Positions 1 through 64,000 of a DNA stretch of 64,000 bases are shown piece after piece. Source of the stretch: Flavobacterium sp. (lineage in GTDB: Bacteria > Bacteroidota > Bacteroidia > Flavobacteriales > Flavobacteriaceae); NCBI GenBank assembly GCA_043731625.1, contig JAYTIV010000073.1, positions 227 through 64,226 of the forward strand, in the 5' to 3' direction. Under the pieces are notes generated by a model that saw nothing but the letters and a program-made list of their open reading frames with translations, had not been told where the DNA came from and searched no databases. The translations under genes were made by a program, and so were the position numbers. Position 1 is the first letter of the stretch. Every line of letters starts with the position of its first letter.

Positions 1-46
1 ATAAACGTTCCCGAAACCGAAAAGTTAGCAAGTGCGCTTATTGGCT

Positions 47-424
47 GTTATGATAATCGCAGCCGAAGACACGAGAGCAGGCGAGGAGAGCAATTCCAAT
101 ATTCTATTCCAATGAGCAATTAACTTTCGATCTTTAAATTTTCCACAACCACAAGACAAACTTTTAAAAAAGAAACTCTCAATTTAGCTTTTCAATTTTT
201 CTTTTTGATTATAATACTTTGCAACCAGAATTTGTTAAAGCACTCGAGAGCAACGCTCAAAAAATGGTTTAACCAAACCATTTTCGGAAACTGCTTTGAG
301 TAATCCAACTTCGATAGAATTACTTTTGACTTTCAATTTTCAATTTTTATTTCAAAGAGTAATTTTCAGTTCGTCAAGTTCAAAAAGAAACGTCAAATTT
401 TCCGCCGGCTGCGATAGTCATAAC
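47..424. mobile_element. ORF-less gene-cassette-like unit with 19-bp terminal inverted repeats
   Basis: GTTATGATAATCGCAGCCG (47-65) matches the reverse complement of 406-424 (GTTATGACTATCGCAGCCG) at 17/19; ends are GTT.../...AAC; no ORF >=60 aa; internal hairpin at 261-284. Confidence 0.6.
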
Positions 425-551
425 GTTTCCTAGCTAGAGCTTGTGGCGGCTTATGGAAATCTTTTTTTCCATAACCGACCAAGCGAAGTTATGAAAAGTA
501 AACGAACAATTTACCGAAAAACTAGCCATAAGTTTTAGCAAGTGTTAGGTG
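417..551 (-). repeat. attC-like recombination hairpin
   Basis: On the minus strand: CACCTAAC ... GTTATGAC, starting 8 nt after the stop of the CPBP gene. Plus-strand arms GCTAGAGCTTGTGGC (433-447) and GCCATAAGTTTTAGC (525-539) pair 15/15 with three G-T wobbles; inner hairpin at 451-474. Confidence 0.7.
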
Positions 552-558
552 TGCTGTC

Positions 559-1359
559 CTATTTAAGTAAAGCATTTCTAATAGCATCAATAAAAGCGTG
601 TGCAAATCCAGGTGCTATTAAGTTTCCACTTTTACGCCAATAAATAGACATAAAAAATCCAGCGATTGTATGGTTAAAAGGTAAAATAATACTTGCTAAA
701 AGTAGTTCTTCAGCTCCGCCCTTTGTCAATGGCAAATGCCACCATCCCCATAGAAAAGAAAGGTACAAAATTGACCAAAAGTTTATTTTTCGATCATTTT
801 CAGAAATATGTTCGTCTAATATACCCCTAAAAATTACTTCTTCAATCACAAACAGAACCGGTGTATACATAAGAATTGAAATTGCAAAATTTTCAAAATT
901 GAAGTTTATTTGACTAGAATTTTGAACTGATTTTAATACGGCAACTCCAACAAACATTAAACTCCCTATAAGTCCAGCCGTTAGCCAACATAATAGTGTT
1001 TCTTTTGCTGTCTTTTTTGTCATCTTTGAAATAGCATAACCACATCCAAAGGCTCCAACAATTATGCACAAATTATATAAAAATAAAGTTAAGTTGAATT
1101 CATCTTTTGAAAAGATTTTAAACATTCCATATATGGGATAAATACAAAGTAAAGCTGAATATAATAATGCTTTTTTGTTAAGGTTGAGTTTTTCATCCGT
1201 TCGTACCCAAGCACTTTGAATACTTTTCTTCCTTACGAAAAGTTGAAAGGCTAATCCTAAAGGAACTCCTAAAAGCAAATATTCATTTGGTTCAAGTTTG
1301 AATAAAAAACCTAATCCTATATATACAAAAGTAAAAACTGTTATTTGAATGTATTTCAT
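559..1359 (-). CDS. CPBP (CAAX protease self-immunity/Abi) family intramembrane glutamic endopeptidase
   Basis: Multi-TM protein with EEVIFRG, WGWWH and AHAFID motifs. Confidence 0.85.
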   Translation of the reverse strand: MKYIQITVFTFVYIGLGFLFKLEPNEYLLLGVPLGLAFQLFVRKKSIQSAWVRTDEKLNLNKKALLYSALLCIYPIYGMFKIFSKDEFNLTLFLYNLCIIVGAFGCGYAISKMTKKTAKETLLCWLTAGLIGSLMFVGVAVLKSVQNSSQINFNFENFAISILMYTPVLFVIEEVIFRGILDEHISENDRKINFWSILYLSFLWGWWHLPLTKGGAEELLLASIILPFNHTIAGFFMSIYWRKSGNLIAPGFAHAFIDAIRNALLK

Positions 1360-1470
1360 TTGTCTCTATAATTTCGTGAAGGATACCACCTAACTTATAA
1401 ATACCCGCAACAAGCATTTGTAAAGAAATTAAAGTCTGTTTTAGCAAATGTTTTTATAAACAGGATATAT

Positions 1471-1503
1471 CAAATATAGCACAATTTAAAGAAAAACATC
1501 AAA
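1471..1503 (-). promoter_or_regulatory. Bacteroidota primary-sigma promoter facing the cassette array
   Basis: Minus strand TTTG (1503-1500) - 21 nt - TATATTTG (1478-1471) fits TTTG-N19-21-TAnnTTTG. Confidence 0.55.
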
Positions 1504-1600
1504 AGAATTGCTATTCTAATCTGAAAAAAATAGGCAGTATGTAACCCTATGAGTGGTAGCATCATCATAGCCTATAAAACAATCCACTGAAAGTAGGAGG

Positions 1601-2620
1601 TTATTTATTGGATACACAACGAAAACCAATATGTTCTGTACTGGTATCGGATGTTTCTTTCATTCTTCTGGCGTTGCGATAACCCGAACAATAGTCCTCA
1701 TTGCATAAAAAAGACCCTCCACGAATCGTGCGTTTTGGAGCATACTGATCTTCTGGATCATAACTCTTTGTAAGACCTTTAGGGTTTTTGACGCCTTGGG
1801 CAACTGCTGTATAATACTGTGCATCGTACCAATCTTGGCACCATTCCCAGACATTACCCGCCATATCATACAACCCATACCCATTGGCAGGAAACGATTG
1901 CACAGGTGCAGTTTTGAGAAACCCATCTTGACTGGTATTTTGATACGGAAAATCGCCTTGCCAACTGTTGGTTTTGGGTTTTCCTTTATCTAAAGCTTCA
2001 TTGCCCCACGTATACACCTTGTTTTTCAAAGCACCGCGAGCAGCAAATTCCCATTCGGCTTCAGTAGGCAAGCGTTTCTTTGCCCATCGACAATAGGCTT
2101 GTGCATCGTCCCAAGAGACTTGTATCACTGGATGGTTTTCTTTGCCTACAAGGGTTGATTTGGGGCCAGAAGGATGTTTCCAATTGGCTCCCTTTTCCAT
2201 TTTCCACCAATACTCAGTATCGTTTTGAACAGTAGTAAAGACCAAGGCAGCTGGTTGCAAGGCATCGTCCGAAGGTTTTGGAGTACCTGCAGGCAGTTGT
2301 TTTTTTAATTGTTCCCAATCGATTGCTTTTTCGGCAGTAGTGACATAGTGCGTGGCGTTAACAAATTGTTGGAATTGGGCATTGGTCACCTCGGTGATGT
2401 CTATCCAAAACCCATCAAGAGTCACTCGATGTTTGGGATACTCGTCGGCACTGGCTTGGTTGTTGTCAGCACCCATTTCAAAAGTACCGCTAGGTATAAA
2501 AACCATATTTTGATGTGAAGGTAAAGTAGGGCTCACCGTTTTTTGAAGTGGCGAAGTCCTTTGCTGACAACCCAAAAGAAGGAAAAAAAGACAAGTGATA
2601 TAAAAGGGTTTTAACTGCAT
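1601..2620 (-). CDS. Formylglycine-generating enzyme (FGE/SUMF1 family), predicted lipoprotein
   Basis: RLPTEAEWEFAARG, GLYDMAGNVWEW, active-site RGGSFLCxxxxC..YR with both cysteines, GFRC; lipobox-like LLLGC. Confidence 0.9.
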   Translation of the reverse strand: MQLKPFYITCLFFLLLGCQQRTSPLQKTVSPTLPSHQNMVFIPSGTFEMGADNNQASADEYPKHRVTLDGFWIDITEVTNAQFQQFVNATHYVTTAEKAIDWEQLKKQLPAGTPKPSDDALQPAALVFTTVQNDTEYWWKMEKGANWKHPSGPKSTLVGKENHPVIQVSWDDAQAYCRWAKKRLPTEAEWEFAARGALKNKVYTWGNEALDKGKPKTNSWQGDFPYQNTSQDGFLKTAPVQSFPANGYGLYDMAGNVWEWCQDWYDAQYYTAVAQGVKNPKGLTKSYDPEDQYAPKRTIRGGSFLCNEDYCSGYRNARRMKETSDTSTEHIGFRCVSNK

Positions 2621-2640
2621 GGGTATCGGTTGGTTTCCCT

Positions 2641-4236
2641 TTATTTTTTAATCAGTTGGAATACCTGGTTTTGGTCTACTACTTTTACAAAATAGATCCC
2701 CTTTGATAAAAACGAAAAATCTTTTGAAGCAATGTCTTTGCCTTCAAAAAGTTTTGCTCCATTGCTGTTGTACAATTCAAAAACCGTCTCACTAGAAACG
2801 TTTTTTATAGCTATTGTACACTGAATAGGGTTTTCTACGACCACGATTTCATTGATAGCACTCCAAAACGAATCGGTCGCTAAATTGGTGCAGGTTATGC
2901 CAGTACCAAATAAAGTTGCCATCTCGGAACACAAATAATTGTAATTGGCACTATCAATAGCCGTCATTGCGGTCGTGAGTATATCGGTTGTTTCTGTAGG
3001 ATCGAGGAGTAGATTAAAAAATTTTTGAGTCCAATTGACGAATTTAATGAGTTTATAGGTTTCGTTTCGAATGGCTTTTCCGTCAGAAGCTAATGGGGTG
3101 ACTCTAAAAACTTCTGCAAATGCCCATGGTCGCACCGTAGTTGCCGTATTGTTGAGTATTGGCAACAAACTTTTACTATCGACAATCGTAGTGCCTATTT
3201 GGCTTTGCCAATTGATAGCGCCAAATAATTCTAAAATAGTGGCATATAAATCAACGGTATTGACCAAAGCATCACTTGTTCTATTCGGATTGATAACATC
3301 GGGTCCAGAAATGATAAAAGGTACGGTAATCCCACCTTGATAAACCGTTCCTTTGGAATTAGGCGCTTGTTGGACAAGATTTTCATCGCCGTTGTCACCT
3401 ATAAAAATAATATCAGTCGTATCCCATTTTCCTGTGGCTATTAAATAATCAAAAAAGCGACCAATTTCAGTATCCATTGCTTCGGTCATGGCTTGAAAAT
3501 AAGGAACTGGATTGGCGGTTATATCCGATTGGACACCCGATAAAGCCGTAGGGGCAATCAAATTGGCTGGTGGTAAATGATAGGGTGTATGTGGTGCATT
3601 GAATGCCAATTGCAAGTAAAAAGGTTTGGATGCGGGTTGATTGTTAAGGTAGGCTATGGCATTGTTAACATTTTCTATCGTAGCATAAGTGGTGCAGTTA
3701 GAATTAACCCCATTGGTAATTTTGGTCCAATTGTTAAAACCTATAGCCAATTGTCCGGGTTGTCCTAAAGCTCCCGTAAGACTGCCTTCAAAATGATCAA
3801 ACCCCATCGTAGTTGGATAGTTGTAACCAGCAGGAGCGCTTGTGGTTACGTGCCATTTGCCAATACACGCTTTTGAAATGCCGTTGGGTGTATATTGATT
3901 GAGTACTTTGGGAATAATCTTTTCGTTGATGTTCAATTTCGGATTAGGACCATCAACGACATCGCCAACGCCCGTTCTAAAACCATACCTACCGGTGAGG
4001 ATACTTGCTCGTGTAGGCGAACACAAGGGATTGGACCACGCATTATTAAAAACAACGCCACGATCTAAAAGCCTTCTTACTTGGGGTAAATGCACCGTGT
4101 TGGAAGCATGATCCGGATAAATATCACAATAGTCTTTTCCTAAATCGTCCGCAATAATCAATACGACATTGCGTTGTTGTGCTTGCACACAAAAAACCAT
4201 CAACAGAAAGCAGCATATTAAATAGGTTTTTTTCAT
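2641..4236 (-). CDS. Cys-type sulfatase with signal peptide and probable T9SS C-terminal domain
   Basis: IIADDLG, CSPTRASILTGR, GKWH, APHTPYH, GDNG motifs; CTD-like end (KGIYFVKV...LIKK); start reassigned to MKKTYL at 4236. Confidence 0.9.
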   Translation of the reverse strand: MKKTYLICCFLLMVFCVQAQQRNVVLIIADDLGKDYCDIYPDHASNTVHLPQVRRLLDRGVVFNNAWSNPLCSPTRASILTGRYGFRTGVGDVVDGPNPKLNINEKIIPKVLNQYTPNGISKACIGKWHVTTSAPAGYNYPTTMGFDHFEGSLTGALGQPGQLAIGFNNWTKITNGVNSNCTTYATIENVNNAIAYLNNQPASKPFYLQLAFNAPHTPYHLPPANLIAPTALSGVQSDITANPVPYFQAMTEAMDTEIGRFFDYLIATGKWDTTDIIFIGDNGDENLVQQAPNSKGTVYQGGITVPFIISGPDVINPNRTSDALVNTVDLYATILELFGAINWQSQIGTTIVDSKSLLPILNNTATTVRPWAFAEVFRVTPLASDGKAIRNETYKLIKFVNWTQKFFNLLLDPTETTDILTTAMTAIDSANYNYLCSEMATLFGTGITCTNLATDSFWSAINEIVVVENPIQCTIAIKNVSSETVFELYNSNGAKLFEGKDIASKDFSFLSKGIYFVKVVDQNQVFQLIKK

Positions 4237-4406
4237 ACGGTTTTGTCGTTTTGAATGGAGGAATAGGTAGGACTTTAAAAGGCAAAAAAGGTTTAATACA
4301 AGTTGGTAAATCCCATTAAGCAATTGCAATACTACTGAGGGAATGACTAGTAAAAATAAGATTCAATTCATATCTTTTAACTTCTAATAATCAACACCTT
4401 ACTATC

Positions 4407-5765
4407 TTATTTTTTAACGATTACTTTAATAGTTTTATTGGTTTTTCCATTGGTTATTTTGACAAAATAAACGCCATTGTATAGCGAATCCGTATCCAAA
4501 ACAGTTAAGGTACTTCCTTGAAGCATTTTACCTGTTTTGACTACTTTTCCTAAAGCATCTATCAATTCGACTTGCAGGTCTTTTTCGGTCATAGGACTTT
4601 GAATGGCAATATATTCGGTAGCTGGATTAGGTGCTACTACTATTTTTACCGTCGAAAGATCAAAAGAAGCAGCGGCTAAAGGTTGCACATAGGTTGTCGT
4701 TCCTGCTGGTACTGTCGTTACTATGGTAGCTGTTACATTTCCATAAAAAGTAGGTCCAACCACATATGGATAGGTTGATTTGTGATTCTCATCAACAGTT
4801 GCAAAATAACAATAGATTCCGTTAGGATATTCGGGTGTCACACAAAACCGACCATTATGACTGTCTAGATAAGTGGCGTCATTAGGATGGGCTACATATT
4901 CGTAATCTTCTCTAAAATACCCGTTAAACATGGTTTGAGTACCTACCACTTGATTGATAGCTGGACCATTGGTTCGCAATCCGTTAGCATAAGCTTTTAA
5001 TTGGTAACTTGACTTCATTCGACTAATACCACCTGAACCATCGGTATTGGTATAACCATAAGCGCCATAAATAGGAAAACCATCATAAGTAAATCCTAAC
5101 AAAGGAGCATGTTCAGCAGGGTTGATGACGTACAATCCGTCAGAAGGGTAGGTATCGCAAATGTTAGACGACACCACCAAATCTAGATTGAAAGCACTTG
5201 GGTTTTGATGGTGGTGGTAATTGCCCATAGCAGGATGTGCTTTGGCACAATCAAAACCACCGCGTTCTGCTGGAATAGCATCTCTGTTCCACGCTTGTGT
5301 TGTTCCAGGACCACCCGCACAAGGAGGATTTCCTGGTCCACCGCATAACGCATTGGTAGTAGTACTCCAGGCCACACCATCACGATAATCAAATAAAGCG
5401 ACTCCATTTTTGAATATCCCAATATTCCCTCCAGTAGTGGCACTAGCCGTTCCTGTATTTTGGGTAGGGTTTAATGAAATTTTAAATATTTTATTTTGTG
5501 CTGTTGCTATAGATGGATTTCCAACAAAAGGACCCGTAATATAAGCTGGAATTCCAGTTGCTGAAACATACACCCAATTGGCATCGTATTGCACCGTTTG
5601 TACATTGGCCAATACAGCATCATTAATAGGGGTTGCATTGCCTGCTACATAATGACGACCGGTGATTCCAGTGGTGTTTTGCAACCATTTGGTTATGGCC
5701 GGATTGGTTTGAGAATTTGCATAAATTGCAAATAGCAAAGCAAAAATTAAAAAAGTTTTTTTCAT
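4407..5765 (-). CDS. YHYH-domain protein with T9SS type A sorting domain
   Basis: GNYHHH, DGFPIYG and LDSHNG...YPNGIYCYF motifs; signal peptide; APNPA...NGVYFVKI...VIVKK C-terminus. Confidence 0.85.
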   Translation of the reverse strand: MKKTFLIFALLFAIYANSQTNPAITKWLQNTTGITGRHYVAGNATPINDAVLANVQTVQYDANWVYVSATGIPAYITGPFVGNPSIATAQNKIFKISLNPTQNTGTASATTGGNIGIFKNGVALFDYRDGVAWSTTTNALCGGPGNPPCAGGPGTTQAWNRDAIPAERGGFDCAKAHPAMGNYHHHQNPSAFNLDLVVSSNICDTYPSDGLYVINPAEHAPLLGFTYDGFPIYGAYGYTNTDGSGGISRMKSSYQLKAYANGLRTNGPAINQVVGTQTMFNGYFREDYEYVAHPNDATYLDSHNGRFCVTPEYPNGIYCYFATVDENHKSTYPYVVGPTFYGNVTATIVTTVPAGTTTYVQPLAAASFDLSTVKIVVAPNPATEYIAIQSPMTEKDLQVELIDALGKVVKTGKMLQGSTLTVLDTDSLYNGVYFVKITNGKTNKTIKVIVKK

Positions 5766-5787
5766 ATTGTATATTGATTTATTATTT

Positions 5788-5813
5788 AGACGATCGTATT
5801 ATTAAATTCTTGC
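5788..5813 (-). promoter_or_regulatory. ECF sigma promoter, copy upstream of YHYH gene
   Basis: Minus strand GCAAGAA-N13-TCGTCT, 22 nt before the ATG; same motif and spacing at 8303-8328 and 8876-8901. Confidence 0.75.
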
Positions 5814-5827
5814 GTTGCGCTTTCCTT

Positions 5828-6850
5828 TTATTTTGGATATCCAAATTTAGGGTTAAATAAAAATGCGGTGTCGGTTAAGGTTTTTAGAAAGGCATCTAAA
5901 TCGACTCGGTCGTTATCGGTTAAATGCATTGGTTTTTGCAATGGTTTAAATAAAGTAGGACTTTGCAGTATTCCTGTATTATAATGTTTGATGACTACGG
6001 TTAAGGTTTTAAAACGACCATCGTGCATATACGGAAAGGTAAATTGCACATTGCGCAAAGTAGGTACCTTAAAACGGTAAGCATCTTTAGTATTTTTTGT
6101 AATTTTCATTCTGCCTAGGTCATTTAGGGTGGTATCAATTGTTAATCCATTGTTTTCAAATTTATCGCTGGTAAACAACGGTTCCTGATGGCACGAAGCA
6201 CAATGTCTTTTAAATAAAGCATAGCCTTTTTGTTCACTTTCGTTAAAGGAAACTTCTCCTCGTGCTACTTTATCGTATTTAGCATTGGCAGAAACCAATT
6301 GCAACTCAAACTGTGATAAGGCTTTCAAAAGCAGTTGACCCGTAATGATGTTAGTTCCAAAAGCCTTTTCAAATAAGGCAGGATAGCGATTGCTTTTTTG
6401 CAATTTAGCAACCACATTAGCTATTGTTTCATCCATTTCTTCGGCGCTGGTAATAGGTGCTATGGGTTGCACATCTAAATGATTGACACCACCATCCCAC
6501 ATAAAGTCTTTTGACCAAGCTACGTTTATTAACGCCATTGCATTTCTTGTACCAATTTTACCTTCAATTCCGTGACTCAAATCATGATCGACATGTGCAA
6601 AACCAGTGGCTTGCAAATGACAACTGGCGCAGGATATGGTGTTGTCTCGTGATAAAATAGGGTCGTAAAATAACGTTCTGCCCAATTGAAATCCTTCTTC
6701 CGTTAACGGATTTTTAGCAAAATCATAATGAGGTTGAGGCCATCCTTTGGGAATATCAAAATAGATAGGGGTACCTTTTTTTGGAGAAAAGGCGAACAAT
6801 AGAAGTAGTATACTTCCTAATCCTATGCTATTTCGTAAGGTGTTTTTCAT
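5828..6850 (-). CDS. mbnH: Di-heme cytochrome c peroxidase/MauG family protein, MbnH-like
   Basis: Two CxxCH motifs (CASCH twice), MWDG, FKVPTLRN, PYMHDG; 4-nt overlap with the mbnP-like gene. Confidence 0.8.
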   Translation of the reverse strand: MKNTLRNSIGLGSILLLLFAFSPKKGTPIYFDIPKGWPQPHYDFAKNPLTEEGFQLGRTLFYDPILSRDNTISCASCHLQATGFAHVDHDLSHGIEGKIGTRNAMALINVAWSKDFMWDGGVNHLDVQPIAPITSAEEMDETIANVVAKLQKSNRYPALFEKAFGTNIITGQLLLKALSQFELQLVSANAKYDKVARGEVSFNESEQKGYALFKRHCASCHQEPLFTSDKFENNGLTIDTTLNDLGRMKITKNTKDAYRFKVPTLRNVQFTFPYMHDGRFKTLTVVIKHYNTGILQSPTLFKPLQKPMHLTDNDRVDLDAFLKTLTDTAFLFNPKFGYPK

Positions 6851-7539
6851 TCTATATTAAACATTTTGACACTGGTATCAGCCAATGTTATGGCCTGTTT
6901 GCCAGGAATCATGACGGTATGGGTTGTTGCCAATTGCAATTCTGAAAAGAAAGCAGCAACATCTATAGCAATATCCAAGTTATTGAGTTGTGGAGCTACA
7001 ACTACCTTTCGCATCGCATAATAAGGTTGTTTATAGCCACCAATATGAAATTGAAATTGGTTCTTTCTGGTTTTACAACTTGCACTAGTACCTTCTATTT
7101 TCATATTGATATACCCACTTTGCCATGCCCAATACATTCCTTTGGTCGGATCTAAATCGCCCGACAAAGCACCAGAGGTACTTGTGGTGCTATCAATGCC
7201 AACTTGGAAAGACACTTTTGTAATCGATTTGTTTTCATTTTTTGAAAGAGGTAATCGTAACGAGGATACATCTTCTAGATCCAAAAGGTGAACACTATTG
7301 GGTTGATGAAAAACCGATTGGTCTTCAAACTGAATTTCGATATTGGAGATGTACAATTTCAAGAGACTGATTTGTATGGTGTCTTGGTTTTTGGAAATGT
7401 ATTTTTGGTTCAACACTAAAGGCGCATCCTGGAACTTGAAATGAAACTGCATCACCAATGAATCCTTCTTATTTTGAGCAAAAATGCTGGGATTAAAAAG
7501 GAAAGTCAAGAGCACCATCAACAAGTGTTTTTTAATCAT
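6847..7539 (-). CDS. mbnP: MbnP-family periplasmic copper-binding protein
   Basis: GMYWAWQSGYINMK with the WxW motif, FHIGG; signal peptide; adjacent to the di-heme peroxidase. Confidence 0.8.
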   Translation of the reverse strand: MIKKHLLMVLLTFLFNPSIFAQNKKDSLVMQFHFKFQDAPLVLNQKYISKNQDTIQISLLKLYISNIEIQFEDQSVFHQPNSVHLLDLEDVSSLRLPLSKNENKSITKVSFQVGIDSTTSTSGALSGDLDPTKGMYWAWQSGYINMKIEGTSASCKTRKNQFQFHIGGYKQPYYAMRKVVVAPQLNNLDIAIDVAAFFSELQLATTHTVMIPGKQAITLADTSVKMFNIE

Positions 7540-8020
7540 TTCCTGGTCTTGGTCTTGGTTTTGAAAACAGTCTCGATAATTCTTCAGTCAAATCATAAAA
7601 ATCATCTAACTGGTTGGGATGACATATTTTTTTAATGTCTTGGAAATGGTTGAAATGGGTAAGTTCAATTTGTTTTTGATAGGTTGCCAATATAGCAATC
7701 AAGCTGTCTTTGGTTTTAACATCAATTGATGTTTTTATTAATTGCAAATACAAGTTGTTTTTGGAATCTCGGATGTGATCATCTAATTCGTTGATGGTCG
7801 TGCGATGCGAAAGAATTAATTTTTCATATACCTTTTGCTGTTGTGCATCAAAATGCAATTTTTCTATAATTATTTCTTTCGGTTGTGGTCGACCTTCTGG
7901 TCCACGTCCTGGTGGTGGACGATGTCCTTTTGTTCCACTGAAAAATAAATAGCCTAGTGTTCCTAGATTGAGAACTAAAAGCGCAATGACTGAAAAAGTT
8001 AATAATTTTATTTTATCCAT
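7532..8020 (-). CDS. Spy/CpxP-like periplasmic heavy-metal sensor
   Basis: N-terminal TM (LLVLNLGTL), Pro/Gly linker, helical L.FDAQQQ...ICHPNQ domain; start reassigned to MDKIKL at 8020. Confidence 0.7.
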   Translation of the reverse strand: MDKIKLLTFSVIALLVLNLGTLGYLFFSGTKGHRPPPGRGPEGRPQPKEIIIEKLHFDAQQQKVYEKLILSHRTTINELDDHIRDSKNNLYLQLIKTSIDVKTKDSLIAILATYQKQIELTHFNHFQDIKKICHPNQLDDFYDLTEELSRLFSKPRPRPGND

Positions 8021-8024
8021 ACTC

Positions 8025-8294
8025 TTAATAAAATTGATTGTTGGTTTGAAGGGTAGCAGCAATATTGGCTATTGAACTATCGTTTGAAATTGTTTTTTGG
8101 TTAAGCAAAACCATAATATTAATCCCTAACAAAACGACTATTGAGGCTGCAACCAACCTTATTAATTGGATTGGTGCTTTTTTTTCAGCTTCTAGTCGTT
8201 GTTCTATTTTTTGAAATAAGGCAGCATTAGGAGTCGCTTTTGTGATTCCGTTTGTACTGTTTAAAATGTCTTGGATGTAATTCTCTTTCTCCAT
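8025..8294 (-). CDS. Putative small membrane anti-sigma factor
   Basis: 89 aa, one TM with VAASIVVLLGIN, directly downstream of the ECF sigma gene. Confidence 0.65.
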   Translation of the reverse strand: MEKENYIQDILNSTNGITKATPNAALFQKIEQRLEAEKKAPIQLIRLVAASIVVLLGINIMVLLNQKTISNDSSIANIAATLQTNNQFY

Positions 8295-8302
8295 ACTATG
8301 TT

Positions 8303-8328
8303 AGACGACTCTTAGTTATTTTTCTTGT
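8303..8328 (-). promoter_or_regulatory. ECF sigma promoter, copy upstream of anti-sigma gene
   Basis: Minus strand ACAAGAA-N13-TCGTCT overlapping the sigma stop codon, 8 nt before the ATG. Confidence 0.7.
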
Positions 8329-8863
8329 GTTGTTTTTCAAATTTTTGAATTAATTTTTCTTTTAAAGTGGTTTTGGCTCTAAATAGCAAGGATTCTACTG
8401 AGGAAATACTCAACTCCATAACTGCTGCAATTTCAGGATTGCTTTGTCCGTCAATTTTAGAAAGGATAAAGGCAGTCCTTTGATTGTCAGTCAATTGATT
8501 GATAGCTTCAAAAAGGATTTGGGCGTTTTCTTTATTTTCTAATAGTATTCCAGGATGTTCAAAATCGGTGATATTTAGAATTTCATTTTCGTTTTGAGAA
8601 CGTTTGCCAAAAACAAAAAAGCGCTTTTTACTCTTTTTATGTTTGATAAAATCCAAGCATTTGTTAATGGTAATTCTATAAATCCAGGTTTTTAATGCGG
8701 CCTTTTCTTCAAATTGATGCATCGACTTATAGATTTGAACAAACACATCTTGTGTAATTTCTTCGGCATCTTCACAATTCTGCACATAATTTAGCGCCAC
8801 ATTATAGACCAATACATGGTATTGAGCATAAAGCGATTCGAAATTAGAGGAAGTGGTTTGCAT
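8312..8863 (-). CDS. ECF RNA polymerase sigma-70 factor
   Basis: DAEEITQDVF, TWIYRITINKCLD (region 2); EIAAVMELSISSVESLLFRAK (region 4 HTH). Confidence 0.95.
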   Translation of the reverse strand: MQTTSSNFESLYAQYHVLVYNVALNYVQNCEDAEEITQDVFVQIYKSMHQFEEKAALKTWIYRITINKCLDFIKHKKSKKRFFVFGKRSQNENEILNITDFEHPGILLENKENAQILFEAINQLTDNQRTAFILSKIDGQSNPEIAAVMELSISSVESLLFRAKTTLKEKLIQKFEKQHKKNN

Positions 8864-8875
8864 TTATAGATTATA

Positions 8876-8901
8876 AGACGACGTTTATTATTTTTTCTTG
8901 C
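8876..8901 (-). promoter_or_regulatory. ECF sigma autoregulatory promoter
   Basis: Minus strand GCAAGAA-N13-TCGTCT, 12 nt before the sigma ATG. Confidence 0.75.
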
Positions 8902-9072
8902 TTTTAAAATGATTTTTTTTGAATATTAAAATAGTGTTATATTTGGGCATTAAAATTCAAACATAATACAAACATTTTAGATATGTCATCGCCAATAAAA
9001 AAAGTTTGCTCTACAAACACAAATAAATGTTTGCGATACCGTATTTGACCATTTAAAATAAAATTTACAAAT

Positions 9073-9819
9073 ATGAAATTACTAGAAGGAAAAGTAGCTA
9101 TAATAACAGGAGCAAGTCGCGGAATTGGGAAAGGAATTGCAGAAGTTTTTGCAAAACACGGTGCCAATATCGCTTTTACGTACAGTTCGTCAGTAGAATC
9201 TGCTCAAGCTTTAGAAAACGATTTGAATGCATTGGGTATCAAAGCCAAAGGGTATCAAAGCAATGCAGCCGATTTTAATGAAGCACAAACCTTTGTAGAT
9301 GCTGTACTAACAGAATTTGGTACTGTAGATATCTTAATTAACAATGCTGGTATTACCAAAGACAATTTGTTGATGCGTATGTCTGAAGAAGATTTTGATA
9401 CGGTTATCGATGTCAATTTGAAGTCGGTTTTTAATATGACCAAAGCCATTCAAAAGACTTTTTTGAAAAAACGTTCGGGTTCTATCATCAATATGAGTAG
9501 TGTAGTAGGAGTGAAGGGGAATGCGGGACAAACCAACTATGCCGCTTCGAAAGCAGGAGTAATTGGTTTTACAAAATCAGTTGCCTTAGAATTAGGTTCC
9601 AGAAATATTCGTTGTAATGCTATTGCTCCAGGATTTATAGAAACTGAAATGACTGCAAAGTTAAATGAAGATGTGGTACAAGGTTGGAGAGATTCTATTC
9701 CGTTAAAACGTGGTGGTACTACTGAAGATGTTGCCAATGCATGTTTGTTTTTTGCATCCGATATGAGCGGGTATATTTCTGGGCAAGTGATGAATGTTTG
9801 TGGTGGAATGTTGACTTAA
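9073..9819 (+). CDS. fabG: 3-oxoacyl-ACP reductase
   Basis: TGASRGIG, NNAGITKDNLLMRM, NYAASKAG, APGFIETEMT. Confidence 0.95.
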   Translation: MKLLEGKVAIITGASRGIGKGIAEVFAKHGANIAFTYSSSVESAQALENDLNALGIKAKGYQSNAADFNEAQTFVDAVLTEFGTVDILINNAGITKDNLLMRMSEEDFDTVIDVNLKSVFNMTKAIQKTFLKKRSGSIINMSSVVGVKGNAGQTNYAASKAGVIGFTKSVALELGSRNIRCNAIAPGFIETEMTAKLNEDVVQGWRDSIPLKRGGTTEDVANACLFFASDMSGYISGQVMNVCGGMLT

Positions 9820-9829
9820 TAAATAAAAA

Positions 9830-11356
9830 ATGATACAAAAAATACTTCTTCTACTTGTCGTTTTAGTTACTAAAACAGCAATGGGTCAAGCAGCAGGAAC
9901 GCTAGACACTTCATTTGGAACTAACGGAAAAGTACTCTTTAGTTATGCTTCAAATTACGATTGTCATGCCAATGGTGTTGCCGTACAAAGTGATGGTAAA
10001 ATAGTAGTGGTAGGATATACAGGTTCAGCTACAACTCAAGGTGATTATACCGTAACTCGGTTACATCCAGACGGAACTTTTGATACTACTTTTGGTATTG
10101 GTGGTAAGTTGAATTTAAATCTTCTCAATACTGACATTGCTGAAAAAGTGATTATTGCAAATGATGGCAAAATATATGTTGGAGGAACCTCTGGAGGAAC
10201 ATCCATTTATTCTGGTGATAATTTTACTGTGGTTAGATTGAATAGCAATGGTAGCTACGATACTTCCTATGGTAGTAACGGAAAAGCTGTAGTTAGCTTT
10301 AGTGGAAATTATAACTTTTTCAATAATATGACCCTACAAAGTGATGGAAAACTTTTAGTGTGTGGTAAAAATACTGTGGATACAACAGGTAATTATTCTG
10401 ATTTTGCAGTAGCAAGATTTAATGCTGATGGTACTTTGGATTTTGATTTTAGTAATGATGGAAAGTTAACAATGAATATTAGAAATGAAGATGTTGCTAC
10501 TGCAATTATGGTGGATGCAACTGGAAATATAATTGTAGCAGGAACAGGATCAAGTCAAGCTTGTTTTGCTAGATATTTTTCTGATGGAACTTTAGACACC
10601 TCATTTGGAACAGCAGGAAAAATAAATATCGCAATTGCAGGTTTATCAACCGCTGTATATGATGCAAAAATGCAAAGTGATGGAAAAATAGTAGTCGCTG
10701 GTTATTCCTATGATAGCAATAATGGAGGTTACAACTCCTTAATAGCTCGATTTAATACCAATGGAACACTTGATACATCTTATGGAACAAATGGATATAC
10801 TATAAAAGATATTGATACTGCAAGTGAAGATCAAAATATTGCATTACTCTTACAGCCTGACGGAAAAGCGATTACTTGTGGTAGAGTAAATACAGGAGGA
10901 ACCTATTATTTTTCTATTTTGAGATTTACAACAGCTGGTGTTTTTGATACAACATTTAGTAATGATGGCATTCTTTTAACCTCTTTTGGTACATCTTGGA
11001 ATTTCGGTATGGGTTTGTCTTTACAACCAGACGGAAAATTAGTAGTTGTAGGTTATTATGACGATTTATTTGATGATACAGCAATTGCTAGATATCATAC
11101 CGGTGTTGCTCTTACCAATGAAATTTTTAATTATAGTGACTTAAAGTTAGTTCCTAATCCCGCAAAAGAAACTCTTGTATTAAGTTCTTCTGAAAATTTT
11201 GAAAGCAACTATACCATTTATGATGTTTCAGGTAGAACGATAAAAACTGGAGTTGCTCTTTCAAATCAAAACATCAACATTAGTGCGTTGCAAATAGGCG
11301 TTTATTATTTAAAATTAGAAAACACAACGCAAACGATACCATTCCTTAAGAATTAA
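9830..11356 (+). CDS. Delta-60 repeat beta-propeller protein with T9SS sorting domain
   Basis: About seven repeats of Q.DGKIVV.G...RFN.DGTLDTSFG..G; signal peptide; VPNPA...GVYYLKL C-terminus. Confidence 0.85.
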   Translation: MIQKILLLLVVLVTKTAMGQAAGTLDTSFGTNGKVLFSYASNYDCHANGVAVQSDGKIVVVGYTGSATTQGDYTVTRLHPDGTFDTTFGIGGKLNLNLLNTDIAEKVIIANDGKIYVGGTSGGTSIYSGDNFTVVRLNSNGSYDTSYGSNGKAVVSFSGNYNFFNNMTLQSDGKLLVCGKNTVDTTGNYSDFAVARFNADGTLDFDFSNDGKLTMNIRNEDVATAIMVDATGNIIVAGTGSSQACFARYFSDGTLDTSFGTAGKINIAIAGLSTAVYDAKMQSDGKIVVAGYSYDSNNGGYNSLIARFNTNGTLDTSYGTNGYTIKDIDTASEDQNIALLLQPDGKAITCGRVNTGGTYYFSILRFTTAGVFDTTFSNDGILLTSFGTSWNFGMGLSLQPDGKLVVVGYYDDLFDDTAIARYHTGVALTNEIFNYSDLKLVPNPAKETLVLSSSENFESNYTIYDVSGRTIKTGVALSNQNINISALQIGVYYLKLENTTQTIPFLKN

Positions 11357-11365
11357 CAACTTACA

Positions 11366-13393
11366 ATGACAACAAACACCTTTTTATTCGTAATACTTTC
11401 TATAGTAATAGCAGGTGGTTTGTCGTATTTTCAATATTTTTATAAAAATAAAAACTATTCTAAAGCCAATACAATATTGGCTTTATTGCGTTTTATTTCA
11501 GTTTTCGGAATATTGTTGCTTTTTATCAATCCGATTCTTTCTCGTAAAACTTTTGAGACAATCAAAACGCCTTTGCCAATAGTAGTAGACAATTCGAGTT
11601 CGATAATTGATTTAAAAGCCAATGCAAAAGTGCTTGACTTGTATCAGAAACTTATCACTAATGCTGCAATACAAGAAAAATATGAGGTACAATCTTTTCG
11701 TTTTGATGCCGATTTTGAAACTTCTGATCAATTTGATTTCAAAGGAACACAAACCAATCTAGATGAAGTGGCCAAAAGCCTAAAAAGCATTTATAAAAAC
11801 ACCACATTTCCAACCGTGGTGCTTACCGATGGGAACCAAACTTCTGGTAATGATTATTTGTATAGTTTTGATCCTGCTAAGAAAGTCTATCCAATAGTAG
11901 TAGGGGATACGACCACTTTGTTTGATTTGAAAGTAGCCCAATTGAATGTGAATAAATATGCGTTTCAAAAAAATAAATTTCCTGTAGAAGTTTTCTTGAA
12001 TTATTCTGGAACCAAAAGCATCAATGCTACTTTTAAAATAAGCCAAGGCAATTCGGTTTTGAATACGCAAACAGTTTCGTTTACACCTTCAAAAAAATCA
12101 ATAATTATTAACGCTTTGCTACCAGCAGAAAAAGTGGGGTTGCAAATTTTTAAAGCTTCGATTACATCTACACAACAAGAAAAAAACACGTATAACAATT
12201 CTAAGAATTTTGCGGTTGAAGTGATCGATCAAAGAACCAATGTTGCTTTAATTTCTGCTATCAATCATCCCGATTTGGGTGCCCTAAAAAGAGCCATTGA
12301 AACCAATGCACAACGCAAAGTAACCATTGTTAAGCCCAACGAAATCAAATCCTTACAGGATTTTCAAGTTTTACTACTATACCAACCGACAGCCGAGTTT
12401 AAATCGGTATTTGAAGCCAATAAAATAGCAAGATTGAATACTTTTATTATTACAGGAACCAATACTGATTTTAACTTTTTGAACCAACAACAAAGCAATC
12501 TGGTTTTTAGAATGAGCAATCAAAAAGAAGATTATTTGGCAAGTTTCAATTCGCAGTTTAATCTTTTTGCTTTAGATAATATTGGTTTTGAATTGTTTCC
12601 ACCTTTGCAAAATGCCTTCGGAACCATTACAACCAATTCTAATGTTTCGGTTTTGATGACTTCAAAAATCAGAAATATTGAAACCAATGCTCCTTTATTG
12701 GCATTTGCAGAAAATGGAGGTAAAAGAAGTGCTTATTTAATGGGCGAAAACATCTGGAAATGGCGTTTGCAAAGTCATGTTGAAAACAAATCTTACGAAA
12801 AATTTGATCTTTTTATAGACAAAACAATACAATATTTATCTTCAAATAATTCAAAAAAATCTTTGGTGGTTACTCACGAAAGTTTTTACAATTCTGGTGA
12901 TGCATTAGAAATAACGGCACAGTATTTCAATAAAAACTATGAGTTGGATGAGAAAGCGCAATTGACCATTTCGGTGACTAATAAAAGTACAAAACTATCC
13001 AAGAAATACGATTTTACAAGAACCAACAATTCCTTTAAAGTCAATCTAGACGGACTTCCGGCTGGTCAATATCAGTTTATGGTAAAAGAATTACATTCGA
13101 ATACCGTTTATAATGGGTATTTTGAAATACTAGATTTTGATATCGAAAAACAATTTGTGAATCCAGATGTCAACAAATTGTCACAATTAGCCACACAAAC
13201 ACAAGGTGCTGTTATTTTTCCGGATCAAATTGATACTTTACTAAAAATGCTTTTAGAGGATACAAATTACAAAGCCGTTCAAAAAGCAATTGTTAAGAAA
13301 ACCCCACTGATAGATTGGATGTGGTTGTTAGTGGGTATTGCATTATCGCTAACATGTGAATGGTTTTTGAGAAAATACAATGGGATGTTGTAG
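11366..13393 (+). CDS. Membrane-anchored VWA-domain protein
   Basis: N-terminal TMs, MIDAS-like VDNSSS and LTDGN, C-terminal TM with EWFLRK. Confidence 0.75.
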   Translation: MTTNTFLFVILSIVIAGGLSYFQYFYKNKNYSKANTILALLRFISVFGILLLFINPILSRKTFETIKTPLPIVVDNSSSIIDLKANAKVLDLYQKLITNAAIQEKYEVQSFRFDADFETSDQFDFKGTQTNLDEVAKSLKSIYKNTTFPTVVLTDGNQTSGNDYLYSFDPAKKVYPIVVGDTTTLFDLKVAQLNVNKYAFQKNKFPVEVFLNYSGTKSINATFKISQGNSVLNTQTVSFTPSKKSIIINALLPAEKVGLQIFKASITSTQQEKNTYNNSKNFAVEVIDQRTNVALISAINHPDLGALKRAIETNAQRKVTIVKPNEIKSLQDFQVLLLYQPTAEFKSVFEANKIARLNTFIITGTNTDFNFLNQQQSNLVFRMSNQKEDYLASFNSQFNLFALDNIGFELFPPLQNAFGTITTNSNVSVLMTSKIRNIETNAPLLAFAENGGKRSAYLMGENIWKWRLQSHVENKSYEKFDLFIDKTIQYLSSNNSKKSLVVTHESFYNSGDALEITAQYFNKNYELDEKAQLTISVTNKSTKLSKKYDFTRTNNSFKVNLDGLPAGQYQFMVKELHSNTVYNGYFEILDFDIEKQFVNPDVNKLSQLATQTQGAVIFPDQIDTLLKMLLEDTNYKAVQKAIVKKTPLIDWMWLLVGIALSLTCEWFLRKYNGML

Positions 13394-13451
13394 CATTTAT
13401 TTTTTATTAAAATATTTATTTCAATACTAAATAACATTTTATAATCATCAA

Positions 13452-14171
13452 TTATTTCCTTTTCAATCGATGATATTGAAACCTCAAATAATCATATAAC
13501 AAGGCCAATAACAGAAAAAAAGAAGCCACAAACAAGGTTTTGATTTCAATAGTTTTATACAAAAACCCTCCCAAAACACATCCAATAAAAAAGAACCCAA
13601 TAATTGACAATCGCAAGTAGATATTTGTTTTCAATTTGGTAACTTCTTCCGGTTTTTTATAAAAAAACAATTGCGAAAGCTCAATACCCAAATCGGTAAA
13701 CAGTCCAGTTAGATGGGTCGTTCTTACCGTAGATTGTGAAATTTTTGTCACCAAAGCATTCTGAATTCCCATTGCAAAAAGCAAGATAAACGCCATTATT
13801 TTAATCCAATTGGCATCAAAAGTAGCCATTGTTCCTAGAAAACCAACACTAATTAGCAATGTCATTTCTAATAGAATCGGAATAATATGGGCTATTTTGG
13901 GATTTTTAGCGTGTATGAATTCTGTCAAAAAATTGGAAACAAAAGCACCTAATAAAAAAAATAAAGTAAAGGCAAAAAAAGTAAAAGCAGCTGCATAGTC
14001 ATGCTTTATAAACTCTTCGGCAAAATAGGCATAATGTCCCGTAACATTAGTTGTTAGTGTATGCAAGGACAAAACTCCAGTACTATTGACCATACCTGCC
14101 ACCAAAGACAATAAGGTAGCCAATCGCAAATTATGAATGAAAGTCCTTTTTTGTCCGGTGTGATGAAACAT
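13452..14171 (-). CDS. YoaK/DUF1275 family membrane protein
   Basis: TNVTGH, AMGIQNA, VRTTHLTGLFTDLG motifs. Confidence 0.85.
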   Translation of the reverse strand: MFHHTGQKRTFIHNLRLATLLSLVAGMVNSTGVLSLHTLTTNVTGHYAYFAEEFIKHDYAAAFTFFAFTLFFLLGAFVSNFLTEFIHAKNPKIAHIIPILLEMTLLISVGFLGTMATFDANWIKIMAFILLFAMGIQNALVTKISQSTVRTTHLTGLFTDLGIELSQLFFYKKPEEVTKLKTNIYLRLSIIGFFFIGCVLGGFLYKTIEIKTLFVASFFLLLALLYDYLRFQYHRLKRK

Positions 14172-14177
14172 ATCGTT

Positions 14178-16271
14178 TTATCGTTGGTATTTTTTGTTTT
14201 TCAATATTTCCGAAGCGGTTTGATAATACGAAACTGTTTCGTCTAATAAGTCTTTGCGTACTTTATCTATTGGCTTTTCATTATAATGAATTTGAAAATT
14301 ATTTGCTACACCTGAAACTGGTTGCAATATTAAATCATATTGTTTTGATTTTCTAACAGGTGAAATAATCGTCAAAACATTATCTTTTATTAATCCTAGA
14401 TTTTGATAGGTTGCAATAAAAGCTCGTTGTTTGTAGTCTGGTTTTAAAACATCTTGTCCATAAAACTTACTGTCATAAGAAAAATGCAACAACCCAAATA
14501 AGGTAGGCATTAAATCGATTTGAGAGACTAATGCATTATTTAATGTTGGTTTTATAAAACCTGGTGCATAAATCATGGCAGGAATTCTATATTTTTCCAA
14601 AGGCAATTCTGTTTTTCCTGAACTCGAAGCACAATGATCGGCAACAATGACAAAAACCGTATTGTGGTACCAACTTTGTTTTTGAGCCATAGCAAAGAAT
14701 TTTCGCAACGCATAATCAGTATATTTCACACCACCATCACGAGATTTAGCGTGTGGATCAATATCTATTTTTCCTTCTGGATAGGTAAATGGTCTGTGGT
14801 TGCTCACTGTCATCCAATGATTAAAAAACGGTTTTCCTGTTTTTGCTTCTTCATTCATCACTTTAATGGCTTTGTTGGCCATATCTTCATCACAAACGCC
14901 CCATACATTAGCAAAAGTAATTTCTTGAGGTGTAAAGGTTTTTTTGTCAATAATATCATAGCCATTTCCGGTAAAAAAGTCTTCCATATTATCAAAATAA
15001 GCATCACCACCATACAAATATTTCACGGCATAGCCTTTCTTTTTGAAAATAGAACCAGTGGAGAATTTATCTTTATTGTCTTTTCGTTTGACCACACTTT
15101 CTCCAGCAGTTGGAGGCAAACATAAAGTAACCGCTTCAAGACCACGAACCGTTCTATTGCCCACAGCATACAAATTGGTAAATTGCAAACTTTGTGTCGC
15201 TAACGAATCTAAAAACGGTGTTATGTTGCTTTGATTTCCATAGGCTTTCATAAAATCGGCGCTATAACTTTCAATAGTAATTAGTACTACATTTTTATGA
15301 ATTTCAGGTGAATTACTTCTAATTGCTCTTAGTGAAGTTCCTTTTGATAAACCCCCAATTTGATTGCTTAATAATTGATAGGCTTTGTCATCCGGAAGGG
15401 TATTATAGAACTTAAAATAGTCTAATTCGCTATTCATAAAAGCCGAATAAAAACGTTGCATTCCGTTGGCTTGTAATTCATTCACAAAAACATTTGAGGA
15501 ATTTTCTTGTTGTGATAAAAAAGGAAGCACCAATAAAGACAGAATAAATAAGACAATATAAAGTGTTAGGTTTTTTATTTTTTCAACAAATGTGGGTAGT
15601 TTTTCTAAAAAAGGACGTGATTTTTTAACTATGAAATAGGTTGCAATAGCCGTTAATATTCCAACACCTGCAAATAAAGGAACAATAGGATACGATTCCA
15701 TAATATTACCAATAACTTCGTTGGTATAGACCAAATAATCAACCGCAATAAAGTTATATCGCACACCAAACTCATTCCAGAAAAAGAATTCACTTATCGT
15801 GTTTTGAATCAATACTAATGAAAAAATAAATATGGCAATTGAAAATAAAATCAATCGAATCGTGCTTCTGTATTTGGGCAAAAAAAGCATAAGTCCAAAT
15901 AAAACGGTCTTTAAACCTATAAATCCAATTCCTATTTCGGGTAACGAACCTCCATATTCATTGAGAATGGTATTGAAAAAAGAAACGTAAATCAATAACG
16001 AACATAAAATGGCAAAGATTACATAACCCCAAGGTTTATTGAATTTTGAGTCAGACAGAAACAACAAATAAAGACTTAATAAAAGACTCGCTATAAAAAA
16101 AATAAACATATCTGTAACCAATCCAAAGGTAAAAATCTTTACCACTTCTAAAAACTTAAAACTACTCTGCGTAATGGGATGAAAGAGCAAAACAATTCTT
16201 AAAACAAAATTTAGGAGTAAGTAAAAAAAGAATAAATAATGATAGGGAATGTATTTTTTTAAAAATTGCAT
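14178..16271 (-). CDS. LTA synthase family (membrane sulfatase/phosphoglycerol transferase-like)
   Basis: Five TMs followed by NVVLITIES, RTVRG, SNHRPF, VADH; start reassigned to MQFLKK at 16271, with TACTTTTG promoter element at 16298-16291. Confidence 0.85.
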   Translation of the reverse strand: MQFLKKYIPYHYLFFFYLLLNFVLRIVLLFHPITQSSFKFLEVVKIFTFGLVTDMFIFFIASLLLSLYLLFLSDSKFNKPWGYVIFAILCSLLIYVSFFNTILNEYGGSLPEIGIGFIGLKTVLFGLMLFLPKYRSTIRLILFSIAIFIFSLVLIQNTISEFFFWNEFGVRYNFIAVDYLVYTNEVIGNIMESYPIVPLFAGVGILTAIATYFIVKKSRPFLEKLPTFVEKIKNLTLYIVLFILSLLVLPFLSQQENSSNVFVNELQANGMQRFYSAFMNSELDYFKFYNTLPDDKAYQLLSNQIGGLSKGTSLRAIRSNSPEIHKNVVLITIESYSADFMKAYGNQSNITPFLDSLATQSLQFTNLYAVGNRTVRGLEAVTLCLPPTAGESVVKRKDNKDKFSTGSIFKKKGYAVKYLYGGDAYFDNMEDFFTGNGYDIIDKKTFTPQEITFANVWGVCDEDMANKAIKVMNEEAKTGKPFFNHWMTVSNHRPFTYPEGKIDIDPHAKSRDGGVKYTDYALRKFFAMAQKQSWYHNTVFVIVADHCASSSGKTELPLEKYRIPAMIYAPGFIKPTLNNALVSQIDLMPTLFGLLHFSYDSKFYGQDVLKPDYKQRAFIATYQNLGLIKDNVLTIISPVRKSKQYDLILQPVSGVANNFQIHYNEKPIDKVRKDLLDETVSYYQTASEILKNKKYQR

Positions 16272-16333
16272 TAATTGTAGTATTTTTATACAAAAGTAAC
16301 TAAAATTAATAGACCAATTTAAAACCACGTCAT

Positions 16334-16840
16334 ATGACTGATGCACACTTACATTTGATAGTAAATCATTTTCCAATAATAGGAACCATTATTGGATTAG
16401 GAATTCTTATTACGGGTATTATAATCAAGAATAATATTGTCAAAAATACGGCTTATGTGATTTTTATATTTTCAGCTATTTTTGCATTTGCAAGTATGTT
16501 TACAGGAGAAGGTGCAGAAGAAATGGTCGAAGATATGCCATCAGTGGGAAAAAAAATAATTCATGAACATGAAGAAATTGCAGAAAAACTCGCCATTGTT
16601 TCCTATTTATTAGGCTTGCTTTCAATAGCCGGTTTATATACCAACATCAAAAATCATGTCAGAGCCAATGTAGTATCCTATGCAATAATGGTGGTGGCTG
16701 TGGTGGCTGTTATAATTGCAAAAGAAGTAGGAACTTCTGGAGGAGAAATACGACATACTGAAATTAGAGAAAATACTCTAGGAACTTTAGAAAATGCAAT
16801 TACAAACCCATCAGAAAATAACGAAGAAGACAAGGATTAA
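16334..16840 (+). CDS. DUF2231-like membrane protein with conserved histidines
   Basis: AHLHLIVNHFP, HEHEE, GGEIRH; four TMs. Confidence 0.6.
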   Translation: MTDAHLHLIVNHFPIIGTIIGLGILITGIIIKNNIVKNTAYVIFIFSAIFAFASMFTGEGAEEMVEDMPSVGKKIIHEHEEIAEKLAIVSYLLGLLSIAGLYTNIKNHVRANVVSYAIMVVAVVAVIIAKEVGTSGGEIRHTEIRENTLGTLENAITNPSENNEEDKD

Positions 16841-16935
16841 GTTTTCAAATTTTATATAAAACTTTCTTTTTTTTAAAGATTCGAAAAGCTATATTTACTT
16901 TTTATAAAGTTTAAATATAGTTTTTTGCATTTACT

Positions 16936-18075
16936 ATGAATTCTAAATCCAATAGTGTTCCTCTTTCTAGTGAAAATGAAATAGAAGAACCACAACTCAA
17001 CATATTGTTAACCACTGATGAAGATGATGATCGTCCTGTTTATCTTTCAGGAAATTTTAATGATTGGCACACGCAGGATATCGATTTTGAAATGGAAAAA
17101 ATAGGCACTGGATTGTATCATTTCAAATTTTCAACAGATATTATTTTACCTACCGAATTGCAATATAAATTTACCAAAGGCGATTGGAGTGAAGTAGAAA
17201 TTGACAAATATGGTAATCGTACCGAAAATAGAATTAGCAAACATCACAAAGGCGTTATCAAAGAACATGTAGACAAATGGCGTAAAAACTGGTTGCCTTT
17301 TAAACCTAATTTTCTTCCAAAAGTCGAATTGATATCTGAAGAGTTTGAAATGCCTCAACTCAACAAAAAAAGAAAAATTTGGGCACTTTTGCCTCACGAT
17401 TACGAACATTCATCAGAACATTATCCGGTAATGTATTTACAGGATGCACAAAATTTATTTAACGAAAAAGCACAATATGGCAACTGGGAAATAGATAAAA
17501 AACTAGCCGTAATGTCAGAATACAAAATTGGTAAAATTATCATTATTGCTATTGAACACGCAGAACATGACCGTATCAAAGAATACAATGTTGGCAAAAC
17601 ATTACTAGGAGTTGGTCAAGGCAAAAAATACATTCGTTTTGTAACCGATACGTTAAAACCATTTGTTGATGCTAAATATAGAACCAAACCAGAACGCGAA
17701 CATACCGGAATAGGAGGAAGCTCCATGGGTGGATTGGTTAGCATATACAGTGGATTGATGTATCCAGAAGTTTATGGGAAACTTATGATTTTCTCACCAT
17801 CGTTATGGGTTATTCCAAAAATGGATTTTACCAACATTGATTTTTCTGAACCTGGTGATACCAAAATATATTTATATGGTGGTGGTGACGAAAGCGAAAC
17901 TATGATTGATCATATCAAGAAATTCAAGAAAAATATGATTAAAAATGAATTTGTTGAAGACAAAATGAAAATTAAAATGAGTATCAATATGAAAGGAAAA
18001 CACAACGAAATTTACTGGAGTGATGAGTTTCCAAAAGCCATAGAATGGTTATTTTTTAACACCAAAGACAATTAA
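16936..18075 (+). CDS. Alpha/beta-hydrolase esterase with N-terminal CBM48-like domain
   Basis: VYLSGNFNDW...YKFT N-domain; YPVMYLQDAQN; GGSSMGG nucleophile elbow; C-terminal GKHNE. Confidence 0.85.
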   Translation: MNSKSNSVPLSSENEIEEPQLNILLTTDEDDDRPVYLSGNFNDWHTQDIDFEMEKIGTGLYHFKFSTDIILPTELQYKFTKGDWSEVEIDKYGNRTENRISKHHKGVIKEHVDKWRKNWLPFKPNFLPKVELISEEFEMPQLNKKRKIWALLPHDYEHSSEHYPVMYLQDAQNLFNEKAQYGNWEIDKKLAVMSEYKIGKIIIIAIEHAEHDRIKEYNVGKTLLGVGQGKKYIRFVTDTLKPFVDAKYRTKPEREHTGIGGSSMGGLVSIYSGLMYPEVYGKLMIFSPSLWVIPKMDFTNIDFSEPGDTKIYLYGGGDESETMIDHIKKFKKNMIKNEFVEDKMKIKMSINMKGKHNEIYWSDEFPKAIEWLFFNTKDN

Positions 18076-18077
18076 TA

Positions 18078-19511
18078 ATGAAAACACAATCGATACAAGA
18101 TTTTAATACTTTTAAAGGAACACTACTTATTCCTGTTTTTGAAACCTATGAGAAAAGTTTAATTCCAATTGATTTTGATGGGTTATCTATTTCCTCAAAA
18201 GTTTTTTATGGCAAAAAAGACACCCATTATATTGCCGAAAAAAAGGATAACACTTATATTTTTATAGGAATAGGAAAAACAATAGACTATAAATCTTTGA
18301 AAACCATTTTTAGAAGAATAGCTGCTAAACAAAAAGAACATTTTAGTGCCAATGTTGCACTGGTAGTTCCTGAACCATTTGAATTAAAACAAATGGAAGC
18401 TACCATTTCTGGATTGTTTTTAGGTACTTATAATTTAGGTCATTTTAAGAAAAAAGAAATTCATCCCATACTTGAAGATGATTTTATTTTGTCCATCCAT
18501 TCAAAAACAGATTATACTGAATCCATAAAAAGAGCAATAAAAATTGCCAAAGCACAAATAGAAATTCTTTATTTGGTTGATTTACCTCCCAATGTAGTCA
18601 CTCCAAAATACCTTTCAAATTGGGCTCAAGAATCCGGAAAAGAATTTGGATTTTCAACCCATATTATGGGAGACCACGCCAGCAAAATAGAAGGTTTAGA
18701 CGCTTTTTTATCAGTAGGAAAAGGAAGCGAAAAAGAACCACAATTTGTGATCATGCAATACAAACCTGAGAAAGCAACTTCAAAAACCAAACATGTAGGT
18801 CTTGTGGGCAAGGGAATTACTTTTGATACTGGTGGTTTGAATATCAAAACGGCTGGAATGGTACAAATGAAATGTGATATGGCTGGTGGTGCTGCAGTTT
18901 TTGGTGCGATGCAACTTATAGCAGATTTACAATTACCCATTGCAGTAACAGCTATAGTACCGTGTTGTGAAAATGCTGTCGATAACAAATCGTTTTTGCC
19001 AAGTGATGTTATCAAAAGTTATAGCGGCCACTCTATAGAAATTATTGATACCGATGCCGAAGGACGATTGATTCTTGCCGATGGTTTAGCCTATTTAATT
19101 AAGAATTATAATCCTGAGATCATTGTTGATATAGCGACCCTTACAGGAAGTAGTGTTGGCACTTTTGGTTACGAATGTGCTGCTTTATTTACCAATAATG
19201 AAACGATTTCAAAAAAACTGCAAGAATCCGGTGATGCCATTGGTGAACGTTTATGGCAATTGCCACTTTGGGATTGTTACAAATCTGATATCGAAAGTGA
19301 TATTGCCGATGTCAAAAACTATTCTGGAAAACCAGTTGCTGGAGCCATATCGGCTGCCAAATTTTTAGAATTCTTTACCAACGAACACAAAGCTTGGGCA
19401 CATCTTGATATTGCTGGTGTAGCTTTTGGCGATGACGAATTTGCAAAAAGCAAACACGCAACTGCTTATGGTGTTCATTTATTAACTCAATTTATTGAAA
19501 ATTTATCATAG
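18078..19511 (+). CDS. M17 leucyl aminopeptidase
   Basis: GKGITFDTGG, MKCDMAGG, TDAEGRL, ATLTG, WAHLDIAG. Confidence 0.95.
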   Translation: MKTQSIQDFNTFKGTLLIPVFETYEKSLIPIDFDGLSISSKVFYGKKDTHYIAEKKDNTYIFIGIGKTIDYKSLKTIFRRIAAKQKEHFSANVALVVPEPFELKQMEATISGLFLGTYNLGHFKKKEIHPILEDDFILSIHSKTDYTESIKRAIKIAKAQIEILYLVDLPPNVVTPKYLSNWAQESGKEFGFSTHIMGDHASKIEGLDAFLSVGKGSEKEPQFVIMQYKPEKATSKTKHVGLVGKGITFDTGGLNIKTAGMVQMKCDMAGGAAVFGAMQLIADLQLPIAVTAIVPCCENAVDNKSFLPSDVIKSYSGHSIEIIDTDAEGRLILADGLAYLIKNYNPEIIVDIATLTGSSVGTFGYECAALFTNNETISKKLQESGDAIGERLWQLPLWDCYKSDIESDIADVKNYSGKPVAGAISAAKFLEFFTNEHKAWAHLDIAGVAFGDDEFAKSKHATAYGVHLLTQFIENLS

Positions 19512-19512
19512 T

Positions 19513-20730
19513 ATGAAAAGTACTCCTAAAACTTTTGTTTGCATCTCAAACTATTTCAAAGGTGCTGATTTTTTAATTGCCTTAAAAAAATTAGGCAATA
19601 CTGTTTTCTTAGTAACTACCGAAAAATTGCGTGATAAACCTTGGCCTTTTGATTATATTGATCAGGTTTATTTTATGGAAGGTCAAGATGTAGATTGGAA
19701 TTTAGAGCACTTGTATCTTGGCGTGAGTAATCTAATGAAAAACCACAAAATAGATGCTATTGTGGCACTTGATGATTTTGATGTAGAAAAAGCCACTTAC
19801 TTGCGTGAAAACCTTCGTATTGATGGAATGGGACAAACTACAGGACGTTATTTTCGCGACAAATTAGCGATGCGTATGCGTGCAAAAAGTTGTGGCATTT
19901 CGAATCCAAATTTCTGTTCCTTATTTAACGATCATGATATCAATACTTTTGCTGATACTATTCCGGCACCTTGGGTTTTAAAACCTCGTTCAGAAGCATC
20001 GGCTTCAGGTATCATAAAAGTGCATAACAAAGAAGATTTATGGTTGCATATTAACGAAATGGGTAACAACCGTTTTAAATATTTGGTTGAGCAATTTCGT
20101 CCTGGCGATGTGTATCATTGCGATAGTTTGATACTTGATGGCAAAATATTATTTAGTATAACTTCAAAATATTTAGCAACTCCCATGGAAATTTCACAAG
20201 GTGGCGGAATTTTTAGAAGTGCCAATATCGAATACAATTCAGATGATGATAAAGCCATTAAAAAATGCAACGAACAAGTTATCAAAGGTTTCGGATTGAA
20301 ACATGGTGCTGCACATTCTGAATATATCAAATGCAAGGAAGATGGAAAAATATACTTCTTAGAAACATCGTCAAGAGTAGGAGGTGCGCATCTTGCCGAA
20401 ATGGTTGCTGCTGCTTCAGACATCAATTTATGGACTGAATGGGCAACTATAGAGAATGCTTTGGTTAAAGGATTAGAATATAAGTTACCAAAAGCAAAAA
20501 AAGGATATGCAGGAATTGTGCTTACCCTTTCTAAATTTCAACATCCAGATTTGTCCTTATTTGCTGATCCTGAAGTTTGTTTTAAAGTACCCTTGGATTA
20601 TCACGCCGGCTTAATTGTAAAATCAGACAAGAAAGAAAGAGTTCTTGAATTATTAGATAATTATGCTGATCGATTAGTCAAAGATTTTGCAACAGTAGTA
20701 CCACAAGATAAAGTAAAGAATTTGCATTAA
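19513..20730 (+). CDS. ATP-grasp domain protein (putative peptide/amide ligase)
   Basis: FRDKLAMR, WVLKPRSEASASGI, HSEY, YFLETSSRVGG; start reassigned to MKSTPK at 19513. Confidence 0.85.
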   Translation: MKSTPKTFVCISNYFKGADFLIALKKLGNTVFLVTTEKLRDKPWPFDYIDQVYFMEGQDVDWNLEHLYLGVSNLMKNHKIDAIVALDDFDVEKATYLRENLRIDGMGQTTGRYFRDKLAMRMRAKSCGISNPNFCSLFNDHDINTFADTIPAPWVLKPRSEASASGIIKVHNKEDLWLHINEMGNNRFKYLVEQFRPGDVYHCDSLILDGKILFSITSKYLATPMEISQGGGIFRSANIEYNSDDDKAIKKCNEQVIKGFGLKHGAAHSEYIKCKEDGKIYFLETSSRVGGAHLAEMVAAASDINLWTEWATIENALVKGLEYKLPKAKKGYAGIVLTLSKFQHPDLSLFADPEVCFKVPLDYHAGLIVKSDKKERVLELLDNYADRLVKDFATVVPQDKVKNLH

Positions 20731-20777
20731 TAAAAAGCAATGTAAATATTACTATTATACAATTAACACCATTTCAA

Positions 20778-22817
20778 ATGAAACTAAAACTATCATTCCT
20801 TTTTATTGTATTTGTTTCATTTACTTTTTATAGTCAACAATTTACCAATAGCAATTTGCCTATTGTCATTATCACAACTGATATAAATCCTGATACTGGT
20901 CAACTTACCGAAATTCCGGATGATCCAAAAATATTGGCATCGATGAAGATAATTTCGCGACCTAATGGAGCTAGAAATTATCTCACAGATGGTAATACTA
21001 CAGATTTCCTAAATTATAATGGTAGAATAAAAATTGAAATCAAAGGATCTACTTCTCAGTTATTAGATAAAAAACCCTATAGTTTAACCACTTTGCAAGA
21101 TGATGATATCAGTAATAACAATGTTAGTATTCTAGACATGCCATCAGAAAACGATTGGATTTTGAATTCTTTGGCATTTGATTCTTCTCTTATTCGAGAT
21201 TATTTATCAAATTCTTTATCAAGCAATTTAGGCAATTATGCTCCTCACGGAAAATATTGTGAAGTAGTTATCAATGGTGATTATAAAGGAGTATATCTTT
21301 TGATGGAAAAAATAAAAATTGATTCGAATAGAGTGAATATCCAAAAAATGAATCCCTCGGACAATAGTTCTCCAAATGTTACTGGTGGATATATTACCAA
21401 ATGTGATAAAACAAATGGTGACCCAATTGCTTGGTCATTTAATAATACAATTGGCAATGACGTTTATTTTATACATGATACTCCAAATCCTAATACCATT
21501 ACTGCAGAACAAAACAATTATATTTATAATGAGTTTGATTCTTTAGAAACAATTATGAATGTTCAAAACGCATCAATTACAACTGGTTTTCCCTCTAAAA
21601 TAGATATCCCAAGTTTTATAGATTACATGTTACTTTGTGAATTGGCATCCAATGTTGACAGTTACCAATTTAGCACTTATTTTCATAAAGATAGAAAAGG
21701 CAAGTTACGAGCTGGACCTATTTGGGATTTTAATTTAGCTTATGGATTGGATGTTTTTGGAGATAGAAGTCAAACAAACATTTGGCAGTTTGATAATGGT
21801 GATAATATTGGTGCCTCTTTTTGGAAAAACCTTTATTTAAATCCTATTTATAAATGTTATTTATCTAAAAGATGGAATGATATAACAACCACAAACCAAC
21901 CTCTAAATTATTATGTTATTGCAAATCAAATAGATCATCTTTCAGAACAATTGTCGGAATCAAGAATTAGAGAAAATCAGAGATGGAATACTATTGGAAA
22001 TTATAATGAAACCATCAGTAATTTAAAAACTTGGATTCAAACCAGAATAAATTGGATGAATACCAATTTAAATATTACTGCAAATTGTACAATTCCAACT
22101 GCTCCAAAAATTGTAATTTCTAAAATAAACTACAATCCAGTTGCAATAGGAGCAAATACTAGTAATGATTTAGAATTTATTGAAATAACGAACAATAGTA
22201 CAACGACTGTTTCATTAACAGGTTTTTATTTTAAAGAATTAGGGATCACCTATAGTTTTCCGGTAAACAGTTCTTTATTGGCAAATTCAAAACTGTTTTT
22301 GGCAAGCAATGCCAACATCTTTTATCAAGAATATGGTTTTATACCATTTGGTGTTTTTACAAGAAATTTATCCAACAAATCTCAAAAATTAACTTTAGCT
22401 GATGCTTATGGTAATGTTGTTGATCAAGTAGAATATTTTGATACAAATCCTTGGCCAATTGACGCTGATGGAAATGGAGCTTATTTGAATCTTATTGATT
22501 TGAATTTAGATAATAGTGTAGCTTCTAGTTGGGTTGCAACTACATCCACTTTATCCAATTCATTTGTGAATTCTTTTGAGAATGCTACAACATTATATCC
22601 AAATCCTGCAACTTCAAATTTGACTATTATAAACAACCAAATTGCTATAAAAAACTATCAATTATTTGATGCATTAGGAAGATTAATTTTTCAAAAAAAT
22701 GATATCAATCGTAATTCTGAAAATATTTCTATAGAAAACCTTGCTCAAAATACCTATATTCTAAAAATAGTTTTTGAGAATAATAAATTGGGGATTTTTA
22801 AGGTTTTAAAAAAATAA
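20778..22817 (+). CDS. CotH kinase family protein with lamin-tail domain and T9SS sorting domain
   Basis: IKGSTS..KKPY, NGDYKGVY, NVDSY, GPIWDFNLAYG; IVISKINYNP...EFIEI; LYPNPA C-terminal domain. Confidence 0.85.
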   Translation: MKLKLSFLFIVFVSFTFYSQQFTNSNLPIVIITTDINPDTGQLTEIPDDPKILASMKIISRPNGARNYLTDGNTTDFLNYNGRIKIEIKGSTSQLLDKKPYSLTTLQDDDISNNNVSILDMPSENDWILNSLAFDSSLIRDYLSNSLSSNLGNYAPHGKYCEVVINGDYKGVYLLMEKIKIDSNRVNIQKMNPSDNSSPNVTGGYITKCDKTNGDPIAWSFNNTIGNDVYFIHDTPNPNTITAEQNNYIYNEFDSLETIMNVQNASITTGFPSKIDIPSFIDYMLLCELASNVDSYQFSTYFHKDRKGKLRAGPIWDFNLAYGLDVFGDRSQTNIWQFDNGDNIGASFWKNLYLNPIYKCYLSKRWNDITTTNQPLNYYVIANQIDHLSEQLSESRIRENQRWNTIGNYNETISNLKTWIQTRINWMNTNLNITANCTIPTAPKIVISKINYNPVAIGANTSNDLEFIEITNNSTTTVSLTGFYFKELGITYSFPVNSSLLANSKLFLASNANIFYQEYGFIPFGVFTRNLSNKSQKLTLADAYGNVVDQVEYFDTNPWPIDADGNGAYLNLIDLNLDNSVASSWVATTSTLSNSFVNSFENATTLYPNPATSNLTIINNQIAIKNYQLFDALGRLIFQKNDINRNSENISIENLAQNTYILKIVFENNKLGIFKVLKK

Positions 22818-22838
22818 TTTTTTTATGTAGGTTTAATT

Positions 22839-23897
22839 ATGAATAGAATCCAATTTTTAGATGGTTTAAGAGGAATTGCAATACTACTTGTGATTTGTTT
22901 TCATTCCTAAACTAGATGTCCAAAAATTGTCCCTTATGGATACCAATTCAGTGATTTTTATCTTTTTAAATATGGCTATTTAGGAGTTCAATTATTTTTC
23001 TTAATCTCAGGATTTGTTATCTTGATGTCGTTAGAAAAAAGTAAAACTTTTATTCAATTTATTTATAAAAGATGGTTGCGATTATTTCCTGCAATGCTTA
23101 TTGCCACTATTTTAGTTTACAGTACAACGCAATTTTTAAAAGAAAGACCATCTGGAATTCCAGAATTAAATGCAATAATTCCAAGTTTGTTATTTATAGA
23201 ACCTAGCTGGATTAAAACTTTTTTAGGTATAAAAATAAATCCATTAGAAGGTGCTTTTTGGTCTTTGTTCGTTGAGTTTAAATTTTATTTTATATTTGGA
23301 ATTTCTTATTTTTTAATGGGTAAAATAAAGGCTATTGTTTTTATTTTTTTACTTTTTATCATTGCAGTTTTTGCTGATTATTTTCATATTAGGTATTTAA
23401 ATACTTTTTCCCATTTAATGTCATTTGAATATTTCGGTTGGTTTGCTAGCGGATCTTTAGCTTATTTATATATTGTAAATAATCAATTAAAATATATACT
23501 ACTTTGTGTATTGATTAGTTTTATAGAAATGTATAAATATCTACATGACATTTCTGCTTTGTTATATGTAGTCTTTATTTTGACATTATTTATTAGTCCT
23601 ATTTGTTTTGAAAAAACAAGAATCATTTTCAAAAATAAACTTTTGTTGTTTTTTGGTTTAATCAGTTATCCACTTTATTTAATTCACGAAAATGCATTGA
23701 TTTCGTTAATTTATAAAACAAATCAATTAGGGCTTCCAATTCCAAATTTGCTCTTACCAATTGTACCTATACTTGTTTTATGTATAATTTCGTATGTAAT
23801 TGTTACCTATTTTGAACCGTTTGTATCTAAAACAATTCAAAAAATAATATTAAAATTACCGTCAAAATTTGTATTATTTCTTATACCAAAAACTTAG
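22839..23897 (+). pseudogene. Acyltransferase-3 (OafA-like) gene with in-frame nonsense codon
   Basis: ATG at 22839 gives MNRIQFLDGLRGIAILLVICFHS, then TAA at 22908-22910, then the same frame continues through GVQLFFLISGFVI into the 23022-23897 ORF (KRWLRLFP, FWSLFVE, ISYPLYLIH). Confidence 0.85.
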
Positions 23898-24294
23898 CTT
23901 TTAATTCATTTGTAGGTAGCAAACAATGTTCTTTTTTTCCATACCAGCGGTATCTGTTTTTTGCTATGTAATCATAAATACCATTTCGAATACTTGATGG
24001 AATTATTCTGAAAATAGTTGCAAATTGAAATAATCCGTCTAAATTTCTTGCTATTTCTATTGCAGCATTAGATTTGTAAAAATAAGCAACTCCAGGATTA
24101 TAAAGAACAATACTATCTATGTTATCTGATTCAATTCCAATATATTGCATTATTTTTTTTCCGAGGTCTGATTGTAAAGCTACAAATCGAAAAACATCTT
24201 TTTTATCATGTTTTATAATAAACTGAACGGATGATTCGCATAAATTGCAAACACCATCAAAAAGAATAATTTTTTTGTCTTTTGGAAATTCCAC
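23881..24294 (-). CDS. DCC1-like thiol-disulfide oxidoreductase (DUF393)
   Basis: LFDGVCNLC, YDYIAKNRYRWYG. Confidence 0.9.
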   Translation of the reverse strand: MEFPKDKKIILFDGVCNLCESSVQFIIKHDKKDVFRFVALQSDLGKKIMQYIGIESDNIDSIVLYNPGVAYFYKSNAAIEIARNLDGLFQFATIFRIIPSSIRNGIYDYIAKNRYRWYGKKEHCLLPTNELKAKFLV

Positions 24295-24301
24295 TGTTCA
24301 A

Positions 24302-26470
24302 TTATTTTTTTGATTCTACAAATTCTAATACCTCTAAACTTACAGTAGAAGTAAAGACACCATAGTTTACAACTGCTTTATTTTTTTCTATTTTATCAAT
24401 AGTACCAATTGCTTTTCCGTCATACATTCTTACTCTGTCACCAATTTTAAGAATGGGTTTTGGTTTTTCAATCACAAGATTGGCTTTGATTTTCTTTTCT
24501 TTTTTGGCAGCTCTAATTTCGTCAACTTTAACTGTAATTTCTTTTATAATTTCTTTTTTCTGTTCTTGTTTTACTTGAACTTCTTTGGCTGTGGCTTTTT
24601 TACGTTTTGAGTTTTCAATTTCTATAACTTTTAGAAATTCGCCAATGAGTTCTTTTTTATTTTTGGTATTGAAATAGTTGGAGGCAAGATCGTCTATTTT
24701 TTGACCTATATAAATAATCTTCTGATTGCTATCATACAACTCCTGATAACTCTCTAGTTTTTGTTTGATTTTTACATTTATAGTTTCCATTTTTTTGCTT
24801 TCCTCACGTGCCTTTGATTCTTCTTCTTTAAGATTTTGAGAGGTTTTTTCCATTTTGGAACGTTCTTTTTGAAGCGTAGCAATGGTTTTGTCAAAACGTA
24901 CTTTTCCTACTTCTATTTTCTTTTTGGCACGATTGATAAGTCCAAACGGAATTCCGTTTTTCTGTGCTACTTCAAAAGTAAAAGAACTTCCCGCTTGTCC
25001 TAAAGCTAATTTGTACAATGGTTCTAATGATTTTTCGTCAAAAAGCATATTGGCATTAGTAGCATAAGGCAATTCGTTTGCTAATATTTTCAAATTAGAA
25101 TAATGGGTAGTAATAATACCAAATGCTTCTCTATGATAAAATTCTTCTAAGAAAATTTCGGCCAAAGCACCACCTAATTCTGGATCAGAACCCGTACCAA
25201 ATTCATCAATTAAAAAAAGTGTTTTGCGGTTACACTTCTTCAAAAAATAGTTCATATTCTTAAGTCGATAACTATACGTACTCAAATGATTTTCAATAGA
25301 TTGATTATCTCCAATATCGGTAAGAATTCTATCAAACAAAAATGTTTCACTACGTTCATGAACTGGAATTAATATTCCTGATTGTAACATCAATTGCAAC
25401 AAACCAACAGTTTTTAAAGAAATTGTTTTTCCTCCAGCATTAGGACCAGAAATCACAATAATTCGGTTTTCTTGTTGCAACTCTATTGTTTGCGGATGTG
25501 TTATTTCGTTTTTTTGTTTGTTATTCAAATACAAAATAGGATGGAAGGCATCTTTAAAATATAACTTTCTTTCTTCTGTGATGGTTGGCAAAATTCCGTT
25601 TATTCTATTGGCATATTTGGCTTTTGCAGCAATTACATCTATATCACTCAAAAAATCTTGATATTGAATTAATAAAGGCAAATATTGTCGAATTGCATTT
25701 GTTAATTGCTTCAGAATTCGAGTAATTTCTTCTTTTTCTTCATACTCTAAATTGCTCAACTCACGCGAATAATGTAAAGTTGTTTCTGGTTCGATGTAGG
25801 CTATACTTCCTGTTTTTGAACTTCCCAAAATAGAACCTTTTACTTTACGGCGATACATTGCTAAAACCGCTAAAACTCTACGGTTTTGAACAAAACTTTC
25901 CTTAATTTCATCTAGATAACCCAAACCATTATATTGTGTTAAAGCCATTCCGAAACTTTGGTTGACTTTACCACGTACTACATTCATATCCCTACGAATA
26001 TTGAGTAAATCAGGCGAAGCATTGTTTTTGATTTCACCATATTTATCAACTACTTCTTCTATCAATTTGATGATTTCTTTGGTCAAAGTAACTTGTGATG
26101 ATTTTTGAAATAAATTTGGGTAATAATCTTCAAATTTTTTGAAATATTGCAACAAGATATTTACAGATTCTGAAATTGTTGCTATTTTTTTAAAACTACC
26201 CACTTCTAGAAAGCTATCTTCAATTGCTAGAAATTTAATTTCATGTGTAATGGCATCAAATCCGTGATTGGGTATAGCATTGTTGTTTTGAAACGACGAA
26301 AGATATTCTGAAGTTTGCAACAAAGCATTCATAAGTGTTTCCTTGTCTTTAAAAGGAACAATTTCGAGTGCTTTTTGTTTTCCAATATCTGTATTACAAA
26401 TAGAAGATAAGGTTTCTAAAACCGTTGGAAATTGTAAATCTTGAAGTGTTTTTTCGGTAATGGAGATCAT
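24302..26470 (-). CDS. mutS2: MutS2-family protein, no Smr domain apparent
   Basis: ISGPNAGGKT, DIGDNQSIENHLSTYS, DEFGTGSDP, TTHY; coiled coil and KOW-like end; start reassigned to MISITEK. Confidence 0.85.
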   Translation of the reverse strand: MISITEKTLQDLQFPTVLETLSSICNTDIGKQKALEIVPFKDKETLMNALLQTSEYLSSFQNNNAIPNHGFDAITHEIKFLAIEDSFLEVGSFKKIATISESVNILLQYFKKFEDYYPNLFQKSSQVTLTKEIIKLIEEVVDKYGEIKNNASPDLLNIRRDMNVVRGKVNQSFGMALTQYNGLGYLDEIKESFVQNRRVLAVLAMYRRKVKGSILGSSKTGSIAYIEPETTLHYSRELSNLEYEEKEEITRILKQLTNAIRQYLPLLIQYQDFLSDIDVIAAKAKYANRINGILPTITEERKLYFKDAFHPILYLNNKQKNEITHPQTIELQQENRIIVISGPNAGGKTISLKTVGLLQLMLQSGILIPVHERSETFLFDRILTDIGDNQSIENHLSTYSYRLKNMNYFLKKCNRKTLFLIDEFGTGSDPELGGALAEIFLEEFYHREAFGIITTHYSNLKILANELPYATNANMLFDEKSLEPLYKLALGQAGSSFTFEVAQKNGIPFGLINRAKKKIEVGKVRFDKTIATLQKERSKMEKTSQNLKEEESKAREESKKMETINVKIKQKLESYQELYDSNQKIIYIGQKIDDLASNYFNTKNKKELIGEFLKVIEIENSKRKKATAKEVQVKQEQKKEIIKEITVKVDEIRAAKKEKKIKANLVIEKPKPILKIGDRVRMYDGKAIGTIDKIEKNKAVVNYGVFTSTVSLEVLEFVESKK

Positions 26471-26582
26471 TTTATATTTTGAGTTGCATAGAGTCAAAGT
26501 TACAAAGTTACTGCATTAAAAACCATTAAATTTTAATGTACTTTGCATAAAACTTTCCGAACTTTGTTTCAAATATTTTTTT

Positions 26583-27245
26583 ATGGAATTAAATGTTGAA
26601 TGGCAGTCTTTATTAGCTTCAGAAATGCAAAAACCCTATTTTGGGGATTTGATGCAAACTATTGATGTTGAATATAAAGAGCATATTTGTTTTCCGCCAA
26701 AAGATTTGATTTTTGAAGCTTTTAATTCGTGTCGTTTTCAAGATTTGAAAGTAGTGATTATTGGTCAAGATCCATATCATGGTGAAGGAGAAGCCAATGG
26801 TTTGTGTTTTTCTGTAAATGATGGCATTCGAATTCCACCTTCGTTACGAAATATTTATCGTGAAATAAATGCTGATTTTGATTCCATTTTCGAACCTTCT
26901 TCAGGAAATTTATTGCGTTGGGCAAACCAAGGCGTTTTACTTTTGAATGCAACAATGACCGTTAGAAAAGACAATCCTAATAGTCACAAGCATTTATCTT
27001 GGACTATTTTCACAGATGCGGTGATTCAAAAAATATCTGACGAAAATGAACATATTGTTTTCTTGCTTTGGGGAAGTTTTGCTCATAAAAAAGGAATGAA
27101 AATAGATAAATCCAAACATTTGGTTTTAGAATCTGGACATCCATCGCCAATGAGCGCCAATCAGGGAAAATGGTTTGGAAACAAGCATTTTAGCAAAACC
27201 AATGCGTATTTAAAATCAATAGAAAAATCAGAAATTGAATGGTAA
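26583..27245 (+). CDS. ung: Uracil-DNA glycosylase
   Basis: GQDPYH, GLCFS, PPSLRNIY, GVLLLN, HPSPMS. Confidence 0.97.
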   Translation: MELNVEWQSLLASEMQKPYFGDLMQTIDVEYKEHICFPPKDLIFEAFNSCRFQDLKVVIIGQDPYHGEGEANGLCFSVNDGIRIPPSLRNIYREINADFDSIFEPSSGNLLRWANQGVLLLNATMTVRKDNPNSHKHLSWTIFTDAVIQKISDENEHIVFLLWGSFAHKKGMKIDKSKHLVLESGHPSPMSANQGKWFGNKHFSKTNAYLKSIEKSEIEW

Positions 27246-27246
27246 T

Positions 27247-27843
27247 TTAGTTTACAGAAAACAAATAATTCACATACATTTCCTCTTGTATTTCTAGATT
27301 ATTGATTGTTGTTTCTATTTCAAGATTTATATTATTATTCAATGTTTTTGGAATCAATTTTCGTAATACTCTCAATCTGTACTCTCCTGTTTCGAGAATA
27401 GAGATTCCTGCCCTAAATTCATATTGATTTGTTAGGTTATTTAAAACACAAATTGCAAATTGATCATTAGTATTATAGTTATTGGTATTATTTTCAAAAT
27501 TGATTTCGCCTTTTTCGATTATTAAATTATTTAAGAAATCTAGATTCAACCATATATTTTCACTGTTTTTTTTATCTAGATAAAAATTAAAGGTGTATTT
27601 ATTGGATTGTGTTGTTTTATAAATATCTAAGATATTATCAAAACCGTTTTCAGGTAAATATCTAGAAAATAATGCATTTATATAAACCACATCATTTACT
27701 ACATAACTATCTTTATTATCGATAGAAATAGCATTTTCAACTTCTATTATTTTTGTATAAAAATTAGGTTCTTCTGTACATGTAGTTGAAGATAATAACA
27801 GAAACAAACAATTTAGAAATAAAAAGGTTTTGAATTTTTTCAT
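27247..27843 (-). CDS. Hypothetical lipoprotein, paralog of 28462-29058
   Basis: LLLSSTTC lipobox-like; shares FSRYL, D.YKTT, Y.FR.GI....TG.YRL and YLFSVN with 28462-29058. Confidence 0.7.
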   Translation of the reverse strand: MKKFKTFLFLNCLFLLLSSTTCTEEPNFYTKIIEVENAISIDNKDSYVVNDVVYINALFSRYLPENGFDNILDIYKTTQSNKYTFNFYLDKKNSENIWLNLDFLNNLIIEKGEINFENNTNNYNTNDQFAICVLNNLTNQYEFRAGISILETGEYRLRVLRKLIPKTLNNNINLEIETTINNLEIQEEMYVNYLFSVN

Positions 27844-27847
27844 ATTA

Positions 27848-28462
27848 TTAAAATCGATATCCAACATCTAGTCCAATTCTAGTAATACCATCTGGAACTT
27901 GATTTGTCTGGTTATTTAATTGTCCACCTGCGCCAAAATGCATATCAACTGCAATTCTTTTTATGATATAAAATTTATATCCAATTGATGCACCTAGTCC
28001 AATATTTGTATATTTTTTTTGCACTTCATCATAAAAAGCAATTGAATTTTCTTCTATTCGTTCTAAATTTTTGTAATAACCCCCATTTATTGATGAAAAA
28101 GCTTCAGCATACCAATTTGATTGATAATTTTTATGTGAAAATGAATATCTAAAAAAAGGTACAATTTGATATTCATTAATATATTTTGTAGCGATTAAAT
28201 TTTTAAAATCATTTTTAACAAATTTACCTTCTAAAAATGTGGTGCTTATTCCAACAGAAAATTTTGTATTCAGAAACCTTTCATAATTAAGTTCTAGCCT
28301 ATCATTTATACTTTTCTTTAATACATCAACTCTAATTTCGTTTTTTCGCTTTTGTAATTGAATCTCTACATTAGTGTTTTTTTGTGAATAGGAACTAAAA
28401 TTAAAAACGAATAAAAGAACAAATAAAAAGTAGCTTTTATTAGATTGCATTCTGTCAATCAT
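27848..28462 (-). CDS. DUF3575-like small outer-membrane beta-barrel, paralog of 29072-29650
   Basis: RKNEIRVDVL, LNYERFL, GASIGYKFY, terminal GYRF. Confidence 0.7.
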   Translation of the reverse strand: MIDRMQSNKSYFLFVLLFVFNFSSYSQKNTNVEIQLQKRKNEIRVDVLKKSINDRLELNYERFLNTKFSVGISTTFLEGKFVKNDFKNLIATKYINEYQIVPFFRYSFSHKNYQSNWYAEAFSSINGGYYKNLERIEENSIAFYDEVQKKYTNIGLGASIGYKFYIIKRIAVDMHFGAGGQLNNQTNQVPDGITRIGLDVGYRF

Positions 28463-29058
28463 TAGTTTACCGAAAACAAATAATATCCGTCTCCGTTGAG
28501 TCCTGCAACATTGGAATCAATATTCAAATACAAATTATTATTGGTACTGTTTGATCTTAATTCAACTCCTGTTGTAGAAGTGCTGTTATATCCAAAACTC
28601 AATCGATAAACTCCTGTTTGTGTAAGTTTTATACCTGATCTAAAATCATAGTTTTTAGTTGTTTCATTATACACACAAGTTCCGTTTACAAAATCTTCAT
28701 CTTCAGTTGAATTCCCTTTTTGATTGATTAAATTCGAACCTAAAGCCACTGTAATCCATTCATCTCCAACAACTTGTTTTTCTATCACATACGAAAAATT
28801 ATAACTCAATGCACCGCCTGTAGTTTTGTAAGTGTCTAATAGTTTTGATGTATTGGGTTGCGCAAGATATCTAGAAAAACTATCTGAATTTAACCATAAA
28901 ATATCATTTACACTATAATTTGATTGTGTTTCAATTTCGATTAAATTGGGTACTTTTACAAAAACATCATTATAAAATTCGCTGTCTTTATTAGAGCAAT
29001 CAGCTGCCATTAGTACTGTTGCAAGTACCATTAAAAAGAAACATTGTATTGTTTTCAT
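28462..29058 (-). CDS. Hypothetical lipoprotein
   Basis: Signal peptide with VLMAADC; beta-rich; paralog of 27247-27843. Confidence 0.7.
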   Translation of the reverse strand: MKTIQCFFLMVLATVLMAADCSNKDSEFYNDVFVKVPNLIEIETQSNYSVNDILWLNSDSFSRYLAQPNTSKLLDTYKTTGGALSYNFSYVIEKQVVGDEWITVALGSNLINQKGNSTEDEDFVNGTCVYNETTKNYDFRSGIKLTQTGVYRLSFGYNSTSTTGVELRSNSTNNNLYLNIDSNVAGLNGDGYYLFSVN

Positions 29059-29071
29059 ATTTTATTTTATT

Positions 29072-29650
29072 TTAAAATCTATATCCCAAACTCAAACCTA
29101 CTCGAGATAAAACATCTGGACTCTTATCAATATCTATTAAGTTCTTGCCAAATCCAACAAGTAATTCAACCCCAATTCTATCTTTGAAATAAAATTTATA
29201 TCCTAGACTAGCACCAATAGCTAAATCGGTATATTGTGATTTTTTAATTTTATAAAAATTATTGTTAAATTCATCTACAAGTAAAACTGTCTCTCTAAAA
29301 TCGCCACCATTTGCTGCTGCAAAAAGTTCAATAAAATAAAAACGATTGGCACTGTTGGTAAAATTATAACGTACAAATGGTATTACTTCATATTTAGGAA
29401 TCGTATTTCGATTTCCTGAATCAAAATCTTTATTTACTTTATCACTATTATTGGAATTTCCGGAAATACCTAGTGATATCTTTTTTCCTAGAAATCTTTC
29501 ATAGGTTAGATTTAATTTTGAGTCTTTTATTAAGGATAAAACATCAACACGAACTTCATTTTTTCGATGTAATAATTTTGACTTTGGTAAAGTATCTTGT
29601 GCATTTGCAAAATTAATACATAAAAGTGCAAAAAGTAAAAGCTTCTTCAT
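29072..29650 (-). CDS. DUF3575-like small outer-membrane beta-barrel
   Basis: RKNEVRVDVL, LTYERFL, GASLGYKFY, terminal GYRF. Confidence 0.7.
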   Translation of the reverse strand: MKKLLLFALLCINFANAQDTLPKSKLLHRKNEVRVDVLSLIKDSKLNLTYERFLGKKISLGISGNSNNSDKVNKDFDSGNRNTIPKYEVIPFVRYNFTNSANRFYFIELFAAANGGDFRETVLLVDEFNNNFYKIKKSQYTDLAIGASLGYKFYFKDRIGVELLVGFGKNLIDIDKSPDVLSRVGLSLGYRF

Positions 29651-29717
29651 AACAACAAGGTTAGTTTAGATGGCTAAGATATAAAAAAGGAATTGATAAT
29701 ATGATTTAGACAAAAAA

Positions 29718-30650
29718 TCATTCGAGTGTTAAAGCACCTAATATTTCTTCACTCATAAAAGGACCACCAGGATATTTTGCAGTATAATCTAGATTCAACC
29801 ATATTTGACCTCTCTCGTCTTTATGATAATGTATTGTTTTTCCGTTGCTTTCTTCTACAAAAAGAATTTTTTTGATTAGATAATTGATAGTTTCTAAATC
29901 AACTTTGTTTCCAATAAGAATTTCAGGATAAATATGTCCACCGGTATGAATTAATCGTGGTGTTCCTCCAATAGATCGAATACAAGCAGCCATCAAAATT
30001 GAATGATCATCACAATCTCCAGAAAAATACCGCAACGATTCTGTAGCATTGGCAATATATTCTCTCCCTTTTGGATCATTAACATAATTCCATTTGGCAT
30101 TTATTTCTTTAAAAACGGCAAAACATTGAATAATAGTTCGGTATTTTGAATAGCCTCTAATTTCTTTAAAATCTTTATTCGTAGCCATCAAAGCAAAATC
30201 TCTAATTCTAGGATTTTCGAATTCAATTGCACTCAATATTTTTGATTTATTCGGAAAGGGTAGTAGCTTTGATAATATTAAATCTTGCGGATTTGGATTG
30301 TTTGACATAGAATAAACTATATTTCTATAATCATCATAGACACTACCAAACCCATAATTGTCTGAAATTGTTCCTATAACCAACGCAACCAAATACAAAG
30401 CAATACAAATAATAATAATGGTTCGTAAGAGTCTTAAAATCAATTGAATTATTATTAAAAGAATAACAAATATTACTACTCTATCGATATTAAAATACCA
30501 ATCAAAATCAATCAAATTTTGATGCACAATGATAAAAACAGGTATAGCAATAAGAATATTTAATGCAAAAATAATTACCGTATCCCAAGGTTTTTTGACT
30601 TGGAATTTATTTCTTAGGTGCTGTAATTTTTGAATTCCTGTTTTTATCAT
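29718..30650 (-). CDS. Membrane-anchored transglutaminase-like protein
   Basis: Three TMs followed by GDCDD, GHIYPE, WLNLD (Cys-His-Asp triad). Confidence 0.8.
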   Translation of the reverse strand: MIKTGIQKLQHLRNKFQVKKPWDTVIIFALNILIAIPVFIIVHQNLIDFDWYFNIDRVVIFVILLIIIQLILRLLRTIIIICIALYLVALVIGTISDNYGFGSVYDDYRNIVYSMSNNPNPQDLILSKLLPFPNKSKILSAIEFENPRIRDFALMATNKDFKEIRGYSKYRTIIQCFAVFKEINAKWNYVNDPKGREYIANATESLRYFSGDCDDHSILMAACIRSIGGTPRLIHTGGHIYPEILIGNKVDLETINYLIKKILFVEESNGKTIHYHKDERGQIWLNLDYTAKYPGGPFMSEEILGALTLE

Positions 30651-30670
30651 TTTAACGGAAACTGCAAAAA

Positions 30671-31522
30671 CTAGATTGCTTTTACAATTGTAGCAAAAGT
30701 ACCTTTTTTATCAATAATTTTGAGATCAAAGAGTTGATTTTGAATTTTGTTTAACATTTTTTCTGATAATGGCTTTTGTGACCATTGAGTTAATGATAAC
30801 CATTCTTGTATATCTGGTAGTTTTTGATGGTATTTTGATGCCAACATTTTATCGATATTAGGAAGCTCTTTAAATGTTGAAGTAGTTTGATTGATAATAG
30901 CTAGAATTTCTGCAATTTGATGGGGATATTTTTCAAGAATTTCATTTCGAACAGCAATAACAAAACAAGGCCAAGGAGTTGGACAATCGTCAATTCTTCT
31001 GAAAATTCCTTTATCTACTATGGGTTTTGTCATAAAATGTTCCCACATAAAATAATCTGCTGTGCCATTTGATAATGCTTCTACAGCACCATCTAAAGTA
31101 TTTACAATTTCAAATTGCAAAGAATTGGTATCCCAACCTTGTTTTTTGGCATTGACAATAGCCATCAAATGCGAACCTGAACCAAAACGGGATATCGCAA
31201 TTTTCTTGTTTTCAAGATCAGAAATGTATTCAAAACTAGATTTTGCAGCTACATGTATTCCCCAAATCAAAGGGCTTTCTACATATACTTGTACTATTTT
31301 TGAAGGATTGCCACTTACTATATCTTTTACTATACCTTCTGAAAGTATGACTGCCATATCTGCTTGATCATCACGAAGCATTTGACACATTTTTCCTGTT
31401 CCTTCAGGAATGTCTGTCCATTGCAAATTTATTCCTGCATTTTCAAACATTTTGGCTTCAATACTAAGATGCCATGGCAAATTAAAATGTTCAGGAACAC
31501 CAACTATTTTTATTGTTTTCAT
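30671..31522 (-). CDS. Type 2 periplasmic-binding-fold protein (SsuA/THI5-like, no signal peptide)
   Basis: GVPEHF, GTGKM, ISRFGSGSH, FMWEHFMTKP, TPWPCF. Confidence 0.75.
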   Translation of the reverse strand: MKTIKIVGVPEHFNLPWHLSIEAKMFENAGINLQWTDIPEGTGKMCQMLRDDQADMAVILSEGIVKDIVSGNPSKIVQVYVESPLIWGIHVAAKSSFEYISDLENKKIAISRFGSGSHLMAIVNAKKQGWDTNSLQFEIVNTLDGAVEALSNGTADYFMWEHFMTKPIVDKGIFRRIDDCPTPWPCFVIAVRNEILEKYPHQIAEILAIINQTTSTFKELPNIDKMLASKYHQKLPDIQEWLSLTQWSQKPLSEKMLNKIQNQLFDLKIIDKKGTFATIVKAI

Positions 31523-32052
31523 TTATTTGGATTTTCAATTTGCCACCATTTCCAATACACATTATCTTTATCTAAATAATCTTCCATAAAATTCATTCCA
31601 ACTTTTTGCAAAACATGATTAGACGCACCGTTTTCTGAGTGTGTGTAGGCATTCATTTTATCAATTTTCATTTGATTAAAACCATAATCCAACCAGAAAA
31701 CAGAAGCTTCTGTAGCAAAACCTTTGTTCCAGAATTTTTCACATAAACGATATCCATAATCATAAAAATTGGTGTTTCCGTTTTCTATATGGTCATTTAC
31801 AAATTTTATTCCTGTCCAACCTACAAAATCACCAGTTTCTTTGAGAATAGTAGCATAACGTCCAATATTATTTTCTGCATATTGCTTTTGTACATATTCA
31901 ATAACTTTGATGCTTTCGTCAATTATTTTTTCTGGAGTTTGCCATAAATATTTATGCACTTCTGGATTTTTATTCATTTCAAACATTTCTTGTGCATCAG
32001 ATAATTCTAATGGTCTAAGAATGAGTCGTTTTGTTTCTAGATGCAAATCCAT
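31519..32052 (-). CDS. GNAT acetyltransferase, RimJ/RimL family
   Basis: LETKRLILR, FWNKGFATEA, NGASNHVLQKVGM. Confidence 0.9.
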   Translation of the reverse strand: MDLHLETKRLILRPLELSDAQEMFEMNKNPEVHKYLWQTPEKIIDESIKVIEYVQKQYAENNIGRYATILKETGDFVGWTGIKFVNDHIENGNTNFYDYGYRLCEKFWNKGFATEASVFWLDYGFNQMKIDKMNAYTHSENGASNHVLQKVGMNFMEDYLDKDNVYWKWWQIENPNK

Positions 32053-32053
32053 A

Positions 32054-32431
32054 TTAATATGTTTTGAGATTTGAAATTATTATGCTAAAACCATCTGGGT
32101 CAAGAATTATTTTCCCGTTTTCATTCCAATATGGATTTTTAGATTGTATAAATTCGATTTTATTTTCTGCAATTCTTTTGATAATAGCATTATAATCTAT
32201 TGCATTTTCTGGGTAGAAAACCAAATAATCTTCAGTTCCAAAATTAAAATTTATAATTTCTTTAGATTTTGTAAATTCTAAATGCCAATTTTCATTAGGT
32301 TTTCCAATAAATAGACCGTTATAATTATTATGATTTTCAAAATTACCAAGCAATTCAAACCCTAATACATCTATGTAAAACGATTTTATTTTAACTAAAT
32401 TGTTGGTGTGTCTTGCAAATCTATAGGTCAT
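32054..32431 (-). CDS. VOC/glyoxalase family protein (YycE-like)
   Basis: RFARHT, WHLEFT, NPYW...DPDG. Confidence 0.8.
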   Translation of the reverse strand: MTYRFARHTNNLVKIKSFYIDVLGFELLGNFENHNNYNGLFIGKPNENWHLEFTKSKEIINFNFGTEDYLVFYPENAIDYNAIIKRIAENKIEFIQSKNPYWNENGKIILDPDGFSIIISNLKTY

Positions 32432-32441
32432 AGTTTACGAT

Positions 32442-32520
32442 TTAGCCCCGATAGAAGTGAAAATCCTTTTTTGAGGTACGAAAAAAAGATTGCAACAAAT
32501 AGCGGGAAATAGCTTCAAAA
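32442..32520 (+). repeat. Dispersed structured repeat, Flavo-1 RNA-like (copy 1)
   Basis: TTAGCCCCGATAG.AGTG.AAATCCTTTT...AAAAGATTGCAAC.AATAGCGGGAAATAGCTTC is shared with 43296-43397; the Flavo-1 label is from recollection, not a search. Confidence 0.6.
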
Positions 32521-32521
32521 A

Positions 32522-33388
32522 TTATTTAGATAACTTATCCAAGGTATACGCAATTAACTCATCAACAGCTTTGTATGGATCTTCACTAAAAGTTCCTGAA
32601 GCACGATTAGCAATTATAGCATTTAGGGATAATGCATTATGACCTAATAGCGAGCAAAGACCATAAATTGCTGCAGTTTCCATTTCTAGATTTGTAATTC
32701 TATTATCTTGAAAAGTGAAAGTATCCATTTTAGAATTTAAGTTTTCATCCTGAATATTCAAGCGCAAGACTCTACCTTGTGGACCATAAAATCCTCCAGC
32801 TGTAGCTGTAATTCCTTTGTGCATTCTTTCGCTTTCAATGCGTTTTTCTAGAGTTGGAGAACAAGCAATTACATAGGGACGACCTTTTTTTGCATCCCAA
32901 TTAGTATGCGAAATAAAAGCACTTTCCATTTCTGGATTAGATACTTCGTCAATCAAATAGGAGCGAAGCATATTGTCTAATCCTAACCCAAATTTTGACA
33001 TCACAAAACTATCCACAGGAATATCAGCTTGTAAAGAACCAGAAGTTCCGATTCTAATAATATTTAATTGAATCGGATTTTCTTTTGGTTTTCTGGTTTG
33101 CAAATCAATATTGACTAAAGCATCCAATTCGTTGATGACAATATCAATATTATCTGGTCCAATTCCGGTAGACATTACCGTAATTCTTTTTCCTTTGAAA
33201 AGACCCGTTTGCGTTTTGAATTCTCTTTTTTGAGTAGAAAATTCAATACTATCAAAAAACTGAGTTATTTTTTCAACTCTATTTTGGTCACCAACAAAAA
33301 TAATGTCGTGAGCTATATTTTCTGGAAGTAGGTTTAAGTGATAAACACTTCCGTCGGGATTTAATATTAATTCTGATGATTGTATCAT
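32522..33388 (-). CDS. Nucleoside (uridine) phosphorylase
   Basis: GSVYHL, GDQNRV, STGIG, RIGTSG, GFYGPQGR, NLEMET. Confidence 0.9.
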   Translation of the reverse strand: MIQSSELILNPDGSVYHLNLLPENIAHDIIFVGDQNRVEKITQFFDSIEFSTQKREFKTQTGLFKGKRITVMSTGIGPDNIDIVINELDALVNIDLQTRKPKENPIQLNIIRIGTSGSLQADIPVDSFVMSKFGLGLDNMLRSYLIDEVSNPEMESAFISHTNWDAKKGRPYVIACSPTLEKRIESERMHKGITATAGGFYGPQGRVLRLNIQDENLNSKMDTFTFQDNRITNLEMETAAIYGLCSLLGHNALSLNAIIANRASGTFSEDPYKAVDELIAYTLDKLSK

Positions 33389-33430
33389 TTTGTTTTTTTA
33401 ATTGATAATGAATATTGGATAATGAAACAA

Positions 33431-33760
33431 TTATCCTCCTACACGTTTTACTTTGAAACCTTTTTCTTTAAGTATTGTCATGATTTTATCTCGGTAATCA
33501 CCTTGAATGATTATGGCATCTTCCTTAAAAGTTCCTCCAACACTTAATTTGGTTTTTAATTCTTTGGCAAGAAGTTTAAAGTCTTCATCTGTACCAGTAT
33601 AACCTTCAATGATTGTGGTGGGTTTTCCTTTTCGTTTTTCATATTTGCAAATCATGGGCTCATCTTGAATCCAAATAGTTGTTTTTTCTTCAACAATTTC
33701 GGGTTCATTAGACTCAATATGATCTGGAAATAAATTTTTTAGTTGGTCTTGTAAGTCCAT
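33431..33760 (-). CDS. Translation initiation factor SUI1/YciH
   Basis: KRKGKPTTII, LKTKLSVGGT, IQGD; start reassigned to MDLQDQ. Confidence 0.9.
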   Translation of the reverse strand: MDLQDQLKNLFPDHIESNEPEIVEEKTTIWIQDEPMICKYEKRKGKPTTIIEGYTGTDEDFKLLAKELKTKLSVGGTFKEDAIIIQGDYRDKIMTILKEKGFKVKRVGG

Positions 33761-33773
33761 ATAAATTTTATTT

Positions 33774-33837
33774 ACCATTAAGACATTAAGGTTCATTAAG
33801 AAGTATTTATCTCAATGAACCTTAATATCTTAATGGT
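33774..33837. repeat. REP-like palindrome, ACCATTAAG family (copy 1)
   Basis: ACCATTAAGACATTAAGGTTCATT...AATGAACCTTAATATCTTAATGGT; related copy at 41644-41707. Confidence 0.75.
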
Positions 33838-33880
33838 TTAGAAATTAAAAAAACAAAATGAAAGTTTTTCTAATATTCAT

Positions 33881-34831
33881 TTATTTTTTAATTAAACCCA
33901 AATCAACCAATCTTTCATACAAGAATTCACCTGCAGAAATATCATCATATAATTTAGGATTATCTTGGTTTACACAATTTTCTAGAACGTCCAGACGCAT
34001 ATCACTTACTGGATGCATAAAAAACGGAATAGAATAGCGTGATGTTCTCCATAATTCTCTAGGAGGATTGACCACTTGGTGTATTGTTGATTTTAATTTG
34101 TTGTTGGTATGTCTAGACAACATATCACCAACATTTATCACTAATTCATCTGGTTCTGCAATAGCGTCAATCCATTCGCCATCATGGTTTTTTACTTGTA
34201 AACCTTTTCCTTGTGCTCCCATCAAAAGTGTGATTAAATTAATATCACCGTGAGCAGCTGCTCGAATGGCATTTTCTGGTTCTGAAGTAATTGGTGGATA
34301 GTGAATTGGTCTTAAAATAGAATTTCCTTCATAACCATATTTATCAAAATAAAACTCATCTAAACCAAGATGCAAGGCCAAAGCACGCAATACATAAATA
34401 CCTGTTTTTTCAAGCATTTTATAGGCTTCTTTACCAGCAACATTAAACTTAGGTAATTCTTTAACTTCTACGTTTTCAGGATATTCTGCAGCATATTTTG
34501 AATCTTTGTCAACATATTGACCAAAGTGCCAAAACTCTTTCAAATCTCCTTCTTTTTTGCCTTTTGCATGTTCTTTACCAAACGAAACATAACCACGTTG
34601 CCCTCCAATTCCTGGAATTTCATAACTGTATTTTGTTTCTAATGGCAAAGAGAAGAAATTTCTAATTTCTCCATATAATTCTCCTACCAATTGGTCATCT
34701 AAAAAGTGACCTTTAAGTGCTACGAAGCCAATGTCTTCAAAAGCTTTTCCGATTTCATTTACAAATTTTTGTTTACGTTTCGGGTCATCCGAAAGGAAAT
34801 CACGCAAGTCAACACTAGGAATGTTTTGCAT
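33881..34831 (-). CDS. Isopenicillin N synthase family 2OG/Fe(II) oxygenase
   Basis: HGD...H facial triad (AAHGDIN, STIHQV), RYSIPFF. Confidence 0.9.
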   Translation of the reverse strand: MQNIPSVDLRDFLSDDPKRKQKFVNEIGKAFEDIGFVALKGHFLDDQLVGELYGEIRNFFSLPLETKYSYEIPGIGGQRGYVSFGKEHAKGKKEGDLKEFWHFGQYVDKDSKYAAEYPENVEVKELPKFNVAGKEAYKMLEKTGIYVLRALALHLGLDEFYFDKYGYEGNSILRPIHYPPITSEPENAIRAAAHGDINLITLLMGAQGKGLQVKNHDGEWIDAIAEPDELVINVGDMLSRHTNNKLKSTIHQVVNPPRELWRTSRYSIPFFMHPVSDMRLDVLENCVNQDNPKLYDDISAGEFLYERLVDLGLIKK

Positions 34832-35010
34832 ACTAAATATTTTTTGTTAATAACTTAAAGTTTGTTAACTCTTGTTAATACAAATGTAAATAATAATTTT
34901 AAATCTTAATTTCAAAAGTTATCAACAATTCAAAAAAAGCCAAGATTTTAAGGTCATCCTGTTATTTTTTTATACTTTTGAGGAGTTTTAATCATACTAT
35001 TGTACAATCA

Positions 35011-36987
35011 ATGAATTTTGAAAGAAAAAGCCTTACCGACAATCAATTACTAGATTTATATAAAAGGTTACTAAAACCAAGACTTATAGAAGAAAAAATG
35101 CTCATCTTGATTCGTCAAGGAAAAGTATCTAAATGGTTTTCAGGAATAGGACAAGAAGCTATCTCGGTTGGAGTTACAGCAGTTTTAGATAAAGACGAAT
35201 ATATCCTACCTATGCATCGAAATCTTGGCGTTTTTACAGGAAGAGATATACCTCTATACCGCCTTTTTTCACAATGGCAAGGAAAATCCAATGGTTTTAC
35301 TAAAGGTAGAGACAGAAGTTTTCATTTTGGAACTCAGCAATATAAAATTATTGGAATGATTTCGCATTTAGGACCACAATTAGGTGTTGCCGACGGAATA
35401 GCATTGGCCAATAAACTCAAAAAAAATGGTAAAGTTACTGCTGTTTTTACTGGTGAAGGAGCAACAAGCGAAGGCGATTTTCATGAAGCACTTAATATAG
35501 CTTCGGTTTGGGATTTACCTGTATTGTTTGTCATAGAAAATAACGGTTATGGTCTGTCAACTCCTACAAATGAGCAATATCGTTGTGAAAATTTGGCTGA
35601 TAAAGGAGTAGGATATGGTATGGAAAGTCATATTATAGATGGGAATAATATTTTAGAAGTTTTTACAGAATTGACCGATATTGTTGCGTCGATGAAAATA
35701 AGACCTCGTCCTGTTTTACTAGAATTTAAAACGTTCAGAATGAGAGGTCATGAGGAAGCAAGTGGTACCAAATATGTTCCTCAAGAATTGATGGATATGT
35801 GGGCAGAAAAAGATCCGGTAGATACTTACAAAAGATATTTAATCAAACAAAATATTCTTACTGTTGCACAAGATGAAGCCTGGAAAACTGAAATTAAAAA
35901 AGAAATTGATGATAACTTGCTCATTGCTAATACCGAAGCAGAAATTGAAGCAAGCTATGAAGAAGAATTGAATGATGTCTATAAACCTTATGATTTTGAA
36001 TTGGTTAACCATTCAGATGATTTTGAAAACATTCGTTTTGTTGATGCTATATCTCAAGGATTAAAACAATCGATGGAACGCCATGATAATTTAGTTATAA
36101 TGGGTCAAGATATCGCTGAATATGGTGGAGCATTCAAAATTACTGATGGATTTGTTGATCTTTTTGGAAAAGAAAGAGTTATCAATACTCCAATTTGCGA
36201 AAGTGCTGTAGTTTCTGCCGGAATGGGATTATCTATTAATGGATATAAAGCAATTGTAGAAATGCAATTTGCTGATTTTGTTTCTACTGGTTTTAATCCA
36301 ATTGTAAATTATTTAGCAAAAGTACACTATCGTTGGCAAGAAAAAGCCGATGTTGTGATACGTATGCCTTGCGGTGGTGGTACTCAAGCTGGTCCATTTC
36401 ATTCACAAACAAACGAAGCTTGGTTTACAAAAACACCAGGACTAAAAGTAGTGTATCCAGCATTTCCTTATGATGCCAAAGGATTATTAGCTACCTCTAT
36501 AAACGATCCTAATCCCGTTTTGTTTTTTGAACACAAACAATTATACCGTAGTGTTTATCAAGATGTTCCAAAAGAATATTATACTATACCATTAGGAAAA
36601 GCAGTGCTTTTACGAGAAGGAACACAAATTACCATTCTTGCTTTTGGTGCAGCTGTTCATTGGGCATTGGAAACATTAGATAAAAACACCCAAGTTTCTG
36701 CAGATGTCATTGATTTAAGAACGTTACAACCCTTAGACAAGGAAACTATTTATAAATCAGTAAAAAAGACAAACAAAGTAATAATACTACAAGAAGATAG
36801 CTTATTTGGAGGAATTGCCAGTGATATATCTGCAATGATTATGGAGGATTGTTTTGAATATCTAGACGGTCCTGTAAAACGTGTTGCAAGTTTAGACAGC
36901 CCAATTCCTTTTACAAAAGCTTTAGAAGATCAATATTTATCCAAAGGTAGGTTTGAAGATGTCTTAAAAGAATTAATACGATATTAA
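35011..36987 (+). CDS. 2-oxoacid (likely branched-chain) dehydrogenase E1, fused alpha/beta
   Basis: GEGATSEGDFHE...NN TPP motif, RMRGH, EMQFADF, GPFHSQ; start at ATG 35011. Confidence 0.9.
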   Translation: MNFERKSLTDNQLLDLYKRLLKPRLIEEKMLILIRQGKVSKWFSGIGQEAISVGVTAVLDKDEYILPMHRNLGVFTGRDIPLYRLFSQWQGKSNGFTKGRDRSFHFGTQQYKIIGMISHLGPQLGVADGIALANKLKKNGKVTAVFTGEGATSEGDFHEALNIASVWDLPVLFVIENNGYGLSTPTNEQYRCENLADKGVGYGMESHIIDGNNILEVFTELTDIVASMKIRPRPVLLEFKTFRMRGHEEASGTKYVPQELMDMWAEKDPVDTYKRYLIKQNILTVAQDEAWKTEIKKEIDDNLLIANTEAEIEASYEEELNDVYKPYDFELVNHSDDFENIRFVDAISQGLKQSMERHDNLVIMGQDIAEYGGAFKITDGFVDLFGKERVINTPICESAVVSAGMGLSINGYKAIVEMQFADFVSTGFNPIVNYLAKVHYRWQEKADVVIRMPCGGGTQAGPFHSQTNEAWFTKTPGLKVVYPAFPYDAKGLLATSINDPNPVLFFEHKQLYRSVYQDVPKEYYTIPLGKAVLLREGTQITILAFGAAVHWALETLDKNTQVSADVIDLRTLQPLDKETIYKSVKKTNKVIILQEDSLFGGIASDISAMIMEDCFEYLDGPVKRVASLDSPIPFTKALEDQYLSKGRFEDVLKELIRY

Positions 36988-37008
36988 ATAAAGAATATTT
37001 ACTTGAAT

Positions 37009-37040
37009 AAAATGGTACTTTTTTAAGTACCATTTTTTTT
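37009..37040 (+). terminator. Intrinsic terminator
   Basis: AAAATGGTACTT-TTTT-AAGTACCATTTT followed by a T run. Confidence 0.8.
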
Positions 37041-37262
37041 TATTTAAAAAAATCAAAAACTAAATTAATGTGAATTTAGCAATAAAATTTAATTAAAATT
37101 AACAATAAATTTTGATTTTTAATAGTAACTTTACTATAGCGATTTTACTCTAATGTATTAATTTTAAGATTAATATAAAAATTAACTAATATAAGGGGAA
37201 GTAATTTAGATGCCTTAAATTATTATTTATTAACTGGAATTTTAATTTAAAAACTATGTATT

Positions 37263-37802
37263 ATGAAATCATTTGTTATGTTGCTAATTGTAATGGGGTT
37301 ATTTTTTCCTTCTTATTCTCAAGTTAAAAAAGAAGAAGGAAAAGATGAAGGTTTGAAAATGGAAGAATTACCCGAAATTGTAATTAAAAGAGCCGGAAAA
37401 GATTTCTCTATTTATTTGCCAGATAAAAACATTGATAAAAATGTTCGACAATTGGAAGAAAAATTTATTTCCTATGATCTCGGTAAAGATTATGAAGGAT
37501 ATGAAAACTATTTAGTTGTAATGGAACTACCAAAAAGTACTTTATCTGCAACTTATAATTCTGAAGGTAAATTAATCGATGTAGTTGAGAATTATGAAAA
37601 CGTAAGATTACCTGCAAAAGTTATTTACTCTGTTTATAAAGCCTATCCAGATTGGAAAATTGTAAAAGATAAATTTCTTTACACACAAAAAGACGGAGAT
37701 GTTATCAAGAAAGAATACAATCTTAAAATAAAAAAAGATAAAAAAACAAAAAATTTAACCGTTAATCCAGAAGGAACAATTCTTAAAGATTGTTGTGATT
37801 AA
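37263..37802 (+). CDS. Exported hypothetical protein (PepSY/BLIP-like beta fold), paralog 1
   Basis: Signal peptide; ELPEIVIK, Y.LGKDYEGYEN, LP.KVIY.VYKAYP.W shared with 38158-38697. Confidence 0.7.
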   Translation: MKSFVMLLIVMGLFFPSYSQVKKEEGKDEGLKMEELPEIVIKRAGKDFSIYLPDKNIDKNVRQLEEKFISYDLGKDYEGYENYLVVMELPKSTLSATYNSEGKLIDVVENYENVRLPAKVIYSVYKAYPDWKIVKDKFLYTQKDGDVIKKEYNLKIKKDKKTKNLTVNPEGTILKDCCD

Positions 37803-37818
37803 TTTAAAATAAATTATT

Positions 37819-37850
37819 AAAGCTTGAAATTAATTTTTCAAGCTTTTTTT
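37819..37850 (+). terminator. Intrinsic terminator
   Basis: AAAGCTTGAAA...TTTCAAGCTTT followed by Ts. Confidence 0.75.
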
Positions 37851-38157
37851 AATAAAGCTATTAAATTTATTTAATAACCTCGGAAATTTAAAATCATTTT
37901 AAAGAACAAGTTGCATTCAAAAATTACTTATTAACACATTAATAATATTAAGATTTAATTAACAAATACACTTTTTAAAATGATTAATTTTATAATAGAA
38001 TTACAATAAGCACAAACCTAAACAATTCTTTATTAATTTTTTAAAGTTAAATAATGGAGATGATTCAAATTAATAAAAAGGGGAAGCAATTATAAACCTT
38101 TATGATTTATCTGACTATTTAAAGTTCAATTTATATATTAATTTAATAAAGAATATC

Positions 38158-38697
38158 ATGAAAACATTTAGTATAATTTTAATTTTTCTGGGCATGTTAA
38201 CCACCTCATATTCGCAAGAAGAAATCAAGAATGATTTAGATAATGAAGTTCTAAAAATGGATGAGTTACCAGAAATTGTAATTAAAAGTGTTGGCAAAGA
38301 TTTTTCTGTGTATTTGCCTGATAAAAATCCAGACAATAAAGTGAAAAATTTACAGCAAAAGTTTATTGCTTACAATCTTGGAAAAGATTATGAAGGATAT
38401 GAGAATTTTTTAGTTGTTATGGAAACCAATGATGGCTCACTAACAGCTTCTTATAATTCAAATGGAAAATTGACTCGAGTAATTGAGAAATATCAAAACG
38501 TAAAACTACCAAGTAAAGTTATTTATGCTGTATATAAAGCTTATCCAGGATGGCAATTAGTAAATGATAAGTTTTTGTATACTCAAGAAGATGGCGATAT
38601 TATTAAAAAACAATATCAAATAAAGATTAAAAAAGATAATGAAACACGCAAATTAGTTATACATCCAAATGGAGATTTTATCAAAGACCTTAACTAA
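38158..38697 (+). CDS. Exported hypothetical protein (PepSY/BLIP-like beta fold), paralog 2
   Basis: 179 aa, collinear with 37263-37802. Confidence 0.7.
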   Translation: MKTFSIILIFLGMLTTSYSQEEIKNDLDNEVLKMDELPEIVIKSVGKDFSVYLPDKNPDNKVKNLQQKFIAYNLGKDYEGYENFLVVMETNDGSLTASYNSNGKLTRVIEKYQNVKLPSKVIYAVYKAYPGWQLVNDKFLYTQEDGDIIKKQYQIKIKKDNETRKLVIHPNGDFIKDLN

Positions 38698-38730
38698 TAA
38701 TTTGAAATTAATTATAACAAATAATAAAAC

Positions 38731-38769
38731 AAAAAAGGATTTAGTATTAAAAATATTAAATCCTTTTTT
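38731..38769. terminator. Bidirectional intrinsic terminator
   Basis: AAAAAAGGATTT...AAATCCTTTTTT between convergent genes. Confidence 0.8.
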
Positions 38770-38776
38770 AATTTAT

Positions 38777-39526
38777 TTAATACTTTCCATTTAATAATTC
38801 GCCTCCAATAATAGATTTAGTCTCCAATCCCAATTTTTTCATCATTTCAAAAGTGGTGCAAACTGCTGCAGATGTAACTGGAATGCCACATTCAGCTTGT
38901 ATTAGATCAATTGCTTCTAAAGATGGCATTTGTACACAAGCAGATACTACAAGTACATCTACATCTGTCAAATCTAATTGTTTGTATATTTCTAACAAAT
39001 TCATTGGGTTTTGATCCGCAACTTCTAGATTGTCAGGTATTTCCAATGCAATACTTTCTTTAACTTTTATTCCTTGGTTTTCTATATAATCCACAACCAT
39101 ATCGGTTAATGGTCTCATATAAGGTGTTATAATCGAAATTTGTTTGGCGCCAAGAACTTTCAAACCATTTATTAAAGCACCAGCTGATGTTACAATTGGT
39201 GTAGGGAAATCGTTGGCAATAGTTTCCTGATGCAAGTTTACTTCTGAAACACAATGATATCCTCTACCCATACTCATTATAGCAACCAAACACGCATAAC
39301 CCATAACATCAACGTGAGCATCTGATAATTCTTGAGCACATTTGAGACTCATTGCATCCATTGCTTTGAGTTCTTCTTTGGTTACTTTTTTCATTCGCAT
39401 TCTACTGGAATGAAACGTAAATCGTTCTGGTAAAATGGTTTCTCTGGCTCTAAAAATAGCTGGTATTTCGGTTTCCATTGTAACGTTTGATGATGGAACT
39501 ATTTGACCTATTCTGTATTTTTTCAT
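38777..39526 (-). CDS. maiA: Maleate cis-trans isomerase
   Basis: RIGQIVPSSN.TMETEIP; both catalytic cysteines present (YACLVAIM, SACVQMPSL). Confidence 0.9.
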   Translation of the reverse strand: MKKYRIGQIVPSSNVTMETEIPAIFRARETILPERFTFHSSRMRMKKVTKEELKAMDAMSLKCAQELSDAHVDVMGYACLVAIMSMGRGYHCVSEVNLHQETIANDFPTPIVTSAGALINGLKVLGAKQISIITPYMRPLTDMVVDYIENQGIKVKESIALEIPDNLEVADQNPMNLLEIYKQLDLTDVDVLVVSACVQMPSLEAIDLIQAECGIPVTSAAVCTTFEMMKKLGLETKSIIGGELLNGKY

Positions 39527-39528
39527 GT

Positions 39529-40437
39529 TTAAATTTCTTTAACCGTATTTACAATTGTACCAATTCCTTCAATTGTGGCTTTAATAACATCGCCATCATA
39601 TAGCCATTCTTGAGGATTTCTTCCTGCTCCAACTCCAGCTGGAGTTCCTGTAGCAATAATATCGCCAGGTTCTATAGTAAAAACGGTACTTAAATCTTCT
39701 ATTAATTCATTGATATTGAAAAGTAAAAATTTAGTATTCGAATTTTGCTTTTCAATACTATTTACAGTTAACGATAAATTCAAATTATGTGGATTTTTAA
39801 TTTCGTCTTTGGTGACTAAAATTGGTCCCATAGGAGCAAAAGTGTCTTGACCTTTAGATACAATCCATTGTCCTTCACGACGACAATCGCGAGCTGAGAT
39901 ATCATTGATTATCGTGTATCCAAAAACATAATCCATTGCATCTGCTTTAGAAACATATTTTCCTTTTTTTCCAATAACTATTGCCAATTCTACTTCCCAG
40001 TCTAATTGTTGTGTAAGTTTGGTGTTTTTAATTATTTCGGTATTGGTTGCTGTAACTGTTGTTGGTGGTTTGGAGAAAATAATTGGTTTTTGAGGCAATT
40101 TTCCTGTTGTGTCCAATGTTCTTGCACTTTCGGCAACGTGTTCGGTATAGTTTAATCCAATTCCGATTATGTTTTTTCTGGGTTTAGGAATAGGAGCAAG
40201 GAAGATTATTTCATCCATTTCATAGGCAATTTCATCCATTAATCCTTGTTCAGTATCAGCAATCATATCGTTGAGTTCTTCGACTAATTCATAACCCATA
40301 TCAATCAATTCTAACATTGAAGAAGGTAATGGAAAATTGGATATTTCTCCAAAATCTTCCATATCTATGACTTGATTGTTGTGGATAAAACCTAATCTTG
40401 GTTCTGAATCTTTTGTTTTGTAGGTAAGTAGTTTCAT
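39529..40437 (-). CDS. Fumarylacetoacetate hydrolase family acylpyruvate hydrolase
   Basis: IGLNY..H, LDWEVEL, NDISARD, SKGQDTF, TGTPAGVG. Confidence 0.9.
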   Translation of the reverse strand: MKLLTYKTKDSEPRLGFIHNNQVIDMEDFGEISNFPLPSSMLELIDMGYELVEELNDMIADTEQGLMDEIAYEMDEIIFLAPIPKPRKNIIGIGLNYTEHVAESARTLDTTGKLPQKPIIFSKPPTTVTATNTEIIKNTKLTQQLDWEVELAIVIGKKGKYVSKADAMDYVFGYTIINDISARDCRREGQWIVSKGQDTFAPMGPILVTKDEIKNPHNLNLSLTVNSIEKQNSNTKFLLFNINELIEDLSTVFTIEPGDIIATGTPAGVGAGRNPQEWLYDGDVIKATIEGIGTIVNTVKEI

Positions 40438-40521
40438 TTTATGCTGAATTTATTTCAGTATCTTTTTAATTGTCAATAAGATACATTTTTATTTAAATTT
40501 TTATTTTTGAATTTGTAATTG

Positions 40522-41628
40522 TTACTGCAATTGATGACCATTATTTTCTTCTAATTCTCTTGATTGAAATAATCCCAATTTTTCGATTACGGGTAAATCG
40601 TTGAATGAAAACAAACACGCTTCATCAGAATCGGATACATTATGATGTTCGTGCCAAGCCCAAGAAGGAACGCAGAAAATATCTCGTTCTTTCCAATCCA
40701 ATCGTTGTCCGTTTATGATAGAAAAACCTTTGCCTTTGGCGCATTGATACACAAACGAACCCGTATGTCTGTGTGCTTTTCCTTTAAATCCTGCTGGTAA
40801 TAATTGCATTGATGCTCCCATTGTTTGCATCACGTGACCACCAGTTAACGGATTAGAATAATGCATCAATATTCCGTCAAAACTATTAATTTCATTAACT
40901 TTTAATGCTTCAAGTAAAGCAGGATAAACCGTTTTCCAAGAATATTTAAACAATGGAGAATAGGGTTTGTCCCAAACTTTATCTGCAGGAATTAAACCGG
41001 CACAACCATAAGTTATTGGTGAATAATTTACTGGGAAATCCAAGGGTTGTTTGCCATCATAAACAGCATAATCATTGGCTTCTAAAGCATTGACTAAGGG
41101 AATATCTAAGCCGTCTTGCCAAATACACGTTTTACCGTTAGCATCAACACCGTGTTCGTGCCAAGTAGAATTAGGAGTTATTACAAAGTCATTGACTTCA
41201 AAGGTTATTTTATTTCCGTCAACTACTGTATAACCACCTTCGCCTTCCATAATAAAACGTAAAGCCGATGCTTTGTGTCGATGAGCGGAAGTACTTTCGC
41301 CAGGTTTTGTGACTTGAATACCCGTATACAACCAACCTACAGCTGCTGAAACGTCTTTACGATTGTCGTTAACCAAATATACTACGCGTCTTCCTGCTTG
41401 TTCTGGAGTGACAAGTTCTGATGATTTTAAAACTAAGTTTCTTAAATCTTCATATTTCCAAAGCATCTGAACCGATGAGCTTCTTGGTTCCCAAGGTTCA
41501 ATATCATTGGCAACTGTCCATAAAGCACCAGCGCCAAGAGCTTCTAATTCTTTGTAATAGGCGATTAACTCAGGAGAATCTTGAACTCTTGCGCGACCAA
41601 TTTGGTCATCTGAAAATTTATCTTCCAT
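40522..41628 (-). CDS. Gentisate 1,2-dioxygenase family bicupin ring-cleavage enzyme
   Basis: RRVVYLVN, HRH..SALRF, WHEHG, DGLDIP; second cupin HRHT and VPSW.WHEH. Confidence 0.9.
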   Translation of the reverse strand: MEDKFSDDQIGRARVQDSPELIAYYKELEALGAGALWTVANDIEPWEPRSSSVQMLWKYEDLRNLVLKSSELVTPEQAGRRVVYLVNDNRKDVSAAVGWLYTGIQVTKPGESTSAHRHKASALRFIMEGEGGYTVVDGNKITFEVNDFVITPNSTWHEHGVDANGKTCIWQDGLDIPLVNALEANDYAVYDGKQPLDFPVNYSPITYGCAGLIPADKVWDKPYSPLFKYSWKTVYPALLEALKVNEINSFDGILMHYSNPLTGGHVMQTMGASMQLLPAGFKGKAHRHTGSFVYQCAKGKGFSIINGQRLDWKERDIFCVPSWAWHEHHNVSDSDEACLFSFNDLPVIEKLGLFQSRELEENNGHQLQ

Positions 41629-41643
41629 AATTTTTTAATTTTC

Positions 41644-41707
41644 AAACCATTAAGGTATTAAGCTTCATTAAGTTTTGACTTAATTTTTCTTAATACCTTA
41701 ATGGTTT
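41644..41707. repeat. REP-like palindrome, ACCATTAAG family (copy 2)
   Basis: Perfect 19-bp arms AAACCATTAAGGTATTAAG / CTTAATACCTTAATGGTTT. Confidence 0.75.
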
Positions 41708-42689
41708 AATTTTTCTTATTGAACTCCTCGTGATTATCAATAAATGTAATTTTTCGTGTTGGTGCAATATTTACGCGTAAATCAAAAATATCAAATCTAT
41801 TATAATGCCCTAAAATGTCGTGCATTTGTTTGGGTTGTATGCATTTTTCTAAATCAATATCGGCATAAATCATTCCTTCATCATCAATTAAAGGCGTTCC
41901 TATAACTGCTCCATTTGGACCAATAAATCCAGAAAAAGCAGAGTTTTTTCGAGTTAAAAGTTCATCAATATTTGGTACATCTTCACGCAAGGCGTCTTTA
42001 ATTTCTTGAGAAATGGTAGAGCACGATACAATGGTAAATAATTTTCCTTCAAATGAATGGGCACAAGCGCGAATTTTTATGGCTTCTGCCATATCATAAT
42101 CTGGTGGCGCAACAGGAAGCGAAATATAATTGGCAATGTGAATTAATTCGCTTTGAGAAAGTAAGGTGAATCGTGCCAAAGTATTGGTGTTTTCGCCACA
42201 AGCCAAAGTTCCAATTGGTCCAATTTCAGTATTATATACTTTGAGAGAAGAACCATCACCGGATGTCCAAGTGAGTTTTTCTGCCCAAGTTGGGACTAAT
42301 TTTCGGTGTTTGCCAATTAGATTTCCATTGTTATCGATGATTAAATTGGTATTGTAAATTTCGCCATAACTATCACCACGTTCATTGATTCCTATAACAA
42401 TATGAATGTTATTGTCTTTTGCCGCTTGAAATAAGGGTTTCATTGCTTCATCTGTAACAGCAACTGAATTTTTATACAATTGTTCGTACCATTTACTACC
42501 TTGAATAGGAGTCATAATCCAATTCCAATACGGATAACCTGCCACAAATACTTCAGGAAAAGCAATAAGTTGTGCTCCGTTTTGACTGGCTTCTACGATG
42601 AAAGAAATGGCTTTTTCAACCGTTTTTTCTACATTTAGAAAAATAGGTGATGTTTGTACGGTTGCTGCTTTGAATTTTTTGAAATCCAT
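41706..42689 (-). CDS. Nitrilase/carbon-nitrogen hydrolase
   Basis: Glu-Lys-Cys triad: FPEVF, HRKLVPT, LACGEN; GHYNRFDIF. Confidence 0.9.
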   Translation of the reverse strand: MDFKKFKAATVQTSPIFLNVEKTVEKAISFIVEASQNGAQLIAFPEVFVAGYPYWNWIMTPIQGSKWYEQLYKNSVAVTDEAMKPLFQAAKDNNIHIVIGINERGDSYGEIYNTNLIIDNNGNLIGKHRKLVPTWAEKLTWTSGDGSSLKVYNTEIGPIGTLACGENTNTLARFTLLSQSELIHIANYISLPVAPPDYDMAEAIKIRACAHSFEGKLFTIVSCSTISQEIKDALREDVPNIDELLTRKNSAFSGFIGPNGAVIGTPLIDDEGMIYADIDLEKCIQPKQMHDILGHYNRFDIFDLRVNIAPTRKITFIDNHEEFNKKN

Positions 42690-42753
42690 ATTTTTTTTTA
42701 TTACGAATTGAGAATTACTAATTATGAATTGAAAACGAGAATTAACTCGTAAT

Positions 42754-43176
42754 TCATAATATGTAATTCATAATTTTTATTTTCATTTCTTCAGAAAAGG
42801 CTTCGGCTTTAATTGTATTTCTATCTTCTGCAATGGCAACATTTACCAGTGTTACTTCGCCTTCAAGGCAGGGTTTTCCTTGTTGGTCTTCAAATTTAAA
42901 TCCGCAAATTATAGAAGAACTACCTAGTTGATTGACCCATAATTTTTTTGTTAGTATTTCACCTAATCGAGCTGCTTTTTTGAATTGTACTTTTAAATCA
43001 ACAGTTGGAATTCCGTTGGTTTCGTGAATTTTAGAAAACGGTCTGTCAAGTGCTTCTTCAAACCAATCTTCGACTAAATCGTTGAGCATTTCTAGAAAAC
43101 GAGGATAGAATACAATTCCTGCATAATCAACGTGTTTGAAACGAATTTTTTCTTGTTTGGTGTATGGTTGGTTCAT
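42754..43176 (-). CDS. Acyl-CoA thioesterase (4HBT/YbgC hotdog fold)
   Basis: IRFKHVDYAGIVFYPRF. Confidence 0.9.
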   Translation of the reverse strand: MNQPYTKQEKIRFKHVDYAGIVFYPRFLEMLNDLVEDWFEEALDRPFSKIHETNGIPTVDLKVQFKKAARLGEILTKKLWVNQLGSSSIICGFKFEDQQGKPCLEGEVTLVNVAIAEDRNTIKAEAFSEEMKIKIMNYIL

Positions 43177-43295
43177 TATTCTTTTTTAGCCACGAATTTC
43201 ACGAATTGGCTCGAATTTTTATTTTATTATTATTTTAAAAAATTTAATTGATTGTAACCAATCTTTAAATTAAACACCTACCATTGCTGATAAGA

Positions 43296-43397
43296 TTAGC
43301 CCCGATAGCAGTGGAAATCCTTTTTATACCTGTCAGGTTTCAAAAACCTGACAGGTATAAAAAGATTGCAACGAATAGCGGGAAATAGCTTCTAAAA
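43296..43397 (+). repeat. Dispersed structured repeat, Flavo-1 RNA-like (copy 2) with nested palindrome
   Basis: Same flanks as 32442-32520; central stem is TTTTTATACCTGTCAGGTTT-CAA-AAACCTGACAGGTATAAAAA (43321-43363). Confidence 0.6.
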
Positions 43398-43509
43398 CTT
43401 TTCTAGACTCGCTCTTTTCCAAAAGTACAAAAATTCTTTTGGTAACTCGGGGAATGTTTGTGCAAAAGTTTCGCTTTGATTTCTTTGTACCAATTGTGTA
43501 TTCTGTATG

Positions 43510-45090
43510 TTATTTTAATTTAAATCGTTGTATTTTTCCTGTTTCGGTTTTGGGTAATTCTTCTACAAAATATAAAAGTCTTGGATATTTATAAGGTGCT
43601 GCTACTTCTTTGAACCATTGTTGTATTTCTTTTGATAATTGATTAGAAGCTATATTATAATCTTTTAGAACTACATAGGCACAAACCAACATTCCGCGTT
43701 CTTCATCTGGCAAACCAACAACTGCACATTCTAAAACCAAATCGTGAGTGAGGAGAACACTTTCTACCTCAATAGCTGCAATATTATAACCTGAAGAAAT
43801 AATCATATCGTCACCACGAGCCACAAACCAAAAATAACCATCTTCGTCTTGACGAAAAATATCGCCTGTAATGTTCCAACCATTTTCGACATATTCTTTT
43901 TGTTTGTCAATTCGGTTTAAGTATTTACATCCTGTAATGCCACGAACGGCTAATCTTCCAGCACTATTTCTTTCAACTTCATTTCCGTTATTGTCAATAA
44001 TTTTGGCTTCATAACCAATCACTGCTTTTCCTGTTGCGCCAGGTTTCATATTCTCTTCATTAGATGATATAAAAATATGAAGCATTTCGGTAGCACCAAT
44101 TCCGTCAATTATTTTTAAACCTGTTGCTTCATACCAATCTTGCCAAACCTTTAACGGTAAGGTTTCGCCAGCTGAAACGCATTTTCTTAAACTCGAAATA
44201 TCAAAATCATTTACTTTGGAAGTAATGATTCGCCAAGCAGTTGGAGCTGTAAAACAAATGGTTATTTTATAGTCTTGAATGGCTTGAAGCAATAATTCTG
44301 GGCTTGGTTTTTCGATTAAAAAAGTAGATGCGCCAAAATACATGGGAAACAGAACCAAACCTCCAAGTCCAAATGTAAAGCCGATTGGTGGACTTCCAGT
44401 GAAAATATCATTAGAAGTTGGTTGCAATGAATATTGGGGAAAAGCTTCACAAATATTTAAAATATCTTTATGAAAATGCGCTGTCATTTTGGGTAATCCT
44501 GTTGTTCCTGATGTAAAGCCAATTAGAGCAACATTATCTGTTTTTGATTTATAATTTGTAAAAGTTTTGGGTTTTGTTTCCATTAATTCTTCTAATTGAG
44601 AATTGCCATAGAAACAAGCCATCTTTAAAAAATTGGATTGTACTAAATGAATTTCTTCTTCTAAATCTATATCACAAAAACAATGTGAAATTTCGGCACA
44701 ATCAATAATTGTGGATAATTCTTTTGAACGAAGTAATGGCATTGTGGCAACTACTATTCCACCAGCTTTGAGAATGGCATACCAACACGCCACCATCATA
44801 GGGTTATTGGCAGAACGAATAAGCACTCTATTTCCTGATTGCAATCCTAAATCATCTACTAAAACGTGTGCAATTTGATTGGCTTTTTCAAATAAATCTT
44901 GATAAGTCCAAGTTGTTTCAAAAGTTTGGATACAAATAGCATTTCCATTTCCATTTGAAATATGAAAATCTAATAATCGTTCGACACAGTTGAGCATTTC
45001 TGGATGTTGAAACTGAGGCAAATCTGAATATACATACTCAGGTTGTAAGTCTAAATCTGGTAAATTGATTTGAGCAAAATTATCAATCAT
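43510..45090 (-). CDS. 2-aminobenzoate/benzoate-CoA ligase family AMP-binding enzyme
   Basis: FTSGTTGLPK, SPPIGFTFGLGG, SAGETLP, DGIGATEMLHIFIS, PKTETGKIQRF. Confidence 0.85.
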   Translation of the reverse strand: MIDNFAQINLPDLDLQPEYVYSDLPQFQHPEMLNCVERLLDFHISNGNGNAICIQTFETTWTYQDLFEKANQIAHVLVDDLGLQSGNRVLIRSANNPMMVACWYAILKAGGIVVATMPLLRSKELSTIIDCAEISHCFCDIDLEEEIHLVQSNFLKMACFYGNSQLEELMETKPKTFTNYKSKTDNVALIGFTSGTTGLPKMTAHFHKDILNICEAFPQYSLQPTSNDIFTGSPPIGFTFGLGGLVLFPMYFGASTFLIEKPSPELLLQAIQDYKITICFTAPTAWRIITSKVNDFDISSLRKCVSAGETLPLKVWQDWYEATGLKIIDGIGATEMLHIFISSNEENMKPGATGKAVIGYEAKIIDNNGNEVERNSAGRLAVRGITGCKYLNRIDKQKEYVENGWNITGDIFRQDEDGYFWFVARGDDMIISSGYNIAAIEVESVLLTHDLVLECAVVGLPDEERGMLVCAYVVLKDYNIASNQLSKEIQQWFKEVAAPYKYPRLLYFVEELPKTETGKIQRFKLK

Positions 45091-45108
45091 TTAATTTCAA
45101 ATTAGGAA

Positions 45109-47406
45109 TTATTTATGACTTTCAGGTTTTAACGCTTTCTTCATTCCTTCTTTTTCTTTTCTTTCTGCTGCTTTTAATGGATATAAATGGGATATTCCAG
45201 CTATGTACTGATTCGGAATATCATCTGGTTTAAATTGTTCGTAGGCTTGAGCATTTCGTACAAAATTCGGATCTAGCAATAATGGTCTTCCCAGCGCAAC
45301 CAAATCAGCTCTACCATTCAATAGAATCGTATTTACTTGATCAATGTCTTGAATGTAACCTGTTGTTATTGTTGGGATATGCGTTTCATTTCGAACCAAA
45401 TCTGAAAATGGAGTTTGCCACATTCTACCTATTTGTGGTTGCTGATTTTCGACCGTATTTCCGGTAGAAACGTTTATAATATCTGCTCCAGCATTTTTGA
45501 AAGTATTTGCAATTAATACTACTTCTTCTTCAGTAATACCATTATCTGCCCAATCTGAAGCTGAAATTCTTACCGACATAGGTTTGTTTTCATTAAAAAC
45601 TTCACGCATTGCCACAAAAACCTGCAAGGGAAATTTTAGTCTATTTTCAATGCTTCCGCCATATTTGTCTTTTCGAATGTTGGTCAATGGAGATAGAAAA
45701 GAAGCTAATAGAAATCCGTGATGTGCTTGCAATTCAATCATATCAAATCCTGCTTCATCTGCATTTATAGTTGCTTGAACAAATTCTGATAAAATGGTAT
45801 TCATATCGGCAACCGTCATTTGTTTGGGTGCTTTCATCGCATTTGAAAAAGGAATTGGTGAAGCCGAAATCAAATCCCAACCATTTTTTACTAAAGGTAT
45901 ATTAGATCCAACAGTTGGCACGTTTACAGAACCTTTTCTGCCGGAATGTCCTAATTGAATTCCGATTTTAGATTTACTATTTAAATGAACATATTTAGTA
46001 ATTTTTTTCCATTTAAGTGTTTGCTCTTCAGACCAAATTCCAGCACAACCTAAAGTGATTCTTCCTTTTTTGGAAATGGCGGTCATCTCTGTCAAAATCA
46101 ATCCTACACCACCAGTTGCTCGAGCACCATAATGCACCAAATGCCAATTGTTTACCAATCCGTTTTCGGCAGAATATTGTCCCATAGGCGACATGACAAT
46201 TCTGTTTTTAAGATGCATACCTCTCAAAACTAAAGGAGTAAAAGCAGCAGGTGTTTTTACTTTGAAATTACCAATATTACAATTGAATTCGGTTAATACT
46301 TTTTCTGTAAAAGTAGCATCACGAAGTGCTAAATTTTCATAAGTTACCTTTTTAGAACGCGTCATCACACCAAATGCAAATTGCATAAAATCGTGTTGCA
46401 TATGACGATCCATATGTTCAAACCAATCCAGTGAGACAATGGCTGCGTGCTGAATCATTTCTACACGATTACGACGTAGTTTTTCGTAGTTTTCAAATAC
46501 TTTGGTTTTATTGGTTTTATATTCTAGTATACTATCTGCAAGTGCAATGGCACATTCCATCGCTAGTTTAGTTCCAGAACCTATAGAATAGTGAGCGGTT
46601 GCTTTTGCATCACCTAATAACACAATGTTATTATGAAACCATTTTTGGTTGGTAACATGAGGAAATTGACGCCAATGTGATTTATTGGAAATTAAGGCAT
46701 GTCCGTCTAATTCCTCAGCAAAAATTTCTGCTAATTTTAGAATGGTATCCTCTTCTTTTGAAGTTTCGAACCCAATATTCTCCCACGTTTTTTCTGAACA
46801 TTCAAATATCCAAGTACTCATTCCTTTTTGATATTGATAGGAATGGGCAACAATGGTTCCGTGTGGTGTTGATCTAAAAAAATAAGTAAAGGCATCTAGT
46901 GGTTTTGTTGAACCCAACCAAACAAATTTGTTTTTTTGCAATGTGATTTTAGTGCCAAAATTTTTGGCATATTTTTCTCGAATTGGACTATTAATTCCAT
47001 CACATGCAATAATATAATCGGCATCTTTAAACTGTGAAACATCGTCAATGTTGTGTTCAAAATGTAGTTTTACACCTTCTTCAACACAACGTTGTTGGAG
47101 TAATTGAAGTAATGTTTTTCGGGAACAACCACAAAAACCATTTCCTGTAATCCTTACAACTTCTCCATCACGAGCCACATCAAGGTCATCCCAATAGGCA
47201 AATTTACTTCTAATTAATTCATATGATTTTGGATCTCTAGAAAGAAATTCGCTCAATGTTTCGTCTGAAAAAACAACACCAAACCCAAAACTATCATCTG
47301 CTTTGTTCTGTTCATAAATATCTATTTCACAAGACGGCATTGCTTTTTTTAATAAAATCGAAAAGTATAAACCTCCAGGACCACCACCAATTACAGTTAT
47401 TTTCAT
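45109..47406 (-). CDS. Anthraniloyl-CoA monooxygenase / salicylyl-CoA 5-hydroxylase with fused old-yellow-enzyme domain
   Basis: GGGPGGLY, FGFGVVFSD, GDAKATAHYSIGSGTKLA; OYE domain NRIVMSPM, QLGHSGRK, R.DKYGGS.ENR; active-site segment is ELQAHHGFLL. Confidence 0.9.
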   Translation of the reverse strand: MKITVIGGGPGGLYFSILLKKAMPSCEIDIYEQNKADDSFGFGVVFSDETLSEFLSRDPKSYELIRSKFAYWDDLDVARDGEVVRITGNGFCGCSRKTLLQLLQQRCVEEGVKLHFEHNIDDVSQFKDADYIIACDGINSPIREKYAKNFGTKITLQKNKFVWLGSTKPLDAFTYFFRSTPHGTIVAHSYQYQKGMSTWIFECSEKTWENIGFETSKEEDTILKLAEIFAEELDGHALISNKSHWRQFPHVTNQKWFHNNIVLLGDAKATAHYSIGSGTKLAMECAIALADSILEYKTNKTKVFENYEKLRRNRVEMIQHAAIVSLDWFEHMDRHMQHDFMQFAFGVMTRSKKVTYENLALRDATFTEKVLTEFNCNIGNFKVKTPAAFTPLVLRGMHLKNRIVMSPMGQYSAENGLVNNWHLVHYGARATGGVGLILTEMTAISKKGRITLGCAGIWSEEQTLKWKKITKYVHLNSKSKIGIQLGHSGRKGSVNVPTVGSNIPLVKNGWDLISASPIPFSNAMKAPKQMTVADMNTILSEFVQATINADEAGFDMIELQAHHGFLLASFLSPLTNIRKDKYGGSIENRLKFPLQVFVAMREVFNENKPMSVRISASDWADNGITEEEVVLIANTFKNAGADIINVSTGNTVENQQPQIGRMWQTPFSDLVRNETHIPTITTGYIQDIDQVNTILLNGRADLVALGRPLLLDPNFVRNAQAYEQFKPDDIPNQYIAGISHLYPLKAAERKEKEGMKKALKPESHK

Positions 47407-47460
47407 AATTACTTTTTTTGAACAAATTCAAATAGATTTGAAAGAATAAAATTCTAAAAT

Positions 47461-47916
47461 TTATTTTTTTAAATAATCAAAGGAGCCTTTTCTCAAATTG
47501 ATTCCATATTCTAAATAAGCTTTAAGACATGCTAGAAAATTAGACCATCCAAAAGAATTTCCCGACAACCATTTTATACCTGCTTCATCATTATTCCTAC
47601 TTTTTTCAGAAATAGATACTAAGGTAGTATTATTTTCTTTTGAAGTCAATGTTATTTCTACCAAAAGTTCTATTTCATCCATAAACCAATAATAGGAGAT
47701 GTATTTGTTGATTTCTATTTTGCCCACACGAATAGGACATTCGAATTCAAATTCTGGAAATTTCCATATCAAATTTTTTCCTTCCTCCATAATTCCTGAA
47801 CTTTCAGAAATAAAATAATGAGACATTTGCTCTGGATGTATTATAGCTTCAAAAACCTCATTTATTGGTTTTTGAATTTGCATAGCAACATTGATTGATA
47901 ATAGATCTGTTTTCAT
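47461..47916 (-). CDS. SRPBCC/AHSA1-like START-domain protein
   Basis: IQKPINEVFEA, GWSNFLACLKAYLE. Confidence 0.8.
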   Translation of the reverse strand: MKTDLLSINVAMQIQKPINEVFEAIIHPEQMSHYFISESSGIMEEGKNLIWKFPEFEFECPIRVGKIEINKYISYYWFMDEIELLVEITLTSKENNTTLVSISEKSRNNDEAGIKWLSGNSFGWSNFLACLKAYLEYGINLRKGSFDYLKK

Positions 47917-47919
47917 AAT

Positions 47920-48525
47920 TTAGTTTCTTTTAACTGAAAAAACGGTTCCAATAGTAGTATAACTTGCTCCAGCCAAACGAGCAATAGGATTGTAGGTATC
48001 CATATTGATTTTAAAATCATCAAGCAAAACACTCTCATCAATATGAAACATCACTATTTTTCCGATAATGATCGTAGAACCACCAAACTTGTGATTTTCT
48101 AAAGCATAATGATGTACCAATTCACATTCCATCGTGATAAGACTTTCTTTAACTCTTGGAGGTTTTATCAAAAGGGAAGGAATAGGAGTAAGGTTGGCCA
48201 AATCAAATTCGCTTTCGTGAGAAGGAATCCCTTGCGCCGTTGCATTCATTTGTTCGACTAGATTTTCAGAAACCATATTAACCACAAATTGTTTGGTAAT
48301 CAATACATTGTTTAAGGTGTCTTTATTTGCATTACTATTACTGCTTGCCGAGAACATCACGTGTGGTGGATCATCACCTACAGCATTAAAAAAAGAAAAA
48401 GGAGCCAAATTGGTAATTCCTTCTTCACTAATGCTTGAAATCCAACCAATTGGACGAGGAATAATAATACCCGTAAGTAATTTATAAATGGCTTTTTGTT
48501 CTAAATTATTTGGATTGAATTCCAT
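47920..48525 (-). CDS. Flavin reductase family protein
   Basis: PRPIGWISS, NLAPFSFFN, KDTLNN, IARLAG. Confidence 0.9.
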   Translation of the reverse strand: MEFNPNNLEQKAIYKLLTGIIIPRPIGWISSISEEGITNLAPFSFFNAVGDDPPHVMFSASSNSNANKDTLNNVLITKQFVVNMVSENLVEQMNATAQGIPSHESEFDLANLTPIPSLLIKPPRVKESLITMECELVHHYALENHKFGGSTIIIGKIVMFHIDESVLLDDFKINMDTYNPIARLAGASYTTIGTVFSVKRN

Positions 48526-48622
48526 TGCTTTGTTTTGTTAATACTACAAATTAAAGCTATTTTTTTTGAATTTTATAAATTAAAAAGGCATTCAATTGCT
48601 AATTTATTTACTAATTCGAATT

Positions 48623-48853
48623 TTATTTTTGATTCTTTGAAGATGTATTTGCTGCTATCCAAAATAAAATAGTACATGCTGAAACAAAATAAGGAAAAAA
48701 ACCAAATAAAGTATCTGAAACAGAATGTGAATGACTATCTATAGCTATAAAAATATTTACACAAAAAGCAATAGTTAGCAAGGAAATGACATACCCAATT
48801 ATAGAAATTGGAACATAAATCCAACTTGTTTTTTTAAACCAGTTTGTTTTCAT
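48623..48853 (-). CDS. Small two-TM hypothetical protein
   Basis: 76 aa, two hydrophobic helices around DSHSHSVSDTL. Confidence 0.6.
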   Translation of the reverse strand: MKTNWFKKTSWIYVPISIIGYVISLLTIAFCVNIFIAIDSHSHSVSDTLFGFFPYFVSACTILFWIAANTSSKNQK

Positions 48854-48865
48854 TATGAGGATGAT

Positions 48866-50017
48866 TTATTTGTTTGTCATCATTTTTTTTGATAAATTCA
48901 TTCCTGGTTTCTCAATAAATCTATAAGTTAAAGAACTTATAATGATTAGAAATGGAGTTAAAAAAAATATGGTAATACAATATTCTAAAGGTGTTAAATA
49001 GGCTACTTTTTTGAAACCAAATCCAAAATACATGACTATAAATATTAAAATTCCATGAATTAAATAAGTACTATATGATATCTCACCTAAAAACTTTAAA
49101 ATCGAACTTTTAAGAATTCCAAATATACTATTACCTAAAGCAATTAAGTTAAAAACAATTGCAATCAAAAGTTTACAAAGAGGATTTGTTGAAGACTCGA
49201 AAACTAATATTGAAAAAAAACAAATCAATACTATAAATGTAATGAAAATTGAATTATAATTGACTTTTTTTGGCCCATATTTGATAATAAAAGGAGCAAT
49301 TGCTCCGCCTAAAAACGATAAAACATGCTCTAAATAAAATTCTCTAAACGTATAAAAAATGATAATAAAAAGGATACTAAATACTAAATAGATATAGGAA
49401 GGTTTTTTCTTTAAAATAAATAATGCAAATAATGGTAGTGTAAAATAAAATAGCCATTCATAGGGTAATGACCATACTACACCTGCATTGATAATGTTAG
49501 TTATTTCTAATCCATTAATTTTTGGACAACTAATAACAGTAAAAGTACCCCAATAAAATAATTGCCGAATAAATGCAAAAATACCAATATTTAATTTCCA
49601 GTTACTAATAATCATAACAATTACTATCAATACAGAAATAGAAACTAAATACATAGGAACTATTCTGAAAATTCTTGAAATATAAAGTGAGTTCCAATCA
49701 AATTTTTTATCTCCATTGTTTATTAATTTTGTGATAAATAAAAAGGCAGTTATCATAAAAAAAAAAGAAACACTCGTTTGACCAAAATGACCATATAAAT
49801 ATGATTTTGGTGACTCCCAACTATTAATTTGCAAATACTGATGCCAAATTGAGGCGTGGTGAATAAAAACACCTAATGCTAGAAATCCTCTTAAACCATC
49901 TATGTTTTCGTATCGAATATTGGTATTTGCAATTTTATATTTTAAACTTATTAAATAGGCAGTAAAAAAAGCAATTCCATAGATAATTATGGCAAAAAAT
50001 GGGTTTAAAGGATTCAT
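48866..50017 (-). CDS. Acyltransferase-3 (OafA-like) family protein
   Basis: IDGLRG, FFMITAF, RIFRIVP, WSLPYE, GEISYSTYLIH, IEKP. Confidence 0.9.
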   Translation of the reverse strand: MNPLNPFFAIIIYGIAFFTAYLISLKYKIANTNIRYENIDGLRGFLALGVFIHHASIWHQYLQINSWESPKSYLYGHFGQTSVSFFFMITAFLFITKLINNGDKKFDWNSLYISRIFRIVPMYLVSISVLIVIVMIISNWKLNIGIFAFIRQLFYWGTFTVISCPKINGLEITNIINAGVVWSLPYEWLFYFTLPLFALFILKKKPSYIYLVFSILFIIIFYTFREFYLEHVLSFLGGAIAPFIIKYGPKKVNYNSIFITFIVLICFFSILVFESSTNPLCKLLIAIVFNLIALGNSIFGILKSSILKFLGEISYSTYLIHGILIFIVMYFGFGFKKVAYLTPLEYCITIFFLTPFLIIISSLTYRFIEKPGMNLSKKMMTNK

Positions 50018-50151
50018 TTTTTATTATTTAATAATTTTAAAAATCCAAATGTAGTAAACTATTTTTAAAATGTAGTATTCATAATTTTTTTGCCTATTTA
50101 CTATATTATTAATTAAAATACAATTAACTTAATAAATTGATATTTAATTCA

Positions 50152-52668
50152 TTAATAATCAAAAATATGTTCAATAGTTTCATTTTTTGAATTGGTATTT
50201 TTAATAAAAGGCAATAGTTTGTTGACATTTAAAATATAAACATCTCGTATTTGTTTATCGTTTGAAACAATATTAGATTGATATAATAAACCTTGCTCAT
50301 TATATATAATCTGATTTTCTTTATTTTTAATCACCGAAATAACAATTTCATCATTACCAGATATTTCATATATAGTGATATTTTGAGAAGCTAATTTTTT
50401 TAAAACCTCTGTAAAAACTCCCCATCTTGTGATTGAAATAATCATTTTATTGGAATCTTCTTTTAGAATTTTTATGTCTTTATTCTTTTTTAAAATTGGA
50501 TTATTTGATACTATTAAAAATATAGATGTTTCAGGTTTTTCGTATGATGCATTAGCTGCACACTGAATCATTTGAGCATAAAAGGCTTTAAAAGAATATT
50601 CGAAAGTAAAAAATAGCGTTCTTTCCCATTTTCTGATAGTGCTGCAATTATTATCATTTTTGGTGTTCCAAACTTTACTTATCCAAGGTAAAAACTTAAA
50701 TTCATACCATGCTTTTTGATAAATAAAATTACTATAATCTCTTTGTGCGGCAATTATTACTTTTTCATTTTTTGATATTTCTTTTTCTGTTAGAAATGAA
50801 AAAAGTCTACCCATAGTATTTTCATATACCATCTTAAAACCATATTCCATAGTAAGGCTAACTCCTATAACTTGAAGCATTATTTTATATTCATTGTTTT
50901 CAGGATAAGCATTGGAAACTAATTTTAATGATCGATCATACAATTTCCAAAATTCATCAATTGATTGATAGAATGGGAAGTCTGAAGGATTTTTACCACT
51001 TTCCAGAAAATCAGCATATTCTTTTGGATTAAAAACCAAATACCATTCTGGAACGGTAAGTATTGTTTGCTCTTCTGCTCTATAATATCCCTTTATATCA
51101 TTTTTATAATGCATTAATTTATCTAAGCTATAGGGATTGTATTTGTCTAATAATTTATTAGTAAATCGTTGTTTTGGATCTAATTTGTTTTTTAAATCAA
51201 AATAATACTTACTTTTTGGATACCCTTTTTCAAATTGCTCGATGGATGCATGTGTTTGATAGGGAAGGTACCAAGTACCATGTTCACTCAAAATGGCATT
51301 TGTCATGGCTACTGTCCAATTTTTCACACCATCCTTTGCAATTTTATCTGTCTTTTGCTTATAATAAACTACAAATGCAAATACTTCTTTATTTGCCCAG
51401 GATAGATAACTTTCGTTATCTGGTAATGCATGACGAAGCGAAACATTCATAACATTTACGTTATACTTTTGAAAAATATCTTTCATTTTTGGGATAAATG
51501 TATTGATATTTTCAACTGGTATAAAATACTCTTCTAATACATAGGTTTCTTCCTCACGTGAAGTAGGCTCTAGTTCTTTTACATCATAACTTGCTTCTTT
51601 ATTCCTCCATCTTACTATTTCAGAACTAAAAAAAATGGGGTCAATAATATTCTTTCGAATCCATTTTCCAGAATTTCCCCAAGATACTAATGTAGCTAAG
51701 TTAGCTTCTAACCAATACTTTTCGTTTTCTGGTTGTAATCTATCTAAATCTGTTAATTCTTTTGATGATTTTTTCCAAAAAACACTTCTAATTCTATCAT
51801 AATTAGGCGGATAGAGATCTCCATTTTGAAACACAACATCTTTATTATTTCTAATGTTTTTATTAAAATAAGAATTGTAATCTTCTATATTTAATACCGT
51901 ATTTGCTCTTTCTACTTTTGTGTTTTCTGTCAGTTGAAGTGTCGCTTCTGCAATTACACCAATTCCACCATAACCTCCAATTGCTGCCCTAAAAATCTCT
52001 TGATTTTTCTCACGAGAAGCATCTATTATTTCTCCTGAAGCAGTAATGATTTTTAAAGCAATAACAGATGAAATTATAGGTCCATGACCAATATAACGTC
52101 CATGGCAATTAACTGATATTGCACCGCCAACTGTAAAGTTAGAATACGTTTGCATAATTTTTATTGACAAATTATGAGGGTCAATTATTTTTTGTAAATC
52201 ACGCCATCTTATTCCAGCTTGAACGGTTACTTGTTTTTTTACTGTATCTAATTTGATAACTTGATTAAAAGATCTCATGTCAATATGCAAACTGTTTTCA
52301 AATGCAGTTTGTCCACCCATACTATATTTTCCACCACCTATAGAAATTGGTCCCGTTGTTGTTTGAATTGCTACAACAATTTCATTAATAGTTTTGGGTT
52401 TAATGATTTTATTAACCTGAATTGGATTGAGTTGTGTAATATCATTAATGTATTTATTCTGAAGTGATTTATTGTAGTTTTTATCTCCTGAAAGCAAAAT
52501 TAAAACAATGATATATATTGCAAATAACAGCAACCCATAAAACAGAATTGCATATCGTTTCTTGCTATTAATTCTATGAAATACTTTTTTTGAGATTCTA
52601 AAAATTAATTGAAAAATTTTAATAATAAAGTTTAAAAGTGATTTTATAAAACGGAGTATTTTATTCAT
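50152..52668 (-). CDS. Membrane-anchored FAD-binding oxidoreductase (VAO/DprE1-like) fused to an unassigned C-terminal domain
   Basis: GGGKYSMGGQ, TVGGAISVNCHG, IGGYGGIG, YLPYQ, LDP..RF.N; about 300 extra aa beginning near EQTILTVPEW. Confidence 0.8.
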   Translation of the reverse strand: MNKILRFIKSLLNFIIKIFQLIFRISKKVFHRINSKKRYAILFYGLLLFAIYIIVLILLSGDKNYNKSLQNKYINDITQLNPIQVNKIIKPKTINEIVVAIQTTTGPISIGGGKYSMGGQTAFENSLHIDMRSFNQVIKLDTVKKQVTVQAGIRWRDLQKIIDPHNLSIKIMQTYSNFTVGGAISVNCHGRYIGHGPIISSVIALKIITASGEIIDASREKNQEIFRAAIGGYGGIGVIAEATLQLTENTKVERANTVLNIEDYNSYFNKNIRNNKDVVFQNGDLYPPNYDRIRSVFWKKSSKELTDLDRLQPENEKYWLEANLATLVSWGNSGKWIRKNIIDPIFFSSEIVRWRNKEASYDVKELEPTSREEETYVLEEYFIPVENINTFIPKMKDIFQKYNVNVMNVSLRHALPDNESYLSWANKEVFAFVVYYKQKTDKIAKDGVKNWTVAMTNAILSEHGTWYLPYQTHASIEQFEKGYPKSKYYFDLKNKLDPKQRFTNKLLDKYNPYSLDKLMHYKNDIKGYYRAEEQTILTVPEWYLVFNPKEYADFLESGKNPSDFPFYQSIDEFWKLYDRSLKLVSNAYPENNEYKIMLQVIGVSLTMEYGFKMVYENTMGRLFSFLTEKEISKNEKVIIAAQRDYSNFIYQKAWYEFKFLPWISKVWNTKNDNNCSTIRKWERTLFFTFEYSFKAFYAQMIQCAANASYEKPETSIFLIVSNNPILKKNKDIKILKEDSNKMIISITRWGVFTEVLKKLASQNITIYEISGNDEIVISVIKNKENQIIYNEQGLLYQSNIVSNDKQIRDVYILNVNKLLPFIKNTNSKNETIEHIFDY

Positions 52669-52681
52669 GAAAATAATTAAA

Positions 52682-53623
52682 TTATATTTTTGTAAAAACC
52701 ATCAAAGCATTTTTTGTTGGGTCACCGTCTTGAAAAAGTGTTTTTTTATTGAATTTGAATCCGATTTTTTCTACAAAGTCACAAATAAAATCTAAAGCAT
52801 AAAAATTACGAATCTCTTTATTATTATATTCCCATGATTGATTTGTACCCATATTAAAGACATCATGAGCCAAAGCTACTAGCGTTTTTTGTTCTTCGGT
52901 ATTACAATCATGATCTCTCAATATTAGTTTTCCACCAACTCTCATCGTGTCTCTTATAGAGGAAATAAAAGGTATACGCAAGTCTAATGGACAGTGATGA
53001 AAACCAATATAAATAGTTACCAAATCTAAACTTTTTGCAGGAATGCTATCAGAATATCTTGTTGCATAATTAGCTAAAGGAATGTAGGTTGCTCCTTTAC
53101 TAATTTGGCCTCTATCAATCATTTCTGTGACAGAATAGCCTGGTTCTTTACCATCTGCATAGTATCTTTTTCCTTTTATATTTACTTTTTCTTCAAGATA
53201 ATCTAAATATCTGCCAGAAGAACCAATTTCTAAATATCCATAATATGTTGTTCCTTCTCCTAAAAGTTGTAGGGTTTCTTTTGCCATTTCATCTTTCTGG
53301 TTTTGTAAAGCAGGCAATTGATATCTAAGGCTAGATAGAGTAGGCGTTATAGCATCTAATTTTGATTGTGCTTCTCTATATATTTCTTGATCATTATTTT
53401 TTTGAATAGTAGTATCATTTATGAGTTTATGAAACTGGCTTTCAGGATAAACATTAAAAACATGTTTTAAAAATTTATAAAACTCATTTTTAAGTTTCTG
53501 ATTGTTATAAATAAATTTGAAATTACTTTTAGTAGCATTATAAGAATGAAACAAATTAATAGAAAACATTTGAGTAGAAACTAAAAATAAAAATGATGAC
53601 TTAATAAAATTTCTTCTTCTCAT
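52682..53623 (-). CDS. Class I SAM-dependent methyltransferase with twin-arginine-like N-terminus
   Basis: YLEIGSSG, GFHH, GGKLILRDHD; MRRRNFIK start. Confidence 0.75.
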   Translation of the reverse strand: MRRRNFIKSSFLFLVSTQMFSINLFHSYNATKSNFKFIYNNQKLKNEFYKFLKHVFNVYPESQFHKLINDTTIQKNNDQEIYREAQSKLDAITPTLSSLRYQLPALQNQKDEMAKETLQLLGEGTTYYGYLEIGSSGRYLDYLEEKVNIKGKRYYADGKEPGYSVTEMIDRGQISKGATYIPLANYATRYSDSIPAKSLDLVTIYIGFHHCPLDLRIPFISSIRDTMRVGGKLILRDHDCNTEEQKTLVALAHDVFNMGTNQSWEYNNKEIRNFYALDFICDFVEKIGFKFNKKTLFQDGDPTKNALMVFTKI

Positions 53624-53722
53624 ATAATTAATTTATTTATGTTTTTTAGTTTTGTAAACATAATTAAAAAATATGCGTTTTCAAATTAGGACTATTTAAA
53701 GTTAATTTCTAATCCTAAAATA

Positions 53723-54088
53723 TTATTTTGTAAACGCACCAAAATGCCATAATATGCCCGATGGGTCGTGAACAAAAAATTCTTTTCCCCAATCTAAAGT
53801 AACAATTGGAACTAGTTTTACATTTTCGTATTTTGAAGTTAGGTTCAAAGCAAGAAGTTGGTTCCAAAATAGATTTACATCTACAACTTCCATAAAAACC
53901 ATCGTATTGTCTACCCAATCTTGTACATAAGCTTTTTGCAAATAAAAACCCAATTCTTCATAACAAAAATAACTCATTGTATCAGAAATTACATTTTCCT
54001 GAAACCCAAGGTCACGATAAAAAGCACGTGAAACCTCATAGTTTTTAGCTCCTAAAAAGGGTCTAATTGATTTTGCTTGATGGTGCAT
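53723..54088 (-). CDS. Glyoxalase/bleomycin-resistance (VOC) protein
   Basis: SRAFYRDLGF, WGKEFFVHDPSG. Confidence 0.85.
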   Translation of the reverse strand: MHHQAKSIRPFLGAKNYEVSRAFYRDLGFQENVISDTMSYFCYEELGFYLQKAYVQDWVDNTMVFMEVVDVNLFWNQLLALNLTSKYENVKLVPIVTLDWGKEFFVHDPSGILWHFGAFTK

Positions 54089-54196
54089 TTTTTTAAATTT
54101 GTTTTTATCAAAAGTATAAACATCATTTTGATTTTTAGGCTAATATTGACAATTTGATATAATAATATTTATATAGAATTTATTAAGTACCTAATT

Positions 54197-54760
54197 TCAC
54201 ACTCGCAAACAACCACGAAATCCTCTCGCTGCATAATAGGAACCAGCACCATTATGATATACAAAAACCGTATCATAGCGATAATCCGCAAAAATGGCTC
54301 CTCCCAATTTTCTAATAGTAGGTGGTGTTTGTATCCAACTGGATGTTTTAGTATCCAATTTTCCAAATTGTTGTAAGTTTCTATATTCTTCTTCTGTTAA
54401 TAGTGCAATACCCATATTGGTTGCCATATCAACCGCTGTATTTTCTGGTTTAAATTCTTTTCGGGATTCTAAACCTTCGCGATCATAACATAAACTTCTG
54501 CGACCAGAGGGACTTTCTGGAGCACAATCAATAAACAGATACTCCTTGGTTTTTTTATCATAACCCACAGCATCCGGTTCACCACCCGTTCTTTCCATTT
54601 CAAGCAACGACCACAATTTATTTGGATGGGCTTCAAGTTTTTCTTGAATAGCAAGCCATTTTAAATCCTGATGTCTGTTTAAGTTTTTATCAAAACGCGT
54701 TTTTAATATGCTTAAAAGATTTTCTTGTTCTTCTCTATTAATTTCTTTATTATTTTTCAT
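54197..54760 (-). CDS. DUF4256 family protein
   Basis: MERTGGEPD, ESPSGRRSLCYD, DTKTSSW, YHNGAGSYYAARGFRG. Confidence 0.85.
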   Translation of the reverse strand: MKNNKEINREEQENLLSILKTRFDKNLNRHQDLKWLAIQEKLEAHPNKLWSLLEMERTGGEPDAVGYDKKTKEYLFIDCAPESPSGRRSLCYDREGLESRKEFKPENTAVDMATNMGIALLTEEEYRNLQQFGKLDTKTSSWIQTPPTIRKLGGAIFADYRYDTVFVYHNGAGSYYAARGFRGCLRV

Positions 54761-54871
54761 TCTAATGAAAAGTAGTATTGCAATTTTATATTATTATTAT
54801 AATGGTAATTAATAGATGCTCTTTATTCAACTAAAATAAAACTATCTTAAAAAAGAATTGTAAAAGTAATA

Positions 54872-55933
54872 CTAGGCTATTGTTACTTCTTTGGCCAAAT
54901 AGATTTCCTGCACCGCTTGAATGATCTGAACGCCATCATCAAAAGGACGTTGAAATGCTTTTCTACCCATTATCATTCCTGCACCACCAGCTCTTTTATT
55001 GATTACTGCTGTTCGTATAGCATCAGCCAAATCGGTACTGCCTTTTGATTCTCCTCCAGAATTGATCAAGCCAATACGTCCAGCATAACAATTAAGTACT
55101 TGATAGCGACATAAATCTATGGGATGATTACTTGTCAATTGGGTGTACATGGCAGGATTGCTCTTTGCAAATTTTATGGTTGTAAAACCACCATTGTTTG
55201 TTGGTAATTTTTGTTTGATAATATCTGCCTGAATAGATACTCCCAAATAATTGGCTTGACCCGTTATGTCTGCAGCTGTATTATAATCTATTCCATCTTT
55301 TATAAAGGCATCGTTTCTAGAATAACACCATAGGATGGTAGCCATCCCTAAATTATGTGCTTCTTCAAAAGCATGGGCTATTTCTATAATTTGTCGGTCT
55401 GAGGCTTCCGAACCAAAATAAACTGTAGCTCCTATAGCAACTGCACCCATATTCCAAGCATCACGAACACTACCAAACATGATTTGATCAAATTTGTTGG
55501 GATAGGTCAATAACTCGTTGTGATTGATTTTTACCACAAAGGGAATTTTGTGTGCATATTTTCTAGACAACATTGCCAAGCCACCCATTGTAGATGCTAC
55601 GGCATTGCAACCTGCTTCTAAAGCAAGTTTTACTATATTTTCAGGATCAAAATAGATTGGATTAGGTGCAAACGAACTCCCAGCTGTATGCTCTATGCCT
55701 TGGTCTACAGGCAAAATAGAGAGATATCCCGTACCTGACAATCGCCCATTTTGATACAATTGTGTCAAACTTCGGATGGTTTGTGCAGAGCGATTGCTTT
55801 GCAGAAAATGAGTATCAATGTGAGTAGGAGTAGGTGTCTGGATTTGATCTTTGTGAATAGTAGTACAAACGTGTGACAATAAGGTGTCTTTTTCTTTTTC
55901 TAAAAGGGCTAATAACTGTGTGATCTCTTTCAT
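54872..55933 (-). CDS. fbaB: Class I fructose-bisphosphate aldolase (FbaB/DhnA type)
   Basis: [30 protein letters not shown]; start reassigned to MKEITQ. Confidence 0.92.
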
Positions 55934-56149
55934 CTTTTGTAAGTTTTTAATTTGTTCTCTTTTAAAAGGTAGCTGTTTTACAACATAACTTAAGTACCCT
56001 CTCAAATTTACAAAAAAAACTTGATTCTTTATCCTAATTCTTTATATAATAAGCCTTTGCATTATTATATCTATCTCTATCACATAACCTATTTGTAGTT
56101 GTACGACTATTTTTGTTTTAAAGAAAAAGAAAGGTAAAATTTATATTCT

Positions 56150-56215
56150 TTACATACACTACACATACACTCCACATACACTATCTATGGAGTATCTATG
56201 GAGTATCTATGGAGT
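56150..56215. repeat. Two abutting 11-bp tandem repeats
   Basis: (nnACATACACT)x3 at 56150-56182 followed by (ATCTATGGAGT)x3 at 56183-56215. Confidence 0.85.
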
Positions 56216-56348
56216 AGGTATGAATTAGGTCTGCTTTTTAAGAAACTTTTTATAGTGCTAACCATTCAAAAATATATTGTTGTAAAATAATCGGTGTTGT
56301 TTTTAAAAGGTCAACTTCTTTTTTGCAAACAAATAATCGGTTCCATAA

Positions 56349-57239
56349 TTAATATCTTCTAACGGGCAAAACTTGTTCTGGCATTGCTTTAGAATTTTCA
56401 TTAATAATTATCGTGAATGGATCGCTTAAAGTATTTGAAGTACAACGGGCAAAATCGGAATCTACTTGTGTAGAAGACCATGCGCTATAATGAATAGCAA
56501 TACCTGCTTTTCTTAATTCGGTACTCAATTGATATAATTCTTGTATTGAGGGAAGAAACCAATCGGAGTAGCCGTTTAGGGTAAGGTTATTACATAATTT
56601 AGCGGCACAATTGGCATTACTCGTTCCGTTTACTATAGCAAGGGTATTTTCTAACCCTTTTCCAAAATCGGGATAAGTACCTGAAATAAAAGTATTCATA
56701 GTTCCCCATTGGCTACCTAGACCTGCAGTACTGTAATTTAAAGTTGTTGGATGCATTTCCATATACCGCCAACCATCAGAAATTACTCCTTTGTCATACC
56801 CGACATATCCGCCAGCGGGTCCAAAATAACCTGTTGTCTTAAAAGCAACCTCATTAGAATACATATAGCTACCATCGGCTTTTTTTACAAATGCTTTGAT
56901 GTAATAGGTGGTGTTGGGTTGTAATGATAAGGGACTAAATTCAAATTGATTATTTCCAGTTCTATAATCACTCACGGTAAAGGTATTACTGTTGTCAACC
57001 ATTGGATTTTGTGCTGTTCCATAGACAAAACCAACTAATCTATATTTGTCGCTGTTTTGGGTAATCGTTCCATTAAATTTTGCCCAAGTAGGAAAAATAT
57101 CACGAACCGTATTTAATGCAATGACAATATTTTCTGTAGGTTCAATAATTGGTGGTGTCGGATTATCTCCGTTATCACTTGAACAAGAAAATAATGTTAT
57201 CAATACTGCAACCCACAAATAATAATTTTTAATTTTCAT
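56349..57239 (-). CDS. Lipoprotein with FN3-like and DUF1566-like domains
   Basis: LFSC lipobox; LQPNTTYYIKAF; GPAGG, G.GLENT, GYSDWFLPSIQEL, WSST. Confidence 0.75.
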   Translation of the reverse strand: MKIKNYYLWVAVLITLFSCSSDNGDNPTPPIIEPTENIVIALNTVRDIFPTWAKFNGTITQNSDKYRLVGFVYGTAQNPMVDNSNTFTVSDYRTGNNQFEFSPLSLQPNTTYYIKAFVKKADGSYMYSNEVAFKTTGYFGPAGGYVGYDKGVISDGWRYMEMHPTTLNYSTAGLGSQWGTMNTFISGTYPDFGKGLENTLAIVNGTSNANCAAKLCNNLTLNGYSDWFLPSIQELYQLSTELRKAGIAIHYSAWSSTQVDSDFARCTSNTLSDPFTIIINENSKAMPEQVLPVRRY

Positions 57240-57282
57240 AGTGCTTTTTTAGATTCCTTTTTATTGTCTGTTTCTTCAATGG

Positions 57283-57433
57283 AACGCCAAGTTTGCATCC
57301 CATGTTTTAGGCTAAAAGAAGTCAAGGATTTGTAAGCCCGAAACTTTTGATTAAGCTTTAAAAATCAAAAGTACAAAACAAATTTAAATTGTTCATAAAA
57401 ATCCACTAGCGTATAAAACAGGTCTTGGTTGTT
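57283..57433. repeat. Long imperfect palindrome, possibly a decayed attC-like site
   Basis: Nested arms AACGCCAAG/CTTGGTTGTT, TGTTTTA/TAAAACA, GGATTT/AAATCC, ACTTTTGATT/AATCAAAAGT. Confidence 0.5.
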
Positions 57434-57444
57434 GTTTACTATTT

Positions 57445-57744
57445 TTAGAGTAAAATAACCACCTCTATTTGTTTTTCTAATTCTATATTTTCTTTTTTTC
57501 TTACTTCGAGTTTCAGAGGTAATAAATAGGTTTCCTTTTTTGAATCAAACCAGATAGCAGTGTTCCATTCGGTTTTTCCAATTATGACGATGGCTTTCAA
57601 TCTTCCCCAACCTTCTTCTTCATATTTTAAGATACTTCTGATTTCTTTAGACATTTCTTTTGGAACTGTAATAAAATACCAACCACCTGGTGCCGAATGT
57701 TGCCCTACTTTTTCTGAAAACGCATATTTTATTTTGCCTTCCAA
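57445..57744 (-). CDS. DUF1905 family protein
   Basis: GGWYF, GWGRL, WNTAIW, YLLPLK..VRK; TTG start. Confidence 0.8.
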   Translation of the reverse strand: MEGKIKYAFSEKVGQHSAPGGWYFITVPKEMSKEIRSILKYEEEGWGRLKAIVIIGKTEWNTAIWFDSKKETYLLPLKLEVRKKENIELEKQIEVVILL

Positions 57745-58037
57745 TTCTTATGCTGATTTTATATGATTTATAGTTTTTTGCATTTATGAAGAAGTACCAT
57801 CCAATCATCAAGATCACATTCCTATTCAAACCGTTCTCAAAGTGGCGCAATCACGCCATAGGGTAGTGGTGTATCAAATATAAAACTTATTTTAACACCC
57901 TTTACAAAACCACATCAAAAAACCACTCCAACTATTTTTGCAAAAATCCCCATGGTTGGGGATTTTTTTTAATTTTTTTTTTTTTAGTTTTGACCCATTG
58001 CCGCTCTATATAGTTAGTAACCCAAATCCTAATTAGT

Positions 58038-58316
58038 ATGAAAAACAAGAAAGTGAACCAATTGGCGGTCAAGGTCGATACCTTGATGCAACTCCTAGCC
58101 ACACCAAACTCCAACACTCTCAACGAAGATTGGTTGGACAGTGCCGACATCAAACAGCAGTTTCATTTTAGCGACAGTAAGCTCTACCGCCTGCGCAAAG
58201 CCAATGCCATCCCACACCGGAAGTTGGGCGGTACCTATGTGTACCCCAAGTACTTTTTTACCAAAATCCTGATGGAAAGCATCCTCAAAGCGCAACACCG
58301 TACCCCACCACAATAA
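58038..58316 (+). CDS. Excisionase-like helix-turn-helix (MerR/HTH_17) protein
   Basis: WLDSADIKQQFHFSDSKLYRLRK...IPHRKLGG..VYPK; visibly GC-richer than flanks. Confidence 0.75.
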   Translation: MKNKKVNQLAVKVDTLMQLLATPNSNTLNEDWLDSADIKQQFHFSDSKLYRLRKANAIPHRKLGGTYVYPKYFFTKILMESILKAQHRTPPQ

Positions 58317-58657
58317 CCCGTGGTAGGTAGTGGCCAAAACCCCTATTCCTGCTGCTGCTTGCTCTCAAGCGGGTAGGAGGAAGCGGGGTTGTGGGGTTGG
58401 TGAAGGGAATACTATTGATAGGCACGGATTACAAATCTGCGCAGTCGGGTTTTGTGTTGGTGTCTTGCAATTTTGAAAGTTAGAGTTTTGAATTGGTTGA
58501 AATGTCTATTTCACCTAATGCAATAACATTGGTGTTTAGTAAATTTAGGTTTGAAACATTTTTATGTGACATACTTCTGATGTTGATTCCATAGTGCTTA
58601 AATTTAATTGTTAATGAAACAAAATTTATAAAATAAATAATTTTAGTTTAAATTATT

Positions 58658-59770
58658 TTAAGCAAAACAACAATCTCCGTCTCCAAAATTTATTCTTATG
58701 TTATCAAAATTTGACCTATCGAATACTTTTGAAATTATTGATTGTTTTATTTTTTTTGTTTTATATAAAAACACATTAGATTTTTTAAGATTCTCACAAA
58801 TAGCTTCATCATAGCATATAATTTCTCTAGTGTTTTGTGTAATGTTTTGGAGTTTTATTATATCCGAAATTATGTTTGTGTGTTTGTTGTTATCATAATA
58901 AGAAAATAATACTTTACAAACGTAGTTCCTTTTTTGAAGTATTACAAAACCAATACATTCCTCTTGTTTTTTAATTTTGATATAGCTAAATTCAAATTCT
59001 TTATCGTACATTGAAAATTGATATTTACTTTTTTCTGTAAATTCTAGTAATGGTGCTTGTTGTACCCAATTGTATGCTTTCAACCATTCAAAATAATCGA
59101 CTGATTTATACGATATATCTTTTTTATTGAATTTATTTATAACCGTCAATGTTTCACTATCAATACTATTTAAATATTCAATTTTAACATCATTCAAACG
59201 ATTTACTATTGATTTCTTTTGCATAAGTAATTTACAATTAATAAAAATATTTAAAAAGGTGTCTATTATTTTAAATATAGAATCAAACTTTGGGATTTTT
59301 GGAAAAAGTACAGGAATTAAAAACGCAAGATTACTTCTTAACACGGCTTTTATGCCAATGTTATTTTTAAGTGTTGTAAAATAACCTGATTTGTCATAAA
59401 CTCTTTTGGCACTAGGTGTAAATTGTGAAATTCCAATTTGTCCTTTATTTGCATTATACATTGTGCTAAGAATTTCTCGCCCAATACCAGTGCCTTTTGT
59501 TTTTGGATGCACCCACCAAGTTGAAAGCCAGCTTATTTTTTTTTCACTACCGTCGATATTTATTTTATCGATAAAAACTCCCATGTAACCCAATAATTCA
59601 TTATCAATGTAGGCCAATAATAATACAATATCATTATCTTCAGAATTTGGATTTTTTGAATGTGCTAACAGACGGTGTTTGCTGATAGATAAAAAAGACT
59701 GATTCCAAAAACTGGAGTCATTAAGTAGCTCATGAATGTCTTTCTTGTAAATTTTTTTTATTTCTATCAT
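58658..59770 (-). CDS. GNAT family N-acyltransferase
   Basis: WLSTWWVHP..KGTGIG acetyl-CoA loop; terminal GDGD. Confidence 0.7.
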   Translation of the reverse strand: MIEIKKIYKKDIHELLNDSSFWNQSFLSISKHRLLAHSKNPNSEDNDIVLLLAYIDNELLGYMGVFIDKINIDGSEKKISWLSTWWVHPKTKGTGIGREILSTMYNANKGQIGISQFTPSAKRVYDKSGYFTTLKNNIGIKAVLRSNLAFLIPVLFPKIPKFDSIFKIIDTFLNIFINCKLLMQKKSIVNRLNDVKIEYLNSIDSETLTVINKFNKKDISYKSVDYFEWLKAYNWVQQAPLLEFTEKSKYQFSMYDKEFEFSYIKIKKQEECIGFVILQKRNYVCKVLFSYYDNNKHTNIISDIIKLQNITQNTREIICYDEAICENLKKSNVFLYKTKKIKQSIISKVFDRSNFDNIRINFGDGDCCFA

Positions 59771-60762
59771 TTTCTTTTAATTTGATATTTTCCAGTAATA
59801 CGATTGAAATATTTATAGAGATTTTCTGCAACGATATGCTTTTCAACTTGTTTTGTTGGGTTTTCAAATGAAACACGTTGAATAATTCTAAGGTCAACAT
59901 CTTTCTTTAATCCAGAATTCCCGAACAAAAGAATATTTTGGTCATACTGAAATAGTTCATTTAAAAGCTTTTTAGAAATATTTTTATCTGAAAAAGGAAA
60001 TGCAAATAAAGTGTAAGTAATCCCAAAATTACTTTTTAACCATTCAATGGAATCAATTATCTCATTTTTTTGTTCTTCAAAATTTAATTCATTTAACGGT
60101 GGATGAGTCATAGTATGCCCCCCAAAGAAGAAGCCGTCATCGATCATTTCTTGAATTTGCTCTTTTGAGATATAGGGTCTTTTTTCTTTTAAATAGAATT
60201 TTATATCGAGGTCCAATAGTCTTAAAACTTCATTGACTTTATCTCTTTCTGAGTAAGTAATGTTTCTGAATTTTGTAACAAATTCTTCGTTAGTTGTGTA
60301 ATTTATGTAAAATATTCTACTTATTTTCTCGACTAAGTCTTGCGCAAAATCAATTGCCCTCAAGTGACTAATAATAACACTTACATAATGCTTGTATAAG
60401 CCAATATTGTTGTCAACATATTCCGGATTTATAAAGAAGATTGCAGTAATTCCTCTTTCTTTTAAAATAGGATAAACTACACTATATATTTCCTCTAAAC
60501 CATCATCAAAGCTAAGAAGAAAAGTATTCTTTTGTGATTTGTTTAGAATTAAATCTAGTGGGTTAATTGGCGCGTAATTCTTAAGTAAGACCTCCAAATC
60601 ATTTTTGAATTGCTCGATATTTTTATAGAGATATAAATTTTCAATATGAGCTACTTTATTGTCTCTTACAATATGATAATAGGGAAAAAGAGATTGGTTT
60701 TTAAATGAAGAAAGAAGTTTCTTATTGGATATACGATACAACATGTTTTTGACGATTCCCAT
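59767..60762 (-). CDS. Polysaccharide deacetylase (CE4/NodB)
   Basis: LSFDDG, GGHTMTHP, FAFPF; start reassigned to MGIVKN. Confidence 0.85.
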   Translation of the reverse strand: MGIVKNMLYRISNKKLLSSFKNQSLFPYYHIVRDNKVAHIENLYLYKNIEQFKNDLEVLLKNYAPINPLDLILNKSQKNTFLLSFDDGLEEIYSVVYPILKERGITAIFFINPEYVDNNIGLYKHYVSVIISHLRAIDFAQDLVEKISRIFYINYTTNEEFVTKFRNITYSERDKVNEVLRLLDLDIKFYLKEKRPYISKEQIQEMIDDGFFFGGHTMTHPPLNELNFEEQKNEIIDSIEWLKSNFGITYTLFAFPFSDKNISKKLLNELFQYDQNILLFGNSGLKKDVDLRIIQRVSFENPTKQVEKHIVAENLYKYFNRITGKYQIKRK

Positions 60763-60843
60763 AATTATTATATTAAGAACTTTACTATAATTAAAAGTTC
60801 TGTTCGATGGTAAAAATAATGCTTTTGGATACAATTAAAACAA

Positions 60844-60877
60844 AAAAAGCCTTAAATAATTTTATCTAAGGCTTTTT
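60844..60877 (-). terminator. Intrinsic terminator
   Basis: AAAAAGCCTTA...TAAGGCTTTTT just downstream of the 1029-aa gene. Confidence 0.75.
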
Positions 60878-60893
60878 AAATCATTTCTTACTT

Positions 60894-63800
60894 TCAGTTT
60901 TTAATAATTTTTTTGTTGATATTTTTAGCATCAGTTGTTTCAATCGTCAAAATGTACAAACCATTATTATAACTTGAAACATCTACTTGATAGAAATTTG
61001 TAGGTTCAATCCTTTTTTCAAAAATTAATTTTCCATCTAGAGACAAAATACTAATTTTTGCAAACTTACATGTAGGCATATCAATCGACAACAATCCGTT
61101 TGTTGGATTAGGATATAGTTTTAGTTCATCTTTTGAAATAATTGAATTTTCCTCTTCATCAGCATATCTTGCAGAGGTCTGAGTACACGGTCCTATTTGC
61201 GCAGTAAAGTCACTTCCTGCTTTTACTTCTGAATCGGGGCTGAATGTAATTGTATTTCCAGCCTTTAAAGTTATAGTTAATCCTGAATTTACTAGGTAGT
61301 TCGTGTTAGTTGTAATTGAGCTTGCCGCCTGATAAGTAGCTAGAGTACTAGGCTCTATTGTGTTAAAAACTAGTATACCTGGACAAGATGTTGAAGAACA
61401 TGGTGAAACCGTAATGTTAGAATATAATGAAATTAAACACCCTAAATTATTAGTATACTTGTATTCAATAATATGCGTCCCTATTCCAGCAGTAGAGGCA
61501 TTGAAAGAATAAAATCCTCCTGAAAAAGAAACACCATTGCCAGAAAATACTCCACCTATCGGAGCAGGTAATAAAAAGTCTCGTAGATTAGGAAATACTT
61601 GTGTTTGACAAACTGAGCCTGGTAGATTCAATTCTGCTTGACTTAATTGTATAATACTTACATTATCAATAAAATAATATGTTAGCCCTTGTGCTGTCCA
61701 AGTACCGAAATCAACTGGAGTATAATTACAACCACCTATATTAGGGCCTGCAAAAGTATTTGATTGAAATCTTATATTATTATTTGTACCATATAGGTTA
61801 TTTTGATTTAAACCACCAATATATAAATATTCTTCACCTGAAACACTTCCTGTTGTAACTGTAAATGTAATTTTTTCCCAACCATTAGTATTTGTTGAAA
61901 TTGTTGGATTTGTAAATAACATATTAGGATTGTCTATCGGTATACTTCCGTATCCATCTGAATTTTGAATAAGCTGAGTGCTCAAAAAGGCTTGTATTGT
62001 TGCTGCATTAAAGCTGGCTGCTTCAGCTAGTGAAATATCAAAACTAAGTTGATATTTTGTATTTGCCAATAATTTTGATGCTAACTTGGTTTTAATACTT
62101 TCAGTAAAAATTTGACCAGGTCTTCCTTCTCGGATTAGATAAAATCCTGCATAGCCATTTCCACTATTATTATTTGAAGTTTGATAACCAAAAACACTAC
62201 ATGGTACATCAACAACAAAAGGACTTGATGAATTCAAATAATCAGCATTAGGATTTGCAACGTTTATAGTTGACCATCCACATGCAAAATTAAGTTGTGA
62301 AGGACCCGAAGGAATTTGAGAATATTGCTCAAAATCACCATTCATTACTACATTGCAATTACTTATTGTAGCACAATTTGATGAATCCATTACATAAACA
62401 TAGATGTAAGTTATGTTTCCTTTTTGAGTTCCGTTGACAGGAACATATCTTAACAGATGTACCCCTGGGTTTGTACTTAAGAAATTAATATTTGTTGTCG
62501 CATTTCCAGATATACTTGTTAAACCATTAAAAGTAGCTGTTGTGTCATATATATCTTTTAAACATTCAAAACTCGTGGCATTAAAATCATTACTAAGGAT
62601 TCTTTTAGATGTATCAGTAGAACTGTTAATAACAACTGTCGTATTAGCGTTTCCAAAAAAAATAAAACCACCAGAATTACTTATACCATCATTAATTCCA
62701 GCTACATTAATACCATTAGTAATATTACTGCCGTAGTAATTTGCAGGTGGTATTCCTTGTAAAGTAGAAGCAACACCATATATTGGTTGTATACTATAAC
62801 CTAAATCTACTAACGCTAATCGCTCTTCTTTTTTTAAATATCGCTTATTTATACCTAGACCATTTGCATTGCTCATGCTAAAATACAAATCGTTCCCTGA
62901 TGGGAACCCAGGAGGAGATGTAAAACAACCATCTTCAAAATGGCTTATACTGCTACCTTGACTCCAACAATTAGGTGTAAATACTGGTATAGGAGTGAGG
63001 GTATTGGGAGTACCCGAAAATTTAATCGCCGTTGAACAAGTTGTATTATTTGGTGTACTACAATCAGCATTAGGATGTAAAGTATTTACCAAGGAGGAAT
63101 TAAAACTATAATCATACATAGAAGAGCAAGTACTTCCACTCACAAGTAAATTTTGATTTAAGCTTGTTTTTAAAAATTTGTCATAACGTGAGTAATAATT
63201 GAATCCATTAGCAAATTTTGAACTTCCTGTTTCTCCAATTAAACTTACGAAACCCAAAGCATGCGTTACTTCGTGTAATACTGTTGTATACAAATCGTAT
63301 TGTGTTGAGTTCGCCAAGACTCCTCGATTTGTATTCCAAGTATAATTACTAAAATTAAAAGCCATCATGCCATGATAAAAAATACCAGAAGTGCCAGAGC
63401 TTATTCCTGCAGCTATTAATGGAGATGTCACATTGGTATAGGAATTAACCCCCGCATGAATCGTTTTCCAAATTTCATTATCCGCAATACCTCCAAAACC
63501 CGTAGCTGTATTATTAGGCATATTATAAAATGCTGTCGCTAAACCTAATACAGTAGATGGTACTCCATTAATTTGATTTATATCTCGAACCCAAATATTT
63601 ACTTTATTATTTAAGCCATTTGTTGATAATGGAGAATTTATAAATGCAGATATATCTTGAAATACTTGAATAACAACATTTCTTCTAGCTAAATGTATTG
63701 GGTTAGTATCATTTTCCATTCCGCTATTTGTTTCAAAAAAGAGATTAAAATAACCAGCTACAATTGGATTTGAAGTGGTTAAAATAGCTCCTGATTTTGA

Positions 63801-63983
63801 AACTCTTTCTCGATCAGTCTGAATGTCAATCAGATTGTATTTATTACCCAATTGGTCAAATACGTTGTCCATAAGTCCGCTGGGACTTAGATTTGAACTT
63901 ATTATACTATTAGGGTCTACTCTTTGTGCATAAATTGTCAATGAAGTAAAGAGCAACGATATAATTAATATTAGTTTTTTCAT
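60894..63983 (-). CDS. Large T9SS-secreted zinc metalloprotease-like multidomain protein
   Basis: Signal peptide; VLHEVTHALGF (HEXXH) and distal SHFE; NGDFE...YYFIDNVSI carbohydrate-binding-like domain; LYPNPT...NGLYIL C-terminal domain. Confidence 0.8.
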   Translation of the reverse strand: MKKLILIISLLFTSLTIYAQRVDPNSIISSNLSPSGLMDNVFDQLGNKYNLIDIQTDRERVSKSGAILTTSNPIVAGYFNLFFETNSGMENDTNPIHLARRNVVIQVFQDISAFINSPLSTNGLNNKVNIWVRDINQINGVPSTVLGLATAFYNMPNNTATGFGGIADNEIWKTIHAGVNSYTNVTSPLIAAGISSGTSGIFYHGMMAFNFSNYTWNTNRGVLANSTQYDLYTTVLHEVTHALGFVSLIGETGSSKFANGFNYYSRYDKFLKTSLNQNLLVSGSTCSSMYDYSFNSSLVNTLHPNADCSTPNNTTCSTAIKFSGTPNTLTPIPVFTPNCWSQGSSISHFEDGCFTSPPGFPSGNDLYFSMSNANGLGINKRYLKKEERLALVDLGYSIQPIYGVASTLQGIPPANYYGSNITNGINVAGINDGISNSGGFIFFGNANTTVVINSSTDTSKRILSNDFNATSFECLKDIYDTTATFNGLTSISGNATTNINFLSTNPGVHLLRYVPVNGTQKGNITYIYVYVMDSSNCATISNCNVVMNGDFEQYSQIPSGPSQLNFACGWSTINVANPNADYLNSSSPFVVDVPCSVFGYQTSNNNSGNGYAGFYLIREGRPGQIFTESIKTKLASKLLANTKYQLSFDISLAEAASFNAATIQAFLSTQLIQNSDGYGSIPIDNPNMLFTNPTISTNTNGWEKITFTVTTGSVSGEEYLYIGGLNQNNLYGTNNNIRFQSNTFAGPNIGGCNYTPVDFGTWTAQGLTYYFIDNVSIIQLSQAELNLPGSVCQTQVFPNLRDFLLPAPIGGVFSGNGVSFSGGFYSFNASTAGIGTHIIEYKYTNNLGCLISLYSNITVSPCSSTSCPGILVFNTIEPSTLATYQAASSITTNTNYLVNSGLTITLKAGNTITFSPDSEVKAGSDFTAQIGPCTQTSARYADEEENSIISKDELKLYPNPTNGLLSIDMPTCKFAKISILSLDGKLIFEKRIEPTNFYQVDVSSYNNGLYILTIETTDAKNINKKIIKN

Positions 63984-64000
63984 AATTCACTTTTTTAAAA

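Follow-up and report, generated by a model that had tools for sequence, protein, structure and literature searches.

The question raised by this locus is which aromatic compound is degraded by a gene cluster that combines an aryl-CoA monooxygenase and a gentisate-type dioxygenase with a nitrilase. The cluster lies on the minus strand of a 64,000-nucleotide stretch of Flavobacterium DNA (the window), where seven intact co-oriented ORFs separated by gaps of 2-333 bp fill positions 38777-47406 exactly (Table 1). The gene order and family labels proposed in the initial annotation were borne out by ORF and family checks. Promoter and terminator scans gave hits at chance level (51 vs 48.8 and 4 vs 5.4, respectively). 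The 35-nt core of an inverted repeat within the cluster occurs at a single place in the assembly, even with up to 3 mismatches allowed.

Table 1. Coordinates of the cluster genes and neighbouring features in the window.
Position	Strand	Length	Feature	Remark
47920..48525	-	201 aa	flavin-reductase-like protein (PF01613)	upstream in 56/60 well-flanked flavobacterial loci
47461..47916	-	151 aa	AHSA1/SRPBCC protein	optional insert, in 19/88 loci
45109..47406	-	765 aa	AbmA/SdgC-type aryl-CoA 5-monooxygenase fused to Old Yellow Enzyme (OYE) domain	PRK08255
43510..45090	-	526 aa	aryl-CoA ligase	likely anthranilate-CoA ligase, by homology
43320..43364	.	21-bp arms, 3-nt loop	perfect inverted repeat	between ligase and thioesterase genes
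42754..43176	-	140 aa	4HBT-type hotdog thioesterase	likely frees 5-hydroxyanthranilate from CoA
41706..42689	-	327 aa	nitrilase-superfamily hydrolase, true-nitrilase type	triad Glu46-Lys130-Cys164
40522..41628	-	368 aa	bicupin ring-cleaving dioxygenase, GDOsp clade	likely 5-hydroxyanthranilate 1,2-dioxygenase
39529..40437	-	302 aa	FAH-family acylpyruvate hydrolase	likely releases pyruvate
38777..39526	-	249 aa	maleate cis-trans isomerase	4FQ7 E=2e-94 full length, both catalytic cysteines aligned

The co-occurrence of the seven genes, suggested earlier as a check, was surveyed in 80 flavobacterial loci, 60 of which had enough flanking sequence; the complete set was present in 59 of these 60. 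This arrangement exceeds chance by far and the genes behave as a single unit. In a sample of 150 Flavobacterium genomes, the nitrilase, the dioxygenase and the monooxygenase each occur in an identical set of 68 genomes (ca. 45%), the genomes counted being related and the counts hence not independent. Proteobacteria were sampled via plasmids and 80 metagenome loci, 34 of them well-flanked. The flavin-reductase-like gene is probably the eighth and first gene of the operon, and a relative of about 35% identity adjoins the dioxygenase module in some proteobacterial loci. A role of this gene as maleyl isomerase was considered and dropped, the paralogue having no telling neighbours.

The reading that we prefer, with a probability of roughly 60%, is that anthranilate is converted via CoA ester hydroxylation to 5-hydroxyanthranilate, which is cleaved between C1 and C2 to an amide and further degraded to pyruvate, ammonia and fumarate. 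The ligase would form anthraniloyl-CoA, the monooxygenase would hydroxylate it at C5 without reduction, and the thioesterase would free 5-hydroxyanthranilate from CoA. Ring cleavage by the dioxygenase with retention of the nitrogen would give the amide of maleylpyruvate, from which the FAH-family hydrolase would release pyruvate and maleamate. The nitrilase would hydrolyze maleamate to maleate and ammonia, and the isomerase would convert maleate to fumarate. The reverse order of the two hydrolytic steps, with the nitrilase acting on the C7 product, is possible too. All substrates in this scheme are deduced from observations on protein families, gene linkage, an altered reductase triad, a clade-specific Glu and feeder gene sets. 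The initial annotation had noted that beta-oxidation genes and a GSH-dependent maleylpyruvate isomerase were absent; the cluster indeed carries no beta-oxidation genes, an enoyl-CoA hydratase was near 0 of the 60 flavobacterial loci, and a search of the genome (88% complete) yielded no GSH isomerase of the MaiA type.

The best solved relative of the ligase is the anthranilate-CoA ligase 4WV3 (285 bits, vs 217 bits for benzoate-CoA ligase), and the protein is 41-50% identical to 11 ligases from abm-type clusters. It is likely an anthranilate-CoA ligase by sequence, with the restriction that low identity to characterized enzymes cannot fix the substrate. The host genome carries tryptophan dioxygenase (TDO), kynureninase and 3-HAO, and a search of it for Rieske ring hydroxylases gave none. 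Anthranilate is likely supplied by the cell's own kynurenine pathway.

The fusion protein scores 992.6 bits against PRK08255, below the curated cut-off of 1078. Since an enzyme from an abm context scores 1316, this model fails to separate substrates. Mapped on TsOYE (3HF3), the His/His/Tyr triad of OYE reads Gln560/His563/Phe565. The triad is altered in 90/90 dioxygenase-linked monooxygenases and intact in 12/12 others, in line with the earlier proposal that hydroxylation stops at 5-hydroxyanthraniloyl-CoA. In a tree of the hydroxylase domain only, the dioxygenase-linked enzymes form three groups, and a single clade was rejected (p-AU 1.2e-6). Tyr-to-Phe changes leave some OYEs active. From these sequence features the fusion is likely an anthraniloyl-CoA 5-hydroxylase that would have lost reductase activity. 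According to PMC3534580, the canonical enzyme yields 5-hydroxyanthraniloyl-CoA if reduction fails. The abm system of Azoarcus (Aromatoleum) evansii, as described in PMC4539516 and PMC3534580, consists of a 2-aminobenzoate-CoA ligase together with a 2-aminobenzoyl-CoA monooxygenase/reductase followed by beta-oxidation. The cluster shares the ligase and the monooxygenase-OYE fusion with this system (the fusion is 39-48% identical to those of abm-type clusters), but has the altered triad, lacks SDR, hydratase, acyl-CoA dehydrogenase, RidA and MarR genes, and carries a ring-cleaving dioxygenase module instead. The thioesterase is not discriminating because abm beta-oxidation clusters also have one, and it was discarded as a sign of aromatic release.

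The dioxygenase matches 3BU7 with 521 bits and E. coli GDO with 222 bits. It groups in one clade with 3BU7 with a support of 100, a clade into which the long-branched outgroup row P0008 also fell. It stays below the curated cut-offs of the models for canonical gentisate 1,2-dioxygenase (TIGR02272, 301 vs 442) and 5-aminosalicylate 1,2-dioxygenase MabB (NF049978, 257 vs 650). A three-His iron site and equivalents of Arg83, Gln108, Arg127, His162 and Asp174 are present, the C-terminal cupin carries a second His site, and the residues for the carboxylate and 5-OH groups (R80, Y101, Q105, R124, H159 and D172, with roles taken from PMC10306065) are kept. At the position of SDO Met46 the enzyme has Glu44 in its active site, and Glu occurs here in 176/176 locus sequences. 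The sole solved clade member (PDB 3BU7, SPOA0115, gtdA-2, Ruegeria pomeroyi DSS-3) is published as gentisate 1,2-dioxygenase. It is 60% identical, has two metal sites, and is surrounded by the same four-gene lower module (dioxygenase, FAH, nitrilase and isomerase). Its neighbors, IorAB, a thioesterase, an omega-aminotransferase, an aldehyde dehydrogenase and the nitrilase, suggest that its natural substrate is 5-hydroxyanthranilate, possibly derived from a 5-hydroxyindole.

The FAH gene adjoins the dioxygenase gene in 60/60 flavobacterial, 31/34 metagenome and 16/16 plasmid loci, three well-flanked metagenome loci having the dioxygenase without it. Its product scores only 103 bits against the solved maleylpyruvate hydrolase. 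Where the isomerase lies beside the dioxygenase the nitrilase is present too (59/60, 15/15 and 10/10 loci).

In other bacteria the lower module is fed by IorAB genes or by TDO and kynureninase. One feeder set comprises IorAB, a thioesterase and the monooxygenase, often with a cyclase-family gene; IorAB corresponds to IadAB of auxin degradation through isatin. In Proteobacteria the module is flanked by IorAB, cyclase, thioesterase, thiolase, SDR and MarR genes of the iad kind. In three loci (L087, L116 and L173) TDO and kynureninase are encoded directly upstream of the module, with no CoA genes, and the dioxygenases of L115 (IorAB) and L116 (TDO-KynU) are sisters on the tree. These convergent feeders both give ortho-aminobenzoates, and together with the relationship of the ligase to 4WV3 they support the anthranilate input assigned earlier; the comparative evidence favors anthranilate over salicylate. 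In Variovorax and Bradyrhizobium, the iad locus as published leads no further than anthranilate, and a monooxygenase, ring-cleaving cupin, nitrilase or isomerase is not among its listed genes (PMC9613470). No iad genes were found in the window. The MarR adjoining the module in R. pomeroyi proved to be 3BOQ and not the auxin-binding 3CDH, a result for one of two MarRs. R. pomeroyi does not lack a monooxygenase, since a canonical abm cluster lies 330 kb from the module on its megaplasmid. A search of Sagittula and Aminobacter plasmids gave no monooxygenase match.

The initial annotation had considered that a nitrilase usually missing from homologous clusters would speak against the route. The gene is present in all but one of the well-flanked flavobacterial loci and in 11/11 metagenome loci bearing the monooxygenase. 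All 11 plasmid homologues with at least 57% identity have a clade dioxygenase no more than 1.5 kb away, tying the nitrogen-removing step to this clade, and nitrilases at 53% and 48% identity do not adjoin a dioxygenase. From its sequence and linkage the enzyme likely frees the ring nitrogen as ammonia. It is absent within 9 kb in 11 of the 34 well-flanked metagenome loci, 7 of which are also devoid of an alpha/beta hydrolase. The latter is a doubtful stand-in for the nitrilase, since in L116 and L173 its position ahead of TDO resembles that of a formamidase.

Among solved proteins, nitrilases and cyanide dihydratases come closest to the hydrolase, with E values from 1e-62 to 1e-36, other carbon-nitrogen hydrolases following at about 1e-12; its score is below the Nit6803 model cut-off (228 vs 503). 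True nitrilases hydrolyze amides poorly. An enzyme of true-nitrilase type therefore makes a nitrile rather than an amide intermediate possible. Cleavage of 5-hydroxyanthranilate would then give 3-cyanoacryloyl-pyruvate, which would be split to pyruvate and cis-3-cyanoacrylate, the substrate from which the nitrilase would form maleate and ammonia. Mechanistically, with Glu44 acting as base, the enolate would be expelled from an imidate intermediate with a seven-membered ring, in agreement with the invariance of Glu44. In other loci a second nitrilase-type protein, only 30% identical, takes the place of the nitrilase, and no isochorismatase-type amidase was found among 144 neighboring proteins. 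Against this, we know of no enzymatic precedent for nitrile-forming ring cleavage, and the ring intermediate is normally opened by iron-bound hydroxide. In L194 an AS-family amidase is encoded upstream, with a nitrilase there too. Furthermore, a NicX homologue adjoins the module in L086, L161, L182 and L189, with no nitrilase adjoining the dioxygenase in L182 and L189; the NicX pathway gives maleamate, and these loci point to maleamate. We regard the nitrile as unlikely. If the GDOsp clade nevertheless proved, against these odds, to be nitrile-forming, this would explain the recruitment of two unrelated true nitrilases and supply a natural substrate for a sizeable group of bacterial nitrilases that are orphans, with new oxygenase chemistry placed at a crossroads of tryptophan, auxin and 5-hydroxyindole breakdown.

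The proposed maleamate end is shared with the nicotinate/nicotine pathway (NicX, NicD, NicF, NicE/Iso), and the isomerase is near Iso of P. putida S16. Unlike in that pathway, a nitrilase-type protein would replace NicF. NicX, NicD and isochorismatase-type NicF were not found in the cluster or window, nor was a NicX-like match in the assembly.

The nitrogen could also be lost earlier, by deamination of 5-hydroxyanthranilate to gentisate followed by a plain gentisate dioxygenase and FAH-catalyzed formation of maleate and pyruvate. Such a route via 5-hydroxyanthranilate and gentisate was described for Nocardia opaca (Cain 1968, as cited in PMC4539516, which cites no genes for it); it has the same proposed intermediate, with the nitrogen lost before cleavage rather than after. 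The name of the solved clade member and the retained gentisate-binding residues would suit this order of events, and the flavin-reductase-like protein could conceivably serve a quinone-imine redox step. However, the carbon that Glu-Lys-Cys hydrolases attack is that of a nitrile or an amide; an aryl amine, being electron-rich, is no target for them. This order of events would also leave unexplained the invariant Glu that is particular to the clade, the gtdA-2 name in R. pomeroyi and the canonical gentisate sets adjoining the module in L153 and L180. Early deamination thus seems still less likely than the nitrile.

Salicylate as the substrate would accommodate six of the seven genes through salicylyl-CoA, gentisyl-CoA, gentisate, maleylpyruvate, maleate and fumarate, as in pathways of the sdg/ceh kind (sdg of Streptomyces WA46 and its Rhizobium equivalent ceh). 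The cluster shares a ligase, a 5-hydroxylase, a thioesterase and a gentisate-type dioxygenase with sdg, but its nitrilase and maleate isomerase are tightly linked, its dioxygenase belongs to another clade, and feeders elsewhere give aminobenzoates. The altered triad suits a salicylyl-CoA hydroxylase equally, and the SdgC reaction in the route from salicylyl-CoA to gentisate is documented (PMC13215587). Databases label the fusion salicylyl-CoA 5-hydroxylase, but this name extends to abm beta-oxidation enzymes beside TDO. The nitrilase, taken as an accessory or as a supplier of a nitrile/amide precursor, would be left unexplained despite tracking the dioxygenase even without CoA genes, and neither the IorAB-cyclase nor the TDO-kynureninase feeders can make salicylate. 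Salicylate is accordingly an improbable substrate. Least probable is that the same chemistry serves another ortho-aminobenzoate or aza-aromatic (halogenated or methylated anthranilate, pyridine carboxylate), an idea fitting the module reuse in NicX-linked loci and loci without a recognizable feeder, but opposed by the host kynureninase and by the fact that small genomes (2-4 Mb) of freshwater bacteria, and 45% of the genus sample, have kept the genes, which suggests a common metabolite.

Relatives are known for every part of the cluster, and a report of 5-hydroxyanthranilate as an intermediate of anthranilate breakdown dates from 1968. The initial annotation knew of no genetic description of this hybrid route, and our literature searches, largely outside subscription journals, found none; the nitrogen-retaining anthranilate route thus appears undescribed so far. 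If correct, it would be a fifth aerobic route for anthranilate beside the four in a review (PMC4539516) and would assign genes to the intermediate of 1968. The crystallized 'gentisate dioxygenase' would be re-assigned, as would about 2,400 protein clusters that resemble our dioxygenase at E at most 1e-100, most likely GDOsp-clade members. A bifunctional enzyme would have been recruited three separate times, each time with loss of its reductase triad. Other bacteria likely also complete the breakdown of auxin and of hydroxytryptophan by this route. For many auxin degraders among plant and marine bacteria, this would propose what follows anthranilate, the end of the published pathway, and it would indicate unstudied 5-hydroxytryptophan and serotonin routes. 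In Flavobacterium itself, the cluster would be a marker of catabolism of the tryptophan ring in some 45% of the sampled species.

Seven co-oriented genes had been proposed in the initial annotation to encode an anthranilate pathway: a monooxygenase fused to an Old Yellow Enzyme (OYE) domain, an aryl-CoA ligase, a thioesterase, a nitrilase-family hydrolase, a dioxygenase, an FAH-family hydrolase and a maleate isomerase. All seven reading frames were recovered with agreeing lengths and families, separated by gaps of 2-333 bp. The host is a Flavobacterium, and the best 80 of 541 dioxygenase relatives among GTDB genomes, from Flavobacterium, Paenimyroides and other Bacteroidota, are 84-98% identical. 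Sixty of these 80 loci were well flanked, with at least 9 kb upstream and at least 4 kb downstream. The nitrilase, whose usual absence from homologous clusters would have counted against the pathway according to the initial annotation, is a regular member: 59 of the 60 loci hold the full set; the sole exception (L037) retains only dioxygenase, FAH hydrolase and isomerase. Flavobacterium aquatile LMG 4008 (L010) is one of the carriers. Co-occurrence across genomes, a check suggested in the initial annotation, was also found: nitrilase, dioxygenase and monooxygenase domain are present in the identical 68 genomes of an even sample of 150 from the genus. A sample of 400 Bacteroidota genomes gave just three matches, every one within Flavobacterium. 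Since kin are not independent, these locus and genome counts show linkage and not repeated origin. Genome size lies between 2.0 and 4.3 Mb in every one of the 68 carriers, and several listed non-carriers exceed 5 Mb. The operon gaps in relatives are often filled by unrelated inserts, for example an FMN-binding glutamate-synthase-family gene (33/88 loci).

Coordinates of the cluster, its neighbors and the compared loci (L-numbers)
Feature	Position	Strand	Remarks
Seven-gene cluster	window 47406-38777	minus	
Flavin-reductase-like gene	window 47920-48525		upstream of the cluster in 56/60 well-flanked flavobacterial loci
Ligase-thioesterase gap	window 43177-43509		perfect 21-bp inverted repeat
Tandem pair of similar 179-aa proteins	window 37263-38697	plus	probably exported; no Pfam match; convergent with the operon end
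838-aa FAD-linked oxidase (ALO-like) and neighbor	window 50152-53623		oxidase with long unmatched C-terminal extension; neighbor of 313 aa with possible export signal
Candidate 5-hydroxytryptophan operon	L087:3734-12881		
Candidate 5-hydroxytryptophan operon	L116:4253-13960		
Candidate 5-hydroxytryptophan operon	L173:5931-14643		
IorAB plasmid locus without fusion	L081:1670-12826		
NicX-linked locus	L086:9989-19420		
Second racemase-like gene	L100:15946-16614		
Actinobacterial fusion locus	L112:3088-10367		
Actinobacterial fusion locus	L113:3544-17674		

The strongest evidence on the substrate is the gene sets that feed the lower module (dioxygenase, FAH hydrolase, nitrilase and isomerase) in other bacteria, surveyed in 16 loci on plasmids and 80 from metagenomes (the best 80 of at least 546). 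Burkholderiales-type loci carry IorAB in place of the ligase and keep the thioesterase and the fusion, often together with a cyclase-family gene, a thiolase or a CoA ligase. In the iad auxin degradation locus, isatin and isatinate lead to anthranilate, with IadAB and an IadI-like cyclase (PMC9613470; PMC12852158). IorAB is matched here to IadAB of Variovorax, and the cyclase to IadI, by family name; IorAB is predicted to convert isatinate to anthraniloyl-CoA. Several Burkholderiales-type loci, L100, L115 and L116 among them, have a distant second racemase-like gene after the maleate isomerase.

A second kind of feeder is found in L087, L116 and L173, where divergent tryptophan dioxygenase (TDO) and kynureninase genes lie immediately upstream of the module with no CoA genes; in L116 and L173 they are joined by genes for an alpha/beta hydrolase and an amino-acid permease. 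The kynureninases score above their curated cut-off and the TDOs below theirs (303, 310 and 369 vs 391), so that a variant substrate such as 5-hydroxytryptophan fits. We regard these loci, which lack hydroxylase genes, as candidate 5-hydroxytryptophan catabolic operons. They occupy three separate places on the dioxygenase tree, where the enzyme of L116 groups as sister to the one from an IorAB locus (L115). Thirdly, roseobacter and Shinella plasmids (L081, L101, L097, L098) carry IorAB, a thioesterase and two MarR genes, with no fusion nearby. An omega-aminotransferase and an aldehyde dehydrogenase in two of them suggest a pre-hydroxylated indole such as serotonin as input. These plasmid loci are candidates for a serotonin or 5-hydroxyindoleacetate route. 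The product common to all three kinds of feeder is an ortho-aminobenzoate, the simplest such compound being 5-hydroxyanthranilate.

In the hydrolase, which would carry out the nitrogen-removing step, the Glu46-Lys130-Cys164 triad is fully conserved. Plasmid homologues of at least 57% identity all lie within 1.5 kb of a dioxygenase of the clade that includes GDOsp (11/11), and the next two homologues do not. A nitrilase is present in 14 of the 16 plasmid loci; of the other two, L085 is interrupted by transposons' transposase genes, and in L096 no nitrilase lies close by. Flanks of 5 kb on both sides were available for 34 metagenome loci, of which 18 have the window-type nitrilase and 5 a second type, only 30% identical; a nitrilase accompanies the fusion in 11/11 cases and the first type accompanies the isomerase in 15/15. 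Against a link to nitrogen removal, neither type was found within 9 kb in 11 of the 34. Both types resemble true nitrilases, which is awkward for a maleamate amidase and raises the alternative of ring cleavage to a nitrile. Four loci in which a NicX homologue is joined to the module (L086, E=6e-58; L161, L182, L189) argue in favor of an amide product, though two of them have no adjacent nitrilase. We consider the nitrile unlikely. Three of these loci (L086, L161, L182) also encode an acyl-CoA-dehydrogenase-fold flavoprotein, and L086 and L161 an alpha/beta hydrolase and a glutamine-synthetase-like protein. The window isomerase is close to the maleate isomerase of P. putida S16 over its full length.

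The best solved match of the dioxygenase is GDOsp of Ruegeria pomeroyi (3BU7, 521 bits; E. coli GDO 222, SDO 167), the same protein as the L081 megaplasmid gene annotated gtdA-2/SPOA0115. The best 50 of 58 plasmid matches comprise 19 at 55-65% identity and a remainder at or below 41.5%. The clade has a support of 100, with one long outgroup row inside it. Its members retain the SDO residues for carboxylate and 5-hydroxyl; these roles, and the location of Met46 within the active site, are taken from PMC10306065. At the Met46 position, Glu stands in 176/176 sequences from the loci; of 105 representatives further removed, 12 share it, and three of these 12 are fragments of clade members. This Glu was in no seed pattern; two further invariant clade positions were, and hence are not counted. 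The main result against cleavage of 5-hydroxyanthranilate is the publication of GDOsp as a gentisate dioxygenase (PMC10306065, PMC13280823). The top 120 homologues are named gentisate dioxygenase, cupin protein or NADPH dehydrogenase in databases. Gentisate turnover would be expected from a close analogue regardless, and the window enzyme scores below the cut-offs of both the gentisate dioxygenase and the MabB models. Deamination to gentisate before ring cleavage appears somewhat less probable still than the nitrile.

Alignment of the 765-aa fusion with TsOYE placed Gln560/His563/Phe565 at the His/His/Tyr triad. Full-length fusions with a clade dioxygenase no more than 8 kb away number 90 (68 of them flavobacterial and 22 not), and every one has at least one triad residue replaced. 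The triad is fully intact in all 12 fusions from elsewhere, of which 10 are accompanied by beta-oxidation genes and 2 are actinobacterial. In a tree built from just the hydroxylase domain (34 rows, including 6 of 69 flavobacterial rows and omitting six other linked rows; quick LG+G4 model with a long-branch warning, labels from gene context, an earlier FastTree tree having been seen beforehand) the dioxygenase-linked enzymes formed three groups, and a single clade was rejected (p-AU 1.2e-6). The triad could have changed three times, or have been altered by one gain and two losses. For the canonical enzyme, limitation of the reduction by NADH yields 5-hydroxyanthraniloyl-CoA (PMC3534580); in the linked fusions we infer that this side reaction may have become fixed, with putative loss of the reductase. 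The two actinobacterial fusions (L112, L113) have an intact triad yet no beta-oxidation genes; their neighbors encode FAH, a small cupin, thioesterase(s), RidA and PaaX, next to TDO-kynureninase or IorAB-cyclase, possibly a different lower pathway.

The altered triad does not discriminate anthranilate from salicylate. The best solved relative of the ligase is the anthranilate-CoA ligase 4WV3 (285 bits, vs 217 for benzoate-CoA ligase), and its identity to 11 ligases of abm-type clusters, some of them beside TDO and kynureninase, is 41-50%. A salicylate route seems improbable, and another aminobenzoate as substrate is the least probable reading of all. Genes for TDO, kynureninase and 3-HAO are present in the genome. 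Kynureninase releases anthranilate from kynurenine, which would provide an internal source. Searches of the assembly, which is 88% complete, revealed no Rieske ring hydroxylase, no IorAB and no cyclase, nor MaiA, in line with the annotated lack of a GSH-dependent maleylpyruvate isomerase.

The window cluster is not a member of the abm family, lacking an intact triad and beta-oxidation genes, nor does it belong to the canonical GDO, MabB or nic systems. It resembles a hybrid, with abm/sdg-like upper steps, gentisate-type cleavage and a maleamate-like ending. Four aerobic routes for anthranilate are listed in a review of 2015, including one from 1968 that runs via 5-hydroxyanthranilate and gentisate (PMC4539516). 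No account of the gene set or of a nitrogen-retaining cleavage was found in a literature search that left subscription journals mostly uncovered, so that absence is unproven. Anthranilate would be activated to anthraniloyl-CoA, hydroxylated to 5-hydroxyanthraniloyl-CoA and released as 5-hydroxyanthranilate; C1-C2 cleavage would give the amide of maleylpyruvate, which would be split into pyruvate and maleamate, and maleamate would yield ammonia and maleate, to be isomerized to fumarate. We put the probability of this whole route at roughly 60%. The seven-gene cluster is real and conserved, and likely specifies a predicted, undescribed route for anthranilate.

Follow-up and report, generated by a model that had tools for sequence, protein, structure and literature searches.

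The window, a stretch of 64,000 nucleotides from contig JAYTIV010000073.1 of a Flavobacterium sp. assembly (GCA_043731625.1), carries on its minus strand a fused flavoenzyme and, around it, the genes of a putative route for aromatic ring cleavage (Table 1). The flavoenzyme has the architecture typical of the PRK08255 or AbmA/SdgC family, an N-terminal FAD monooxygenase followed by a C-terminal OYE domain within ∼760 amino acids. This family includes 2-aminobenzoyl-CoA monooxygenase/reductase (ACMR, AbmA; which we take to be EC 1.14.13.40) and the salicylyl-CoA 5-hydroxylase SdgC, presumably from Streptomyces sp. WA46. The best NCBIfam match of the window enzyme is PRK08255 (NF006101) with 992.6 bits over positions 1–761, below the curated cut-off of 1078, a threshold that is cleared by two enzymes with a related active site (the Gln type described below) from Caballeronia (1333 bits) and Novosphingobium (1129 bits).

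Table 1. Features of the locus, in order along the minus strand
Feature	Size or residues	Positions	Strand	Basis
FMN-binding split-barrel flavin-reductase-like protein	201 aa	47920..48525	-	PF01613; 3bpk E 6e-42, NbaA 4z85 E 5e-29
AHSA1/SRPBCC protein	151 aa	47461..47916	-	PF08327
Fused FAD monooxygenase/OYE-like protein, AbmA/SdgC family, Gln-type variant	765 aa	45109..47406	-	profile matches and model
FAD monooxygenase domain	~1-372			PF01494
OYE-like domain	~386-737			PF00724
Ala443		46078..46080	-	codon position computed from ORF start
Active-site segment IELQAHHGFLLAS	557-569	45700..45738	-	translation and alignment
Aryl-CoA ligase, likely anthranilate-CoA ligase	526 aa	43510..45090	-	TIGR02262 311.7 bits, below cut-off
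4HBT-type thioesterase	140 aa	42754..43176	-	PF13279, PF03061
Nitrilase-branch C-N hydrolase, motif LACGENTNT	327 aa	41706..42689	-	PF00795; top PDB matches nitrilases
Bicupin ring-cleaving dioxygenase, GDOsp (3bu7) subgroup	368 aa	40522..41628	-	3bu7 match and TIGR02272
Fumarylacetoacetate-hydrolase-family (FAH) enzyme	302 aa	39529..40437	-	PF01557
Maleate cis-trans isomerase	249 aa	38777..39526	-	4fq7 E 2e-94, full length

The ligase shares 45–53% identity with the ligases of abm clusters, and the nitrilase motif is found in 80 of 80 nitrilase copies examined. The dioxygenase matches 3bu7 with an E value of 1e-155, the next match being 1e-64, and scores 301 bits against the gentisate 1,2-dioxygenase profile TIGR02272, under its cut-off of 442; members of its subgroup are 55–65% identical to one another and ∼40% identical to annotated gtdA genes. 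Both Cys motifs of the isomerase (GYACLVA and SACVQM), whose Cys residues are presumably catalytic, align with those of 4fq7, as expected of a maleate cis-trans isomerase. Upstream of the fused enzyme, the flavin-reductase-like gene, absent from the gene list of the preliminary description, is a core member of the module; the AHSA1/SRPBCC protein, found in some relatives only, is probably accessory. Among 80 genome loci, all 56 that have at least 6 kb downstream contain the ligase, thioesterase, nitrilase and dioxygenase. Scans for promoters and terminators gave no signal above chance level.

In 150 Flavobacterium genomes, a comparison of two lists places the enzyme in 72, the dioxygenase in 71 and both in 69. 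Beyond the genus the enzyme is rare in the Bacteroidota samples: it occurs in three of 400 genomes of a phylum sample, all of them Flavobacterium, and in three of 400 of a class sample, one from another family. The window locus lacks neighbouring genes for beta-oxidation (SDR, enoyl-CoA hydratase, acyl-CoA dehydrogenase and RidA), and in the window's genome, 88% complete, the nearest proteins to those of abm beta-oxidation are distant (best 28–35% identity). It does encode a kynureninase and a tryptophan dioxygenase.

The active site of the OYE domain departs from that of its relatives at defined positions. The IELQAHHGFLLAS region aligns gap-free to IELHMAHGYLLSSFLSP of the Thermus scotoductus OYE (3hf3, E 1e-81), so that IELQAHHGFLL of the window enzyme lies opposite IELHMAHGYLL; the version of the segment quoted in the preliminary description, ELQAHHGFLLASFLSP, spans 45735–45688. 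Gln560 (codon CAA, 45729–45727) stands in place of the first catalytic His and Phe565 (45714–45712) in place of the catalytic Tyr, with an additional His at 562. The catalytic His and Tyr had been described as lost: this is correct for the first His and the Tyr, while the second catalytic His is kept as His563 (45720–45718). In the account of CrS given in part of PMC10787880, His172, His175 and Tyr177 are the substrate-binding and proton-donor residues; by that standard the window enzyme, with Gln560, His563 and Phe565, has an incomplete His/His pair and Tyr donor.

These residues are a stable feature of the protein. Gln560, His562 and His563 occur in all 120 close homologues (the best 120 of 8000, a set that contains the window protein itself and in which the displayed names are Flavobacterium), and Phe565 occurs in 118 of them. 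This conservation, together with the finding that none of 75 matches from the genus has an internal stop, rules out sequencing error, chance or strain-level damage. An AlphaFold model built from a 32-sequence alignment (pLDDT 91.2) has a complete OYE barrel, superposing on 3hf3 with a TM score of 0.97 and an rmsd of 1.2 Å at 44% identity. In the model the TIM-barrel fold and the flavin site of the thermophilic-like OYEs are retained, and flavin binding is predicted. Relative to these OYEs (TsOYE/CrS, YqjM), the window enzyme keeps the fold, the second His and the flavin-site residues Gln484, Arg613 and Arg707, and differs in the Gln for the first His, the Phe for the Tyr and the fusion to a monooxygenase. 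The Cys of their SPMC motif corresponds to Gly409, and the His-type AbmA enzymes also lack this Cys.

The relation between motif and neighbourhood was read from 196 loci, pooled from genome loci, plasmid records hand-picked for spread or for holding the dioxygenase or nitrilase, a single metagenome scan that started from the Caballeronia enzyme, and chosen genome regions. The motif was unreadable in 14 loci, which were dropped, leaving 182. A locus was classed as ring-cleavage when a dioxygenase was adjacent, and as beta-oxidation when at least two of SDR, hydratase, acyl-CoA dehydrogenase and RidA were present. The 80 ring-cleavage loci comprise 72 with Gln/Phe at positions 560 and 565, six with Gln/Tyr, one with Gln/Asn and one with His/Phe, so that 79 carry Gln, whereas all 59 beta-oxidation loci carry His/Tyr (HxxHGY). 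The other 43 loci, of neither class or too short, comprise 22 Gln/Phe, 20 His/Tyr and one Asn/Tyr. The accompanying genes divide in the same way: the flavin-reductase-like gene is present in 78 of the 80 ring loci and none of the 59 beta-oxidation loci, the nitrilase in 79 versus none, and the maleate isomerase in 70 versus one. Among the 182 readable loci, no intact HxxHGY enzyme adjoins a dioxygenase of the GDOsp subgroup, and genes for the reduced product are found near none of the 101 Gln-type enzymes.

The raw counts overstate this link, because Bacteroidota provide 70 of the 80 ring loci, most beta-oxidation loci are near relatives out of the single metagenome scan, and a few of the loci may come from one genome. 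Reduced to independent lineage pairs with context, the association comes down to three, all in the same direction (sign test p 0.25). The expectation that the motif tracks the neighbourhood is thus borne out in three lineages, with one exception: at L236, a Flavobacterium locus in which the ring module is complete, the motif is HSQHGF, with His at 560, Gln at 562 and the Phe kept. This locus breaks a strict Gln marker, though its site is likewise not intact. The pairing of HxxHGY with beta-oxidation neighbours needs a similar amendment, since actinobacterial His-type copies are found in a third setting, where the genes beside them encode RidA, FAH, a thioesterase and a small cupin. As a marker of pathway type, the QxHHGF motif proposed earlier survives in its Gln: the full motif is the Flavobacterium form only, and the Tyr-to-Phe change is rejected as a marker because six of the 80 ring loci keep the Tyr. 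The marker is the His-to-Gln change, accompanied by Cys443Ala and a change of Ala562.

Gln-type enzymes form four clades, in Flavobacterium, Burkholderiaceae, Novosphingobium and Streptomyces, the neighbourhood having been read for the first three. The Burkholderiaceae enzymes read QAGHGY or QAGHGF and lie among iorAB, thioesterase, dioxygenase, FAH, nitrilase and isomerase genes; their identity is 74–80% to His-type enzymes that have beta-oxidation genes nearby, compared with 43–45% to the Flavobacterium enzyme. Eight ring loci are of this Burkholderiaceae type, seven with iorAB and none with a ligase. The 120 relatives of one such enzyme divide into 65 Gln-type and 53 His-type, with two unread. 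Two Novosphingobium loci, picked up by way of their dioxygenase with the motif still unseen, have QAGHGN and QAGHGF, both Gln, and their enzymes are sister to His-type enzymes of roseobacters (SH-aLRT 99.5). In the Streptomyces clade all 120 proteins have Gln, mostly as QYGHGH; copies with readable neighbours were sought there, and no close plasmid copy (best 61%) and no viral-contig match was found. A class-wide search centred on G744 and aimed at Proteobacteria returned none of 300 besides G744 and no outgroup.

A tree of 31 proteins with the motif columns removed needs four changes to explain this distribution. The AU test rejects a single origin of all four Gln clades for the FAD (N-terminal) domain (p 2.5e-6) and for the OYE domain (0.0015), as well as a single origin of the Burkholderiaceae and Novosphingobium enzymes (0.001 and 0.0005 for the two domains). 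When the Flavobacterium and Novosphingobium enzymes are paired, one origin is rejected for the FAD domain (6e-5) and not for the OYE domain (p 0.32). Spread of one Gln-type OYE domain by domain swap is accordingly rejected for the four clades together, and not for this last pair. The trees come from quick LG+G4 searches in which the Flavobacterium rows are unusual in amino-acid composition.

The same substitutions accompany the change in each clade. The comparison took the sites at which 15 or more of 17 His-type enzymes agree. Among these, Cys443Ala (Cys in 16 of the 17 His-type enzymes), His560Gln and a replacement of Ala562 by His or Gly occur in every one of the four Gln clades. Gln650 is also changed in all four (to Glu in three) and Lys491Arg is found in three; Tyr565 is missing from three clades and from part of the fourth. 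Conserved sites altered in three or four clades are concentrated in the OYE domain, at 9 of 142 versus 1 of 122 in the FAD domain, and the flavin-site residues Gln484, His563 and Arg613 are unchanged in every group. Within Flavobacterium the OYE domain has a dN/dS of 0.068 and the FAD domain one of 0.042 (29 disjoint pairs, 84 genes), and the ratio of OYE-domain to FAD-domain divergence is barely above that of a His-type Bordetella-like set. Decay of the OYE domain is rejected by this purifying selection and near-normal ratio. Parallel changes, a kept flavin site and purifying selection together mean that the domain has been changed and maintained, not lost, and it probably still binds flavin. 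His-to-Gln is a single base change, so the path would also be an easy one under relaxed selection.

The most probable reading, to which we give a probability of about 0.6, is that the window enzyme is a conserved ACMR variant acting as an anthraniloyl-CoA 5-hydroxylase, which would release aromatic 5-hydroxyanthraniloyl-CoA into a ring-cleavage route. The aryl-CoA ligase would convert anthranilate to anthraniloyl-CoA, and the FAD domain would hydroxylate it at C5. Reduction of the enone in the reducing enzymes would use the His pair and the Tyr; here the dienone intermediate would go unreduced and re-aromatise to 5-hydroxyanthraniloyl-CoA instead of yielding the reduced cyclohexenone. The aromatic product has a precedent, the known enzyme yielding 5-hydroxyanthraniloyl-CoA under limiting NADH according to part of PMC3534580. 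From there the thioesterase may liberate 5-hydroxyanthranilate, which the bicupin dioxygenase would cut between C1 and C2 without loss of the nitrogen to give maleamoyl-pyruvate. This could be split by the FAH enzyme into pyruvate and maleamate, the nitrilase-family enzyme could release ammonia from maleamate, and the isomerase could turn maleate into fumarate, so that the route would end in pyruvate, ammonia and fumarate. The altered OYE domain may aid re-aromatisation, re-reduce an air-oxidised quinone-imine or hold the dimer together. A tautomerase role has little support: an OYE can isomerise without hydride, but that activity required the Tyr (PMC5574032, in part).

Known systems match parts of this scheme. 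With ACMR/AbmA and the abm clusters of Azoarcus evansii the window shares the two-domain family, a thioesterase and an aryl-CoA ligase of related sequence; it differs in the His-to-Gln, Tyr-to-Phe and Cys443Ala changes and in the ring-cleavage module that replaces the beta-oxidation genes, the A. evansii enzyme being compared by its description in parts of PMC4539516 and PMC3534580 and not by sequence. The window enzyme is 42–47% identical to abm-type enzymes whose neighbours are SDR, hydratase, acyl-CoA dehydrogenase and RidA, and where all abm-type loci read have HxxHGY it has QAHHGF. SdgC, likewise compared by description only (PMC13215587, in part), belongs to the same family and forms a hydroxylated, still aromatic CoA ester upstream of gentisate cleavage; the window cluster differs in its additional nitrilase, maleate isomerase and flavin-reductase-like genes, and its relatives suggest anthranilate. 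The GDOsp of Ruegeria (Silicibacter) pomeroyi (3bu7), ∼60% identical to the window dioxygenase and named a gentisate dioxygenase, is encoded in a nitrilase–cupin–FAH–isomerase block adjoining iorAB and a thioesterase, with no monooxygenase within 9 kb of the block. The Nocardia opaca route (Cain 1968; PMC4539516, in part) has the 5-hydroxyanthranilate intermediate and the pyruvate product in common with the proposed one; it passes through gentisate, whereas the window route would be CoA-dependent and would likely keep its nitrogen through cleavage.

Two features sit uneasily with the preferred reading, the name of the dioxygenase's nearest solved relative, gentisate 1,2-dioxygenase, and the placement of the C–N hydrolases in the nitrilase branch and not among known amidases. 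In a rival reading the substrate is salicylate and reduction is likewise lost: salicylyl-CoA would then pass, as with SdgC, through gentisyl-CoA, gentisate and maleylpyruvate to maleate, with the nitrilase working upstream on an aromatic nitrile. The NCBI family name is indeed salicylyl-CoA 5-hydroxylase, a salicylyl-CoA route to gentisate is known (PMC13215587, in part), and cleavage of gentisate followed by FAH and maleate isomerase requires no C–N hydrolase. Yet the nitrilase is present in nearly every ring locus, in two lineages merely 29–32% alike, the dioxygenase falls into a separate subgroup below the gentisate-family cut-off, and the Burkholderiaceae copies adjoin iorAB and a cyclase without a ligase. 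According to PMC9613470 (in part), iorAB mark the loci by which auxin is degraded through isatin to anthranilate; the near-constant nitrilase and this replacement of the ligase favour anthranilate, a product of tryptophan breakdown, as do the kynureninase and tryptophan dioxygenase genes of the window's genome, and we regard salicylate as unlikely. The gentisate name would also fit a hydroxylase-only enzyme whose product loses its nitrogen before cleavage, 5-hydroxyanthranilate being turned into gentisate by the nitrilase-family or the flavin-reductase-like protein. However, profile matches reveal no aryl deaminase of known type within the cluster, and nitrilase-superfamily enzymes target carbonyl or nitrile carbons and are not known to attack aryl C–N bonds. 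Such early deamination is very unlikely here, despite its precedent in N. opaca, where anthranilate is converted through 5-hydroxyanthranilate and gentisate to maleylpyruvate (PMC4539516, in part).

A different objection concerns the reduction itself. The dienone might still be reduced, with a proton from water or His562, and the motif might merely travel with a ring module that handles an aromatic side product. The intact barrel, the kept flavin-site residues and the low dN/dS are compatible with this. Residues of the active site are by themselves no proof of lost reduction, because related single mutants stay partly active: in the part of PMC10787880 concerned, AfOYE1 H211L, H214L and Y216F each retain ∼30% activity and a CrS Tyr177 variant 20%. 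In view of these values and of the purifying selection on the domain, 'disable', one of the two outcomes suggested earlier (disable or repurpose), is too strong a word. Arthrobacter Rue61a, whose plasmid-borne enzyme is of the His type, yields a hydroxylated CoA ester along with one that the authors consider possibly derived from the reduced product, and the strain showed no growth on 5-hydroxyanthranilate (PMC3534580, in part). Continued reduction is nevertheless quite unlikely, given that genes for the reduced product are lacking near the Gln-type enzymes, that the window's genome offers no close match, and that identical substitutions recur across separate lineages.

The anthraniloyl-CoA 5-hydroxylase reading can be extended further, as a possible though doubtful proposal: ACMR was converted to a 5-hydroxylase three or four times independently (by Cys443Ala, His560Gln, Ala562Gly/His and mostly loss of Tyr565), the OYE domain being newly selected and each conversion coupled to a nitrogen-keeping cleavage of 5-hydroxyanthranilate, perhaps with a nitrile as product. 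The two nitrilase lineages of the ring loci carry nitrilase-type motifs (CGEN and CWEN). With true nitrilases from two unrelated lineages in the module, ring opening may yield a nitrile, which hydrolysis would turn into cis-3-cyanoacrylate, in place of an amide. Nitrile-forming ring cleavage, if true, would be new dioxygenase chemistry.

Taken as a whole, the Gln-type enzyme is a real variant within a known enzyme family, conserved and convergent, and it likely marks an uncharacterised hydroxylate-and-cleave pathway. A 2015 review (PMC4539516, in part) lists four aerobic anthranilate routes, none matching the proposed one in full, and searches of open-access main text found neither variant nor route described, with SdgC as an already described hydroxylating member of the family. 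His-type and Gln-type enzymes carry one database name; they likely differ in product and pathway, and one residue would separate the two in genome annotation. With the module, a CoA-dependent route through 5-hydroxyanthranilate gains a candidate set of genes, common in Flavobacterium and tied to iorAB in Burkholderiaceae. If the proposed chemistry is correct, roughly every second Flavobacterium species sampled would have an anthranilate pathway so far undescribed, and in some Burkholderiaceae the module would supply the lower part of auxin breakdown, which is missing at present. The family also offers a clean natural example of a bifunctional flavoenzyme rewired more than once, and because natural single-step intermediates exist (Gln with the Tyr kept, and the HSQHGF swap), the role of each residue is directly testable.

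The OYE-like domain of the fused monooxygenase carries a different arrangement of the same two residues in one Flavobacterium enzyme (locus L236, G1119:C1), where the motif reads HSQHGF and the His and Gln at positions 560 and 562 are exchanged. The ring-cleavage module at the locus is complete. Judged from this one copy, the sequence suggests that positions 560 and 562 are coupled.

A Streptomyces clade of 120 members (P0126 and P0404-P0522) has QYGHGH-type motifs, and its branch is long in the OYE domain (0.50) versus the FAD domain (0.15); this could be the clade of SdgC, the salicylyl-CoA 5-hydroxylase. At locus L225 (G1077:C82), a divergent Gln-type copy with 60% identity is accompanied by a flavin-reductase-like gene, and the ligase and ring genes are absent from the 20 kb read. 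In many distant full-length homologues (P0129-P0261, within the 50% representatives) the OYE motif is badly degenerate; the wider family therefore also includes cases of outright decay of the OYE domain.

The window holds further features (see table). The inverted repeat, spotted by eye, lies in the 333-bp gap between the ligase and thioesterase genes; in relatives, gaps of this kind within the cluster often contain additional, inserted genes. Pfam and NCBIfam searches with the second tandem paralogue gave no match.

Coordinates of the additional features
Feature	Location	Description
Inverted repeat	window 43321-43363	perfect, arms ~20 bp
Tandem paralogue, first	window 37263-37802	179 aa, signal-peptide-like start
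Tandem paralogue, second	window 38158-38697	179 aa, signal-peptide-like start
HSQHGF enzyme	L236:13029-15386 (another Flavobacterium locus)	

The dioxygenase-FAH-nitrilase block also occurs without a nearby monooxygenase (loci L099, L100, L189, L243, L101, L240 and L241). In Ruegeria, Shinella and Sulfitobacter this monooxygenase-free block adjoins iorAB, linked to auxin breakdown via isatin to anthranilate (PMC9613470), and a thioesterase gene; in Embleya it adjoins the genes for tryptophan dioxygenase and kynureninase. Its putative substrates may be indoles that were 5-hydroxylated beforehand.

Gln-type enzymes are present in Variovorax paradoxus (P0348, P0379). An intermediate of auxin breakdown in V. 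boronicumulans was assigned as 3-hydroxyanthranilate by retention time and mass (PMC12852158, 2026), and ‘5-hydroxy’ is found nowhere in the main text of that paper. The 5-isomer may be a candidate alternative to 3-hydroxyanthranilate as the V. boronicumulans intermediate.
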